From IMG/VR virus record IMGVR_UViG_3300042922_000549, positions 1 to 53,047 of that record: 53,047 nt of DNA; one strand, 5' to 3'. The notes beneath the pieces are model-generated. The model worked only from the letters and a program-made list of their open reading frames with translations, searched no databases and was not told where the DNA came from. This document shows, in pieces, positions 1 through 53,047 of the stretch (position 1 is the first letter of the stretch; every line of letters starts with the position of its first letter). Made by a program: the position numbers and the translations under genes. The stretch comes from a virus. Its lineage: Duplodnaviria; Caudoviricetes.

Positions 1-127
1 TTTACCTTCTACATAAATATTTAAATTCTTTTTATTCATTTAATTACCTCCGTAAGTTTATTTGTTGTATAATACTTCTAAAGGCCGTTGGCCTTATATT
101 TATAAGGGAAGGAATATTTATTGTTTA
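1..127. repeat. 127-bp direct repeat, identical to 52921..53047 (circular assembly overlap)
   Basis: Exact identity of the first and last 127 nt; 127 is a common assembler k-mer size. Confidence 0.95.
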
Positions 128-142
128 ACCCCCCCTCCCCCT

Positions 143-171
143 ATTATATATAACAATATTTAATTTGTAAA
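143..171 (-). promoter_or_regulatory. sigmaA-type promoter (drives the NADAR gene across the circular junction)
   Basis: TTTACA-N17-TATAAT on the minus strand; one of 12 near-identical copies. Confidence 0.7.
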
Positions 172-202
172 CAAAAATTTTTAAATGTTCAAATTCCAAT
201 AC

Positions 203-565
203 TTACATGTCCAGAATTATCTTTACAAATTTGTCCACTTTACCATTTATATATCTTTGTTTAGGTGTTAAAAGTGCCATTATTCTTTGGCATTGCACAT
301 CATTTAGCCCAACATGCTCACCACAATTTATTCCTACAAAAATCATATTTCCTTCAAACACTTCCTTAATTCCACCAGCTCTGTTAATTAATAACAAACA
401 TGGTTCTTTGTCTGCAAATACTTTATCTACAAATATGTCTATTCTTGAAAGCTGGAATAAGCTATTTACATGCACTTTTTCAAGTTGGTCTAAATTAACT
501 ATGTCCTTTAATTGAATTTCTTCAACTTCCATTGTTTTACAATTTAATCTTAATACTTTTTCCAT
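203..565 (-). CDS. hypothetical protein, DUF3846-like
   Basis: 120-aa ORF with RBS; IDIFVD...FEGNMIFVG...GEHVGLND pattern resembles DUF3846. Confidence 0.55.
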   Translation of the reverse strand: MEKVLRLNCKTMEVEEIQLKDIVNLDQLEKVHVNSLFQLSRIDIFVDKVFADKEPCLLLINRAGGIKEVFEGNMIFVGINCGEHVGLNDVQCQRIMALLTPKQRYINGKVDKFVKIILDM

Positions 566-664
566 TTATTTACCTTCTTCCATATTAATTTAATGTGTTT
601 CTATGGTTATCAGAATGTGCTTAGATTAATCAAAATATACTTTTAATATATAAAATTTAATCTC

Positions 665-1024
665 TTAGGTCAAATGGACTTGTAGGTATGCTTCATATTG
701 TTTTCTATCTTTGCTTACCGTGCAACATTTATCCCAACATTCAGTACTTCCTACAAGTAAATCACATACTTCACATTCATCACATTCATTTTCTACTTTA
801 GGTTCAAAGTTCTCACATGAAATACAACTATCACATACTAAATCATTCTCTTCAGATTCCTCGGAATACTTACAATTAAAACAATTTCGTTCATTTGATA
901 TATTTACATTACTAACTTCATTTTGTTTAACTAAAGTCTTTTTTATGTCCTCTAAAAGGGATATAATTCGTTCATTTTGATTTTCTATTCTCAGAACTGC
1001 ATCATTCAAAACTCTACTTTCCAT
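665..1024 (-). CDS. hypothetical Cys-rich protein
   Basis: 119-aa ORF with several CxxC motifs, translationally coupled to the upstream ORF. Confidence 0.7.
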   Translation of the reverse strand: MESRVLNDAVLRIENQNERIISLLEDIKKTLVKQNEVSNVNISNERNCFNCKYSEESEENDLVCDSCISCENFEPKVENECDECEVCDLLVGSTECWDKCCTVSKDRKQYEAYLQVHLT

Positions 1025-1473
1025 TATTCTTGCTCCCTTGGTTTAAAGTTACTATAATTAATGCATTCTGCACATGCCTCATCATAATGGTCAAAGTCAT
1101 CAACATCATAAATACAATTATAACATCTTGCCTCATCTACCTCTTTACAATCGTCAACGCCCATGCAAACCTCACAGTCTGATACATTTTTCTTTTTTAA
1201 CTCATCAAGCAATTCCTGCTGTAGTCCAATTATAATCCAATTTTGCTTAATCAATGCATTCATATACCTTAAATTAAATTGCTCAGCTGGTTTTGCTCCG
1301 CTTAATGCCATACCTGCTTCAGCTAAGGTACTACCTGCCATTTCTCTACTAATTTCTTTCACAATTCCATAATATTTTTCGTCAAGTTCTTGTAATTTAT
1401 ACTGCTCCAAGTACTTATTCACCTTTTCCATTTCTTTGTTTGCTTTTTCCTCTTTACTATTAAATAATCCCAT
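1024..1473 (-). CDS. hypothetical protein with Cys-rich C-terminus
   Basis: 149-aa ORF, AGGAGG RBS, CxxC motifs. Confidence 0.75.
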   Translation of the reverse strand: MGLFNSKEEKANKEMEKVNKYLEQYKLQELDEKYYGIVKEISREMAGSTLAEAGMALSGAKPAEQFNLRYMNALIKQNWIIIGLQQELLDELKKKNVSDCEVCMGVDDCKEVDEARCYNCIYDVDDFDHYDEACAECINYSNFKPREQE

Positions 1474-1493
1474 TTTAAATCCTCCTTTTATTT

Positions 1494-1775
1494 TTATTTA
1501 TTTAATAACTTACTTGTGAATCCATCATTAACTTCAAGCAAAAATCCTTGTATTGCCTCTTTTGATTTCTCAGGATTTTTCTTTACAAAATTTTTCCAAC
1601 GTTTTATTAAGCTTTCTGTCCTATCTTCAAATACATCCCAATCTGTTACTACTTTTTCTTCATCAACCAAATACTTATCAGTTTGTGCATCTGAATTTGT
1701 ATATCTCTTACAATGTAAACAAATAGCAGATTTAATATTTTCTCTCTTACAACCTTTACATAAATATTTTTTCAT
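1494..1775 (-). CDS. hypothetical protein with two CxxC motifs
   Basis: 93-aa ORF with RBS. Confidence 0.65.
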   Translation of the reverse strand: MKKYLCKGCKRENIKSAICLHCKRYTNSDAQTDKYLVDEEKVVTDWDVFEDRTESLIKRWKNFVKKNPEKSKEAIQGFLLEVNDGFTSKLLNK

Positions 1776-1776
1776 T

Positions 1777-2016
1777 TTACTGCCTCCTATTTTTAAGTAA
1801 TTCTGGATTTAATACTGTACATACTTCAAATTTTGCTCTTGAAAGTATTTTATTAGAACTTTTACAAAGTATGTCTGCAAATTCTTTATTTCTGTATAAT
1901 AATGCATCTTCAATTTTGTCAACAAAATCTACTTTCTTTGTCTCATGGTTTAAAGCTAAGTATGTCCTATATCCTACCATCTTAATTCCATATCTTAAAT
2001 CTGATTTATTTCCCAC
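1777..2016 (-). CDS. hypothetical protein
   Basis: 79-aa ORF, GTG start after AGGAGGT. Confidence 0.65.
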   Translation of the reverse strand: MGNKSDLRYGIKMVGYRTYLALNHETKKVDFVDKIEDALLYRNKEFADILCKSSNKILSRAKFEVCTVLNPELLKNRRQ

Positions 2017-2518
2017 GTTTCTTACCTCCTTTGTTATATACTATTGTAATTATAAGTAAACTAGCAATTGCTGCAAATGCATATCCAGTTATTATACCTA
2101 CAGCAAATCCATTATAATAAGCTCTTACCATTTCCTCTTTCTCCTTTGTTTTGTCTCATAATGCATCCATAAATTTCCCTTTTTGCATAGCTTACAAGTT
2201 GTCCCATCTCCGTGTTCCTTATACCAACAATTTACACAATACATACAATTTCTTTTACCATTAGTCATTTTTATTTTCTTCCTCTCTTAACTGTGCTTCT
2301 GCTTCATCTAAGTTGTCAAACATATCATTAATCTCTTGTATAGTAAAAAATCCTTTGTCTGCTAATGTCAACACTAATTGCTTTAAAACAATTATAACAA
2401 ATTTCATTTAGCTCCTCCTTATCCTCCTCATAGGGTTATCAAAATGGCGTATAATTAACGGAATATAATTTGTTAAGGATTTATATTATGGGATATATTC
2501 CGTTAATTTTACTATTAC

Positions 2519-2758
2519 TTAATTACACTCTTTAAATGTTACTACTTTATCCCTTAAAACAAAACCACCAAGCGTTATTGTTTGCTCATTTAATGGATAA
2601 GGAGTAATTAGCTCAAATCCCTTTACATTAAAGTATTCACATAAGAACTTCCAAATATCATCGAATGTACACGTATGTACTGGTTTTCTTATTGCTATTG
2701 GACTATGTGCATCTGATAACATTATTTTAAATTTTCTTTCGTTCATTTGTACCTCCAT
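2519..2758 (-). CDS. hypothetical protein (likely start is the second Met, ~2746)
   Basis: ORF downstream of a promoter, GGAGG RBS before MNERK. Confidence 0.6.
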   Translation of the reverse strand: MEVQMNERKFKIMLSDAHSPIAIRKPVHTCTFDDIWKFLCEYFNVKGFELITPYPLNEQTITLGGFVLRDKVVTFKECN

Positions 2759-2774
2759 ACGTTTTATTTAGTAC

Positions 2775-2803
2775 ATTATACATCAGAACAAGCAGGTTGT
2801 AAA
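2775..2803 (-). promoter_or_regulatory. sigmaA-type promoter
   Basis: TTTACA-N17-TATAAT. Confidence 0.75.
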
Positions 2804-2827
2804 CAATTATTTTTAAAAATTTACAAT

Positions 2828-2850
2828 AAAAAAGGAGCTTATTCAGCTCC
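2828..2850 (-). terminator. intrinsic terminator
   Basis: GGAGCT-GAATA-AGCTCC followed by T6. Confidence 0.75.
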
Positions 2851-2878
2851 CTATATTTACATTATTACTTTTTTCATG

Positions 2879-3379
2879 TTATTCACCTCTATTTATACTT
2901 TTAAATTTGTCAAAACCTTCCGGATATCTTGCTTTTAATTTGTTTACATTTTCTTGCATTACAGTTTCAAGACTAACTCCAGTTGCTGTACACATTAAAG
3001 CCACGTACCATAAAACATCTCCGAGTTCTTTTGCAACTTTGTCTATACTAAACTCATGCCCTTGATATAAGCATTTCTTCACATGGTCTGCAACTTCACC
3101 TGCTTCACCAGCTAAACCTAAACCAGCATTTCCTATCATTTTTTCAAAATCTTTTAATACTTCTGGATTAGCAGTTACCATAGCTAACTTTTGATATTCG
3201 TTAGGAGTTATTACACATTTTTTTAAGTTCAAATCTTTTATTAAATCATCTGCTTCTGTTAATTCTTCAAAACTTGCATAACCTAAACTACCAATTATAT
3301 AACCTGCATTATCTCTGATTATTCCATTCTCTTGGACTTCTACTAAACATCTTTTAGTTCTTATTTGCTCTCCACACAT
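2879..3379 (-). CDS. MazG-like nucleotide pyrophosphohydrolase
   Basis: LGLAGEAGEVADHVKK...KELGDVLWYVA...NVNKLKARYP signature. Confidence 0.9.
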   Translation of the reverse strand: MCGEQIRTKRCLVEVQENGIIRDNAGYIIGSLGYASFEELTEADDLIKDLNLKKCVITPNEYQKLAMVTANPEVLKDFEKMIGNAGLGLAGEAGEVADHVKKCLYQGHEFSIDKVAKELGDVLWYVALMCTATGVSLETVMQENVNKLKARYPEGFDKFKSINRGE

Positions 3380-3449
3380 TTTAATTTACCTTCCCTTATA
3401 TTTATATTACTTTACAATTTAAGTTATTCTAAACCTCATCTATTAACTC

Positions 3450-3689
3450 TCAGCAAACTTTTTGTCTCATTCTAGTCATTGGAATATTATGCATCTTCCT
3501 CCAATTATTACTTTTGTTTAAAACAATTGAAAGATAATACTTTTGGCTTTTACTTAAAGAATATCTCATAAGTTTCTCTAAGTATACTTTAAAAATACTT
3601 TTTATTGCTTTTACAAATCTTTCCATAACTTCAAGGAGTTTATTCCAAGCCTCAGTTATTGATTCTGAAAATACAATAAATTCATCCAT
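3450..3689 (-). CDS. hypothetical protein
   Basis: 79-aa ORF in operon context. Confidence 0.6.
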   Translation of the reverse strand: MDEFIVFSESITEAWNKLLEVMERFVKAIKSIFKVYLEKLMRYSLSKSQKYYLSIVLNKSNNWRKMHNIPMTRMRQKVC

Positions 3690-3694
3690 TATTT

Positions 3695-4333
3695 TTACCT
3701 CTTACCTATAAATGTAGTGGTCCAGTTTAAATCAGTTATATGAGCATTATTTAGCATAGTAAAATTCTTCTTTAACCATTTAAGCAAATGTTCTCCTTTG
3801 GTTCTCAACCCATGTTGCAAATGGAGCTCAATAGCTATCCCTTTTACAGTGTCAGGAATTAAAGTAAAATCTAAGTCATACTCTCCACCCTCAATATCAA
3901 TCTTTATTATTTCAGGTTTTATTTTCTCAAGTACTTTGCTAAAAGCAATTGTTTTTACCTCAATCTCTTCCCTACCTCTTATCTTTACAAGGGAATGTAG
4001 TCCTTTATTTGTTCCCTCATTATTTACATAAAAAGTAGCTTTACCATCTTTACTTGCAACAGCAAATTTATGTAAGTAAGCACCTTTTAAATGTTGTTTA
4101 TGATATACTTCAATATTATCTGGGTCAGGTTCAAAGCTTACAACTTCTTTTGCACCATGTTGTAAAGCATTATAAGCAAAACTTCCAATATTGCCACCAA
4201 TATCTAATACCACTTTACCTTTAACCATTTCAAATAATCTAGCATAACTGCTTTGTTCCTTTATTACAGATAAATCATAAGTATCTGGTCTATAATAAAG
4301 TCCTGTTTTTTCATCTTTTAATAATTTTTGCAT
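3695..4333 (-). CDS. FkbM-family SAM-dependent methyltransferase
   Basis: VLDIGGNIG, SFEPDPDN and IKIDIEGGE motifs. Confidence 0.9.
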   Translation of the reverse strand: MQKLLKDEKTGLYYRPDTYDLSVIKEQSSYARLFEMVKGKVVLDIGGNIGSFAYNALQHGAKEVVSFEPDPDNIEVYHKQHLKGAYLHKFAVASKDGKATFYVNNEGTNKGLHSLVKIRGREEIEVKTIAFSKVLEKIKPEIIKIDIEGGEYDLDFTLIPDTVKGIAIELHLQHGLRTKGEHLLKWLKKNFTMLNNAHITDLNWTTTFIGKR

Positions 4334-4341
4334 TTTACCTC

Positions 4342-4683
4342 CTAATTTTCATTAGCCTCTTGCAAAGCTAATTTTGCAGTTACAAATTCTACAATTTCTC
4401 CAGATGTATCATATCTGTAAATTTTCTTATTTTCCTGTATTGCACGTTCTAATTCTTGCTTAGCACCTTTAGAATCTTGCCAACCATTTAACATTAAAAT
4501 TGCATCTGAAGCTTCAACCATAGCTAAATCAATTATCATATAAGTTTGCCAGTTTAATCCGAGAGGTACACAGCATGGATTAATTGGAATGTGACCCATT
4601 TCTTTTAATTCTTTTTCTGCCTCATTAAAAGTCTTTAAATAATCAATTTTGCCAGTTATTGCTCCACTAATGTATACTACCAT
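4342..4683 (-). CDS. DUF4406-like protein (nucleoside deoxyribosyltransferase-like fold)
   Basis: VYISGAITG...INP...WQTYM...DAILMLNGWQDSKGAKQE. Confidence 0.85.
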   Translation of the reverse strand: MVVYISGAITGKIDYLKTFNEAEKELKEMGHIPINPCCVPLGLNWQTYMIIDLAMVEASDAILMLNGWQDSKGAKQELERAIQENKKIYRYDTSGEIVEFVTAKLALQEANEN

Positions 4684-5537
4684 TTATGTTCCCCTTTATC
4701 TAATATATTTATAAATCTACCTAAATATTCATAAGCTTTCTTAAGGTCCTCAATTCCACCTTTAAACTTCCATCTTAGAATATACCTAAGTATTGTAAAT
4801 ATGTAGCCACCTTCTAAACCATTCAAGTCTTTTATTGCCTGTTCTAAAATGTCTATTACCTCAATATCACCTGAGTTGTAGTGGCTTACTTTATGAACCA
4901 TATCTTTTGGAGTACTTTTCAAAGCTGCTTTGTATAAATTTATTTGCTTAACATAATCTTTAGCAGTAGTATCAAGTTTTAACTCTACTTTTGTATAACA
5001 GTCATGGTCAACACAGCTTTGCTCATTTGCGCAACCCCAACCATTATCTCCATCATATACACAGCCTTTACAAGTGTATTCATATTTCTCAAACTTTGAT
5101 TCAAAAGCCTCATTCAAATCATTAATACAATACATTGTTTCTGCATCTGGGTAAATCTCTTTTCCTTCCTCATTTACAATACAACCATCTTTAACTTTAT
5201 AGATTTTATTTAATTCAAATTCACCAACTGCCTCAATACATATAACATCACAGTTAAGTTTAGGATTTACTTTTTCAGATTTGAATTTTCTTTCCTTATA
5301 TAAGTCATAGTCTACACAATCTTCCTCGCATTTAACTTTACCTTTTAATCTATATGTTTTATTGTACTTGCATGTAATACATGGTCTAGGTTCAGCTACT
5401 GGTTCTTCCAACTTGGAATATTTATCACCTTTAACACATTCATTATCATTATTACAGTTTTCATTGACTAAGTAACAACATTCTTTTTTATTAACTACAC
5501 AATATCTTAGCATGTATTCTTCGTTTAACTTTTTCAT
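4677..5537 (-). CDS. Cys-rich protein with C-terminal DUF3310-like domain
   Basis: C-terminal DMVHKVSHYNSGDIEVID...YILRWKFKGGIEDLKKA motif. Confidence 0.75.
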   Translation of the reverse strand: MKKLNEEYMLRYCVVNKKECCYLVNENCNNDNECVKGDKYSKLEEPVAEPRPCITCKYNKTYRLKGKVKCEEDCVDYDLYKERKFKSEKVNPKLNCDVICIEAVGEFELNKIYKVKDGCIVNEEGKEIYPDAETMYCINDLNEAFESKFEKYEYTCKGCVYDGDNGWGCANEQSCVDHDCYTKVELKLDTTAKDYVKQINLYKAALKSTPKDMVHKVSHYNSGDIEVIDILEQAIKDLNGLEGGYIFTILRYILRWKFKGGIEDLKKAYEYLGRFINILDKGEHKW

Positions 5538-5602
5538 TTTAAATTATCTCCTCTTCTAAGTAATGTTAATATATTACCTTATATACTTTGATTAATCTGA
5601 GC

Positions 5603-5953
5603 CTAATCTAGGGCCTCAGAGTTTGCCTTTAATACATTGGCTAAGTTTATCTTTATACCTAAGGACATCTCAAGGACTTCCTTCATCTCATCTGAGCTTA
5701 CTTCCTTGCTTTCAAATTGTTTATACATGTAACTTACTTTATGAAGCAATTGCTCAATCCTCTTTGGACCAAATTTAAATTCATCTCTTAAAGCCATTAT
5801 GAATAAACAACTCATTAGTTCAATACTATAATTAACTGTTTCTTTCTTAATTTGCTCTACACGTTCTATGCTTATTCCAATAGGTGGTTTTTTAGCATCC
5901 TTCTTGGCTTTCTTCTCCATTGCCCTGCGTTGTTGCCTGTTCATTTTCATCAC
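5603..5953 (-). CDS. hypothetical protein
   Basis: MNRQQRR start and LRDEFKFGPKRI motif common in Bacillota phage proteins. Confidence 0.7.
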   Translation of the reverse strand: MMKMNRQQRRAMEKKAKKDAKKPPIGISIERVEQIKKETVNYSIELMSCLFIMALRDEFKFGPKRIEQLLHKVSYMYKQFESKEVSSDEMKEVLEMSLGIKINLANVLKANSEALD

Positions 5954-6197
5954 TCCTCGATAGTGTTTGTCTTATACTTATTAGTACACCAATAATATTA
6001 TCCATTTGCTCAGCCGTTCCAAAGCTCATTATTATTGGATATTTAGTTAGTTTTGTTTCTGAACCAATTTCATCAATTTTGTTATCTGCATTCTTTAAAG
6101 CTACAATTCCAAGCTTGCCTTGAAAGCCTCCAACTATGTCAATTCCTTTTTCACTATTAAAATCTAAAATTCTACTGGCTTTATATTTTTTAATCAT
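5892..6197 (-). CDS. hypothetical protein
   Basis: 101-aa ORF with RBS. Confidence 0.65.
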   Translation of the reverse strand: MIKKYKASRILDFNSEKGIDIVGGFQGKLGIVALKNADNKIDEIGSETKLTKYPIIMSFGTAEQMDNIIGVLISIRQTLSRSDENEQATTQGNGEESQEGC

Positions 6198-6349
6198 ATT
6201 ACTTTTCTCCTTTTACGTGCCCACTCTCTTTGGTACCATAAATGGTATTTACATCTAGTCTTTCCATATTCAGCCTCATTAATACAGTCAACACATATCC
6301 CTTTAATTTTATGTTTTGTTCTATACTTTTTAACACAAGAATAACTCAT
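6194..6349 (-). CDS. small basic zinc-finger-like protein (51 aa, not in ORF track)
   Basis: Manual translation MSYSCVKKYRTKHKIKGICVDCINEAEYGKTRCKYHLWYQREWARKRRKVI; GAGGAG RBS. Confidence 0.6.
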   Translation of the reverse strand: MSYSCVKKYRTKHKIKGICVDCINEAEYGKTRCKYHLWYQREWARKRRKVI

Positions 6350-6437
6350 ATTTAACTCCTCATCTTAGGTAATAGTTTTATATTATAATAATACTTTGAT
6401 TAATCTGAGCTCAATTCTGGGCCTTCAAAAGGGGATT

Positions 6438-6848
6438 TTATTCCCCTTTATTTAATAAGTAATTTAAACGTTCTTTCCTGTACTGCTCTTTTACTTCCAA
6501 CTTGGTTTTTGTTCTTTCTACAAAAGCTTTCATGTTACATCTATTACAATTGTATTCCTCATTTATGTAAAATAGCTTATGCATGCTTTTACAATTTTCA
6601 CAGAATTTAACAACTTCTTCTTTTGTCTCAAGTGTACAATATAATTCAAGTTTATATATTACCTTCTCATCAGTTTCAACAACTTTTTCTATTTTCCATA
6701 AAGTCTCACCAATATCAGTTATTTTGCTTACTACATTATTTGCAACCCAACGGCAAGCTTTTAAATAAGCATCTTTGCTTGTTACTGCAGTAAATTCTTT
6801 AGTAAAAAATTTCTCAGTTACCATCATTTTATTTGCCTCCCCACTCAA
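6438..6848 (-). CDS. hypothetical protein with two CxxC motifs
   Basis: 136-aa ORF. Confidence 0.7.
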   Translation of the reverse strand: MSGEANKMMVTEKFFTKEFTAVTSKDAYLKACRWVANNVVSKITDIGETLWKIEKVVETDEKVIYKLELYCTLETKEEVVKFCENCKSMHKLFYINEEYNCNRCNMKAFVERTKTKLEVKEQYRKERLNYLLNKGE

Positions 6849-7422
6849 GAATATAAGCTTTTTTAATTACTCTACCCTCAGGAGGTATATCACTTAAATT
6901 TTCTACAAATATATCAATTCTATTGTCATATATAGCTGGACCTCTATCATCTACAACATATACAATATCATCAATTAATATTTTTGTTCCAAATGGAAAC
7001 CTTTCATCTGCTGCAATTGTATGAGTAGCTTGTACCATTTTACCACTTGCAGTTAGTCCATATTCTGGATGGTCAGGAGTTTTACCAGTGCTTTCATATC
7101 CTGCTGTATACCAAGAACACTCTGCATCAAAACTTGGAAAATTGCTTAAATTCTTTATTTCTTCTAAATCATTTTCCAGTCTTTTTACATTAGCATCTAT
7201 ATACAATGTTTGTGCTCTTAATTCACTAATATCCGGATAAACATCTTCTATAAGCATGCCATGATGCCTATCAATATGCTCACTTTGCTTTTCCAGAATT
7301 ATGCTTCCTATAAGCGCAATTCCTATTCCTAAAACTAATATAAATATTAATAGAATGTCTATAAAATTATTAAATTTTTCATTATCCTTTATATAATACT
7401 TTCTTCTTCTTCCGTTAATCAT
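6829..7422 (-). CDS. membrane-anchored 3D-domain (MltA-like lytic transglycosylase) protein
   Basis: N-terminal TM helix; TASG...TIAAD..FPFGTKI...DDRGPAI..NRIDIF. Confidence 0.85.
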   Translation of the reverse strand: MINGRRRKYYIKDNEKFNNFIDILLIFILVLGIGIALIGSIILEKQSEHIDRHHGMLIEDVYPDISELRAQTLYIDANVKRLENDLEEIKNLSNFPSFDAECSWYTAGYESTGKTPDHPEYGLTASGKMVQATHTIAADERFPFGTKILIDDIVYVVDDRGPAIYDNRIDIFVENLSDIPPEGRVIKKAYILEWGGK

Positions 7423-7426
7423 AACA

Positions 7427-7882
7427 CTATGCCTCCAATTTAAACTTTTCTGATTGTTTTCTTGCCAACAAATCTACACGTTCATTATGTGTATGTCCAG
7501 CATGACCTTTTATTTTTACAAAATGTATGTTTTTATTTTTACCAAGTAGTTGTAAAAATCTTTCCCATAAATCTATATTTTTTACTTGAGTTCCTTTCTT
7601 AGTTTTCCATCCATTTTCTTTCCAATTTTTAAGCCATCCATTATTTACTGAATTTACTACATAAGCACTATCACTATAAATATCCACTTTATTCGGTATT
7701 GCATTTTGTTTTATGTATTCTAGACCTTTGATTACTGCTATTAATTCCATTCTATTATTAGTTGTTTCTTTTTCCCCACCAGAAAGCTCAATACTATTTT
7801 CTTGAAGAAATATTTTTGTTGCCCAGCCCCCAGCTCCCGGATTTCCACTACAAGCACCGTCTGTAAATATACGTACTTTCAT
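7427..7882 (-). CDS. rnhA: ribonuclease HI
   Basis: TDGACSGNPGAGGW, TTNNRMEL, SDSAYV, KGHAGHTHNERVD. Confidence 0.95.
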   Translation of the reverse strand: MKVRIFTDGACSGNPGAGGWATKIFLQENSIELSGGEKETTNNRMELIAVIKGLEYIKQNAIPNKVDIYSDSAYVVNSVNNGWLKNWKENGWKTKKGTQVKNIDLWERFLQLLGKNKNIHFVKIKGHAGHTHNERVDLLARKQSEKFKLEA

Positions 7883-7893
7883 ATACCCTCCAA

Positions 7894-8289
7894 TTACTTT
7901 TCTTCTGTTTTGAATTTTATTCCTTTTACTAAATACCCGTATAAAACTATCATAGTCTTACACATTCCCTCAAATAATGTATGGCAAATAACTGTATCAA
8001 TCCATTTACCTTCATCACTTTTAATCATTATACTCCAACTTAGTTCACTTGCTTTTTGTATATACCCAATTCTAATTCCATATTTTTTTTCAACTCTTAA
8101 ATAACCTTGCTCAACTGTGTTTGGAGTTATTTCTTCAAATTCAAATCTCTCAAACCACTTCATACTATTTACTGCTTTTTTTAATTTTGCCATATTCTCC
8201 GGAAGTCTGCAGTCCATATTAAGTAATAACTCAATTTTATTTTCTTTATTTTTCATTATGTTACTTGCTGCTTCTTCTACTCTTTTCAT
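7894..8289 (-). CDS. hypothetical protein
   Basis: 131-aa ORF with GGAGG RBS. Confidence 0.7.
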   Translation of the reverse strand: MKRVEEAASNIMKNKENKIELLLNMDCRLPENMAKLKKAVNSMKWFERFEFEEITPNTVEQGYLRVEKKYGIRIGYIQKASELSWSIMIKSDEGKWIDTVICHTLFEGMCKTMIVLYGYLVKGIKFKTEEK

Positions 8290-8299
8290 TTAGTCCTCC

Positions 8300-8338
8300 A
8301 AAAGTAAAATAGGGATGGGTATCTAAAATTCCCATCCC
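8300..8338 (-). terminator. intrinsic terminator
   Basis: GGGATGGG/CCCATCCC stem followed by TATTTTACTTTT. Confidence 0.65.
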
Positions 8339-8380
8339 CATTATCATTAGTAAGTTAAGTTAACAATAAATACTATTTAA

Positions 8381-9055
8381 TTAGATGTCCCATTCTCCGT
8401 CTTCATCTTCATCATCGTCATCATCTTTTTTGGACTTCTTTTTGTCAGCTTTCTTATCAGACTTTTTGTCAGCTTTCTTGCCATTCTTCTTTGCCGGCTT
8501 TTTCTCTTCTTCTTCCTCTTCGTCTTCGTCCTCTTCGTCATCTTCATCAGAAGCTCCGTTTAAAAGTTTAACAAGGTCCTGCTTTTTCATTCCTTTTTGA
8601 AGTTTGATTTTTTTCTCTTTGCAAAGTGCTACTAATTCTTTTGTACTCATTTCTTCATAATCGGTTTCATCTTCGTCTTCATCGTCATCTTCTTCATCGT
8701 CTTCATCTTTTGTTGCAGCTGCTTCCTTTTTGCCTTTTCCGCCTTTTTTGTCATCTTTCTTTCCTGCTGCTTTTTTGTCTTCTTTTTTATTAGATTTCTT
8801 TTCTTCTTTTTCTTCAACTTCTTCATCGTCATCATCTGAATCTGAAGTATCTTCAACACCACCTGCTAACAAACCATTAATTTTTCTTGCCGTCATATGA
8901 GCTGGTAAACTTTCAACTATTTCAAGCAATCCTTTTTCAGTTTGTACCGCCATCGCTAATAATGGGAATCTTCTTCCTATATCAACCATTGCTCCTTTAT
9001 CTTTTCCTTCTCTTAAAACTACTACTGCTTCTGCAGCTGTCCAATTCTTTGCCAT
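8381..9055 (-). CDS. acidic/Lys-rich block protein with HeH/Rho_N-like module
   Basis: Alternating D/E and K tracts; YEEMSTKELVALCKEKKI...KKQDLVKLL. Confidence 0.75.
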   Translation of the reverse strand: MAKNWTAAEAVVVLREGKDKGAMVDIGRRFPLLAMAVQTEKGLLEIVESLPAHMTARKINGLLAGGVEDTSDSDDDDEEVEEKEEKKSNKKEDKKAAGKKDDKKGGKGKKEAAATKDEDDEEDDDEDEDETDYEEMSTKELVALCKEKKIKLQKGMKKQDLVKLLNGASDEDDEEDEDEEEEEEKKPAKKNGKKADKKSDKKADKKKSKKDDDDDEDEDGEWDI

Positions 9056-9115
9056 TTTGTGGCCTCCTTTAAATTTATAATTTTATTTTTTTATTTTCCT
9101 CTTTTGATGTTTATG

Positions 9116-9187
9116 TAACCTGCCATCATCAGTACCAGTAGGTTATTTCTGGTATATAACTGGGGAGGTGTTCCCAGTTATTTCGGC
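9116..9187 (-). ncRNA. type II hammerhead ribozyme with pseudoknot
   Basis: Minus strand: GCC-GAAA-TAACTGGG(loop)CCCAGTTA-TA^-TACCAG(AAATAACCTA)CTGGTA-CTGATGA-T-GGC-AGGTTA. Core, three stems and loop I/3' tail pairing are all present. Confidence 0.9.
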
Positions 9188-9188
9188 T

Positions 9189-9437
9189 TTATTTATCTTC
9201 ATTTAATACCCATTTAAGTAATTGTAATTGCTTATTAAGTTCATTTATTTGCTCATTTTGATAATTAACATCGTTCATCCAAGTGGGTAACCATTTTGAA
9301 ATGTATTCTGGACTATCTGAATAATTTACAATTTTCTTGCTAACTACTTGCATTTGAGCTACTGCACTTTTCTTTCTATACTCAATATCTTCTTCTATGT
9401 TATTTATTCTTTCTTTAATTTGCTCTAAATTTCTCAT
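9189..9437 (-). CDS. hypothetical coiled-coil protein
   Basis: ORF track 9189..9488; start reassigned to the ATG at 9437 after a CGGAGG RBS and promoter. Confidence 0.7.
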   Translation of the reverse strand: MRNLEQIKERINNIEEDIEYRKKSAVAQMQVVSKKIVNYSDSPEYISKWLPTWMNDVNYQNEQINELNKQLQLLKWVLNEDK

Positions 9438-9486
9438 TCTTAATCCTCCGATTGATTTTTTAGTGGTTATTGCTAACCTTGATACC

Positions 9487-9515
9487 ATTATACACTATGC
9501 TTTTTAATTTGTACA
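9487..9515 (-). promoter_or_regulatory. sigmaA-type promoter
   Basis: TGTACA-N17-TATAAT. Confidence 0.7.
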
Positions 9516-9674
9516 CAATTATTTTTAATATTTTTTAAATTATTTTCGCATTTTTTACTACAGAATTGGCACCAACCTCTATGTTCTGCTTCTTTAACTG
9601 TAGCCATTTTATATGTTTCACATTTACCTACCATATGCAATCCCTCCGAATGTTTTATTTCTTATCCTGATACC

Positions 9675-9703
9675 ATTGTACACTATGGAAACCTATTTGT
9701 AAA
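9675..9703 (-). promoter_or_regulatory. sigmaA-type promoter
   Basis: TTTACA-N17-TACAAT; shares flanking sequence with the 9487 copy. Confidence 0.65.
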
Positions 9704-9722
9704 CAATTATTTTAAAAATTTT

Positions 9723-9959
9723 TTAATCATTTTTCTCAATATGCTTAATAACATCATTTATTGCATCTCTAAAATCATAAATGCTATCAACCGGAATATT
9801 CAAAGCTCCTTTTAAAAAGAAGTTTATTGGTTTATCATTATCATCTTTAACAGACAACTTTTGGCCAATTATGATATTTTCATTTGACTTACTAAGCACT
9901 ATTGTTCTTTTTGATGAAATATTAACAGCTGCAATTTCTACAAATTTACCACCAGACAT
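9723..9959 (-). CDS. hypothetical protein
   Basis: 78-aa ORF with GGAGG RBS. Confidence 0.7.
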   Translation of the reverse strand: MSGGKFVEIAAVNISSKRTIVLSKSNENIIIGQKLSVKDDNDKPINFFLKGALNIPVDSIYDFRDAINDVIKHIEKND

Positions 9960-9962
9960 ATT

Positions 9963-10154
9963 TTAGTCCTCCTTACTTTTACTGTATTTTCTGATTTGTT
10001 CCAATATATCTTCATAAGCCATTGCTTTTTTAGTTTTTACTAAATCATTCATAATTGGCTTTTCTAACGTCTTATCTTTTTTCTGCTCTTCAATATATTT
10101 TTCAGCACTTTTGCAAATCTTCAAAATATTTTTGTTAAGCTCTTTACTGGTCAT
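9963..10154 (-). CDS. hypothetical protein
   Basis: 63-aa ORF overlapping the upstream stop. Confidence 0.6.
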   Translation of the reverse strand: MTSKELNKNILKICKSAEKYIEEQKKDKTLEKPIMNDLVKTKKAMAYEDILEQIRKYSKSKED

Positions 10155-10563
10155 CTGGAGTTTCCTCCATAATAATATTAGCTTTCATTTTAACTTTTAT
10201 TAGCTCATCCTTACTAACAATCTCATTAATATTCTCAGTATATACATAATCTACTTCTGAATTAAATTTGATTGTTGATTCTCCATCTCTGTCGATCTTT
10301 AATTCTTGGAAAGTAAATAAGCCAAGTTTAACCGGTTTATTTCCTCCCTTTTTAGCAACTATCTCAATATTTTGGCCGACAAAAGTAATACTCTTAACTA
10401 TGTTTATTCTTTCATCATAGCTAAACTTAAAACTTAAATCTACACTTTTATTATTCTTAATGTTAAAACTATTATATTGGCCAATAGCAGTTAAAATAAA
10501 ATCTTGAGTAGTTTCTTCTACTTCTACTTTTTCTTTGAGTTCTTCATTTTTCTTTTTTCCCAT
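10144..10563 (-). CDS. hypothetical protein
   Basis: 139-aa ORF. Confidence 0.7.
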   Translation of the reverse strand: MGKKKNEELKEKVEVEETTQDFILTAIGQYNSFNIKNNKSVDLSFKFSYDERINIVKSITFVGQNIEIVAKKGGNKPVKLGLFTFQELKIDRDGESTIKFNSEVDYVYTENINEIVSKDELIKVKMKANIIMEETPDDQ

Positions 10564-11054
10564 TCTTCATTCCTCTTTTCGTGAAATTTTTCTCTTGCTT
10601 TAGAATTGCTTTTTATTATTTGAACCTCAGAGCTTTTAACACAATCAATATCATTATCATAGGAGGATAAAGCATTAACAATTTCACTCTGAGGTTCATA
10701 TTTTAAATCTGAGATATCTTTAACTCCGAGTAGGGATAAACATATATCCTTTATATCTTCGTATTTCAAAACCAAATATAGTTCATCTGTACTTAAGAAT
10801 TGTATTATGAATAGTGGCAACTTATGCTCAACCATTGCATGATATTTTAATTTTTCCAAATCGTCTAAAGTTAATCTATAACTTGAAGCATCTGTACTTT
10901 TTAATTGTGCTAATATTTTGTCATTATATCCATCTTCTTTTTCTGTGAATCCAGCACCACTTTGTTTCGTAGGGGTTAACCCAATACCCAACAAAGTTTT
11001 CTTTTCATTTTCATTATACCATTTACCTGTTCTTTTTCTTTTTACTTTTTCCAT
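10524..11054 (-). CDS. PD-(D/E)XK resolvase-like nuclease
   Basis: NEK...QSGAGFTEKED...AQLKST pattern resembling Hjc-like resolvases. Confidence 0.55.
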   Translation of the reverse strand: MEKVKRKRTGKWYNENEKKTLLGIGLTPTKQSGAGFTEKEDGYNDKILAQLKSTDASSYRLTLDDLEKLKYHAMVEHKLPLFIIQFLSTDELYLVLKYEDIKDICLSLLGVKDISDLKYEPQSEIVNALSSYDNDIDCVKSSEVQIIKSNSKAREKFHEKRNEEWEKRKMKNSKKK

Positions 11055-11376
11055 TAGTTTTTACTCCACCATTCCTATACAATATATTTCCTATATATAA
11101 GTCAAGTCTTTCTTTATCTTCTTTATTTAACCTATAATACAAATCAAATCCTGTTGACCCATCAAAATCGTGAAACACATAATAATACATTGAGCTTTTA
11201 AACGCTTTTCTAAATTCATTCTGGTAACCTACAAGTTGTTTACAATTATCATCATAAACTTTATCAGTAACCAACTGTAAGTCTGTTTCATAATATAGAA
11301 AACTTTGCACTAATATCCATCTTTGCAAAGCATCTATCTTTTCTTTTTCAGTAAAGTAAGGATTTATAAAATTCAT
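11023..11376 (-). CDS. stand-alone protein resembling domain Ia of NAD+-dependent DNA ligase
   Basis: SFLYYETDLQLVTDKVYDDNCKQL matches the LigA Ia Y-Y-x(7)-D-x-x-YD pattern. Confidence 0.6.
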   Translation of the reverse strand: MNFINPYFTEKEKIDALQRWILVQSFLYYETDLQLVTDKVYDDNCKQLVGYQNEFRKAFKSSMYYYVFHDFDGSTGFDLYYRLNKEDKERLDLYIGNILYRNGGVKTNGKSKKKKNR

Positions 11377-11627
11377 AACTTATTCCTTTTTACAAATATT
11401 CCATCTTCTACTAAAAAATCATAATACTCATTTGTAAATACTCGTATTGTACAATTATTTTTTCTTATAACTGTATTATTTTTCATTAAATACCGAACAA
11501 TTAGTTTGAATATTAGTTCATTTATTCTCTTTTTAATTTTCATAAAGCTTGTCCTCCTCTGAGATAATAAGGAAGGTGGCTTATGCCACCATTCCAACCA
11601 TTGCTTTGTAATATTTATTTGATACAT
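11373..11627 (-). CDS. hypothetical protein (likely start ~11543)
   Basis: GAGGAGG RBS precedes the internal MKIKK. Confidence 0.55.
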   Translation of the reverse strand: MYQINITKQWLEWWHKPPSLLSQRRTSFMKIKKRINELIFKLIVRYLMKNNTVIRKNNCTIRVFTNEYYDFLVEDGIFVKRNKL

Positions 11628-12825
11628 ACTTTTCTTGTAAAGTGTTTACTGTGTCTTTGTCCATTCCTTTAAATACTGCTATTAATAATACTTTACTTAA
11701 AGTCATTCCTGATTTTTCTAACTTAACTACATTTGTTATTGCTCTGTAACTAAATGTTGCTCTTATACCAGTTTGTTCAGACTTTTCTCTAAGACCTCTT
11801 ATGAAGTTTACAAGCTCTTCATTTCCTTTTGCCAAGTGTATTTCTATGTTTCTGTCATAATCAAATTTTATACTTACAAATCTATCAAGTGTTGCTTGGT
11901 CTAAAACTAATCTACCAGTGTATTGCTCATCTGCACCACTTCCTATTGTGTTGCCAGCTGCAACAACTCTGAAGTTTGGGTCTGCAAATTCTTTACCGTT
12001 TGGAAATTCAAAGTAACCATTTGCTATTGCTGCATTTAGAAGAACTAATACTTCAGGAATACTTGCATCCATTTCATCTAAGAAGAATAATCCTCCATTT
12101 GTAAAAGCTTTGTAAAATTCTGTTTCATGGTAGTTTCCACCTGCATCAATAAATCCTGTTATTTTAAATTCCTGCTGAACACTGTTTGTAAAGAAAAACT
12201 CTAAACTAAGTTCTTCAGCAATTTGTTGTAGCACGTGATTTTTACCTGAACCAGCTGGTCCGTATAAGTAAACCGGAATATCATTTTCTACACAAGCTTT
12301 AATTGTATTATATTCCATATGTTTTACTGGCTTTTTTAAGTCAATTACTATTGGTTGTTCTTCAATTTCTTTAGCAATTTCTTCAATTTCTTCAACATTC
12401 TCAAAATATTCATCAACTTGTTTCTCAAAACTATAACCATCTTTTTGATTACCTATGTAAATCATACCATTTGAATTATCATAGTTACATCCATCATTAT
12501 TTGGTATTGCAAATATATTTGTTTTAAAGTTGAAGGCTAACATATTATGCTTTTTATTTAAGTAAAGCTTTCTATTAAATGCTTTACTATTAGTGTATAC
12601 TGTTCCTTTGTCTTCCGTTATTTTTTCTAACTTCATTCCAATTGTTTCATCAACCAATACTTCTTTTTCATCTAACTCTTTACTTTCAATCATCCAACTT
12701 TTTGCTGCTATTATAAAGTCTTCATTTTCATCTAATCTTATTTGGCTTTTTGGAATAAATACTGATATACCTTTTTTATTTGTTACCTTTACTGAATAAG
12801 TTGAATTGTAATCTACTTTTAACAT
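11581..12825 (-). CDS. MoxR/CobS-like AAA+ ATPase
   Basis: Walker A GPAGSGKN, Walker B FFLDEMD, VAAGNT and ATLDRF. Confidence 0.9.
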   Translation of the reverse strand: MLKVDYNSTYSVKVTNKKGISVFIPKSQIRLDENEDFIIAAKSWMIESKELDEKEVLVDETIGMKLEKITEDKGTVYTNSKAFNRKLYLNKKHNMLAFNFKTNIFAIPNNDGCNYDNSNGMIYIGNQKDGYSFEKQVDEYFENVEEIEEIAKEIEEQPIVIDLKKPVKHMEYNTIKACVENDIPVYLYGPAGSGKNHVLQQIAEELSLEFFFTNSVQQEFKITGFIDAGGNYHETEFYKAFTNGGLFFLDEMDASIPEVLVLLNAAIANGYFEFPNGKEFADPNFRVVAAGNTIGSGADEQYTGRLVLDQATLDRFVSIKFDYDRNIEIHLAKGNEELVNFIRGLREKSEQTGIRATFSYRAITNVVKLEKSGMTLSKVLLIAVFKGMDKDTVNTLQEKYVSNKYYKAMVGMVA

Positions 12826-12876
12826 TTTCTAATCCTCCGATTGATTTGATTTGTATTTGTTATTCCTTATGTTAAC

Positions 12877-12905
12877 ATTATACATTAATAAAATAAGTTT
12901 GTAAA
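12877..12905 (-). promoter_or_regulatory. sigmaA-type promoter
   Basis: TTTACA-N17-TATAAT. Confidence 0.75.
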
Positions 12906-12943
12906 CAGTTTTTTTAACAATTTACAAACTTATTTTATTAACT

Positions 12944-13792
12944 TTATTTAATATTTTCAAGTTCCTTCTTTATAAATTCTTCTTCACTTATGCTTAGTAA
13001 ATTTGGAATAAATAAAGCATTTTTATAAATGTCTAGCTTTTTTAAATCTTTTACCATATTTTTATAGTTAGAACCTTGTATTGGAGAACCATATCCTACT
13101 GCAAATTCTTTACTTACAATACTGGATTTTTCTATCCAAGAAAAAACTATTCTTCTTAAAAAACTTGAATGCACTAAAGGGAAAGCAATTTTTCCAATAT
13201 TCAATCTATCTGAAGAATTTTTTATTTTAAGATGAATAGATACTGCTTTACCTGCTAGAAAAGAAGATATACTATCACATACGTATAAATTACATTTATA
13301 TCCTTGATTCTCTAATAACTGAATAATTCTTAAAGCTTTTATACTCTCTTCTTGAATCGTTTCTTTAGTAGTATTTCCACTATAACTTACTTCTTTATAC
13401 ACATCAATGATTTTACTTTTCTTAGTTGCAATCTTCTTACTGTTAAACATATTCTGTGGAATACCTTGAATATATCTTGGAACACTTGGCTGAAAACCTA
13501 CAATATCATATATCATTTTATTTCTTTCACTTTTATTTATTTGAATACTCTTTAATGTTTCAGTTAACTTAACAGCCTCTTGCTCCCACCCATTCATAAG
13601 TAAGTCTTCTGCTTCTTCATAAGATTGTGTGCCTGTAAAAGAATAACCTCCTGTCTTGCTATTATCACCAAAACCTATTTTATTTTTAGTATTTCTTAAA
13701 AATGTTACTAACTCATGAATTGAATTAAACTTTTCAACAGTAAATTTATAGTTGCTTCCGTGTATCATAATATTTTGCTCTTTTAGTATCAT
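12944..13792 (-). CDS. VWA-like (CobT-like) partner of the MoxR ATPase
   Basis: DIVGFQPSVPRYIQGIPQNM, HSSFLRR and GYGSP motifs; adjacent to the AAA ATPase. Confidence 0.65.
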   Translation of the reverse strand: MILKEQNIMIHGSNYKFTVEKFNSIHELVTFLRNTKNKIGFGDNSKTGGYSFTGTQSYEEAEDLLMNGWEQEAVKLTETLKSIQINKSERNKMIYDIVGFQPSVPRYIQGIPQNMFNSKKIATKKSKIIDVYKEVSYSGNTTKETIQEESIKALRIIQLLENQGYKCNLYVCDSISSFLAGKAVSIHLKIKNSSDRLNIGKIAFPLVHSSFLRRIVFSWIEKSSIVSKEFAVGYGSPIQGSNYKNMVKDLKKLDIYKNALFIPNLLSISEEEFIKKELENIK

Positions 13793-13822
13793 TATTCTAC
13801 CTCCGTAGGATTTCTTTTATTC

Positions 13823-13851
13823 ATTATACATCATACAAAACTGTTTGTAAA
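13823..13851 (-). promoter_or_regulatory. sigmaA-type promoter
   Basis: TTTACA-N17-TATAAT. Confidence 0.75.
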
Positions 13852-13854
13852 CAA

Positions 13855-14118
13855 TTATTTGCAAAATTCTTTAATTAATTTTACTAAAACATCACCATGA
13901 CATTTATTAGGTTTACAACTGCAACCTAGCACTTTCCCCTTTAACTCCCAGAGGTCTTTAATGAGGTTTGGATTATTGCGAATATAAATCTCATATAATC
14001 TTATTACTTCATCTCTATCTCCATCTTTCCCTATTTCAAAAGGGTTACCCCATTTTGTTCCTCTGCCAATATAAATATCAAACTTCTCAAAGTGTCTATT
14101 AGCTACTCTAGTCTTCAT
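13855..14118 (-). CDS. DUF4326-like protein
   Basis: YIGRGTKWGNPF...LKGKVLGCSCKPNKCHGDVL. Confidence 0.9.
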   Translation of the reverse strand: MKTRVANRHFEKFDIYIGRGTKWGNPFEIGKDGDRDEVIRLYEIYIRNNPNLIKDLWELKGKVLGCSCKPNKCHGDVLVKLIKEFCK

Positions 14119-14240
14119 CTTTATTTGTTATGATTTTTATTGTTGCATCTCTACCAGCAATAATATCTGCAATTTTACTTACTACTTCGATTTCCTCATC
14201 ATTTTTAATCTCAAAGTTTATTGTAACATCTTTCATTTGT

Positions 14241-14825
14241 TTATTCCTCCAATAATAATTTTTGCTTACTTCTTGGTAAAAACCCGTATAAAGCTATACA
14301 AGCAGAATCACTAGCATCATCATCATATTTGACTGTTCCTCTTGTATTTTTAAAGCTTGTATCAAACCCAAGCTCTTTTACAAATTCATAAGTCTCTAAT
14401 TTTTTGTCCTCTGTTTCATTTTTACTTGTACCAACTACTTGACTTTTCCAACTTCTAGTATCTACCGAATAAACTTTAACACCAAAAGCTTTTGCCTCAT
14501 CAATTATACAAGCAAGTAATGCACCGGTCATTTTAATATACCCCGGTTTTAATCCATATCCTTGGGAACCATTTTTACCTTGACTAAAAGTTCTTATGCG
14601 CTCAACATGAATAACTACCTTTTTAGCTTTATGTACATTCTTTTCTAAAATCTCTTTTACAAGTTTCCTAATATAATTTCGTTTGTCTGTTTTTGTTTCC
14701 CCTATTCCTTTATAATAATTAGTACTTTTTACAATAAGTAAATTTCCATCAGCTGCAATACTTATTCCTGTATTTGTATAACTTTGGTCAAACCCAATTA
14801 CTATTTTATCATATTTGTATTTCAC
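14241..14825 (-). CDS. RuvC-like Holliday junction resolvase
   Basis: IGFDQSYTNTGI, HVE, SWK and DDASDS acidic triad. Confidence 0.8.
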   Translation of the reverse strand: MKYKYDKIVIGFDQSYTNTGISIAADGNLLIVKSTNYYKGIGETKTDKRNYIRKLVKEILEKNVHKAKKVVIHVERIRTFSQGKNGSQGYGLKPGYIKMTGALLACIIDEAKAFGVKVYSVDTRSWKSQVVGTSKNETEDKKLETYEFVKELGFDTSFKNTRGTVKYDDDASDSACIALYGFLPRSKQKLLLEE

Positions 14826-14919
14826 ATTTAATCACTTTACCTTTCTACATAAAGTAAATTATAAAGCCTTATAATATATATTATATATCTTATATACTTA
14901 TATAAGGCCTTTGTTAAAA

Positions 14920-15747
14920 CTATGCACTTTCACGCATATTAAACCGTATTCTTCCTATTCCTACATTAAAACAAGCATCTCTCATACCACATTCTTTTGC
15001 TCTTTTACTATCACATTTTTTACATTTTCTAGGAGGCATTTCTTTGTATTTTAAAAATGCTTGCTTCATTTCTTGCACAGTATTTAAACGTGCTAGAATA
15101 GGCTTAACCACCTCTGGGTCATATTCTGCTAAAAATGGTTTCCAGTCTTGGCTATTTTTGTCCTCTGCTAAAACAAATCCTTGTGGAATACCCAATAAAT
15201 GCATATAAAGCTGCATTTGTTTATGTCCACTTGGGTGGCTATTTGCCTTTTGAAAGCTAAAAGTGTTCATGCTTTTTATTTCTACTACATATTTCTTACC
15301 GTCCAAAATTATTACGGCATCAGGAGTAAAGTAAAGCTCATATTCTTCTGAAAAGCTCCTACCCTCAATCATGTCTGCAATGCCTGCTTTTACAAACAAA
15401 TTCTGCCATTTCTCATGTATTGCATTTCCTTGAGCAAATATACGCATTAAATTTACAGGTAATAATTCACCTTGATTTTGTTTGTATAATAAACTTAAAA
15501 CTTGCTGTCTATAACAAAAATCATTATCACTTGCAATCATTGCACTTGCATGTAGCCCAGCCCTATCTTCATCTAAATGGTCCCTTAAATAAAATAACTT
15601 ATCCAATTTGTTTTTAATCAGAAGACTTTGAATGCCCTCAGATTTATTTTTATTACTTGGATTAGGATTTATATTATCCGAATTATTTGGGATTAATAAG
15701 CCATTGTTCTGGGCCTCGGCTAATATCATATCTTTTAAACTTCCCAT
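14920..15747 (-). CDS. Cas4-like PD-(D/E)XK exonuclease
   Basis: GNAIHE, TPD, VEIKS, QMQLYM plus N- and C-terminal Cys residues. Confidence 0.8.
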   Translation of the reverse strand: MGSLKDMILAEAQNNGLLIPNNSDNINPNPSNKNKSEGIQSLLIKNKLDKLFYLRDHLDEDRAGLHASAMIASDNDFCYRQQVLSLLYKQNQGELLPVNLMRIFAQGNAIHEKWQNLFVKAGIADMIEGRSFSEEYELYFTPDAVIILDGKKYVVEIKSMNTFSFQKANSHPSGHKQMQLYMHLLGIPQGFVLAEDKNSQDWKPFLAEYDPEVVKPILARLNTVQEMKQAFLKYKEMPPRKCKKCDSKRAKECGMRDACFNVGIGRIRFNMRESA

Positions 15748-15896
15748 ACTAAATCATCCTCATAGTATAGTTGGCCATCATTACATTCATATACATTTCT
15801 GTCTCCATCTTTTAAAATGTCAGTTACCATTAAAACATTCTCATCTTCATTTTTAACTAAATCACCTACAGAAAACCTGCTTGTATATTTACACAT
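15735..15896 (-). CDS. small hypothetical protein (53 aa, not in ORF track)
   Basis: Manual translation MCKYTSRFSVGDLV...YYEDDLVWEV; GAGGA RBS; fills the gap between neighbours. Confidence 0.55.
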   Translation of the reverse strand: MCKYTSRFSVGDLVKNEDENVLMVTDILKDGDRNVYECNDGQLYYEDDLVWEV

Positions 15897-15905
15897 AATG
15901 TCCTC

Positions 15906-16811
15906 CTATTTATTTTTGTATTTTATGCTATTCTCTTTCATTATCTCTTTTCGTATATCATCCATTTCTCCAAAGCCTACAAAACCTCTATCAAAGAACA
16001 TTGGTAATTCTGCTTCACCATAAGGGTTACAAATCTTACTTTTAACAACTTTAGCTTTCATAATCAAGCCTGCTTTTTCAGTAGTTGCACTATTGCTTGG
16101 ATTTTTGTTTGGAACCTCTATCCAAGCTCTTCTTCCAACTTGAATACGTACACTCATTGCATGCTTTAAAGCTCTACCTCCGGGGGTATCAAATTTATCT
16201 CCAAACATCATAGCATCCATTTTATCTCTTACCTGATTTATAAAAATAATAGTTGTTCCACTTCTTTCTATAATATCAGTTAATGGTTTTAATGTTCTAC
16301 TAAACAAACTTGCTAATTGACCTCTTTGTGGCTGCTTTTCTGTTTCCTTTAAAGTTAATTCATATAAAGCTTTTGGAACCATGTGAGGTACACTATCAAT
16401 TATAATTAATGGAATACCTAACTCTGCAAATTTATTACATTTATCTATTATATCTTCAGCAAACTTATTGTCTCTATACACAAGTAATTGTTTTGGTTTG
16501 TTCTTAAATATTTTAGCTCTTTGAGCATCAAAAGTTCCTTCAGCCGGAATGAATAAAGCCATCTCTTGTGTACCTGCTAAGTGGTAAGCTAAGCTTGTTT
16601 TACCAGAACTTTCAGGTCCAAATATCTCAATCATTCTTCCTCTTGGTGCTCCTCCACCTAAAATATTGTTAAAATCTTCAAGCCCTGTGTTAAATCTTGC
16701 AACACCAGCACTTGCATTTTTACTTCCTAAACTATATATACTTCCTGACCCTTGTTTTGATTCTATACTCTTACATAATTCCATTATTTGCTTCATTTGT
16801 TTATCATTCAT
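15906..16811 (-). CDS. recA: RecA-like recombinase
   Basis: EIFGPESSGKTSL, IIIDSV, IFINQVR, TPGGRALK. Confidence 0.95.
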   Translation of the reverse strand: MNDKQMKQIMELCKSIESKQGSGSIYSLGSKNASAGVARFNTGLEDFNNILGGGAPRGRMIEIFGPESSGKTSLAYHLAGTQEMALFIPAEGTFDAQRAKIFKNKPKQLLVYRDNKFAEDIIDKCNKFAELGIPLIIIDSVPHMVPKALYELTLKETEKQPQRGQLASLFSRTLKPLTDIIERSGTTIIFINQVRDKMDAMMFGDKFDTPGGRALKHAMSVRIQVGRRAWIEVPNKNPSNSATTEKAGLIMKAKVVKSKICNPYGEAELPMFFDRGFVGFGEMDDIRKEIMKENSIKYKNK

Positions 16812-17027
16812 CTAAAAGCCTGCCTTTCCATTCTCAGTAACTCTTTCCATACTTATTGCAATAACTTTTTTCATGTTTATAGAGAGTATTCCTTTTTCAT
16901 CTGAAAATGTAATAACATTTTTACATTTTTTGTTATGCATTTTCATAAGCTCTAATATATTTTCACGCTCTGCTTGGCCAATAATACATTCACTATTTTC
17001 TAACCATATAGTATAATCTTTTATCAT
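16812..17027 (-). CDS. hypothetical protein
   Basis: 71-aa ORF abutting both neighbours. Confidence 0.65.
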   Translation of the reverse strand: MIKDYTIWLENSECIIGQAERENILELMKMHNKKCKNVITFSDEKGILSINMKKVIAISMERVTENGKAGF

Positions 17028-19717
17028 TATTTTGCCCTCGCAAGCATTGAACTGTTATATTTTACCACTCTGTTTAAATATGTTTGTTTATCAAATTCTA
17101 AAGCACCAACTTCAAGTAATTTACTAATAGTACCTTTTGTAACTGCTCTACATTTACACCTTTCTACAAAGTCATCATAACTTGTGAAATGTCCATTTTC
17201 TTTCCTCTCATTTAATATAAATTCAGCAGCCTTTTGCCCTACACCTTTTACTGTACAAACCCCTTGCTGAATTACATTCTCTCCGTCAAACTTTCTTACC
17301 GAAGTCTCAGCAGAATAATTAACATGAGGTAAAAATACAACTATTCCATTTTTGACTGCTCCAATTGTAAATTTAAAGATATCACTATCACTTCCAGCAT
17401 ATTTAATCTTTGTATACCAATATATAGTAGAATGGTATATTTTGTAATACATTTCCTCAAATGAAATCATTGTATACCCAACACCATGACCTTTATTGAA
17501 TGAATATACAAGTAACTTTTCAAACAACTCTTTTGCTTCAGATTTTGTAAATCCATTTTTAGAAGCTCCCTCAACAAACATTTTAGAAAGTTCAGCTTTA
17601 TCGCTTTCCATTCTCTTTAAGCCTTCCTCTGTCATGTTAGAACCTTTAAGTATTTTCATTACTCTATCTGAATCTTCCCAACTCATTTTACCTATGTTTA
17701 CACATATCTGCTGAAGTTGTTCTTGATATACTATTGTTCCATATGTTTCTTTAGTATACTCATAATACTTTTCACCACTTGCTTGTGTTAAATTGAATTT
17801 ATTTTCTGCATATTGTTGTGGCATGTCTAAGCTTAATGGCCCCGGTCTATTCATACTACTAGCTGCAACTACATCCTCAAAACAATCAGCTTGAATATTA
17901 ACTAAAATATCTCGTGCAACTCTTTTTTCAAACTGGAATACTCCATCAGTATCACCTTTCCCAAATGCTTCAAGTATTTTTTCATCTTCTAAATGCTCAT
18001 CATCAAAGTCTTTATTTCCAGTTAGCTCTCTTAACTCACTAATGCTTTCCATAGTCTTTAAACCAAGTATATCAAACTTAATTACATTAATTTTCTCTAA
18101 ATCACCTAAATCATAGTTGGTAAATATTTTTCCTTCTTTTGATACTTTTAAGCTTGTATAATTTAGTAGATTACCACCTGTTATTGCAACCCCAGCTGCA
18201 TGAGTTCCAATGTATCGTACTTTTTTAAACAACTTACTAAAATGTATTAAAATATCATCATACATTTTATTGTACATTTTAGCTTCATAATTTCTCATCA
18301 TTGCTTCAGTCTCTAATCGTCCATCAACAACAAATTTATTTACAAAAGTTTTTAATTTCTTTATTTCGTCCTTATCTTCCATTCCACAAACTTTTACTAA
18401 ATCATTTATTAAATTGTCAACTTTATAAAGTCCATAGCTGCATATCTGAGATGCATGCCCTTTATATTTATTAACCAAATATTCAATAACTTCTTCACGT
18501 CTATTTGTTTGAAAGTCCAAGTCAACATCTGGTAATTTCTTTTTATCTTTTCTCAAGAAACGTCTAAAATCAAGCCCAAATTTCAAACTATCAACTTCAG
18601 TTATTCTTAAAGCATATGCAATTTCACTGTTGCAAACTGAACCTCTTCCGGGGCCTATTACTATTCCATTATCTTTTGCCCAGTTTACATAATCAGCTAC
18701 TATTAAGAAGTAATCTGAAAAACCGTGATATTTAATTATACTTAATTCTTCTTTGCAACGTTCAATATACTTCTTTGAGAGTTTTCCTCTTTGCTTTAGT
18801 CCGTTCTTTACTCTTTCTTCCAGTAGCTTATAGCTATCTTTTCCCTCTATAAACTCTGGTAATTCTAAAGGTAATTGGTCCAATATGTCAGCTTCGACCT
18901 TGTCTTCAATTTCCTTTAAATTTTCAATCATTCCATTTGCTTTTCTTTTAGCTGCTTTTACACCTAAATCTTCTCCATGCATTTTAACAAAACGACTAAT
19001 TAACTCTTCATATGTTGGCATATACCTATCTCCATAAGTAGCCTCAATGTCCATTCCATCATGTTTTGCAATTTCATGCATTTTCATATAAGTATCAAAA
19101 TCATCTTTTGACCCATAATGGCTATCTGAAGTTAAAATACACTTTACATCGTTCTCAAAAGCTAAGTCCATTAAATCAACATTAACTTTCTCTTGTAGCC
19201 CTTTTTCACTTATAGTATAAGGTTGTATTTCAATGTAAAAGTCTTCATCAAATATATCTTTAAATTCTTTAATCATTTTGTCAGCAGCTTTAATATTACC
19301 TTTTGCTATCGCTTGAGATATATATCCACCAATACATGCTGAAGTACATATAACACCTTCAGAATATTCTTTTAATTCCTTTAATGTTATTATGGGATTA
19401 TAATATTTTTGTTGTTCACCAATATACATCATTTTATTTATATTCTCATATCCTTTTAAATCTTTAGCATATAAACATAAATGGTATCTTGGCTTTTCTT
19501 TGTTGATTGAGGGTTGAAAATATCCCTCAACCCCCATAATTGGCTTTATTCCCTCATCTTTACAAGCTCTATAATGCTGAACTAATCCATTTGTATTACC
19601 ATGGTCCGACAATCCTAAAGCTGTATATCCCAACTCTTTAGCAAGTTTGGCTAATTCTGTAGCTTTACCGAATCCATCAAATGTACTAAATTCTGAATGT
19701 CTATGCAAATCAGGCAT
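17027..19717 (-). CDS. dnaE: DNA polymerase III alpha subunit (family C)
   Basis: PHP motifs DLHRHSEFS/SDHG; GPGRGS, PDVDLDF, HAAGV, KFDILGL, YSFNKGH. Confidence 0.97.
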   Translation of the reverse strand: MPDLHRHSEFSTFDGFGKATELAKLAKELGYTALGLSDHGNTNGLVQHYRACKDEGIKPIMGVEGYFQPSINKEKPRYHLCLYAKDLKGYENINKMMYIGEQQKYYNPIITLKELKEYSEGVICTSACIGGYISQAIAKGNIKAADKMIKEFKDIFDEDFYIEIQPYTISEKGLQEKVNVDLMDLAFENDVKCILTSDSHYGSKDDFDTYMKMHEIAKHDGMDIEATYGDRYMPTYEELISRFVKMHGEDLGVKAAKRKANGMIENLKEIEDKVEADILDQLPLELPEFIEGKDSYKLLEERVKNGLKQRGKLSKKYIERCKEELSIIKYHGFSDYFLIVADYVNWAKDNGIVIGPGRGSVCNSEIAYALRITEVDSLKFGLDFRRFLRKDKKKLPDVDLDFQTNRREEVIEYLVNKYKGHASQICSYGLYKVDNLINDLVKVCGMEDKDEIKKLKTFVNKFVVDGRLETEAMMRNYEAKMYNKMYDDILIHFSKLFKKVRYIGTHAAGVAITGGNLLNYTSLKVSKEGKIFTNYDLGDLEKINVIKFDILGLKTMESISELRELTGNKDFDDEHLEDEKILEAFGKGDTDGVFQFEKRVARDILVNIQADCFEDVVAASSMNRPGPLSLDMPQQYAENKFNLTQASGEKYYEYTKETYGTIVYQEQLQQICVNIGKMSWEDSDRVMKILKGSNMTEEGLKRMESDKAELSKMFVEGASKNGFTKSEAKELFEKLLVYSFNKGHGVGYTMISFEEMYYKIYHSTIYWYTKIKYAGSDSDIFKFTIGAVKNGIVVFLPHVNYSAETSVRKFDGENVIQQGVCTVKGVGQKAAEFILNERKENGHFTSYDDFVERCKCRAVTKGTISKLLEVGALEFDKQTYLNRVVKYNSSMLARAK

Positions 19718-20617
19718 TTATTTCACCCACTTTGTCGTGAATTTATTTGCCCATTCTGGGACACTCAAGTACCTTGAATTATTATCAAAATTTGATTTAT
19801 AAGTATACTCATTACGAATAATATTAAGAAATTCATCAATTGGTCCTAATGGTTTAAACGGGAATTGCACAGCAGTATTAACCATATACTCATACTCATT
19901 AGCAGCTCTTCTCCATTGCTCTAAATTACATTTATTCTCAACATAAACAGGCTCACAGAATCTGCTCATTAAATCCAATAAAGAATAATGTTCTTCATAA
20001 ACATGTAAGCTTGATGGAACATGCCTATAATATCCAACATCTATACCAATCTCATTTGCAATTACTTCCTGCAAATTTGTGAATATGTAAATATCATAAG
20101 GAGTACCCCAAATTATGTCATTACTTCTCATATAAGTTATCATATTAAGCTTGTTATTTCTTATCATAAAATGCAAGCTTAAAGTACAAGGAGTATCTTT
20201 ACCTTGATAGTAACAATCCTGCTCATTCTCATAAATACTCAAAACAGCTTGTCTACTATCTTTATCATTTAAAAGCTTGTATACAACTGAATTAATATTA
20301 TCAGCAATTCTTCTACCATAATTACCATGAAAATATATCCCATCATCCGAGAATTGACTTACATTCTTATTAAACTCTTTAAAGTATCTAACATCATCAT
20401 TTTTACTTACTAACATTAAGCTTTCAACAACTGCATAAACTATACTGAATTTTCTAGCATGCTCAAAAGCTAATCTGCCTCTTGGATTCTCAATATGTAT
20501 TACCGGAGTTATAATTTCTCTCGTCTCTTTTCCTCTAGGTCTTACTATCTCTCCATTAGCTAATAATTCTTTTCCTAGCAAATGATACATTTCCGCTATG
20601 TTTTCTACTTTATACAT
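19718..20617 (-). CDS. thymidylate-synthase homolog, predicted dCMP hydroxymethylase
   Basis: DSRQA, KDTPCT, MRSNDIIWGTPYD (Asp at the specificity position), SLHVY. Confidence 0.8.
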   Translation of the reverse strand: MYKVENIAEMYHLLGKELLANGEIVRPRGKETREIITPVIHIENPRGRLAFEHARKFSIVYAVVESLMLVSKNDDVRYFKEFNKNVSQFSDDGIYFHGNYGRRIADNINSVVYKLLNDKDSRQAVLSIYENEQDCYYQGKDTPCTLSLHFMIRNNKLNMITYMRSNDIIWGTPYDIYIFTNLQEVIANEIGIDVGYYRHVPSSLHVYEEHYSLLDLMSRFCEPVYVENKCNLEQWRRAANEYEYMVNTAVQFPFKPLGPIDEFLNIIRNEYTYKSNFDNNSRYLSVPEWANKFTTKWVK

Positions 20618-21464
20618 TTAAAATCAACTCCTTAAACTTTGGTCTATTTTCTTTTATTATTTTCCTTTGTTCTTCTATGAAGTTTATTCTTTCATTTTCT
20701 TCAATTACATTCACATAATATAAAACATCTTTGTAACTATATGTTCTAACCATATGATTAAAATGATTAAATTTGTCATATTCATAATCTGAAAGTGGTA
20801 AATTATAGTTTGATATTGCCTCAACATATCTTGAAGTTGCCCATCCAATATCCCTATATTCTTTCCTTACTATCATTAAATTAAATCTAAACAGCTTGGA
20901 CAATTGAATGTAACTTGGATAATCCAATCTAACATCTTCAAGTTCTTGGTCAGTTGCTACATCTGGATAAAATTTGTATAAGGAGAATATTTTCTCATTG
21001 AATTGCTTTTTATCTTTGTTTAGTATGTACTTCTCAAACTTGTCTTCTCTATGTAAGTTATTCCCACCAAATATAGCCATATTCATTTGATAACTTGGCT
21101 TTTTATCCTCTTTAAAAAATAACTCTGGCATATAACCATAAGCTTGTTTTACTGGAATAAAATCTAAATTAACTATTGACTGATGCAAAACTAAATCACA
21201 TTTATCAATTATGTCTGCACAAGGCTTAAACACTGAAAAATCAGTGGCAATAAATATTTTCTTAAACCCTTTACAAACACCAAACAATAGTTCTAAGTTA
21301 CACACATCTCTTTGATTAGGAATACCCCCAATAATAATTAAAGTTTTATCTAAGTCCATTCTATGACCTTCAAGCTCAGTCTTTATTAAATTGTACTCAT
21401 ACATACCTGAGTTCTTGTCCACAGTTCCTTCATATAAACTTTTTCCTATTTTATATATTTCCAT
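20610..21464 (-). CDS. T4 beta-glucosyltransferase-like DNA glycosyltransferase
   Basis: IFIATD, IFGG...REDK, TSRYVEA...DYEYD are collinear with T4 BGT motifs (recalled, not aligned computationally). Confidence 0.7.
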   Translation of the reverse strand: MEIYKIGKSLYEGTVDKNSGMYEYNLIKTELEGHRMDLDKTLIIIGGIPNQRDVCNLELLFGVCKGFKKIFIATDFSVFKPCADIIDKCDLVLHQSIVNLDFIPVKQAYGYMPELFFKEDKKPSYQMNMAIFGGNNLHREDKFEKYILNKDKKQFNEKIFSLYKFYPDVATDQELEDVRLDYPSYIQLSKLFRFNLMIVRKEYRDIGWATSRYVEAISNYNLPLSDYEYDKFNHFNHMVRTYSYKDVLYYVNVIEENERINFIEEQRKIIKENRPKFKELILNV

Positions 21465-21949
21465 TACATACCTCCGTATACTATTTTTCTCACTTCTTCT
21501 GTTATTGAATCAAAATCTTCGTACATTATTCTAAACTTATTTTTAATTTTTGAACGTCTGTAAAATGTGTCCATTAATATTGAATGCAACTTTAAATCTT
21601 TTCCATGTTCCTTACTTGACCTTTCAATATAAACTGGAGTTACTAAAATAAGTATACAATCCATCTTACTTAACTGCTCATCAACATTAAACATTTCCAT
21701 ATTACAATATTCTCTTTCACAAAAGCCGTATACATATTCAGTTAAATGAAGTCTATCTGAAATAAAATCATTATTAAAACATTCCTGCATATTTACTAAT
21801 GTTTTTACTTTTTCAGTGTATACTTCTTTTAGTCCACTTGAATAATGTACCGGATTGTCCTTGAATATTTTAATCCCAAGCTCTTTGCTAAGTTTATTGC
21901 AGAGGGTGGTTTTACCCACCCTATCTATTCCCTCTACTATTATTATCAT
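21464..21949 (-). CDS. dNMP (thymidylate-kinase-like) kinase
   Basis: IIIVEGIDRVGKTT P-loop; DRLHLTEYVYG. Confidence 0.85.
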   Translation of the reverse strand: MIIIVEGIDRVGKTTLCNKLSKELGIKIFKDNPVHYSSGLKEVYTEKVKTLVNMQECFNNDFISDRLHLTEYVYGFCEREYCNMEMFNVDEQLSKMDCILILVTPVYIERSSKEHGKDLKLHSILMDTFYRRSKIKNKFRIMYEDFDSITEEVRKIVYGGM

Positions 21950-22328
21950 ATTCTAATGCCAGCCTTCCAAAATTTATTTGAATTTTATCAAGAACAGCCT
22001 GTACTATTTCATCTTTTGTAAAGCCAGAATATATAGCAATATTTAAAACAGTTATAAAAACATCAGCATACTCATTCAATTTTTCATCTCTGTCATAAAT
22101 ATTTTTCCTTAAACTTTTCCAACGTTTATCTGTCTTTAATAATTCTCCTAACTCCTCAATTAGTAAAGTAACTGATTTTTGATATTCATTTGGAACATCA
22201 GCAGGTAATTTTTTATCACAGATTAAACTCTCTTGAAATAGAACTTGGCTTTCAAATATATTTCTTAATTCATCTTTAAAACAGTCTTCAGATGAAATTT
22301 TACCACTCATTATCTTCATCCTCTTCAT
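21921..22328 (-). CDS. all-alpha NTP pyrophosphohydrolase (dimeric dUTPase/dCTPase/MazG-like)
   Basis: IEELGEL...KRWK...NEYADV...KIQIN. Confidence 0.75.
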   Translation of the reverse strand: MKRMKIMSGKISSEDCFKDELRNIFESQVLFQESLICDKKLPADVPNEYQKSVTLLIEELGELLKTDKRWKSLRKNIYDRDEKLNEYADVFITVLNIAIYSGFTKDEIVQAVLDKIQINFGRLALEYDNNSRGNR

Positions 22329-23151
22329 CTTCGTCTATTTCATCTTCAAGGTCAGCCTCTTCCAAAAGGTCTATATAATAATTAGCTTTTTTACCAGATT
22401 TACATTTTATTTTTCTCTTCTGACAAAGCTTGTACAATTCTTTAGCACTCATTTCTTCATACTCTTCTTCATCTTCGTCCTCATCATCAATGTCATCTTC
22501 ATCTATTTCGTCTTCATCATCTTCATCTTCGTCTTTCTTTTTGCCCTTTTTATTACCTGCCTTTTTAGAAGATTTGTCAGCCTTTTTACCTTTTTTCTTT
22601 TTTGGCTCATCATCATCTTCTTCATCAAAGTCAACATCTTCCTCTAATGGGAATGCCTTCTCTAATAATTTAAGTATTGCTTTCTTCGTAGGAATTTTTG
22701 CATCCTTATTTCTGAATTTTGCTTTATCCATAGCAATAACAGTGTAAGATGTGTTTTGCTGCTTTCCTTGCTTACCTATTACATAGTCTCTGTCAAGTAT
22801 AGTTCCATATGCTTCATATAGTCCAATAAGAGCTGGAACTGGAGTACAATTATTTACAGCAAATATAAATAATTTAACTTCCTTTGCATCATAATCCCAA
22901 ACTGGCCAGCAGTATAATTTTCTTGTTCTTAGCCCTTCTTCCTCACATAAAGGACAATCTTTTCCTAATTCTTCTAAGCAAATAGCATTTATTCCATCAT
23001 TAAAGCTATCATGAAAAGTTAATTCCAAACCTTCTTCAAAGTCAAGCAAAAATCTAACCCTTCCTTTTCCTCCTTCTTTAACATAGAATATTTTCTTTTT
23101 ACTACCACCTGCTTTATTGATTTGATTTTTCATATTGTTTAGTAAACTCAT
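22300..23151 (-). CDS. single-stranded DNA-binding protein (gp32-like) with charged tail and HeH-like module
   Basis: RVRFL, H...C...CPLC, DYVIGKQG...TSY; acidic C-terminus ending in Trp. Confidence 0.75.
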   Translation of the reverse strand: MSLLNNMKNQINKAGGSKKKIFYVKEGGKGRVRFLLDFEEGLELTFHDSFNDGINAICLEELGKDCPLCEEEGLRTRKLYCWPVWDYDAKEVKLFIFAVNNCTPVPALIGLYEAYGTILDRDYVIGKQGKQQNTSYTVIAMDKAKFRNKDAKIPTKKAILKLLEKAFPLEEDVDFDEEDDDEPKKKKGKKADKSSKKAGNKKGKKKDEDEDDEDEIDEDDIDDEDEDEEEYEEMSAKELYKLCQKRKIKCKSGKKANYYIDLLEEADLEDEIDEDEEDEDNEW

Positions 23152-24089
23152 TTCATCTTCCTCCTAAGATTAACCGTTTTTTGTTTTGCTTTTTCAAATT
23201 GTTTTATATTCATTTCCCCAATGTCTTTTATATTTTTGGGGTATTGAAATCGAATAACATTAAAATACTGCTTTAAAACTATTGTTCCTTTTTTTCCACA
23301 TTTATCATTATCCAAAGCTGATATAATTGTTGTAACCCCTTGGTCTTTTAATTTTTGCACTTGCTCTGAAGTTATTTTCCAACCAAGTAAAGCACCAACA
23401 TATTTAACTCCAAGTTGTTTTGCTTTTAAATAATCCATATATCCTTCTACAATCATTACAGTGGAACAATCATACTTTCCAACAATAGTATTTCTGCGAC
23501 TAAAACCTTTATTATACAAGTATTTCCTTTTCTCTTGTATTTTTAAGTCCATAGTTCTACATACATACCCTTTAAATTTACCCATATCATTCATTGGAAA
23601 AATAACAGGATACGAAGTGTTAAAAGTTACTTTGCATTTTGCTTTATTTAATGAATCTAAGCTAAAACCTCTGTCTTGCAAATATTGCTTTTCTTTTTGT
23701 ATGTAATCATAATCTTTTTCCCAGTCAATTGTCTTTAAATTAAAATAGTAATCTTTTGCTTCAATCAAATATTGTTTTTGCTTTTTCTTCATTTCTTTAG
23801 GACTTACTTGAACATATTCAAATTTGCCTTTAATACTAGAATCTTTTAGTATTTTATACAATAGTTTATATGCTTCAAAATCGTCTATATTTTCTGTCTT
23901 TTTTATAAAGTCTTTTGCTTCTGTACCACTTTGGCAACCAAAACACCACCAACGTCCTTGCTCTAAATCAATTAGTAAGCTTTCATTTTTATCCTCATGA
24001 AATGGACAAAGCATTTTAAATTTACTACTTGTGACTGGTATATTATAGTAATTTAAAACTTTTTCAAGTTGCAAACTTTTGTTTTCCAC
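23148..24089 (-). CDS. DNA primase (CHC2 zinc finger + TOPRIM)
   Basis: CPFHED...WCFGC; VEGYMD; ALDNDKCG. Confidence 0.92.
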   Translation of the reverse strand: MENKSLQLEKVLNYYNIPVTSSKFKMLCPFHEDKNESLLIDLEQGRWWCFGCQSGTEAKDFIKKTENIDDFEAYKLLYKILKDSSIKGKFEYVQVSPKEMKKKQKQYLIEAKDYYFNLKTIDWEKDYDYIQKEKQYLQDRGFSLDSLNKAKCKVTFNTSYPVIFPMNDMGKFKGYVCRTMDLKIQEKRKYLYNKGFSRRNTIVGKYDCSTVMIVEGYMDYLKAKQLGVKYVGALLGWKITSEQVQKLKDQGVTTIISALDNDKCGKKGTIVLKQYFNVIRFQYPKNIKDIGEMNIKQFEKAKQKTVNLRRKMK

Positions 24090-24096
24090 ATATAAT

Positions 24097-24588
24097 TTAC
24101 TCCTTTAGTTTATCAAACCTTAAATATTCTGACTGTGTCATTGTATAACTTCCTTTTAAGTCTTTTGTTCCAATTAAGTCTTGCTTAGCTAAAATTTCCA
24201 GCTTAGGCTTGTCCACTTTCTTATTAACAAAAATAAGTTTCCTAATGTCCTTAAGTTTAATACCATACTTCTTAAGCACATTTTGGAAACTTATAAAATC
24301 CGTAATAACATATTCTTTTTTAATAAATTGAGAAGTTAAGTCTTTGTCCAACTTTTCATCTAACATATAAGCATCATAATCAATAGTTGTCTTACTTATT
24401 AACTTAACTTTATATTTATCTCCGTAGAAATTGTTATCTTCTGTGCCTTGCGTATTTTCTTTTTTCTTAAGTTCATTTAGCAAAGTTTGAGTGTTTATTT
24501 CAACCATTTTAGTTAATCTTTCAATTTCTTCTTTTTGCTCACCAATAGTATTAATTAAGTGAGTAATGTTACTTTTCTTCTTGGCCAT
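24097..24588 (-). CDS. hypothetical protein
   Basis: 163-aa ORF with GAGG RBS. Confidence 0.75.
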   Translation of the reverse strand: MAKKKSNITHLINTIGEQKEEIERLTKMVEINTQTLLNELKKKENTQGTEDNNFYGDKYKVKLISKTTIDYDAYMLDEKLDKDLTSQFIKKEYVITDFISFQNVLKKYGIKLKDIRKLIFVNKKVDKPKLEILAKQDLIGTKDLKGSYTMTQSEYLRFDKLKE

Positions 24589-25102
24589 TCGTAATACCTC
24601 TTAATTGTTCAAATATGAACTTTGGCCAACGTCTTCCAGTCTTATACCACTTAACATCTTTTCTACCTATAACTAAGCTTGTGCCTCTAATTGTTTGAAT
24701 AATGAAGTTATTTTCTTCTCCAGCATCAGCAACAATTTTTATTATTTTACCGGATATTAATCTGTCCTCATGTTTGAAAGCCACTATTGTTCCAACTTCT
24801 ACATTTTTACCATAATCTTCTGTTGTTCTCTTTTGCATTTCCATTTTGTCCTTTTCCTCCTCAGTTGCAATTTCTAAATCAAGAATAGCTTTAATTAAAT
24901 CTTCTTTTCTCATGTCCCAACAGCCTGAAATTCCATAAGACTTAGCTGCCTCTCTTAACTCCGTAACTTTAAAATTTCGTCTTAAATTTTCTTCCCATAT
25001 TACTCTGTCATAACTTTTAAAATCCTTAACTTTATGCCTTGCTGTGTAAACCACACTTTGTATAACTTTTAATTCTACTCCCATTTCTTTGTCCTCCAAC
25101 AT
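24569..25102 (-). CDS. hypothetical protein with Rho_N/HeH-like module
   Basis: KVTELREAAKSYGISGCWDMRKEDLIKAI. Confidence 0.7.
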   Translation of the reverse strand: MLEDKEMGVELKVIQSVVYTARHKVKDFKSYDRVIWEENLRRNFKVTELREAAKSYGISGCWDMRKEDLIKAILDLEIATEEEKDKMEMQKRTTEDYGKNVEVGTIVAFKHEDRLISGKIIKIVADAGEENNFIIQTIRGTSLVIGRKDVKWYKTGRRWPKFIFEQLRGITNGQEEK

Positions 25103-25169
25103 AAATTTATTTTTATAAATGAAGTAAAGGACCCCATTGAGACCCTTTACCTATGAACTTAACTAAGCA

Positions 25170-25373
25170 TTATAAATTTTTATTTATTTTTTCAATTTCA
25201 TTTATTATAAAATCTTCGACTAAATATCTATAACTCATTTCTCTGTTTCCAATAATTCCTGTACATTCATGTTCTAAACTTCCAGCATCTTTTATATCAA
25301 GTTCATATTTTTTACTTCTAAGAACTACTACTGCTTTAATTAATGCCTTTTCTTCTTTACTTATTTTTACCAT
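25170..25373 (-). CDS. hypothetical protein
   Basis: 67-aa ORF with its own promoter and CGGAGG RBS. Confidence 0.7.
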   Translation of the reverse strand: MVKISKEEKALIKAVVVLRSKKYELDIKDAGSLEHECTGIIGNREMSYRYLVEDFIINEIEKINKNL

Positions 25374-25413
25374 TTTCCATTCCTCCGAACGATTTATTTT
25401 TTAATCTTGATTT

Positions 25414-25442
25414 ATTATACATCATAACTTTTTGTTTGTAAA
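25414..25442 (-). promoter_or_regulatory. sigmaA-type promoter heading the replication operon
   Basis: TTTACA-N17-TATAAT. Confidence 0.75.
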
Positions 25443-25461
25443 CAACTTTTTTAAAAAATTT

Positions 25462-27705
25462 TTACAATGGTTTTGGTAGCTCTGTTATGAACTTCTCATA
25501 TCCTGCACTAGACTTAATTAAGTTCAAACTATGATATCTTTTTAAATTAAGCAAATCCTGCAATTCAAATGGTTTTAAGTCTTCTTTTAATTCTTCATAA
25601 TTCTTTTTATCTGTACCTTGCAGCAACATATAAGAAGCTCCTGAAGCTTTTAATGCCTCTCTAACTGTATCAATTTGACTTAAATAATGGGCACTGAATA
25701 CTGGTTTTAATTGGAACTTACCAGCTTGAACTAATATACTATTCAATAAATATTCTGCTGTAGGGGCTTGGAATATCTCATCAAATATTACATGACATCT
25801 AAGTGGGCGTTCTTTAAGCCCTCCTCTTAATTGGCAAGCTAACCATATTTTACTTACAAAGAAAGTTACTAATATATTTTTATGAGTAGTTGTTGGATAT
25901 TTATTTTCTGGTATCTTAATTAATATAACTTTCCCAGCATCCATCTCTTTCGCAAAATCAATGTTATCCTCCATTCCCTTATTAAACATTATTTTTAGCT
26001 TAATATCTTCCATTAACAAATTAATTCTATCCATTACAAATTCTACTTTTGATGATTTTGAATCTACAACATCTCCATTTTTGTCATATTCATCTATGTC
26101 CTGCAAATTATAAATATCATCTTGCAAATATTCCTTTAATTCATTTGGTATTGCTTTCACAAACTCAGCTCTTTTCCTGTGATTTGTTAAACAATCAACA
26201 ACATCTCTCATACTAACATTCTTATTAATAAATACAATATTTCCAACTGAAGCTAAGCTTCTTCTCATTCTACTTGTCAATGGTATTTCTGGATTAATTG
26301 CATTTAAAAATGATAACATTAATTGTGTTTGCATATTTGCTATTTCTAATTGCTCATAAATATCTTTAACTTTGAAATTGTTAACCTCATTAAAAGCAAA
26401 TGCCTGTCTTTGTTCTGGAACACTCAAATCAATTATAACTAGTTTATCTTTTGGAGTTACTTTTTCTATATCACTTGAAAGCTCACAATTCTTTACAAAG
26501 TCAACAACTATCAAGCACTCACCAACTTTGACTACATTATTACCATAATTTGCAAAAAATGTAGACTTACCAGCTCTTTGTGGACCTAAAACACATAAAC
26601 CTAAATTAGCTAAGTTTTTATCTGCACTCATTGTTGTTTGTATTTTTTGGCCTTTAAATGTAGCTGAGCCTGTATTAATATATCCAGTTTGTAGCTCATC
26701 AGGTATTGTTATCTCTAAAGTGTTAGTATGCTCAATTTTATATCTTTCCAATAATTCTCTTCCAGCCAATGCTATAAAATTTCCACACTCCTTTACACTC
26801 ATTTTGTTTATGTCAGTTCCAATATTAAACTTATTAAAATCAAATTTCTTAAAAGCTTTATCTTTTAAATAATTATCATTATCAATTGACTTAAAACTGT
26901 TACTTACTGATTTAATATTATTTAAAGCATCTAATCGTCTTACACTCTCACTCATTAAAGCTATTTGAGTATTTAAAATAGATTCAGAGGCCTTCAAACG
27001 TGTCAAATTTGAAAGTTCTTTGTTATTTAATATATTTATACCATTCTTAACATTATATAAATTCACGAGGTTATAAAGTTCATTAAAAGCAGCTTTGAAT
27101 ATGTACATAAAATTTACTTTATTCTTATCAATAGGAACTCCCTGCTCATACTTTGTAATTGTATTTTTATAAGTAGCACGCCATGTATATTGATTAACAG
27201 GCATGAAATTGTAAAATATTCCAATTTTGTCATCTTCTGATAAAATATCAATTATGTTTAGATTGTTACTTATTAATTCATTATCTCTTCGGTCAATTTC
27301 TAAGCTAAGGGCATCTTCTTTACTATAAGTTAATTGCTTATAAATTGCTTTGTCTGTAAATTCTGGAATTTTATTAACTTCCAATATTGTGGCACTATCC
27401 CATACCCTCATTATAGATTCAATTAGTACACTCTTTTGCTTTTTATCTAGCACAAAATAAAATTCTACAGCTCTTTTTGTGATATAAATAAAAAATCCTG
27501 TTTTTGCTGGTAATTCAAATTTGACATCCTGTGGAAGTTCAAAACTGAATATCTCTTTATAATTTGAAAGTATTAGTCTATTTAAAATTGGCTTATACAT
27601 ACTTTGAATAGCTTGAGCAATTTTGTATGTATCATTATTTCTTATCGAAGTTGCTGGCACTATTTTTAAATATATGTATTCTGGCTTAATAAGCTCAAAA
27701 TTCAT
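25462..27705 (-). CDS. VirB4/VirD4/HerA-FtsK superfamily P-loop ATPase
   Basis: Walker A GPQRAGKST, IVVDF, Walker B VIFDEIFQ, SAHYLSQ, ASYMLL. Confidence 0.8.
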   Translation of the reverse strand: MNFELIKPEYIYLKIVPATSIRNNDTYKIAQAIQSMYKPILNRLILSNYKEIFSFELPQDVKFELPAKTGFFIYITKRAVEFYFVLDKKQKSVLIESIMRVWDSATILEVNKIPEFTDKAIYKQLTYSKEDALSLEIDRRDNELISNNLNIIDILSEDDKIGIFYNFMPVNQYTWRATYKNTITKYEQGVPIDKNKVNFMYIFKAAFNELYNLVNLYNVKNGINILNNKELSNLTRLKASESILNTQIALMSESVRRLDALNNIKSVSNSFKSIDNDNYLKDKAFKKFDFNKFNIGTDINKMSVKECGNFIALAGRELLERYKIEHTNTLEITIPDELQTGYINTGSATFKGQKIQTTMSADKNLANLGLCVLGPQRAGKSTFFANYGNNVVKVGECLIVVDFVKNCELSSDIEKVTPKDKLVIIDLSVPEQRQAFAFNEVNNFKVKDIYEQLEIANMQTQLMLSFLNAINPEIPLTSRMRRSLASVGNIVFINKNVSMRDVVDCLTNHRKRAEFVKAIPNELKEYLQDDIYNLQDIDEYDKNGDVVDSKSSKVEFVMDRINLLMEDIKLKIMFNKGMEDNIDFAKEMDAGKVILIKIPENKYPTTTHKNILVTFFVSKIWLACQLRGGLKERPLRCHVIFDEIFQAPTAEYLLNSILVQAGKFQLKPVFSAHYLSQIDTVREALKASGASYMLLQGTDKKNYEELKEDLKPFELQDLLNLKRYHSLNLIKSSAGYEKFITELPKPL

Positions 27706-27718
27706 TTCCCATCCCCCT

Positions 27719-27910
27719 TTAAATACTTAGTAAAAACCCATATATAATTATTGATAGCCAAATATACTTCTTTGTATCAAATCCAATAACTGCTAAAACT
27801 ATACTAATCATACAAGCATATAAACAAATTATATATCCTGAATTTTTTAAAAAATTATATACCTCTACTAAAAAATTCCAAGCATCAACTAATCCTCCCA
27901 TTATTATCAC
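27719..27910 (-). CDS. small two-TM membrane protein
   Basis: 63 aa, two hydrophobic segments. Confidence 0.7.
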   Translation of the reverse strand: MIIMGGLVDAWNFLVEVYNFLKNSGYIICLYACMISIVLAVIGFDTKKYIWLSIIIYGFLLSI

Positions 27911-28260
27911 CTACCAAATATATTTTGTATTTCATCAAAAGCTGATGGTAACAAGTAAATACTAGCAAATGCTAGCAAATATCCAATTAAATTCTTTTTA
28001 GCTGTTTGAAAGTCTCCATTTAAGCAAGCCTGAAGAACTTCAAATCCTCCTTTAAAAACTAAAGCAATTTTTACTATTCCATCAGCTAATTTGTAATACA
28101 AGCCCATTCCCGTTTTCTCTGAAATTGCATAAGCTTCAGGTAAATTTAAAAGTACAAGCATTAATAAAAATATTTTTACAAAAACAGGTATATTTTGAAA
28201 GTTCGCTGAATATTTTGAAATGTGATTACATTTCGAAAACTTGGCCATATTATGCTTCAT
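27907..28260 (-). CDS. VirB2/TrbC pilin-like membrane protein
   Basis: Signal-like segment ending EAYA followed by two hydrophobic helices. Confidence 0.5.
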   Translation of the reverse strand: MKHNMAKFSKCNHISKYSANFQNIPVFVKIFLLMLVLLNLPEAYAISEKTGMGLYYKLADGIVKIALVFKGGFEVLQACLNGDFQTAKKNLIGYLLAFASIYLLPSAFDEIQNIFGR

Positions 28261-28453
28261 AGCTACCTCCCCATATTATAGATGTCTCAACTTTCTCTGA
28301 AAGCCTTATCTTCTCAACAATCATCGCATTTTTCAAAATATCTTTGACAAAAGTACTTTTACCACTATGAGAAGTTATCCAAGCTAAAAGTTCCTGCTCC
28401 TCATAATTTTTCTTAAAGCTTACTACTACTATATCTGCTTTCTGCTCTCCCAT
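28250..28453 (-). CDS. small ribbon-helix-helix-like regulator
   Basis: VVVSFKK strand followed by two helices (ELLAWI, STFVKDIL). Confidence 0.45.
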   Translation of the reverse strand: MGEQKADIVVVSFKKNYEEQELLAWITSHSGKSTFVKDILKNAMIVEKIRLSEKVETSIIWGGSYEA

Positions 28454-28464
28454 TTTATATCTCC

Positions 28465-28544
28465 TTTTATAAATTTTTATAACTTATTATAATATATTTT
28501 AAAATTTTAATAATATTACTAAAATAATATAAAAATTTATAAAA
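28465..28544. repeat. 17-bp perfect inverted repeat, candidate operator
   Basis: TTTTATAAATTTTTATA (28465-28481) / TATAAAAATTTATAAAA (28528-28544); very AT-rich, so significance is modest. Confidence 0.45.
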
Positions 28545-28555
28545 TTTGTATAAAA

Positions 28556-28577
28556 TAAAAAAGGGGCTTATCGCCCC
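28556..28577 (-). terminator. intrinsic terminator after the lysis genes
   Basis: GGGGC-GATAA-GCCCC followed by a T tract. Confidence 0.75.
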
Positions 28578-28602
28578 TACCACCATTAAGTGGCATTCAT
28601 AG

Positions 28603-29196
28603 CTAAGGCAACATTGCTTTAGCCAAATCAACTTTTAAATTATCACGCCATATGTAGCTATTTAAAAAATTAACTGATACTTCTTCTAAATGCGCCTGCC
28701 TAGCTATAATTTCCATTGCATTTTCAGGGGTCACAGATTGGCGTATAAGTAAAGCATTTATATAAGGTAATGGGTTTACACAATACATATAAATATTTTC
28801 ATCTGACGGACATTTAGTCCAGAATATATTGTATTCACCAAGCCTTATCTCAAAATGTAAATGAGGTGCTTCAGAATCTCCTGTATTACCTGTGTAACCT
28901 ATTATTGTTCCTGCTTTTACAAGCTGTCCTTCTTTGACAATATACTCATTCAAATGAGCATACAAAGAATTAAATCCTTTATGCTCTAGAACAACATATT
29001 TTCCATACCCAGTATTTATTTTACCTGCATTTATTTTAGCAACTCTAACATATCCATCTGCTATTACATATACTGGTTTTCCTATAATTGCTCTTAAATC
29101 TATCCCATTATGCCATTTCATGTTTTTATATATCCTTGGGCCAAAATAACTAGTTGTGTAAATATCGTCTAAAGGTAAATGTTCTATTCTTACCAT
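28603..29196 (-). CDS. M23 peptidase endolysin
   Basis: HNGID, YAHL, HLHFE. Confidence 0.9.
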   Translation of the reverse strand: MVRIEHLPLDDIYTTSYFGPRIYKNMKWHNGIDLRAIIGKPVYVIADGYVRVAKINAGKINTGYGKYVVLEHKGFNSLYAHLNEYIVKEGQLVKAGTIIGYTGNTGDSEAPHLHFEIRLGEYNIFWTKCPSDENIYMYCVNPLPYINALLIRQSVTPENAMEIIARQAHLEEVSVNFLNSYIWRDNLKVDLAKAMLP

Positions 29197-29201
29197 AATA
29201 T

Positions 29202-29540
29202 CTACTCCCTTTTATTTGGCTGAACTACGAAAGCTTGATTAATTCCTACTGCTCCGCAAGAAACTAATGTACCTTGAGTTATTGCAACAAATATTGCCAT
29301 AAAAACAATTTGCTTACTTGATAATTGTGTAGTTGCTAACACCCACAATGTTGCCAAAAGTATTCCTATTAAGATTAAAACAAGCGGAATGTATTTGTCT
29401 TTAATAAGAGTTGTACCTTTAAGCACTATTCCAAGAATATACAAAACTGGTATTAAAATAAGCAGTTCTGGTTTTACAAAGTTTATTATTTCCATTTCCA
29501 TTTGTATCATCCTTTCATTGGTATATTTTTTATGTACCAA
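29202..29540 (-). CDS. holin (3 TM)
   Basis: KPELLILIPVLYILG...IKDKYIPL; next to the endolysin. Confidence 0.85.
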   Translation of the reverse strand: MVHKKYTNERMIQMEMEIINFVKPELLILIPVLYILGIVLKGTTLIKDKYIPLVLILIGILLATLWVLATTQLSSKQIVFMAIFVAITQGTLVSCGAVGINQAFVVQPNKRE

Positions 29541-29785
29541 AAGAAAAATCCAACTAGTTCAACAGCAACCATTCCAACTAACCATTTAATAGCTGTCACT
29601 AAAGATTTTATTTGGTCACATAAATTTTCAATTTTAACATCAGAAACACTTTGACTATTTTTTAATGAGCTTATGTTTTCTGCTTGTTTATCAAATAAGT
29701 CATCATGCTCTTTGAGCTTTTTGTCATGTTGTTTTAGCTGTTTATCTATATTCTCATGTTTTAACTTACAAATTTCTGCCTCCAT
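29507..29785 (-). CDS. XhlA-like membrane lysis protein
   Basis: Coiled coil, IENLCDQIKSL, C-terminal TM ending GFFFWYI. Confidence 0.8.
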   Translation of the reverse strand: MEAEICKLKHENIDKQLKQHDKKLKEHDDLFDKQAENISSLKNSQSVSDVKIENLCDQIKSLVTAIKWLVGMVAVELVGFFFWYIKNIPMKG

Positions 29786-29833
29786 AACATTCCTCCTTTA
29801 ATGCATATTAGATATGCTTAATCACCTTCCCCT

Positions 29834-30802
29834 CTATTTAGCAATTAATTTTAATATATTTGCTCCAAAAGCAGCCAATTCAGCTCTTGTTACATTTCTT
29901 TCTGGATTGAAAGTATCATCTCCATCACCAGTTAGTAATCCGGCTTGTATACATTTCATTATAGGATTGTTGAACCAATCAGTTTCCTTTACATCTACAA
30001 AATTTATATTGGGATTTTCCGGCATGTTTTCCTCTCCTTTCCCTTCTCTCATTTTGTCTAAAACCTCAAGCCTATCTGTTAATGGTAATATTGGAATACC
30101 ATGTCCAAAGCTATCATCTTCACCAGCTTGTCCATAGTCTTTAGATATTGATTTTAATATCTCAACACATTCAATTTGATTAAAGTCTCCATATTTTTGC
30201 AATAATAATACTATTTGGCTTGCTAAAGAAGGACTTGACGATGATGTGCCTGAGCCTCTGCCCATAAAAGTTACAAAATCAACTTCATCACCAATTGCAC
30301 TATAATGCATTCTCTTTACTGAGCCATCATCATATACATAACCGGCACCCACAGCTATTGCAGTATCATCCTTAGCCCATATTCCGGTAACTCCATCACT
30401 ACCATCATTACCAGCTGAACATAAAAATATAACACCATACTCTTTTTGCAATCTTTTAAAGTAATCAATTATAGGTTTTGCTATAGTGCCTGAATATGAT
30501 TTTGTTATAACTTTTATATTATATTTTTTTATAGCTTCTTCTAATGATAATTTTTCACCGTTAATGGTAATGTAGTAATACAATACCTTATCATCACTTA
30601 CTCTACCAGAAATTACACCATTTAAAAATTCAACTTCTGGGGCATAATCTTTAATAACATTATTTGTCATTAACATGTGGTCATCATTATTTTCAGCATT
30701 TAATATCACATATCCTTTTCCTTTATATCCTTGTTTATGATATACAGATACATTGGTAAAATCTAATTGTCTTTTTAATATATCTTGAATAGTTGTTGCC
30801 AT
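29834..30802 (-). CDS. S8 subtilisin-like protease with C-terminal SLH domain
   Basis: SAGNDG, IAVGA, GTSSSSP; FVDV...W...GLLTG..DDTFNPERNVTRAE. Confidence 0.85.
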   Translation of the reverse strand: MATTIQDILKRQLDFTNVSVYHKQGYKGKGYVILNAENNDDHMLMTNNVIKDYAPEVEFLNGVISGRVSDDKVLYYYITINGEKLSLEEAIKKYNIKVITKSYSGTIAKPIIDYFKRLQKEYGVIFLCSAGNDGSDGVTGIWAKDDTAIAVGAGYVYDDGSVKRMHYSAIGDEVDFVTFMGRGSGTSSSSPSLASQIVLLLQKYGDFNQIECVEILKSISKDYGQAGEDDSFGHGIPILPLTDRLEVLDKMREGKGEENMPENPNINFVDVKETDWFNNPIMKCIQAGLLTGDGDDTFNPERNVTRAELAAFGANILKLIAK

Positions 30803-30826
30803 TTATTTACCTCCCATTTGAATTTT

Positions 30827-30850
30827 AAAAGGAGCCAAGTGAATGGCCCC
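30827..30850 (-). terminator. intrinsic terminator
   Basis: GGGGCCA/TGGCTCC stem followed by TTTT. Confidence 0.55.
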
Positions 30851-30857
30851 AATTTCA

Positions 30858-31031
30858 TTAAACAGTTACTATACAATCACCATAACCAACTTGGTTAAGT
30901 GTTGCATCAACTTCAGGTTTCCATTTTAAATATAAACTTGTTTGAACAAAATAAGCTCTATACTTTTCTTGGCCTGCTTCTAATGATTTTTCTCTTTCTA
31001 ATATAATTCTTTGTGCAATAAATGTTCCCAT
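30858..31031 (-). CDS. small tail-fibre-associated protein (57 aa, not in ORF track)
   Basis: Manual translation MGTFIAQRII...GYGDCIVTV; AGGAGGT RBS. Confidence 0.7.
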   Translation of the reverse strand: MGTFIAQRIILEREKSLEAGQEKYRAYFVQTSLYLKWKPEVDATLNQVGYGDCIVTV

Positions 31032-31061
31032 ATTATACCTCCTTTCATTTAAAATTTACTA

Positions 31062-31415
31062 TTACATCAAACTCGGTATAACCTCAGACAATAAAATATC
31101 TAAAGTCGATTGAGTTATTGCTAATTGTTCCTCAGTTACAATTAAAAGTCTCTCAGTTGTAGTTAAACGTTCTTCAAATGTTGGAACATGCACTGGTTCA
31201 GGCACTTCTTCAACGGGAAGAATGATTTTAGTCCATGATATTAATTCACCTACTTGATTAAATGTTAATTCTAGAGGCAATTCATTAATTTGTTCATATT
31301 GCTCTTCTGTTATTTCTATTTCATCATCTGATAAATCTATGTAACAAAGACTTTTCCCTATTGCGATACCATCTCTATTTAATAATAAAGTATATTTACC
31401 TATCATTTCATTCAC
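31062..31415 (-). CDS. tail-fibre-associated/chaperone-like protein
   Basis: Position after the fibre gene; PTFEERL coiled-coil end. Confidence 0.6.
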   Translation of the reverse strand: MNEMIGKYTLLLNRDGIAIGKSLCYIDLSDDEIEITEEQYEQINELPLELTFNQVGELISWTKIILPVEEVPEPVHVPTFEERLTTTERLLIVTEEQLAITQSTLDILLSEVIPSLM

Positions 31416-31421
31416 CTCTTC

Positions 31422-32933
31422 CTATCCTTTCTTACGATATATATCTAAATAGGCTATCCCAGTAACTGCGGCTATATATGGCTCTTTGTAAAATGTAAAA
31501 TGTGGTGTGGCAACGGCAACTCCATATACTACTTCTCCAAATATATCAACAATTTTATCAGTGCTAGGGTTTCTTCGAAATATTTTAGCCACAGACACAG
31601 GGGTTGATGGCATTGGGCTACTACTTGAAATTGGTGGCGATTGATAAAATGTATTCCCATCTGTTGTGGTAGTAATAGTACTATTAGGTCGGAGCATTAT
31701 AAAAAAACTATCAGTATTGGAGTTAGAAGAAGTGGCAGAAAATGTACCCCTAACAACTATTTTAAATTCATCATAATCAACAAAATCTGATGCAGGTATA
31801 GCTACAGCCGCCGAACCAAGTGATAAATCTATACTTAATGTCCTAACAAAAGCAAAATTTAAAAGTGCTATCTTATCATCTAAAACTTTACCTTGATTAG
31901 CCGCTAGAGCCACTCCATCAGTGTAAGCCGCTGTTGTAAGATTATTAGCTAATTTAACATGCCCATAATTAGCTGTTGTTCCTACTCCATGTCCTGTTCC
32001 TGTACTTGCATGATTAATAGCGGCTTTTGTACTATCAGTAATTGTGATATTTGCACTACCATTAAAGCTTACTCCATTAATTGTTCTTGCTGTTTGTAGA
32101 GTGGTAGCTGTTAATGCATTCCCAGAGCAAGCTGCTGAAGTTCCTCCATTTGCTGCTGCAGTAATTGTAATATTGGCTGAGCCATTAAATGATACTCCAT
32201 TAATAGTTCTGGATGTTCCCAATATAGCAGCTTTGCCAACAGCAATGGTTCCATTTACTATACCATCTACAGTTTCCCATATATTATCAAAGAAACTTAC
32301 AATCTTCTTCAAAGCCATTTGCACATTCTTATTCTCTGGGACTTCTAATTCTAATTCATAATTAGTAATATTCTCTGAATCTAACATTACATAATCAGCT
32401 TCATATCCAGTTGTTCCTATAAACATATTAGCAAGTCCACAAACATCTTTATTTGGCCTCTCATCAGTTATACTAGCTATAATTGCAGCACCTGCATTTA
32501 CTCTACATTGAGCTAAACTTAATTGATAAATATCTTCTGTTCTAATTAAGTTTTCTGGAACTGGGTTAGCATTTTCAATACCTTTAACAACTTTTAGTAT
32601 AATTGAACGAACTTCTTCAGTTGCATTAAGCTCCATTACAATTCTATCAATTCTATCTAAAGTACCACCGGCATCTAGAGCTAAAGTATCTAAATCGCTA
32701 TCTCTCCAACCTACTCTACCATTAATATGAATAGCTCCAGTTGCAACATTTACAACCAATCCACCACCATTTGTTACTTTTAATTCTGTGTCTATAATAT
32801 TTTGTCCTGATACTATAACACCATTTGTAACAAAACTTTGTAAATACCGAGCAAATTCTTTTGAATTAATAGCTCTATCATAATCCGCTCCAACTAACTT
32901 ACTATCAAATGGCATTGATTTTATATTAATCAT
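31422..32933 (-). CDS. baseplate/tail fibre (receptor-binding) protein
   Basis: RIDRIV...ITDER...CG N-terminal module, RTINGVSFNGSANITI repeats, GHVKL motif. Confidence 0.85.
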   Translation of the reverse strand: MINIKSMPFDSKLVGADYDRAINSKEFARYLQSFVTNGVIVSGQNIIDTELKVTNGGGLVVNVATGAIHINGRVGWRDSDLDTLALDAGGTLDRIDRIVMELNATEEVRSIILKVVKGIENANPVPENLIRTEDIYQLSLAQCRVNAGAAIIASITDERPNKDVCGLANMFIGTTGYEADYVMLDSENITNYELELEVPENKNVQMALKKIVSFFDNIWETVDGIVNGTIAVGKAAILGTSRTINGVSFNGSANITITAAANGGTSAACSGNALTATTLQTARTINGVSFNGSANITITDSTKAAINHASTGTGHGVGTTANYGHVKLANNLTTAAYTDGVALAANQGKVLDDKIALLNFAFVRTLSIDLSLGSAAVAIPASDFVDYDEFKIVVRGTFSATSSNSNTDSFFIMLRPNSTITTTTDGNTFYQSPPISSSSPMPSTPVSVAKIFRRNPSTDKIVDIFGEVVYGVAVATPHFTFYKEPYIAAVTGIAYLDIYRKKG

Positions 32934-32956
32934 TTATATCAACCTCCTTTAATTTA

Positions 32957-34483
32957 CTACATAACTGTCCATACACTCCAAGCAGTTGTTGAAGTACCAA
33001 CTCTCCATTTAATACCACTTGCACCCATACATATTTGAAATGGATATCCACCACTTGAATCTGTCCAAGGAACAAATGTTACTAGAATACAGTAAGTACC
33101 TGTTAAGCCATTACCTAAAGTTATATTACTCTTAAATTCTGGTATTATGGCGGCTCTACCCTTGTAAAGTGTACCACTGCTCATATATTCACTAGGTGGA
33201 GAATTAATACTTCTTGTATCCATTCCTGAAATTGCAGTTGTGGTAGAACCAATATTTATATCTGATTGGCCATCAAACTCAATACCATTAATCATTCTTG
33301 CTGTTGTTAGTTTATCTGCACTACCTGCAGGTATTGTCCCATCTTTTATAGCTTCAATTTCCTTCTTGCTGTCAGATTGAATTTTACCGGATATAATATT
33401 CTCAACATAGTTTTTTAAACTTGCTTTTGTTTCACCTAAGTTTAAATAGATACTATAGCCACTTTTCTTATCCCATACTTGATTAACTTCAACAATTCTT
33501 AAATCTATACTAAAATCTAAGTCTGAGTCAGCGCAAGTAATTACATCACCTAAATCAAAATCTTCTTTGTATTTATAATTGCTATTAAGATTCAAACTAT
33601 TATAAAGCAACTCTTCTTTTATTGCTTTTTTCAAGTAATCAATAGCTGATTGCTGTAATAATTCTGAATAATCTACATCACTTAAAACTGTTCCATCTTC
33701 TAATGTTCTGCTAGTTGAAGTCAAATCAACAAACATCTCTCTACGTTCTAAACTTGAATAATTACCAGTTGAGATACTTGTCTTAAACTCTCCTTCACCT
33801 TTTATATAAATTACATTCTTGTAGTTCTTTATATCTTTCTCATATTCACTTGTAAGTATATTATCAAAGTCTTTACTTAATATAACCGGAGGGTTATCAG
33901 ATTGCCCCTGAGTTAAATTTTTTCCCTTGTATATATTAAATATATAACTCTTAATTTCTAAATTTGTAGCCATTTTAAAGCCTAACTCTGAGGACTGTAA
34001 AACTCTTTCAGTTGTATCTAATAAATTACTATAAACATTCTCATAAGCTATTGGGCCATAATCTGAAGCTGGTTTTGTTCCCATACTTAAACCAATAATT
34101 TTTCTTTCAGGCTCTTCTGGATTTATAGCATTTCTATCAAGAAGTAAACTAACAAATTCAGCTGGTTCAATACTTTGAGAATACACACCTTTCATTATAA
34201 CTCTTTGGTCTAACATTTTTTCAATCATTCTACCACTAACAGTTAAAGTTTTCTTTTTAGCTCTTTCATCTGTACTTACTTTTATTTTTTCTATTTTACC
34301 TAAAAATTCATCATCTTCAGTATTTTGTATTATATTTCCTTCTTGTAAAAGTTTGAAATATTTATTAGTACATACTAATTGGAAGTCTCCAATTGAATTG
34401 TATCTTGTATTCCATACTAAACTATCAAAAGCATCTAACACTTTTATTAATTCTAAGTCACTATTTAAAATTTTAACATCCAT
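32957..34483 (-). CDS. siphovirus Gp37-like tail hub (Tal) protein with C-terminal extension
   Basis: SLVW..RY..IGDFQL, GEGE, ERREMFVD, YKEDFDLGD. Confidence 0.85.
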   Translation of the reverse strand: MDVKILNSDLELIKVLDAFDSLVWNTRYNSIGDFQLVCTNKYFKLLQEGNIIQNTEDDEFLGKIEKIKVSTDERAKKKTLTVSGRMIEKMLDQRVIMKGVYSQSIEPAEFVSLLLDRNAINPEEPERKIIGLSMGTKPASDYGPIAYENVYSNLLDTTERVLQSSELGFKMATNLEIKSYIFNIYKGKNLTQGQSDNPPVILSKDFDNILTSEYEKDIKNYKNVIYIKGEGEFKTSISTGNYSSLERREMFVDLTSTSRTLEDGTVLSDVDYSELLQQSAIDYLKKAIKEELLYNSLNLNSNYKYKEDFDLGDVITCADSDLDFSIDLRIVEVNQVWDKKSGYSIYLNLGETKASLKNYVENIISGKIQSDSKKEIEAIKDGTIPAGSADKLTTARMINGIEFDGQSDINIGSTTTAISGMDTRSINSPPSEYMSSGTLYKGRAAIIPEFKSNITLGNGLTGTYCILVTFVPWTDSSGGYPFQICMGASGIKWRVGTSTTAWSVWTVM

Positions 34484-35355
34484 TAGTCTTGCACCTCCAA
34501 GAAACGAGGAGCATATTCAATTCCAACCTCCATGTTTCCTCCATTCTCATCAGCATTCAAATCTAAATGATTAACACCAGCATCTAAACTAAACATTTTT
34601 GATTCCCTTGTAAGTTTACCAATTATGTTTGAAGTAACACCTGCTCTTGTAAGTTCTATATATTTATTTCCACTTAAAGTTGATATTTTTACAATATCAC
34701 CTGAAATTAATGGCATATTTAATTTTATTATTTTACCCGTATCTTCATTTAACAAGTATGGATTGGTAACATCTCCAGTAGCTGTAATAGTTATTATAAA
34801 TCCAGTTTGAACATCTCCTATATTTTCCATATTATTAATTGATTGGTTTGGGTATAAGCCAAAAATTATATTATTTGATATAAAATTTATTGGGAAGCTA
34901 AACTTTTTAATTATTGCTGTGATTGTGCTAACTGTTTCTCCTTTAAGCATAAATAAAGGCTGAGGAGCTTTAAAATTTAAAATAAATTTGCACATTTTAT
35001 CATTATTTTCCTGATATCTTGTACCATACTTAATTGTTCTTTCTGCTTTCATATTAAGTACATAATCACCATAAATAAGTTTCATTTGATTTTGAGGATT
35101 TATTAATTTATTTAATACATTCTTTCTTTCTGTTATTTGCTGCTGATTTTGTCCTAGAATCCATCCAACAATTGATACATATCTTGGCTCTAAAAATGTT
35201 TCTGTTATTTCCTCGCCAATTGTATCAACTAAAGGAGCTGTACTATGTCTTGCTTCAACAGCTCCCCAATCTACACTTTCCAATACAAAACTCATACTTT
35301 CCTCAGAAAGTACAAGTTCTGAATTTATTCTACTATTAACTAAAGTAATTTGCAT
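34483..35355 (-). CDS. distal tail protein (Dit)
   Basis: Position after the tape measure gene; NIGDVQTG...G.VTNP...L.AGVN motifs. Confidence 0.8.
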   Translation of the reverse strand: MQITLVNSRINSELVLSEESMSFVLESVDWGAVEARHSTAPLVDTIGEEITETFLEPRYVSIVGWILGQNQQQITERKNVLNKLINPQNQMKLIYGDYVLNMKAERTIKYGTRYQENNDKMCKFILNFKAPQPLFMLKGETVSTITAIIKKFSFPINFISNNIIFGLYPNQSINNMENIGDVQTGFIITITATGDVTNPYLLNEDTGKIIKLNMPLISGDIVKISTLSGNKYIELTRAGVTSNIIGKLTRESKMFSLDAGVNHLDLNADENGGNMEVGIEYAPRFLEVQD

Positions 35356-35368
35356 AGCTTGTACCTCC

Positions 35369-37858
35369 TTATTTATTTAACAAATCTTTTATAGCTTTTT
35401 TAGTCTGTCTTATAATCTCTTGAGCATCTAAAGGTTCATTTGTAGTAATATTGAAATTGTTCTCAATCCTTGTTCCATTTCTATGTAATTCTTGAGCAAC
35501 ACCTAAATCAACATCATTCTCTTTACTAATAGCATCAATTTCATCTTTATATGAATCATAATAATTTTCTCTTTTCTTATTATACTCAGACCTATCACCA
35601 AAGCCAATACCAGAGCCTCCACCTGAATCTCTTTTTTCATCAAATGCTTTTATTCTTGCAGCTGTAGCAGCATCTGCCATACCTGTATAAGCTTTAGAAG
35701 TTTCATTAATACTGTTAGTTAAGTTTGCATGTTCAATTTGTAAGTCTAATAAACTATTTTTAAGTTTTAAAGCTTCATCAGAAGAGGCTCCATAAGCTGA
35801 CACAATATCTTGCAATGCTTTTTCTGCAAGTTGTATTTGCTGAGTTAATTGCTCTTGCTGTTCTTTCTGCACATTTAATTTTTTTGATAACTCTTCTGAA
35901 CTTCCTGCTAACTTAGTATTCATCACTTGCCATAATTGAAATTCTTTTTCTATTACACCAACAGTTAATTCTATACTACCATTAAATTTAGCTAAAGTTT
36001 CATCTACAGCTTCAGCTAAACTTTTAATTTCAGCTTTTACTGGTTTTGTTACTTGTTCCATTGCCCATTTTGGTCTATCTGCTTTCTTGATAATGCCACC
36101 TGCAATACCTTCATCAATATATTCACCTTGGCTTTCTCCCCATAATGAAGGAGAATGTGTATCAAATCCCTGCTTACCAGTAAATATATCTTTTATTCCT
36201 TGTACAAATCCTAAAACTTTATCTTTTACCCATTCAGCTTTTTCAGTTATTCCATTCACAAAGCCTTCAACTAAGTTTGTTCCTATTGTTTTTAAAGTTT
36301 CTGGAAGTGTAGTAAAAAAGTTAACAAGAATATCAAAATTTGTTTTTATCTTAGCACCAGCTGCTTCAAAAGCTACAACTATATTTTCCCATATTTTTGT
36401 CAAAGCATTTCTAAAATCCTCATTTGTTTTCCACAAGTGTACTATTAAAGCAACTAAACCGGCTATTGCCGCAACTATAAGAATTACTGGATTGGCTGCT
36501 AAAAAAGCAAAAGCTGCACTTAATGCTCCAGTGGCTTCAGCTGTTCCAAATAAAAATGTTCCTAAAGTACCTAATGCTGCTCCAATAGTAGTTACTGAAG
36601 TTATTAATCCTGATAGCAAGAGTAATATTGGACCTCCAACAGCAATAATACCAGCAATTGTAAGTATAGTATTTTTTGTCCCTTCATCTAAATCAGAAAA
36701 TTTATTTACTAAATCTTTAATTCCACCAACAACATCTAATATAAATGGTAATAACTTTTCACCAATCTCAATACCAACATTTTGAATACTTATTAACATT
36801 CCTGAAAAGCCTTCATTTGCTGCATCACTCATTGTTTTAAAATTCTTCTCTGTTGTTCCTGCTGAGTCACCCATTGCTACTAAAGCATCAGCAAATATTT
36901 TACCACCCTCACCTGTCATCTGTAAAGCAGCTTTTCCAGCTTCCATACTTCCAAATAAGTCAAGCAAGCTAACTCCATTTTCCTCAGCTTTAGTTCTCAT
37001 AAGTTCTAAAATTTCATTCAATGGTATACCAGAAGCAATCATATCTTGGAAACTCATACCAGCTAATTCTGTTCCTTCAGTAACAAATTCTAAAGATTTT
37101 TGAGCTTCTGTTCCTTTTTTACCTAATTCTGCAAATAAAGCATTTAGCTGTGTTGTTGCTTGGGCTGTAGGAGTACCTTGAGCAGTCATTGTAGCTAAAG
37201 CAGCACCAACTCCTTCAAATTCTACTCCCATTGCAGCTGCAGTTGGAATTACAGCAGATAATTGACTTGCTAATTCTCCAACAGTTGTTTTACCAACATC
37301 TTGTGTTTTTACCATAATATCTGAAACTCTTTTGAATGCTTCTTCACCTTGTAAACCGTATGCATTTAAAACAGAAGTAGCTCCATCAACAGCAGTACCA
37401 ATATCAGTAAATCCACCTTTTGCTAACATTGCAGATTGCTCTAAATAACTTAATACATCTGCCGTAGCTGTACCAGAAGAAAGTAAATCATACATAGCTC
37501 CTGCCATCTCAGTTGCAGATACATTCATATCATCTGATAATTCAAGTGTACCTTTTTTTAAATCTTCCATAGATACAGCAGTAGTGTCTGCTATAGTAGA
37601 TACTTGCTTCATTCCATAATCAAAATCTGAAGCGAATTTAACAGCTCCTATGCCAGCTCCAACCAAAGGGGCTGTTACTCTGCTTGTTAAAGTTCCACCT
37701 ACATTTTTAAGGGTTGAGCTTACTCCTAGAAGTTTATCATTAAGAGTAGCAGATTCATTCTTAAAAACTTGTAAATCATTAAAAGCAGTTTTAAATCCTT
37801 GCTTAAATCCTGTAGAATCAAGTAACAAATACCCAACTGCTGAGCCAATATCAACCAT
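35369..37858 (-). CDS. tail tape measure protein
   Basis: 829 aa, Ala/Gly-rich TP901-type core, hydrophobic segment, HSPS motif. Confidence 0.93.
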   Translation of the reverse strand: MVDIGSAVGYLLLDSTGFKQGFKTAFNDLQVFKNESATLNDKLLGVSSTLKNVGGTLTSRVTAPLVGAGIGAVKFASDFDYGMKQVSTIADTTAVSMEDLKKGTLELSDDMNVSATEMAGAMYDLLSSGTATADVLSYLEQSAMLAKGGFTDIGTAVDGATSVLNAYGLQGEEAFKRVSDIMVKTQDVGKTTVGELASQLSAVIPTAAAMGVEFEGVGAALATMTAQGTPTAQATTQLNALFAELGKKGTEAQKSLEFVTEGTELAGMSFQDMIASGIPLNEILELMRTKAEENGVSLLDLFGSMEAGKAALQMTGEGGKIFADALVAMGDSAGTTEKNFKTMSDAANEGFSGMLISIQNVGIEIGEKLLPFILDVVGGIKDLVNKFSDLDEGTKNTILTIAGIIAVGGPILLLLSGLITSVTTIGAALGTLGTFLFGTAEATGALSAAFAFLAANPVILIVAAIAGLVALIVHLWKTNEDFRNALTKIWENIVVAFEAAGAKIKTNFDILVNFFTTLPETLKTIGTNLVEGFVNGITEKAEWVKDKVLGFVQGIKDIFTGKQGFDTHSPSLWGESQGEYIDEGIAGGIIKKADRPKWAMEQVTKPVKAEIKSLAEAVDETLAKFNGSIELTVGVIEKEFQLWQVMNTKLAGSSEELSKKLNVQKEQQEQLTQQIQLAEKALQDIVSAYGASSDEALKLKNSLLDLQIEHANLTNSINETSKAYTGMADAATAARIKAFDEKRDSGGGSGIGFGDRSEYNKKRENYYDSYKDEIDAISKENDVDLGVAQELHRNGTRIENNFNITTNEPLDAQEIIRQTKKAIKDLLNK

Positions 37859-37870
37859 TAAATCACCTCC

Positions 37871-38086
37871 TTAAAAGTCTAAGTTTTTATAAATATCTGA
37901 AAAACTTTTATATTCCTTTTTAAACTTAATTTCCTTACCTTGCTCTAAATTCATCCTAATAAATAAACATGCTTCATCAAAACAATAAGACGTATATTCA
38001 TCTTCGATGTTTAGTATCTCACTCGGAAGTTTGTTATACGTCTTAGACATGTGTATTATATTTAAAATTTCACTACTTTTTACGAA
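37871..38086 (-). CDS. tail assembly chaperone C-terminal extension (reached by +1 frameshift)
   Basis: Open +1 frame FVKSSEILNIIHMSKTYNKLPSEIL..EYTSYCFDEAC...; ends just before the tape measure RBS. Confidence 0.7.
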   Translation of the reverse strand, partial: FVKSSEILNIIHMSKTYNKLPSEILNIEDEYTSYCFDEACLFIRMNLEQGKEIKFKKEYKSFSDIYKNLDF

Positions 38087-38477
38087 AGGATTTTAGGTTT
38101 TCCACACCAGTTTGGGTATAGTTAAACAGAAATATATATTGGTCATCTGCCAACTCAATACCAGCATCCTTTATTTCTTTATAAGTTGGTTCTAAAAATG
38201 CAGCTTCTGCAACATTATCTAATATTCCATAAAACTGCTCCATATTACTTTTTCCTTCTTTATCTACAGGAAGTGCAGACCCATTAAATAAACTATTTGC
38301 AGCTGCAACAAGTTGATTCGGTATCTTACCACTTTTTACTAAAGCTAACAAACTAGGCCTTCTTATTCTTGCTATGAAAGGTTGCCCTTCAGCAAAAGGC
38401 GGAAATTCTACTATAACTCCATCTTTGTATCTTACTAACTCCATTATAGGAGTTATTTTCTTTTGTATATTTGCCAT
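38073..38477 (-). CDS. tail assembly chaperone
   Basis: Between the major tail and tape measure genes; ends LKSFRKK. Confidence 0.8.
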   Translation of the reverse strand: MANIQKKITPIMELVRYKDGVIVEFPPFAEGQPFIARIRRPSLLALVKSGKIPNQLVAAANSLFNGSALPVDKEGKSNMEQFYGILDNVAEAAFLEPTYKEIKDAGIELADDQYIFLFNYTQTGVENLKSFRKK

Positions 38478-38496
38478 TTCAATTCACCTCTCAAAT

Positions 38497-39069
38497 TTAA
38501 GCAACTACCGGTAATGTATCTATATACGTAATAGTATAGGGGGCTACACCTGTATCTGGAGTTGATAAGATTGTATACTCTGGTACTCTAAACACTCCAT
38601 CTTCTGAACTAAAAGCTATAGGCTTTCCTTTACAATTAGGATATGTTATTTTCTCATATCTTACTATTTCTCCAGCAGCATTATACTGAGCAGAATAAGC
38701 AGATAGTTCAAATGGTTCACCTTTTTCAGAAGAACCTACAACTGGAGGAGTATATCCTATCACTTTTGTAACTTCAACTGCATCATATGAAATAACTCCA
38801 CCTTGTACTACTTTAACTACTTCAGGAGCAAATGTGTTATCTGTCAAAATTATTTGATGTCCTGTTAATGTACTTTCTTCTGGTTTCTGCGCTTTTAATT
38901 TATTTTTAATTATTAGCTTAACACCTTCAGTTGTCTCTATTTGAGGGCTAACTCCAATTTTAGAAGCTGTATCTAAAGCATACTCATCAACTGCTCCCTC
39001 TGCTAAAGATTTTATTGTCACTAGCACAACATCAATTGTTGGTATTTCTGTAATTTTCTTTAATGCCAT
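38497..39069 (-). CDS. major tail tube protein
   Basis: Size, synteny and beta-rich sequence. Confidence 0.75.
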   Translation of the reverse strand: MALKKITEIPTIDVVLVTIKSLAEGAVDEYALDTASKIGVSPQIETTEGVKLIIKNKLKAQKPEESTLTGHQIILTDNTFAPEVVKVVQGGVISYDAVEVTKVIGYTPPVVGSSEKGEPFELSAYSAQYNAAGEIVRYEKITYPNCKGKPIAFSSEDGVFRVPEYTILSTPDTGVAPYTITYIDTLPVVA

Positions 39070-39085
39070 TTTTTATTCCTCCTAA

Positions 39086-39439
39086 CTAAAGTTTTCTATT
39101 ATTTCTGTATTGAATACTAATCATATGAGCTTGAACTTTATCATCTAAGAAAGATGGAGATTCATAACCCGTATCTACTAGCATAGGATATAATTCTTTC
39201 ATTACTTGCTTTACTTGATTTTTGTATGGTATCAACTCGCTATATTTATTTCTAGGAACATATAACAATAAATCATAGTAATCTAAGCTTGATGAATAAT
39301 TTGGATATTTACTACCTCCAGAATATTTAACTACAGTATAAGGAGCTGAGCACTCACCTGTTTTTGTATTAGGATAGTAAATGTCAAATCCTTTTTCTTT
39401 TAACTTTAAATAGATATCTTCTAGTCTAGTATTTGCCAT
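39086..39439 (-). CDS. tail terminator/completion protein
   Basis: Synteny; PYTVVK...YVP pattern. Confidence 0.65.
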   Translation of the reverse strand: MANTRLEDIYLKLKEKGFDIYYPNTKTGECSAPYTVVKYSGGSKYPNYSSSLDYYDLLLYVPRNKYSELIPYKNQVKQVMKELYPMLVDTGYESPSFLDDKVQAHMISIQYRNNRKL

Positions 39440-39440
39440 A

Positions 39441-39800
39441 TTATTTACCTAACCTATCCATTAATTTCTCAAGTCCCGAAAGAACCTCTGGAGATTTAAG
39501 TCTAATTGTTGGTTCTATTATAGCATAATTTTTCTCATTAGCTAATTCCAACCATATTCCATAACTAACTCCATGAGCTAACCGTAATTCATATCCTTTT
39601 GAAACTTTATAAGCAGAGCCTTCTAATCTATTTCTTGCTGAACTTGTTCTATCAGTCCAAGGCCTATTTTCTTTAGCACTTGTTTCCAACTTTTTAGCCG
39701 AAGTATCTGCAAACATTCTAAAAGCTACATCAATTTTGTCATCTAACAAATTTAAGCCTTTTTCTAAATTTTTAAAATCCATCTTAAATCCATCAGGCAT
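39441..39800 (-). CDS. HK97 gp10-like neck protein
   Basis: PWTDRT..AR..L...HGVSYGIWLE. Confidence 0.75.
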   Translation of the reverse strand: MPDGFKMDFKNLEKGLNLLDDKIDVAFRMFADTSAKKLETSAKENRPWTDRTSSARNRLEGSAYKVSKGYELRLAHGVSYGIWLELANEKNYAIIEPTIRLKSPEVLSGLEKLMDRLGK

Positions 39801-40175
39801 TTACATCACTTCCAGACTTATATCTATAAACTCATTTTCTTCAAGGATATCATTTGTACCATTAACTTTATAAAGCTTTCCATTGAGTTCTACTTTATCA
39901 TTAAAAATAATATCTTTAGCTTCTTCATACAAACAAACCATCATGGTAATTTTCTTGCTTTGCACTCTGGCTGATTCACCCTCTCCAACTTGTATGTACT
40001 TATTTACCTCATGATATATAGCTTTTACTGGATAAGTAATTAACTCATATTCATTGCTGAGCTCCTCATCATAGGAATTTTTTAAGTTTCTTTTAAATGT
40101 GTAGGTTTTACCATGACGCAAAATATTGTTTCTTAGAATGTGTTTTGAAAACCCTAGACCATTCATATTAATCAC
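39801..40175 (-). CDS. head closure protein
   Basis: Synteny and size. Confidence 0.6.
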   Translation of the reverse strand: MINMNGLGFSKHILRNNILRHGKTYTFKRNLKNSYDEELSNEYELITYPVKAIYHEVNKYIQVGEGESARVQSKKITMMVCLYEEAKDIIFNDKVELNGKLYKVNGTNDILEENEFIDISLEVM

Positions 40176-40428
40176 CCAATATCCTTGAATTGTTAGGCTT
40201 AAACCTACTAGCTAATCTCTTAAAATAAGAAGAGGTGTCCGGTATATTTAAACCACTTACATCTAAAGTAGTAACTTCAGATTTTAATATTAAGCATTCA
40301 TAAATTGTTTTGTCTAAACCATTGTTATTTTTCTCTAAATAGTAAAGTAAGTCCTCATCATCAAAATAAGGGATTTGTTTTTCTCTTAATTCAATTTTAA
40401 GAGCTGCTAAATTTTCCATACCTTTCAC
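40168..40428 (-). CDS. head-tail connector/adaptor
   Basis: PYFDDEDL motif; synteny. Confidence 0.65.
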   Translation of the reverse strand: MKGMENLAALKIELREKQIPYFDDEDLLYYLEKNNNGLDKTIYECLILKSEVTTLDVSGLNIPDTSSYFKRLASRFKPNNSRILGD

Positions 40429-40440
40429 CTCCTACTTTAA

Positions 40441-40821
40441 TTAAGCTTGTGCTTTTTTGATAGCTGCTTTTATTTCTTTCTTAGTCTTTAAGCCTTCAAT
40501 GTTTATACCTTTTATTTTAGCATACTCAACCAATTCTTTATAGTTCATTTCAGATATTGGCTTTTCTAAAAGATCGTTATTCTCTTCTTTTACAGATTCT
40601 TTAGCTTCATCATCTATATCATCTTCATCAATGATATCTTCATCATCCACTAAATCATCTTCATCTATTGGGTCCTCATCAAAATCATCTAAATCTTCAC
40701 CTTCCATAAACTCTTCTAAGGTTTCAACTTCAACTTTTTCCCAGCCTTGTCTCTTAAATATTGAGTTAAAGGCGCCGGTTGTTACCAACCTTTCAGCGCC
40801 TCCTTTTATTATTTTAATCAT
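40441..40821 (-). CDS. acidic protein with C-terminal HeH/Rho_N-like module
   Basis: EMNYKELVEYAKIKGI...KKEIKAAI; follows the capsid gene. Confidence 0.65.
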   Translation of the reverse strand: MIKIIKGGAERLVTTGAFNSIFKRQGWEKVEVETLEEFMEGEDLDDFDEDPIDEDDLVDDEDIIDEDDIDDEAKESVKEENNDLLEKPISEMNYKELVEYAKIKGINIEGLKTKKEIKAAIKKAQA

Positions 40822-40834
40822 ATTATTTCACCTC

Positions 40835-41875
40835 TTACGGAATTATTACATCAGCAATTATAATTTGGTCTGCAGCTTCAAATGAAGGCAAACAAATCAT
40901 TGTTACTTTTGTTTCAACATTTACTGGGTCCTCTTTTGCTATTGTAGTAATAGCAACACCAGTATCAACAATAGAAACATTGGCAACTTTAGCTGACATT
41001 AAATCACTCTCTTCAGGAGTTGTACCAAACCAAGTTGTTCCTAAAGGCCCTTCAGGGAATAGTACAAATGTATCATCTGGAACATACTTAGTAGCTACAC
41101 CGGATTCATCAGTATATTTCTTGCTGTAAACAACAACTTGTAACCCATCTGCTTCATCTGCCAAATATTGTCTCAAACGAGTATCACTTAATGTTCCAAC
41201 ACCATTAGTTAATACATAAATATTTTTCTTTATTACTTCATTATTCAACAAATATCCCCAAGTTTTTCTTGAACAAATAGCTCTTGTAGGTTTAACACCA
41301 GTTGTTTCTTCTATTTGTTCTTGCCATTTTAAGATATCAGCTAAAATATTAGTTGTAGCAGTTGCCCAACTTGCAAGTACAGTTACTTTATTTTCATTAG
41401 GAATTTGATAGTCATAGTCATAAGCTTGTCCATTAGCTGTGATCGAAATCATACCAGTTGTTAAAGCCATCATTCTCATTCTTTCTCTTTGAGCAGCAGC
41501 ACCTTCAAGTAAAACCATTGGCTCATTAAATACTCTATTCATTACAGAATCAATATAAGCTTGATTTCCTGTTTCTAAAACCATGTTCAACTCTTGACGA
41601 AGTTTTTCATCAATGTATGTAGATTCTTTGAAGAATGGCATTTCAGTTGCTAATGTATCAAAACCAATACGTGGTCTTGGAACTGCTGCAACATCAAATG
41701 CAGATGGTTTTAAAACTATAGGAAGTCCTTTACTTCCTTTAATCCATTTTAAATCTAATCCCAATTTTTTATCTTTTGGGAATAATTCTTCTCCTAAGTA
41801 AGGAGCTTTGTCTTTTGTACTTTCATTCCAGTAAGCCGCAAGTTCTGGGGCTTGCATTAAATCGAATATATTCAT
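40835..41875 (-). CDS. major capsid protein (lambda E-like)
   Basis: 346 aa; YLGEELFP, MPFFKES, RERMRM, DPVNVET. Confidence 0.9.
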   Translation of the reverse strand: MNIFDLMQAPELAAYWNESTKDKAPYLGEELFPKDKKLGLDLKWIKGSKGLPIVLKPSAFDVAAVPRPRIGFDTLATEMPFFKESTYIDEKLRQELNMVLETGNQAYIDSVMNRVFNEPMVLLEGAAAQRERMRMMALTTGMISITANGQAYDYDYQIPNENKVTVLASWATATTNILADILKWQEQIEETTGVKPTRAICSRKTWGYLLNNEVIKKNIYVLTNGVGTLSDTRLRQYLADEADGLQVVVYSKKYTDESGVATKYVPDDTFVLFPEGPLGTTWFGTTPEESDLMSAKVANVSIVDTGVAITTIAKEDPVNVETKVTMICLPSFEAADQIIIADVIIP

Positions 41876-41934
41876 TATATATTTCCTCCCGTTATTTTAT
41901 AATATAGCTTGTACTAATCGATCCAAATTTCTAA

Positions 41935-42306
41935 TTAATCATTTAAAAATGTAACTTTGTTCTTTAAAGCTGTAACTGCTTCAGCAACCGGAACAACATC
42001 AATTCTATCAAGGTTAACAAAACCCCAAATTAACATTGAACCATTAGCATTTCCAGCTGTTACATCAACATCATGAAGCAATACACCTTGAGCTTTTGCT
42101 CCGTCAGCAGCTAAATTTGTTACAATAGCAGGAGTTTCTCTACTTGTAAGTAAACTAGTATCTCCACCGATTGGAGTACCTGCTTTAATTATTTTCTTTC
42201 CATCAACAGCTACTACTCCTGTGTTAGCAACTATAACACTAATTGCCATTTGATTCTGCACATTAAACAATATCTGCTTTGGTGCACCATAAGTTGTTTT
42301 TATCAT
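41935..42306 (-). CDS. head decoration protein
   Basis: KKIIKAGTP...GVLLHDVDVT; upstream of the capsid gene. Confidence 0.8.
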   Translation of the reverse strand: MIKTTYGAPKQILFNVQNQMAISVIVANTGVVAVDGKKIIKAGTPIGGDTSLLTSRETPAIVTNLAADGAKAQGVLLHDVDVTAGNANGSMLIWGFVNLDRIDVVPVAEAVTALKNKVTFLND

Positions 42307-42322
42307 TTCTTATACCTCCAAA

Positions 42323-43006
42323 TTATTTTGTAAAGTATGAACTCTTAGCTGTTCCTGTTCCTTGATTTTTCTTAGCTAATCTTTCACCTATTCCAACTAC
42401 TTCTGCTTTACCTTTTTTGCCAGTAACCTTTGAGCCAGTACCACTAGCTCCTTTAGTGTCTTCCTCTTCTGTTTCACTAAAAAAATTGGGATATGTTTTC
42501 TTCATGTCCTCTAAAACAGCAGCTAAGTCTTTATTATCAGTTATTTTAGTCATTGCTAATACAATAGCATCATCTACAAACTTAGGATTAACTCCAGCTT
42601 TAATGGCATCTAATTTAGCCTCTAATAAAGCAGCTTTCTTTGAAGCCTCATCAGCAGCTTTTTCTTTCTCAGCCAATGCAGCTTGAGCTTTTTCAGTATC
42701 TGATTTTTGGCTATCTTGCCACTCTTTCAACTTAGCTAAACTATCTTTTACAGACTTAACATCTTCAATACCTAACTCTTTTAGTATTGCTTTCTTACCT
42801 GATTCCTTTTCTTTTTTGGCAATGGCATTTAACTCCTCTTGAGTGTATGTCTTTGTTTCCTTATTTTTATCTCCATCACCTTTGTCTCCGTCTCCACCTT
42901 CTCCATCACCTTCTCCGCCTTCGGCAAACAATTGTAATTTTAAAGGTGCAAACATTCTTCTTGTCTCTAACATTTTTCTTAAGTTTTCCATTTTACATTC
43001 CTCCAA
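42323..43006 (-). CDS. head scaffolding protein
   Basis: LKLQLFAE motif, TYTQEEL, coiled coil, YPNFF. Confidence 0.85.
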   Translation of the reverse strand: MEECKMENLRKMLETRRMFAPLKLQLFAEGGEGDGEGGDGDKGDGDKNKETKTYTQEELNAIAKKEKESGKKAILKELGIEDVKSVKDSLAKLKEWQDSQKSDTEKAQAALAEKEKAADEASKKAALLEAKLDAIKAGVNPKFVDDAIVLAMTKITDNKDLAAVLEDMKKTYPNFFSETEEEDTKGASGTGSKVTGKKGKAEVVGIGERLAKKNQGTGTAKSSYFTK

Positions 43007-43009
43007 ACT

Positions 43010-43432
43010 CTAATCCAGATTTTTTAGTGCCTCTGGTAGGCTGATATCCAATTGTTCTTTTAAGTCTCCACTCTGGTAAAAAGACTTATTATAATGCTTA
43101 TTTAAAGCATCACGATTCAATTTAAAATCTGTCATTAATCTTTGCAACTCGCATCTGTAATCAACCATTTGTTCAGCTCTATTTGTTACTTTAAACTCAA
43201 GCTGCTTAGTTAACCATCTTATTCTTTTAAACATCTCAATTGTTTTCTCATCATCAATAATAACATGATAAGCTTGTCCACATTTAATACACTCAAAATA
43301 GGTTAGAGTTAATTTTTTATTGTCATTGAGTATTAATATGTCCTTTTTCTTAAGTTTAATTTGACGCAATTTCATGACCTCTGAGCAATGGTCACATTTA
43401 ATACTTAATACATCATTTCTTAACTTTGCCAT
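43010..43432 (-). CDS. hypothetical zinc-ribbon protein
   Basis: CDHC and CIKC pairs. Confidence 0.65.
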   Translation of the reverse strand: MAKLRNDVLSIKCDHCSEVMKLRQIKLKKKDILILNDNKKLTLTYFECIKCGQAYHVIIDDEKTIEMFKRIRWLTKQLEFKVTNRAEQMVDYRCELQRLMTDFKLNRDALNKHYNKSFYQSGDLKEQLDISLPEALKNLD

Positions 43433-43464
43433 TGGAATACTCCTTTTAAATTATTTATAAAATT

Positions 43465-43498
43465 AAAATAACCCAGTGAAATGTCTTCACTGAGCTAT
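43465..43498 (-). terminator. intrinsic terminator
   Basis: ATAGCTCAGTGAA/TTCACTGGGTTAT stem plus T-rich tail. Confidence 0.6.
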
Positions 43499-43521
43499 CC
43501 TCTAAAAACTGGTTTATTTAA

Positions 43522-43686
43522 TTATTTATATTCAATAATACTCTTTATTGGAAAGTAAGTTGTACTGTTATATTTTTCAAATTCTTTTCTTACCTCAGTT
43601 TTATTCTTGCCTTCCTTTTCACATGTACAAGTTTCTTCAGTTCCTCTTACACTTTTAACCTCATATGTTATAATAAATTTTTTCAT
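43522..43686 (-). CDS. small hypothetical protein (54 aa, not in ORF track)
   Basis: MKKFIITYEVKSVRG...; own promoter, CGGAGG RBS and terminator. Confidence 0.65.
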   Translation of the reverse strand: MKKFIITYEVKSVRGTEETCTCEKEGKNKTEVRKEFEKYNSTTYFPIKSIIEYK

Positions 43687-43735
43687 TTTAGTCCTCCGAC
43701 TGAATTTTATTTGGCTAATATCTTAACCTGTTTAT

Positions 43736-43764
43736 ATTATACAATATATAATTCTATTTGTACA
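43736..43764 (-). promoter_or_regulatory. sigmaA-type promoter
   Basis: TGTACA-N17-TATAAT. Confidence 0.7.
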
Positions 43765-43806
43765 CATTTATTTTGTAAATTTTATAAAAATTTTATAAAA
43801 AATTAT

Positions 43807-43824
43807 AAGGACCCGAAGGTCCTT
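43807..43824 (-). terminator. terminator-like hairpin with UUCG loop
   Basis: AAGGACC-TTCG-GGTCCTT then ATAATTTTT. Confidence 0.7.
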
Positions 43825-43828
43825 CTTT

Positions 43829-44029
43829 TTAATCTCTTACATATACATTGTGAATATATTCTGCTATACTATCCATTTCCTCTTGTTCCCAACCTAATCT
43901 GTTAATTATGATTTGAACTATTATGTAGAGTTTCCATTCTTCTAAAGTCATACCCTGTGCTATTTCTTCCGGTACGTCCTTTTGAATTTTAGTTGTTATG
44001 AAGTCTAATCTTTCTGTAAAATCTTTCAT
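43829..44029 (-). CDS. hypothetical protein (moron-like unit)
   Basis: 66 aa with its own promoter, RBS and terminator. Confidence 0.7.
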   Translation of the reverse strand: MKDFTERLDFITTKIQKDVPEEIAQGMTLEEWKLYIIVQIIINRLGWEQEEMDSIAEYIHNVYVRD

Positions 44030-44078
44030 CTTTTATCCTCCGATAGATTATTTGGTACATTCCATACCTTATGATAAT

Positions 44079-44107
44079 ATTATACAATATAATTTTAAAC
44101 TTGTACA
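44079..44107 (-). promoter_or_regulatory. sigmaA-type promoter
   Basis: TGTACA-N17-TATAAT. Confidence 0.7.
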
Positions 44108-44118
44108 CATATTTTTAT

Positions 44119-44147
44119 AAAAAATAATAGGGAGTTTTTCACTCCCT
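44119..44147 (-). terminator. intrinsic terminator
   Basis: AGGGAGT-GAAAA-ACTCCCT then ATTATTTTTT. Confidence 0.7.
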
Positions 44148-44148
44148 C

Positions 44149-44346
44149 TTAGCTATGCTTTTCACATTTATTCCCGTATAGTACATCCCCCGGTTTTCCA
44201 GTTGGATATTCTGTACATATACCAATGTATCTTGGTTCACTATACTTAAAATCACAATCCTTACAATCCAAATCATTTGCTGTTACTTCAGAGAAATTCT
44301 CGTCCTCTGTTTCATATCTTAGTCTTATTTCTTCTTCTTTTCCCAT
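44149..44346 (-). CDS. small Cys-containing protein, candidate immunity partner of MuF-ART
   Basis: CKDC...C..YP.GKP...C; directly downstream of the toxin gene with its own promoter. Confidence 0.6.
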   Translation of the reverse strand: MGKEEEIRLRYETEDENFSEVTANDLDCKDCDFKYSEPRYIGICTEYPTGKPGDVLYGNKCEKHS

Positions 44347-44391
44347 TTACATTCTCACCTCTTTTTATATATTATATTTCTTTCTTAATAT

Positions 44392-44420
44392 ATTATACAT
44401 CAAATAAGAAATAATGTAAA
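44392..44420 (-). promoter_or_regulatory. sigmaA-type promoter
   Basis: TTTACA-N17-TATAAT immediately after the MuF-ART stop codon. Confidence 0.75.
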
Positions 44421-44423
44421 CAA

Positions 44424-46313
44424 TTATTTTCCATCAATTAATGCTTTCAGATAAACTGTTGTCTTATCTACTCCAGTAACTATAAATCTTGTACCTTTTT
44501 GGACTAACATTTCTTTCTCACTTTGAAAATTACTTATAGGGCTTATATATGCAGCTTTAGTTCCAGTTGGAAGTTCTATCCTAAAATCAATTTCACTATG
44601 GAATCCTTTGCCTGTAATTGGTGTTGTGCTTAAAAATCCTTTATCTTCAGATATTCTTCCAATTAAACTATTTGCATTCTCATTCATCCATTTACTTGAA
44701 CCCATTTGCTTAGCTATGTCCCTTTCATTAAACATACCAGCTAATGAAGTAATACTTGCTCCTCTTCTTACATATACAGTTTCTTTAAGAACGGACTTAT
44801 CTAAAGCCTTTATACAATCATTTATGTAATTAGTATTATATTCAATTTCATCTTTGTCATATTTATTAAGGTCTTTACCTCTAAGTATATCGTTCATAGA
44901 ATGATATGAACTACCTGTATATCTTGAAACTGCCCTTTTTTCTTTCATGCTTAAATTTCTAACCCAATCATCATGCATTGAAAGTAACTCATTTTCAAAA
45001 GCTGAACTTTTTTGCTTAGAAAGTCCTGTATCAATTTGATTTACTATTGCTTTGAAATCATCATCAGTCATTTTAGCTATATCTTTAGGAATTGGTTTTG
45101 ATTTTACAGGTTTAGTAGGAATTACAACTTTTTGTTTTTGTTTAGCCTTTCCTATATTGGCTTTTAAATATTCTGCATATTCCAACTTATTAATATCATA
45201 TTGTATGCCTAACTTTTTACTTGATGGAGTATTATCCTCAATTGCTTTCTTTGTTTTTTGAATAGTGTTATTTAAAGCTATTTCATTGTCCTCATATCCA
45301 TCAAATTTATCTTTTAAGTATGTAGCTGTTTCTTTGTCAAACTTATCTAACGGATTTTTAGGCTGCGTAAATTTATCTGTATTGTATAAAGCATTTGCAT
45401 AGTTATCAAGCTCGGGGTCCTCTTTTCCTTCTGCCCAATCCGCTATTCTATCTGCTATATTCTCAAGGCTATCAACTATCTTACTAGCTAGAGTACATAA
45501 TCCATTCGGATGGTCCAATGGCACTTGGTCTTTTGGAAATATACCTTTACCTAATCCATACTTATCTTCTGTAGCTCTTTGTATACATAATTCACAAGTC
45601 CTATTATGAGCATGTGCACTCAACCACTCTATTCCTTCTACAAAAGGATTGGGTTTACTTGTTTCTATTACACTTTGCTGATAAGCATGATTTACTAAAG
45701 TCCTTGCTAGTCTTTGTGCTACATAATCTACTTTCTTTCTTGAGTTTGGATATACTTTATTCCAATCCCATGGTTTTTTAGCTTCTGGATTCACATATGT
45801 TTCTAAGTCTTTTGCCATCTCATAAGTAGTTTTATTCTGGGCTATTCCTTCTGCTACTATTTGATTTATTTCATTTAATTTCTTTTGGTCATCTCCCCAT
45901 AAAGCTTTAGTTAATGTCCAATCCTCTTGATATATCTTGCCGGCAGATACATTCTTAACAATATCTTTAGGAACATGGTTATAAGCTTCCTCTATACTAA
46001 ATCCTACCTTTTTAAGAAAGCCTTTATTATCATTAACTACTTCAGTGCAAACAGTTTCCATATTATCTTCAATTGCCTTCTTTACTAAAGCTCTTGAATT
46101 GTTATATTCCTTAGCAATCTTGCCTTTTAGTTTATTAAGCTCTTCTGTCATTAAAATACTGCTTATATTTTCTTTGTATTTTAGTTTCTCTAGCTCAACT
46201 TCTATATTATCATAAACATGCTTGTAAATCTTGTTAATGTCCTTTTGCTGTTTAACTAATATCTCCTGTTTTGCCTTACTACTATTCAGTAAGTTAAGCT
46301 TATTATCTGCCAT
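44424..46313 (-). CDS. MuF/gp7-like minor head protein fused to a C-terminal ADP-ribosyltransferase (VIP2/C3-like)
   Basis: RLARTL...CELC...HPNGLC (MuF); YT..SY..MN..LR, VRRG, FLSTT, SEKE (R-S-ExE). Confidence 0.9.
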   Translation of the reverse strand: MADNKLNLLNSSKAKQEILVKQQKDINKIYKHVYDNIEVELEKLKYKENISSILMTEELNKLKGKIAKEYNNSRALVKKAIEDNMETVCTEVVNDNKGFLKKVGFSIEEAYNHVPKDIVKNVSAGKIYQEDWTLTKALWGDDQKKLNEINQIVAEGIAQNKTTYEMAKDLETYVNPEAKKPWDWNKVYPNSRKKVDYVAQRLARTLVNHAYQQSVIETSKPNPFVEGIEWLSAHAHNRTCELCIQRATEDKYGLGKGIFPKDQVPLDHPNGLCTLASKIVDSLENIADRIADWAEGKEDPELDNYANALYNTDKFTQPKNPLDKFDKETATYLKDKFDGYEDNEIALNNTIQKTKKAIEDNTPSSKKLGIQYDINKLEYAEYLKANIGKAKQKQKVVIPTKPVKSKPIPKDIAKMTDDDFKAIVNQIDTGLSKQKSSAFENELLSMHDDWVRNLSMKEKRAVSRYTGSSYHSMNDILRGKDLNKYDKDEIEYNTNYINDCIKALDKSVLKETVYVRRGASITSLAGMFNERDIAKQMGSSKWMNENANSLIGRISEDKGFLSTTPITGKGFHSEIDFRIELPTGTKAAYISPISNFQSEKEMLVQKGTRFIVTGVDKTTVYLKALIDGK

Positions 46314-46430
46314 TTGAGTTCACCTCCTAAAGTAATTGGAATGGCTTTAGTATATTATATAATTATTATATGGATAAACACTTTACATGGATATTTCCGT
46401 TAATCTAAAGCCATTCTAGTAACCCTAAGA

Positions 46431-47921
46431 TTATTCTAACTCTTCCTCTTTATTACCCTCATTTACAGGTGGCATAAAACTATCTTCTAAAGTCTGTCTC
46501 TCTAAAGCTATTTGCTTTAACTCGTCATTTGCTTCTTTATCAGTTAACTGTCTCCACTTCTTCATATAGAATTTCCTACTCATTGTTTGAGCATTTACTT
46601 CAGCCAAGTCAGTTTGTTTTTCAGCCTCTTCATCTTCCGGTATAGGGTAATTATTTTCAACAGTCATAATATACTCAGTATCAGGAATCTTTTTCTCAGT
46701 TGTATATCTACTTATACATTCAGGATATAATTTTGCTCCCTCTATGATTGTACTAGCTATAAACTCTAAAGCAGGTTTCCAAACAGTTAACTTCTCTTCA
46801 CATCTGATTATAAGCTCCCAATATATACCTGTAAAACTTTTACCACTAGCAATTATTCCTTGCAGCTTTTCAGAACTTACATCTGGTACACTTAACTCTT
46901 CATGCATTTGTGATTTAAGTCTTTCCATAGTAGTTTTTAATGATTGAGAATATGCTAAATCAGATTCTAATATTCCTACTTTACTTTCTATTTCATCTTT
47001 ATTGTCATCTGTCTGTAAGTCCCAGTAAGCCCCCGGACCTGTTGTAATATTTTCTGTACTCTTACTATCCATATCAACAGTATACTTAATAGGATTCATT
47101 CCTTTTCTCATACTATCAATATCTGCACTTCCTAATCTACTAAACCAACTCTCAGTATCTGTAATATGAGACACATCACTCTCTCCATTAGTATCTCCAG
47201 TCAATCCCTCATTGATTATTACAACTGCCGGAATATATTCAAATTTAGTAGTTAAGTCCTTTATTATTTCTTCTTTCATCTTACCAAGTCCATCATATGT
47301 AGCTTCATGTACATGGCAAAAACCATTTTGCATCCAATATTTTTTCTTGTATATCTCTTGAGCAGTCTTTTCCATACTATCTTTCTTAGTGTAGAATATA
47401 ACTAATTTAATAAGTTTGTCTGCATCTGTTTCATCTGTCTCATATACAAATTCTAAACTTGGACTAAATGATAAACTTATACCTGAATCTTCATTAAAGT
47501 TAAGCACTATAGCTACCCTTTTACCAATAAAGCAATCCTTAGCTCCCTTTAATATTTTGCTATTAAATAGATTCTTCTTTAGTACTTTATTTAAAAAAGT
47601 CTGTATTATACTTATCTCTTTCTTTACTGTTTCATTATCATCTTCATTAACAGTCTCTACATTAAAGTCTAATGGTTTAGCAAACATGAATGCTGCCTCT
47701 TTATTTATTAACTTCCTTATCTGTTTAAACTTTAATTTAGCTGCTACATAATCTCCATTACTACCTTCAGGAGTAAAATCAGCTCCTTTTTCATAAGCTT
47801 GATAGCAACCCACTATATCCCTTAATTCTTGTAATACTTCAGTTCCATATAAACCCTCTATCTCAGCAGTTAACATACTTGCTGGTATTGGGCCAAATCC
47901 ACCTGTTCTTATTATAGCCAT
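46431..47921 (-). CDS. portal protein
   Basis: 496 aa after the terminase; SPP1/A118-like IPAVVI.N, GESD features. Confidence 0.85.
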   Translation of the reverse strand: MAIIRTGGFGPIPASMLTAEIEGLYGTEVLQELRDIVGCYQAYEKGADFTPEGSNGDYVAAKLKFKQIRKLINKEAAFMFAKPLDFNVETVNEDDNETVKKEISIIQTFLNKVLKKNLFNSKILKGAKDCFIGKRVAIVLNFNEDSGISLSFSPSLEFVYETDETDADKLIKLVIFYTKKDSMEKTAQEIYKKKYWMQNGFCHVHEATYDGLGKMKEEIIKDLTTKFEYIPAVVIINEGLTGDTNGESDVSHITDTESWFSRLGSADIDSMRKGMNPIKYTVDMDSKSTENITTGPGAYWDLQTDDNKDEIESKVGILESDLAYSQSLKTTMERLKSQMHEELSVPDVSSEKLQGIIASGKSFTGIYWELIIRCEEKLTVWKPALEFIASTIIEGAKLYPECISRYTTEKKIPDTEYIMTVENNYPIPEDEEAEKQTDLAEVNAQTMSRKFYMKKWRQLTDKEANDELKQIALERQTLEDSFMPPVNEGNKEEELE

Positions 47922-47922
47922 T

Positions 47923-49260
47923 TTATGCAGCTCCTCTCTTACTATTAAATTTACGTTCCTTAATATCTGCTACTGTGCACTTATCTAATCCATACCATAT
48001 AGCTGAGAATGTATGAGGGTCAATATTAAATTCATCATATATTAGATTCCCTTTACTATCTTTAGCATATGTCAAATTCTTTAATTCTCTTATTGTATTT
48101 GTACATGCAGGACTTACTATAATCTTTTTAAACCTTTTAACTTTCTTAGTATTAGCTAATCTACTACCAGCAAACTTCTTACATGCACGCATTTTCCATC
48201 CTCTATCTCTGTAATACTTAATTGTTTTAGGCTCTGCACAATCGGCTGTGATTAATTCCTCTCTGATAAAAGGCACTTTATCTTCTAACTCATCAGCTGT
48301 TTTATCATCCGTCATTTTGTTCTTATAATATTCCTTATATATGTATAGTATTTTCTTCTCATCATCTACAGCCATCCATACTAAAGCATTATAAGAAATT
48401 TCAAATCCAAAGTCCATACCTCTAAAATGTAGATTCCTTGGTATAGCTTTAACAGCATTCTTAAATTGTTTAGCATCTCTAGCAATTTCCAATTGAGGTA
48501 ATACTAGTATACCATTTACTCCAAATCTTCCTTGTCTAGCTACCCTATATAAATCAGGGTCATACTCTTTTATCTCATCCAGTCTTCTCATATAGCTTTT
48601 AGGAAGAAATACATTATCATCTGGCAAACTATGGTGGTAGTATATTCCGTTCTTTACTATAGTATGTTTCTGATAAAGTCGTTCATCATCTAATATTATA
48701 TGCTCTCTACCTTGTTCATCAATCCATTTAAAGAAATGAGTATATACCCAGTTTTCTATTCCTACTGGATTTGTTGTTAATATAAAATGTATACTTACAT
48801 CTGGTGTTCTTAATCTACCTAATAGTTCTTTGTAACCATCATATTTAATTTCACTACATTCCTCTAGCCATACTATACTTACACCGTTAATTGATTTTAA
48901 CTTCCTTGGCTTATCCATCCCTTTGAATATAATACGACTTCCATTAGGAAACTTTAATTGCATTGGACTTACACTTGCTACTACTTTACCTCTTTTAGCT
49001 TTTTTAGTATTCTCATCTGCCAGTAAATTCATATCATCTAATATCTCACATAGTAAATCAAAGCAACTTTCCTTTAATGTATCAAATACTTCTCTTACTA
49101 CTAAAGCTTTTCTTTTCTCCTCTAGCAGCTTACATATTAATTTAAAGCCTGTATTATAACTCTTACTACTACCATATCCACCTACTAGAAGATACTGCTC
49201 ATAGTCCCAATCGAATATGTAGTCTTCAAAGCGTGGATTTATTTCCTTCTCAATTAGCAC
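47923..49260 (-). CDS. terminase large subunit (PBSX-type)
   Basis: GGYGSSKS, WLEECSE, TTNP, GMDFG, ADCAEP. Confidence 0.95.
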   Translation of the reverse strand: MLIEKEINPRFEDYIFDWDYEQYLLVGGYGSSKSYNTGFKLICKLLEEKRKALVVREVFDTLKESCFDLLCEILDDMNLLADENTKKAKRGKVVASVSPMQLKFPNGSRIIFKGMDKPRKLKSINGVSIVWLEECSEIKYDGYKELLGRLRTPDVSIHFILTTNPVGIENWVYTHFFKWIDEQGREHIILDDERLYQKHTIVKNGIYYHHSLPDDNVFLPKSYMRRLDEIKEYDPDLYRVARQGRFGVNGILVLPQLEIARDAKQFKNAVKAIPRNLHFRGMDFGFEISYNALVWMAVDDEKKILYIYKEYYKNKMTDDKTADELEDKVPFIREELITADCAEPKTIKYYRDRGWKMRACKKFAGSRLANTKKVKRFKKIIVSPACTNTIRELKNLTYAKDSKGNLIYDEFNIDPHTFSAIWYGLDKCTVADIKERKFNSKRGAA

Positions 49261-49298
49261 TTAGGCTTACCTCCTATTCTTTATTATATGGTTGAAGT

Positions 49299-49571
49299 TT
49301 ACTTATTTAATATAGTTAATCCCATACTTTTATAATATTTTATTAAATCTACAACATTAATACTATTCTCTTTTGGCTTTGGTTCTACATAAATATTTCC
49401 TGTATATCCGGTTTGCTTAATCATACTAATAACAAAATTTAATAATATTTTGGAATATCCTTTTTGCCTATACTTAGGAAATACATATAAATTGTAAATA
49501 AGTGCAATTGGTTTTAACTGATAGAAGCAGTAACCTTGTTTAATTTGAACAAAATCCTCATTTGCTTCCAT
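49299..49571 (-). CDS. GNAT-like acetyltransferase
   Basis: LYVFPKYRQKGYSKILL (motif A), YYKSMGL. Confidence 0.7.
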   Translation of the reverse strand: MEANEDFVQIKQGYCFYQLKPIALIYNLYVFPKYRQKGYSKILLNFVISMIKQTGYTGNIYVEPKPKENSINVVDLIKYYKSMGLTILNK

Positions 49572-49734
49572 TACTTATCTCTTACTAAATATGTTACAAA
49601 TAATAATATAAAGTATATTATAGTTGTTATTATAAATCTTGTTTGTTCTATTTCACCAATTGAAAACTTACTGAATATTATTATGTAAGAAAGCGATAAA
49701 AATGTCATTGTAATTCCCATTAATACTATAAGCA

Positions 49735-50124
49735 TTATTCATCATCTTCCTTCCTTTTAGCCCTTTTGATAACAACCTGAATATTGCTATCCTCTTCCGA
49801 AATTGTTTGTAACTCTGGTAACTCACCTATTATACTTCTTACTTCCTTAATAGCTTGTACATCTCCTGCTAAAGCTCTTTTAAATAATGCAGCTGCTAAA
49901 AGCATTTTGTTATCCAACATTTCAACAGGAAGTCCTTGCTTTTCTAATTTCTTTTTTGTTTTGTCAGAGTTCTCTAAGGGAACTTCTAATAAAACTTCCA
50001 TATATTCTCTTAATTCTTTTTTCTTTCTCCTTGCCTCACCACTTGCTATTCCACCTTTTCTACCAATCTCTCTTACCTCTTCAATTGGCCTTGTGTTCAA
50101 AGGTATTAAGTCCTTTTTAGCCAC
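49735..50124 (-). CDS. terminase small subunit (putative)
   Basis: EIGRKGGIASGEARR and ALAGDVQAIK motifs; upstream of TerL. Confidence 0.7.
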   Translation of the reverse strand: MAKKDLIPLNTRPIEEVREIGRKGGIASGEARRKKKELREYMEVLLEVPLENSDKTKKKLEKQGLPVEMLDNKMLLAAALFKRALAGDVQAIKEVRSIIGELPELQTISEEDSNIQVVIKRAKRKEDDE

Positions 50125-50236
50125 TTCAATCCTCTCCCTTTTATATTTATTTAACTTTACTATTTATGTTAATCAGAACCTCAATCTGGGCCTCTGAACT
50201 ATATTTTAATTTATGTGCTTAAACCCTATATAACAA

Positions 50237-50258
50237 CAAAAGTAGGCTTTCGCCTACT
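50237..50258 (-). terminator. intrinsic terminator
   Basis: AGTAGGC-GAAA-GCCTACT-TTTG. Confidence 0.75.
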
Positions 50259-50273
50259 AATGTATTCTTACAA

Positions 50274-50480
50274 TTATTTATTATTTTTATTATATAATTC
50301 CATTTTTAGCTTAAGTATCTTTGAATCTATCTCATCTCCATCTTCATACAGTTCTGAATATCTTGACCTTTGCTGTGGAGTTCCTCCAGTGAACATTGTC
50401 ACTCCCAATTTGCTAAGTCTTTCAATTTCTTTTCCTATGTAGCAAGATTGTCTTTCTAATTCTTTAATTTGCTTTTCCAT
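50274..50480 (-). CDS. hypothetical protein
   Basis: 68 aa, GGAGG RBS. Confidence 0.65.
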   Translation of the reverse strand: MEKQIKELERQSCYIGKEIERLSKLGVTMFTGGTPQQRSRYSELYEDGDEIDSKILKLKMELYNKNNK

Positions 50481-50497
50481 ATTGTCCCTCCAGACGA

Positions 50498-50710
50498 TTA
50501 TTTATTTAAACTATAAAAATTGCGATAATAAGAATAAGAACTTTTAACTATTTCATTTCCACACATTTTTATGTAAGTATTAAATTGTACTGACCCAAGT
50601 ATATTGATATCTTTATCTACTACATAAACTTTAGAATAAATTGTGTCATACATTATTTGATTACCATCATTTAATAATTCCAAAACTTTTGCTTTATTTA
50701 ATACTTTCAT
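50498..50710 (-). CDS. hypothetical protein
   Basis: 70 aa downstream of a promoter. Confidence 0.65.
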   Translation of the reverse strand: MKVLNKAKVLELLNDGNQIMYDTIYSKVYVVDKDINILGSVQFNTYIKMCGNEIVKSSYSYYRNFYSLNK

Positions 50711-50758
50711 TCTTTACTCTCCTGAGCGATTTATTTGGTTAATGTTTAACCATAATTA

Positions 50759-50787
50759 ATTATACATCATAAAAAGTAATATGTACA
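50759..50787 (-). promoter_or_regulatory. sigmaA-type promoter
   Basis: TGTACA-N17-TATAAT. Confidence 0.7.
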
Positions 50788-51003
50788 CATTTATTTTTAA
50801 AAATCTTTAAAATTATTTATAAACTGTTTTACTTCAAATCTTGCTCTACTTTTAATCTGCTTGCATTCAACTTTATATCCTAATTTGCTTCTTGTTTGGT
50901 TATATCTTCCATACTCTCCTTTTTTAACAAAGGGATTATCATATTCATTTCTTCTTAACCCGTATGGTCTCATTTTTATTATTACCTCCGTAAGTTTTTA
51001 TTT

Positions 51004-51078
51004 TGGCATAAGCTACAGGAATCGAACTCTGTATCACTGAATTGGCGCCCAGTGGTTTTACCCTTAAACTAAGCTTAT
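51004..51078 (-). tRNA. atypical tRNA/pseudo-tRNA (Gly-GCC- or Trp-CCA-like loop; identity uncertain)
   Basis: Acceptor ATAAGCT/AGCTTAT, D arm GTTT/AAAC, TTCGATT loop, encoded CCA; 8-nt anticodon loop and bulged T stem. Confidence 0.65.
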
Positions 51079-51276
51079 ATAAGTTTTAAGCAAGAACAGC
51101 CTTTCGCCAAAACTTACTTGTTGAGTTCCATATAATATGGTCTATCCGCGATACCGAACATACATATTAAATCAATACTTCAACTCTTCATGCAGTGTAG
51201 TAATCGTCTCTTCCTGCACAGTTTTTATTTGGATAAATTTACCAGCTTTATCCTTAGGATATACATATGACCCTAA

Positions 51277-51342
51277 TGGAAAGTACAGGATTTGAACCTG
51301 TTATTGATAGCATTGCTCTCTTACCTCCAAAGGACACTTTCC
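51277..51342 (-). tRNA. tRNA-like element with degenerate anticodon arm
   Basis: Perfect acceptor GGAAAGT/ACTTTCC and T arm ACAGG-TTCAAAT-CCTGT; no canonical 7-nt anticodon loop, no CCA. Confidence 0.55.
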
Positions 51343-51343
51343 G

Positions 51344-51493
51344 AAAATGCAGTATAATTTTATATAAACGAAGTTGGTCATTGGGGGACCATTTATCTAT
51401 AATTAAATACTGCATTTTACAAAGTACAAAAACTAAATTTTACTCAATATAGGGGGAACTAATATCTTTCAAAGCCTTTTTGTACTTTGTAAA
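51344..51493 (-). ncRNA. two tandem long hairpins with C-rich cores (putative sRNA)
   Basis: 12-bp and 17-bp perfect inverted repeats, each enclosing TCCCCC. Confidence 0.45.
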
Positions 51494-51513
51494 GGGGAGG
51501 GCCAATAGGCCCG

Positions 51514-52116
51514 TTATTTTAACTTTTTAACTAATACTCTGAAATGTATGCATTGTATATTCCAACCACCAGCAGTTATTGTATCAACTTTGCATCTTCC
51601 ATTTTCACCAACTATTATTCCATTTAATTCTGAATTTTCAGCTACTTTCAAATAACTTGCATCTATTATTTTGCCAATTGCTTTTTCAACTCTACTAATA
51701 ATATTGGCTTTCTTTACTTTTACTTCTTTATCAAGTATTTCATCTAAGTCTGAAATTCTTTCAAGAATGTATATTGTTGACTTTCCAACTCTTTCTTCAA
51801 ATAATTTTCTAAACTCATAATTTATTTCACTTTCTAATCTTTCTTTGATATGATTGTAAGTACTGTTTCTGTTATAAGCTTTATTACACCATTCTTCATG
51901 TGCTTTAATTTCTTCAAACAGTTGGATAATTTTTTCATCTGAGTATTTTCTTTCATACCCTTGATGATACTTTGTAACCTTTTTAAGATTTTCTGTATTT
52001 ACTTCATATGTTTTAGTTCTTACTTCTTTGTATTCTTCAAATTTTGCTAAGTAATACTTCTTTGCCTCTTGTTTCCAGTTTTCTAAAAATGTATCAATTA
52101 CTTTTAAATTTTCCAT
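51514..52116 (-). CDS. hypothetical phage protein
   Basis: 200 aa; C-terminal ITAGGWNIQCIHFRVL motif; own promoter. Confidence 0.8.
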   Translation of the reverse strand: MENLKVIDTFLENWKQEAKKYYLAKFEEYKEVRTKTYEVNTENLKKVTKYHQGYERKYSDEKIIQLFEEIKAHEEWCNKAYNRNSTYNHIKERLESEINYEFRKLFEERVGKSTIYILERISDLDEILDKEVKVKKANIISRVEKAIGKIIDASYLKVAENSELNGIIVGENGRCKVDTITAGGWNIQCIHFRVLVKKLK

Positions 52117-52153
52117 CTTATTCCTCCGAATGATTTATTTTTAACCTTAAGTA

Positions 52154-52182
52154 ATTATACATCAAATAAATTCGTTTGTAAA
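52154..52182 (-). promoter_or_regulatory. sigmaA-type promoter
   Basis: TTTACA-N17-TATAAT. Confidence 0.75.
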
Positions 52183-52200
52183 CAACTTTTTTATAAATTT

Positions 52201-52443
52201 TTAATAAATTTTTATAATTTGGTCTTTATACTTTAAAAGCTCTTTTATTAATTGGTCCTTGGTTAACTGAAGTCCATCTTCCATAACAAAAACTCTGTCC
52301 TTATTATCTATACTACCTATACATTTAAAGTTTCGTATATCCTCATATGGTACCTCTGGACTTGATATAAGTATCTCTTTAGCTACATCAAATTGCTCTA
52401 CTACTTCTTTAATATTGTTATCCATTTTAAATCCTCCTTTCAA
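52201..52443 (-). CDS. hypothetical protein (likely start ~52425)
   Basis: AGGAGG RBS before MDNN. Confidence 0.65.
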   Translation of the reverse strand: MKGGFKMDNNIKEVVEQFDVAKEILISSPEVPYEDIRNFKCIGSIDNKDRVFVMEDGLQLTKDQLIKELLKYKDQIIKIY

Positions 52444-52449
52444 AAATTT

Positions 52450-52472
52450 AAAAGAGCCACTATTGGGCTCTT
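52450..52472 (-). terminator. intrinsic terminator
   Basis: AAGAGCC/GGCTCTT stem followed by T residues. Confidence 0.6.
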
Positions 52473-52479
52473 ATTTGTT

Positions 52480-52959
52480 TTATTTAAGTTCTTCTCTTAA
52501 TCTCATTAATGTTTTACCTAATTGATTTTTTCCTCTTTTAGTATAGTAGTCAACTCCCCAGTATAAGTCTCCCCAGAAATTTCCTTCCTGTATTAACTTA
52601 TTGCCAGTAGATTTAAGTACTTTCAAACATTCAGGATTGTTAAGCATTTTATTTTTAACTATATCATACATTACTTGGTCTTTTACTTCATCCCAATCAG
52701 GTCTTAAAAACATAAAGTTTGGATTTTTACCACAATATTTAGCTTCACTAGCATCCATAGTTGTAAATAATTTTCTCATATTCATATCTTTTGTTTTAGC
52801 TGCCTGAAAAGCTGCTTCACTATTTGTATAAATTAAGCCTTCATATTCAACAATAATGTTAGGGTAAAAATTATCAATTGGAAAGTATGGACTACCTTCA
52901 AATATATAATATATTACATTTTTACCTTCTACATAAATATTTAAATTCTTTTTATTCAT
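52480..52959 (-). CDS. NADAR-family hydrolase (YbiA-like)
   Basis: NFY, SEAAFQAAK, RPDW, LKSTG...EGN.WGD.YWG...GKNQLGKTLM. Confidence 0.92.
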   Translation of the reverse strand: MNKKNLNIYVEGKNVIYYIFEGSPYFPIDNFYPNIIVEYEGLIYTNSEAAFQAAKTKDMNMRKLFTTMDASEAKYCGKNPNFMFLRPDWDEVKDQVMYDIVKNKMLNNPECLKVLKSTGNKLIQEGNFWGDLYWGVDYYTKRGKNQLGKTLMRLREELK

Positions 52960-53047
52960 TTAATTACCTCCGTAAGTTTATTTGTTGTATAATACTTCTA
53001 AAGGCCGTTGGCCTTATATTTATAAGGGAAGGAATATTTATTGTTTA
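52921..53047. repeat. 127-bp direct repeat, identical to 1..127
   Basis: Exact identity. Confidence 0.95.

What the first reader, a model, noticed from the sequence alone, without database searches (positions are those of the whole stretch)
51004..51512. About 510 nt of ORF-free, back-to-back RNA structures punctuated by tRNA-like elements
Seen, in minus-strand order: a GGGCC/GGCCC hairpin, 17-bp and 12-bp rod hairpins, a tRNA-like element, then hairpins TTAGGGT/ATCCTAA, GGATAAA/TTTATCC, TGCAG/CTGCA, GAGTT/AACTC enclosing CCATA/TATGG, AAGTTTT/AAAACTT, and a second tRNA-like element ending in CCA. This is the largest non-coding stretch in a tightly packed genome and lies downstream of a strong promoter (52154-52182) with no clear U-tailed terminator in between. 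Inference: a polycistronic ncRNA cassette in which tRNA-like folds direct RNase P/RNase Z cuts to release small RNAs, or one large structured RNA. Large phage ncRNAs such as GOLLD and ROOL often lie beside tRNAs, but I cannot match this region to either.
Basis: partly seen in the sequence, partly recalled or inferred. Interest (0 to 1): 0.7.

Follow-up and report, generated by a model that had tools for sequence, protein, structure and literature searches.

The report
Orphan phage tRNA-like RNA cassette
A soil phage carries a 540-base gene-free stretch that folds into strong RNA hairpins and two tRNA-shaped elements that cannot decode. It sits where related phages keep ordinary tRNA genes, and no other phage searched has it.

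Summary
Window 50974-51513 (minus strand) is the largest non-coding stretch of a complete 53-kb phage genome. Its minus strand folds far better than shuffles (z -3.7); the plus strand does not (z -0.9). It holds two tRNA-derived elements:
- TLS2 (51004-51078) passes Rfam tRNA (33.8 bits, cut-off 29), but has an aberrant 6/8-nt anticodon loop and a bulged T stem.
- TLS1 (51277-51342, 21.2 bits) has perfect acceptor and T arms, with a triloop hairpin in place of the anticodon arm.

Default ARAGORN calls neither. Two long hairpins upstream (z -3.8, -6.7) show CCCCC in their apical loops. That is 2 of only 4 such runs on this strand.

No promoter of the phage's own conserved type lies inside the stretch, so it is probably co-transcribed from P52164.

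No homolog was found in 50,697 phage records, 160 TerL-related loci or 50 whole virus records, apart from one TLS1-like element beside a tmRNA in an unrelated phage. Covariation is therefore untestable and no RNA data exist.

Best reading (0.42): a lineage-specific, tRNA-island-derived ncRNA cassette whose tRNA-like modules act as RNase P/Z processing signals. Main rival: decaying tRNA genes plus ordinary hairpins. Interest is moderate.

The parts
52154..52182 (-). Promoter P52164 (TTTACA-17-TATAAT). It belongs to a phage-wide family, TTGTTTACAAAC-N11-TGATGTATAAT, and is the presumed source of transcripts through the cassette.
   Evidence: 11 of 12 consensus matches; six exact minus-strand copies of TGATGTATAAT plus near copies, all intergenic, against 3.6 expected by chance. 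None lies inside 50974-51513.
51514..52116 (-). 200-aa ORF directly upstream, function unknown (weak DUF5855 hit).
   Evidence: E 0.0039, below cut-off; only 6 other homologs, all at 40% identity or less.
51490..51512 (-). H0: the hairpin GGGCC-UAUU-GGCCC, 3 nt after the stop codon, followed by the C-rich tail UCCCCUUU, which contains CCUCC. It has no U-tract, so it is at best a weak terminator.
   Evidence: CCCC run at 51497.
51416..51493 (-). H1: rod hairpin with a 17-bp perfect stem. An inner stem presents an apical loop, UUCCCC(C).
   Evidence: z -3.83, 1 of 200 shuffles as good. (I13, 100% complementary). (CCCCC at 51456).
51344..51418 (-). H2: rod hairpin with a 12-bp perfect outer stem, an inner stem with G-U pairs, and the apical hairpin UGGUC-CCCCAAU-GACCA. 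It ends 1 nt before TLS1.
   Evidence: z -6.68, 0 of 200 shuffles as good. (I15). (CCCCC at 51387).
51277..51342 (-). TLS1, a 66-nt tRNA-like element.
- Acceptor stem GGAAAGU/ACUUUCC, 7 bp.
- D arm CCU-UUGG-AGG.
- The anticodon arm is replaced by a 15-nt hairpin with an AAU triloop.
- Perfect T arm ACAGG-UUCAAAU-CCUGU.
- Discriminator A, no encoded CCA, trailer UUA.
   Evidence: Rfam tRNA 21.2 bits, E 0.0017, below cut-off 29. (the minimum-energy fold is this cloverleaf). (ARAGORN only at -ps80). (the only exact GGTTCRANYCC in the genome). (L082 relative; 2 compensatory D-stem pairs).
51231..51276 (-). H3 and H4: two adjacent 7-bp hairpins, each with a 9-nt loop.
   Evidence: z -1.62; not significant alone.
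51079..51219 (-). H5 (51190-51219), H6 (a long imperfect hairpin, 51120-51184) and H7 (51079-51117). H7 ends at the base before TLS2. H6 holds the genome's only CGCG.
   Evidence: z -2.51, 4 of 200 shuffles as good..
51004..51078 (-). TLS2, a 75-nt tRNA-like element with encoded GCCA.
- Perfect 7-bp acceptor stem (A1-U72, G73).
- Normal D arm with GG.
- T loop UUCGAUU on a stem with one bulged A.
- Anticodon arm of 5-6 bp, with an 8- or 6-nt loop (GCGCCAAU or CGCCAA), no U33, and the palindrome GGCGCC.
   Evidence: 33.8 bits, cut-off 29. (ARAGORN -ps90: tRNA-?(Gly|Trp)(cc)).. (GGCGCC occurs twice in the genome).
50797..50973 (-). 58-aa basic ORF directly downstream. Its ribosome-binding region ACTTACGGAGGTAAT starts 9 nt after the CCA of TLS2.
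   Evidence: No Pfam or PHROG family.
50759..50787 (-). Next promoter of the same family (P50769). It marks the end of the transcription unit that holds the cassette.

Best explanation
The stretch is a lineage-specific non-coding RNA cassette derived from a phage tRNA island.

**Proposed mechanism.**
- It is transcribed on the minus strand as part of the unit that starts at promoter P52164, reading through the 200-aa gene and the weak H0 hairpin.
- The two tRNA-like modules keep the acceptor/T-arm helix, T loop and D-loop GG that host RNase P and RNase Z/CCA-adding enzymes recognise. They have lost decoding ability.
- They therefore act as punctuation. RNase P would cut before G51342 and A51078. 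RNase Z would cut after A51277, since TLS1 has no CCA and a UUA trailer. TLS2 would be trimmed to its encoded CCA.

**Expected products.**
- A roughly 150-nt double-rod RNA (H1-H2) with C-rich apical loops.
- A 66-nt and a 75-nt tRNA-like RNA.
- A roughly 200-nt structured spacer RNA.
- The mRNA of the 58-aa gene with a short leader.

**Shown.** The folds, their strand specificity, their tRNA ancestry, the non-coding status, and the promoter layout.

**Inferred.** Transcription, the cleavages, and any action of the released RNAs. One such action would be pairing of the C-rich loops with G-rich ribosome-binding sites.
For: **Strand-specific structure.**
- Minus strand z -3.71 against plus strand z -0.90.
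- H1 z -3.83; H2 z -6.68.

**Composition unlike the rest of the genome.**
- C is 16.5% of the minus strand here, against 10.6% genome-wide and 10.2% in 1,906 nt of other intergenic DNA.
- A and U are about equal.
- The region ranks 7th of 1,051 sliding windows for C content.

**tRNA ancestry.**
- Rfam tRNA scores 33.8 and 21.2 bits. These are the only two matches in the genome.
- The region holds the only exact T-arm motif GGTTCRANYCC in the genome, plus one copy with one mismatch.

**Intact stems, missing anticodon loops.**
- All modelled stems are intact: 20 of 20 pairs in TLS1 and 21 of 21 in TLS2 are standard pairs. The minimum-energy folds reproduce the cloverleaves.
- Neither anticodon loop is canonical.
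- Random decay would be expected to hit all stems, not only the decoding part.

**Transcription layout.**
- No phage-type promoter lies inside the stretch. Promoters flank the unit at 52164 and 50769.
- The only hairpin between promoter and cassette has no U tail.

**Same genomic niche as real tRNAs.**
- Relatives L075/L080, L074, L069/L071 and L096 have ordinary tRNAs (Gln, Met) in a roughly 400-nt non-coding gap just upstream of terS/terL.

**C-runs.**
- 2 of the 4 CCCCC runs on the 53-kb minus strand lie in the apical loops of H1 and H2.
- A third C4 run follows H0. That is 3 of 17 separate C4+ runs within 110 nt.

**Precedent.**
- Non-canonical tRNA-like 't-elements' direct RNase P/Z cuts in plant mitochondrial transcripts (PMC1920247, abstract and passages read).
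- T4 makes small RNAs of unknown function, RNAC and RNAD (PMC9697503, passages read).
Against: **No expression data.**
- There is no evidence of transcription or processing.

**No homolog, so no covariation test.**
- 0 of 50,697 phage records matched by blastn.
- 0 of 162 fetched loci (1.48 Mb) matched beyond a 25-28-nt T-arm match in L082 and L083.
- 0 of 49 TerL-related whole virus records hold a TLS1-like element.
- The closest relative, L002 (TerL 80%), has small ORFs and no gap at the equivalent place.

**Weak points in the fold evidence.**
- TLS2 is no more stable than shuffles (z +0.43).
- H3/H4 are not significant.
- The genome has other long intergenic hairpins, at 2408-2518 and 46314-46430 (z -2.2 and -2.9). 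Rods as such are therefore not special to this cassette.

**Other concerns.**
- H0 could still stop much of the transcription, and no internal promoter was found.
- The bulged T stem of TLS2, and hairpins abutting both tRNA-like 5' ends, might hinder RNase P.
Confidence: 0.42

Rival explanations
1. Decaying remnant. The phage lineage once carried two ordinary tRNA genes at the usual place upstream of the terminase genes. Both are now pseudogenes. The other hairpins are ordinary gene-end terminators or stabilisers of the kind found elsewhere in this genome. The stretch has no function of its own.
For: - Relatives hold working tRNAs in the same niche.
- Both elements fail default ARAGORN, and TLS1 fails the Rfam cut-off.
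- The cassette is absent from the nearest relative and from all others searched.
- Other intergenic rods exist in the genome.
- TLS2's fold is not better than shuffles.
Against: - 540 nt of junk would be the exception in a genome whose next-largest gap is 293 nt.
- All helices of both elements are intact and only the decoding loops are lost.
- The 17-bp and 12-bp stems are perfect.
- C content and the rare CG-type words (CGCG, GGCGCC) have not relaxed to the genome's strand bias.
Confidence: 0.3
2. At least TLS2 is a working but unusual tRNA. It would be a Trp- or Gly-type acceptor (A1-U72, G73, CCA/GCC in the loop) with an expanded or contracted anticodon loop. It might serve for frameshift or quadruplet reading, or as a cleavage-resistant or decoy substrate against host anticodon nucleases.
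For: - It passes the Rfam tRNA cut-off.
- Its overall length is canonical and it has an encoded CCA. U8, A14, the GG of the D loop and the T-loop consensus are all intact (alignment; sequence).
- ARAGORN at -ps90 reads tRNA-?(Gly|Trp)(cc).
- A NADAR-domain gene lies 1.4 kb upstream. Its role against host defence is recalled, not tested here.
Against: - There is no U33 and no 7-nt loop.
- There is a bulged T stem and a variable region of only 2-3 nt.
- The fold is no more stable than shuffles.
- All genes read cleanly under code 11 with dense ORFs, so no recoding need is seen.
- No paper describing natural phage tRNAs with such loops turned up in the one literature search made. Its 7 listed hits concern engineered or suppressor tRNAs; only the listing was seen.
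Confidence: 0.1
3. A DNA-level element. The long inverted repeats would act as protein-binding or cruciform sites, for example a regulatory operator, a replication origin or a packaging signal upstream of terS. The tRNA-like parts would be incidental.
For: - There are perfect 17-bp and 12-bp inverted repeats.
- The H1 arms contain TTTACAAA, as in the -35 box of the phage promoter family.
- The stretch lies 850 nt upstream of terS.
Against: - Folding is strand-specific: the minus strand is much better than the plus strand. It relies on G-U pairs that are mismatches in DNA or on the other strand.
- The arms of the different rods share no common sequence.
- tRNA ancestry points to RNA.
- TTTACAAA is an expected chance word in a 30% GC genome. 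This is my own estimate, not a computed result.
Confidence: 0.08
4. Small-peptide coding. The 19-codon frame MLSITGSNPVLSIRVICIS (ATG at 51313), with GGAGG 10 nt upstream, or another short ORF, is the real product.
For: - The Shine-Dalgarno-like GGAGG is at a spacing seen for real genes here, which is 6-11 nt.
Against: - The GGAGG is the D arm and the ATG is the triloop hairpin of a tRNA-like fold that scores against the Rfam tRNA model.
- The other 7 short ORF starts checked have no Shine-Dalgarno sequence.
Confidence: 0.03

Closest known systems
Phage tRNA gene islands upstream of the terminase genes, including 'pseudo-tRNAs'
   Same: - Same genomic niche, orientation and layout: ORF, leader hairpins, tRNA, spacer hairpins, tRNA, ORF. 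TerL relatives L075/L080/L074 (tRNA-Gln + tRNA-Met) have this layout.
- TLS2 aligns best to those tRNAs (33.3 bits).
   Different: - Neither element here has a usable anticodon loop.
- The leader and spacer are much longer and more structured: 170 and 200 nt.
- There is no sequence similarity to the relatives' islands.
Plant mitochondrial t-elements, tRNA-like processing signals (PMC1920247; abstract and passages read)
   Same: - Non-canonical cloverleaves with a conserved T arm (the GGTTCRANYCC motif), embedded in longer transcripts next to mRNAs.
- They are proposed, and partly shown, to direct RNase P and RNase Z cuts.
   Different: - Organellar, not viral.
- No transcript ends are mapped here.
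- TLS2 has one mismatch to the motif.
T4 tRNA-region small RNAs RNAC/RNAD (PMC9697503, passages read). That they are co-processed with the tRNAs is recalled, not from a call.
   Same: - Small phage RNAs of unknown function associated with a phage tRNA cluster.
   Different: - T4 also keeps eight working tRNAs.
- No sequence or Rfam relation was tested, beyond the absence of any Rfam hit here.
Murine gammaherpesvirus 68 TMERs and the MALAT1/mascRNA system (recalled, not from a call)
   Same: - A viral or cellular tRNA-like fold used as an RNase P/Z handle to release a linked non-coding RNA.
   Different: - Eukaryotic, with Pol III or nuclear processing.
- The linked hairpins there are pre-miRNAs.
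- There is no homology.
C-rich-loop regulatory sRNAs of Firmicutes, RsaE/RoxS type (recalled)
   Same: - Unpaired C4-5 runs are displayed in hairpin loops and in a single-stranded UCCCCUUU stretch. These could pair with G-rich Shine-Dalgarno sites.
   Different: - No Rfam family of this type matched even at E up to 10.
- There is no own promoter or terminator.
- No target has been shown.
GOLLD and ROOL large RNAs
   Same: - Phage or prophage location near tRNA-like sequence.
   Different: - No match at the gathering threshold in the window, or at E up to 10 in the region.
- The fold here is a chain of local hairpins, not a large multi-domain RNA.

Membership tests
tRNA (Rfam RF00005) | Score at or above the curated gathering cut-off (29 bits) | tested here: inconclusive
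   TLS2 scores 33.8 bits and meets the cut-off. TLS1 scores 21.2 bits (E 0.0017) and does not.
tRNA (Rfam RF00005) | 7-bp acceptor stem stacked on a 5-bp T stem with a 7-nt T loop of the T-psi-C-R-A type | tested here: met
   TLS1 has all 12 pairs and the loop UUCAAAU. TLS2 has a perfect acceptor stem and the loop UUCGAUU, but its T stem has one bulged A.
tRNA (Rfam RF00005) | 5-bp anticodon stem with a 7-nt loop carrying U33 and a purine at position 37 | tested here: not met
   TLS1 has a 15-nt hairpin with a 3-nt loop (or 4 bp plus GCAAUGC, without U33). TLS2 has a 6- or 8-nt loop without U33.
tRNA (Rfam RF00005) | Called by a standard tRNA finder at default settings | tested here: not met
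   ARAGORN finds 0 genes in the window. It finds TLS2 only at -ps90 and TLS1 only at -ps80. tRNAscan-SE was not available.
t-element-like processing signal | tRNA-like fold with the conserved T-arm motif GGTTCRANYCC inside a longer transcript | tested here: met
   TLS1 matches exactly and TLS2 has 1 mismatch. There is no other exact copy in 53 kb. The position inside a transcription unit is inferred from the promoter layout.
t-element-like processing signal | Transcript ends that coincide with the ends of the element, or cleavage by RNase P/Z | not testable with these tools
   No RNA run was listed for this sequence.
tmRNA | tRNA-like domain formed by the 5' and 3' ends around a tag reading frame; detected by ARAGORN or Rfam RF00023 | tested here: not met
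   ARAGORN at default finds none. Only noise-level 'permuted' calls appear at -ps80. Rfam finds none. As a positive control, both tools found the tmRNA of L082.
GOLLD / ROOL / other Rfam ncRNA | Covariance-model match | tested here: not met
   Only tRNA passes. The six other hits at E up to 10 are eukaryotic snoRNA or miRNA models and one viral pseudoknot model, with E from 0.8 to 8.1.

The most novel reading that the evidence does not exclude
The cassette is a phage device that uses two non-decoding tRNA mimics as RNase P/Z handles to cut regulatory RNAs out of an mRNA.

The released H1-H2 RNA would be a viral counterpart of the C-rich-loop sRNAs of Firmicutes. Its three exposed C-runs (UCCCCU, UCCCCCU, UCCCCCA) would pair with G-rich ribosome-binding sites or leaders.

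Candidate targets in the phage itself:
- The G5AG7 run at the start of the early transcript (129-141). Its best predicted duplex partner on the whole minus strand is H0 and its C-rich tail: -23.1 kcal/mol, against a mean of -10.6 and sd 3.3 over 2,116 windows.
- The GGGGGA ribosome-binding site of the 747-aa gene at 27717.

The freed tRNA mimics could in addition titrate host tRNA-binding enzymes or defence nucleases.
Probability: 0.12. Interest if true: 0.7.

Novelty: new variant of a known kind. Interest (0 to 1): 0.38.

Why it matters
**If the tRNA-like modules are processing handles.** This would be a bacterial-virus example of tRNA punctuation. That principle is known from mitochondria, a herpesvirus and MALAT1. 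It would show that phage tRNA islands can evolve into factories for non-coding RNA once decoding is lost.

**Practical point.** Standard tRNA finders miss such elements. Default ARAGORN found none here. It also missed the L082 element and the element in L049/L163. Such modules may therefore be under-counted in phage genomes.

**If it is only a decaying tRNA island.** It remains a useful example of how such islands erode.

**Either way.** The present evidence rests on one genome.

Tried and rejected
**Homolog searches with no useful result.**
- blastn (distant mode) of 611 nt against 50,697 phage records: no match.
- Exact-word scans of IMG/VR with the TLS1 5' 33-mer, the TLS2 3' 24-mer and the H2 apical 17-mer: 0 hits each.
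- The TLS1 3' 24-mer gave 1 IMG/VR hit (L082) and 1 hit in species genomes, an Acaryochloris tRNA-Met(CAT). This argues against a copy of a host tRNA 3' end, that is an attP-type origin, at exact-match level. It gave 0 hits in metagenome contigs.
- Relatives of the 200-aa flanking protein: none in IMG/VR. Only 6 distant proteins in the big protein set, and no DNA context was available for them.
- TerL relatives: 80 IMG/VR loci (best 80% identity) and 80 metagenome loci (best 67%). blastn and nhmmer with the region found nothing beyond T-arm words.
- Models R1 and R2 over 99 loci found only ordinary tRNAs plus the L082 element.
- R1 over 50 whole virus records matched 1 of 50, which is L082's record.
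- Rfam over 14 loci found only L082's tmRNA.

**Sequencing runs.**
- No RNA holder was listed. Two soil-metagenome DNA runs hold the sequence.
- Laying their contigs gave no variants in the region. X2 did not cover it.

**Ideas rejected.**
- An internal sigma-70 promoter: none on the minus strand at 9 of 12 matches or better inside the cassette.
- A second large non-coding gap at 11055-11580: it is coding.
- A shared 'C-rich-loop rod upstream of tRNAs' theme in relatives: seen only in L075, and not in L069, L053 or L074.

**Covariation.**
- TLS1 against L082 gives 2 compensatory D-stem pairs, but with two sequences the shuffle control is not significant (131 of 500 shuffles as high).

**Literature.**
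- Three searches returned nothing that describes a cassette like this (listings only).

Full report
**What the window is**

The window is a complete IMG/VR virus record of 53,047 bases. Its two ends repeat over 127 bases, which looks like an assembly overlap of a circular map. GC content is 30%, and in a greedy selection of non-overlapping ORFs of 45 aa or more, 80 of 87 lie on the minus strand.

PHROG and Pfam hits give this order along the minus strand:
- small early genes, including a NADAR-domain protein;
- the region in question;
- TerS, TerL, portal and head proteins;
- tape measure and tail proteins;
- DNA polymerase and nucleotide-metabolism genes.

The best TerL matches are phages of Clostridium, Anoxybacillus and Bacillus, at under 60% identity. 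The host is unknown, but it is probably a low-GC Firmicute.

**Checking the observation**

The stretch between the 200-aa ORF (51514-52116) and the 58-aa ORF (50797-50973) is 540 nt.
- My ORF tally first showed a second gap of 526 nt at 11055-11580. Reading it showed two ordinary genes with ribosome-binding sites.
- The stretch is therefore the largest non-coding one; the next gap is 293 nt.
- Of 8 short ORF starts inside the stretch, 7 have no Shine-Dalgarno sequence. All 8 neighbouring genes checked have a GGAGG-type one.
- The exception is a 19-codon frame inside TLS1, which I take to be chance.

Only CCATA/TATGG is not in the minimum-energy fold.

Folding statistics:

| Segment | z-score | Shuffles as good |
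|---|---|---|
| Whole 521 nt, minus strand (-133.3 kcal/mol) | -3.71 | 0 of 100 |
| Whole 521 nt, plus strand | -0.90 | 17 of 100 |
| H1 | -3.83 | 1 of 200 |
| H2 | -6.68 | 0 of 200 |
| Middle 147 nt | -2.51 | 4 of 200 |
| H3/H4 | -1.62 | 15 of 200 |
| TLS1 | -1.85 | 12 of 200 |
| TLS2 | +0.43 | 126 of 200 |

The structure signal is real and strand-specific. It is carried mainly by the two rods and the middle part.

**The tRNA-like elements**

Detection:
- ARAGORN at default finds nothing in the window.
- Rfam finds one tRNA at 51007-51078, 33.8 bits against a cut-off of 29.
- A search of the genome with the tRNA model alone also finds 51277-51342 at 21.2 bits (E 0.0017). It finds nothing else.

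TLS2 (alignment):
- It has a perfect acceptor stem with A1-U72 and G73, and an encoded CCA.
- U8, a normal D arm with GG, and the T loop UUCGAUU are all present.
- The T stem has a bulged A.
- The anticodon arm is a 5-6-bp stem with an 8- or 6-nt loop without U33. ARAGORN at a 90% threshold reads it as tRNA-?(Gly|Trp)(cc).
- The loop holds GGCGCC, one of two copies in the genome.

TLS1 (66 nt):
- It has a perfect 7-bp acceptor stem and a perfect T arm. The T arm carries the only exact GGTTCRANYCC motif in the genome.
- The D arm is 3 bp with a UUGG loop.
- A 15-nt triloop hairpin stands where the anticodon arm should be.
- Its minimum-energy fold is exactly this cloverleaf.

Both elements are clearly tRNA-derived. 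Neither looks able to decode. All their helices are intact.

**Other features of the stretch**

- C makes up 10.6% of the minus strand genome-wide and 10.2% of other intergenic DNA. Here it is 16.5%, with A and U about equal.
- Only four CCCCC runs exist on the minus strand. Two sit in the apical loops of H1 and H2, and a CCCC run follows H0.
- The only CGCG in the genome lies in H6.
- The phage has a strongly conserved promoter family, TTGTTTACAAAC-N11-TGATGTATAAT. There are six exact minus-strand copies of the 11-mer plus near copies, all intergenic.
- One promoter lies at 52164, before the 200-aa gene. The next lies at 50769, after the 58-aa gene. None lies inside the stretch.
- H0 has no U tract.
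- The simplest reading is co-transcription: 200-aa gene, cassette, 58-aa gene.

**Relatives**

Nothing similar was found:
- blastn against phage records gave no match.
- Three exact-word scans of IMG/VR gave 0 hits.
- The 200-aa protein has no relatives in IMG/VR. In the large protein set it has six distant relatives, with no DNA context.
- 80 IMG/VR and 80 metagenome loci around TerL relatives were fetched. The best are 80% and 67% identical.
- These loci share no DNA similarity with the stretch beyond T-arm words.
- The closest, L002, shares only TerS upstream of TerL. It has small ORFs where the cassette would be.

Covariance models gave the following:
- Models of TLS1 and TLS2 found ordinary tRNAs in relatives: L075/L080 tRNA-Met, L096 tRNA-Gln, and others.
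- They found one real TLS1-like element, in L082, at 40 bits.
- Over 50 whole virus records, only L082's record matched.

Two points follow.
- Several TerL relatives keep ordinary tRNAs in a roughly 400-nt non-coding gap just upstream of terS/terL. The cassette therefore occupies the usual tRNA niche.
- The L082 element lies directly after a tmRNA in an unrelated 95-kb phage. It shares TLS1's acceptor stem, T arm and UUGG D arm, with two compensatory D-stem pairs. Two sequences prove little, though (131 of 500 shuffles as high).

The TLS1 3' 24-mer occurs in only one of the species-representative genomes, in an Acaryochloris tRNA-Met. An attP-like copy of a host tRNA end is therefore not supported.

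**Expression**

Only two soil-metagenome DNA runs hold the sequence, and no RNA run was listed. Expression is untested.

**Interpretation**

I favour (0.42) a lineage-specific cassette derived from a tRNA island. It would be transcribed with its flanking genes. The tRNA-like modules would serve as RNase P/RNase Z substrates and cut the transcript into structured RNAs and the downstream mRNA.

- The argument rests on what is kept and what is lost. The features read by the processing enzymes are intact, and the decoding features are gone.
- It also rests on the strong, strand-specific rods and on the composition.
- Precedents exist. Plant mitochondrial t-elements are one (PMC1920247; abstract and passages read). 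T4's RNAC and RNAD, of unknown function, are another (PMC9697503; passages read). MHV68 TMERs and mascRNA are recalled, not from a call.

The main rival (0.30) is simple decay of two tRNA genes among ordinary hairpins.
- It is supported by the lack of any conservation.
- It is supported by other rods elsewhere in the genome.
- It is supported by TLS2's unremarkable stability.

Lesser rivals are an unusual working tRNA (0.10), a DNA-level element (0.08) and a small peptide (0.03).

The boldest reading not excluded is that H1-H2 is a C-rich-loop regulatory RNA released by the tRNA mimics.
- Candidate partners are the G5AG7 run at the start of the early transcript and a GGGGGA ribosome-binding site.
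- That pairing may be no more than composition: the most C-rich site pairing with the most G-rich site.

**Verdict**

- This is a new variant of a known kind: a phage tRNA island, here with only non-decoding tRNA mimics and long structured spacers.
- Interest is moderate.
- Supplementary files of the papers were not consulted.

Noticed in passing
window 2785, 12887, 13833, 25424, 44402, 50769, 52164 (minus strand); variant at 143-190: A strongly conserved phage promoter family, TTGTTTACAAAC-N11-TGATGTATAAT, occurs in intergenic gaps. It probably defines the transcription units of the genome.
   Followed up: partly
window 129-141 (minus strand): A G5AG7 run lies right after the -10 box of the promoter variant, so probably at the 5' end of the transcript of the NADAR operon. 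It is the only such run in a 30% GC genome. Its best predicted duplex partner on the whole minus strand is H0 and its C-rich tail at 51490-51512 (-23.1 kcal/mol). It also folds onto UUCCUUCCC in its own leader.
   Followed up: partly
window 44424-46313 (-) and 52480-52959 (-): The 629-aa head-morphogenesis protein has a C-terminal part that hits an ADP-ribosyltransferase PHROG (residues 432-617, E 1.5e-13). A NADAR-domain protein (ADP-ribose-related) is encoded 1 kb upstream of the cassette.
   Followed up: no
L082 4545-5047 (minus strand): In an unrelated 95-kb phage, a tmRNA (Rfam 74.3 bits) is followed after 3 nt by a 95-nt tRNA-like element that ARAGORN misses. It has a G3-U70 pair and discriminator A73, which are alanine-type features as in tmRNA itself (recalled). 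It has a GGAGGUU loop, and its T arm and acceptor 3' strand are identical to TLS1's.
   Followed up: partly
L163 about 1145-1245; L049 about 150-250: Two TerL relatives carry a long tRNA-like element 4.8 kb upstream of TerL. It has acceptor GCUGUGU/ACAUGGC, a T arm like TLS1's, and an oversized anticodon arm. ARAGORN does not call it.
   Followed up: no
window 2408-2518 and 46314-46430 (minus strand): Two other intergenic rod hairpins have large AU-rich loops containing UCCCAU or UCCAUAU: a 15-bp perfect stem (z -2.2) and a 12+9-bp stem (z -2.9). The second overlaps the ribosome-binding site of the next gene.
   Followed up: partly
window 50981-51003 and 52963-52983 (minus strand): Nearly the same leader, AAATAAA(AA)ACTTACGGAGGTAAT, precedes both the 58-aa gene (right after TLS2's CCA) and the NADAR gene. 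It may be a module boundary used in recombination.
   Followed up: no
window 1-127 and 52921-53047: The 'direct terminal repeat' is exactly 127 nt. That length suggests an assembler overlap of a circular contig rather than a physical terminal repeat.
   Followed up: partly
window 51257-51313 (minus strand): A 19-codon frame (MLSITGSNPVLSIRVICIS), with GGAGG 10 nt upstream, lies inside TLS1 and H3. It is probably chance, since the GGAGG is the tRNA-like D arm.
   Followed up: partly
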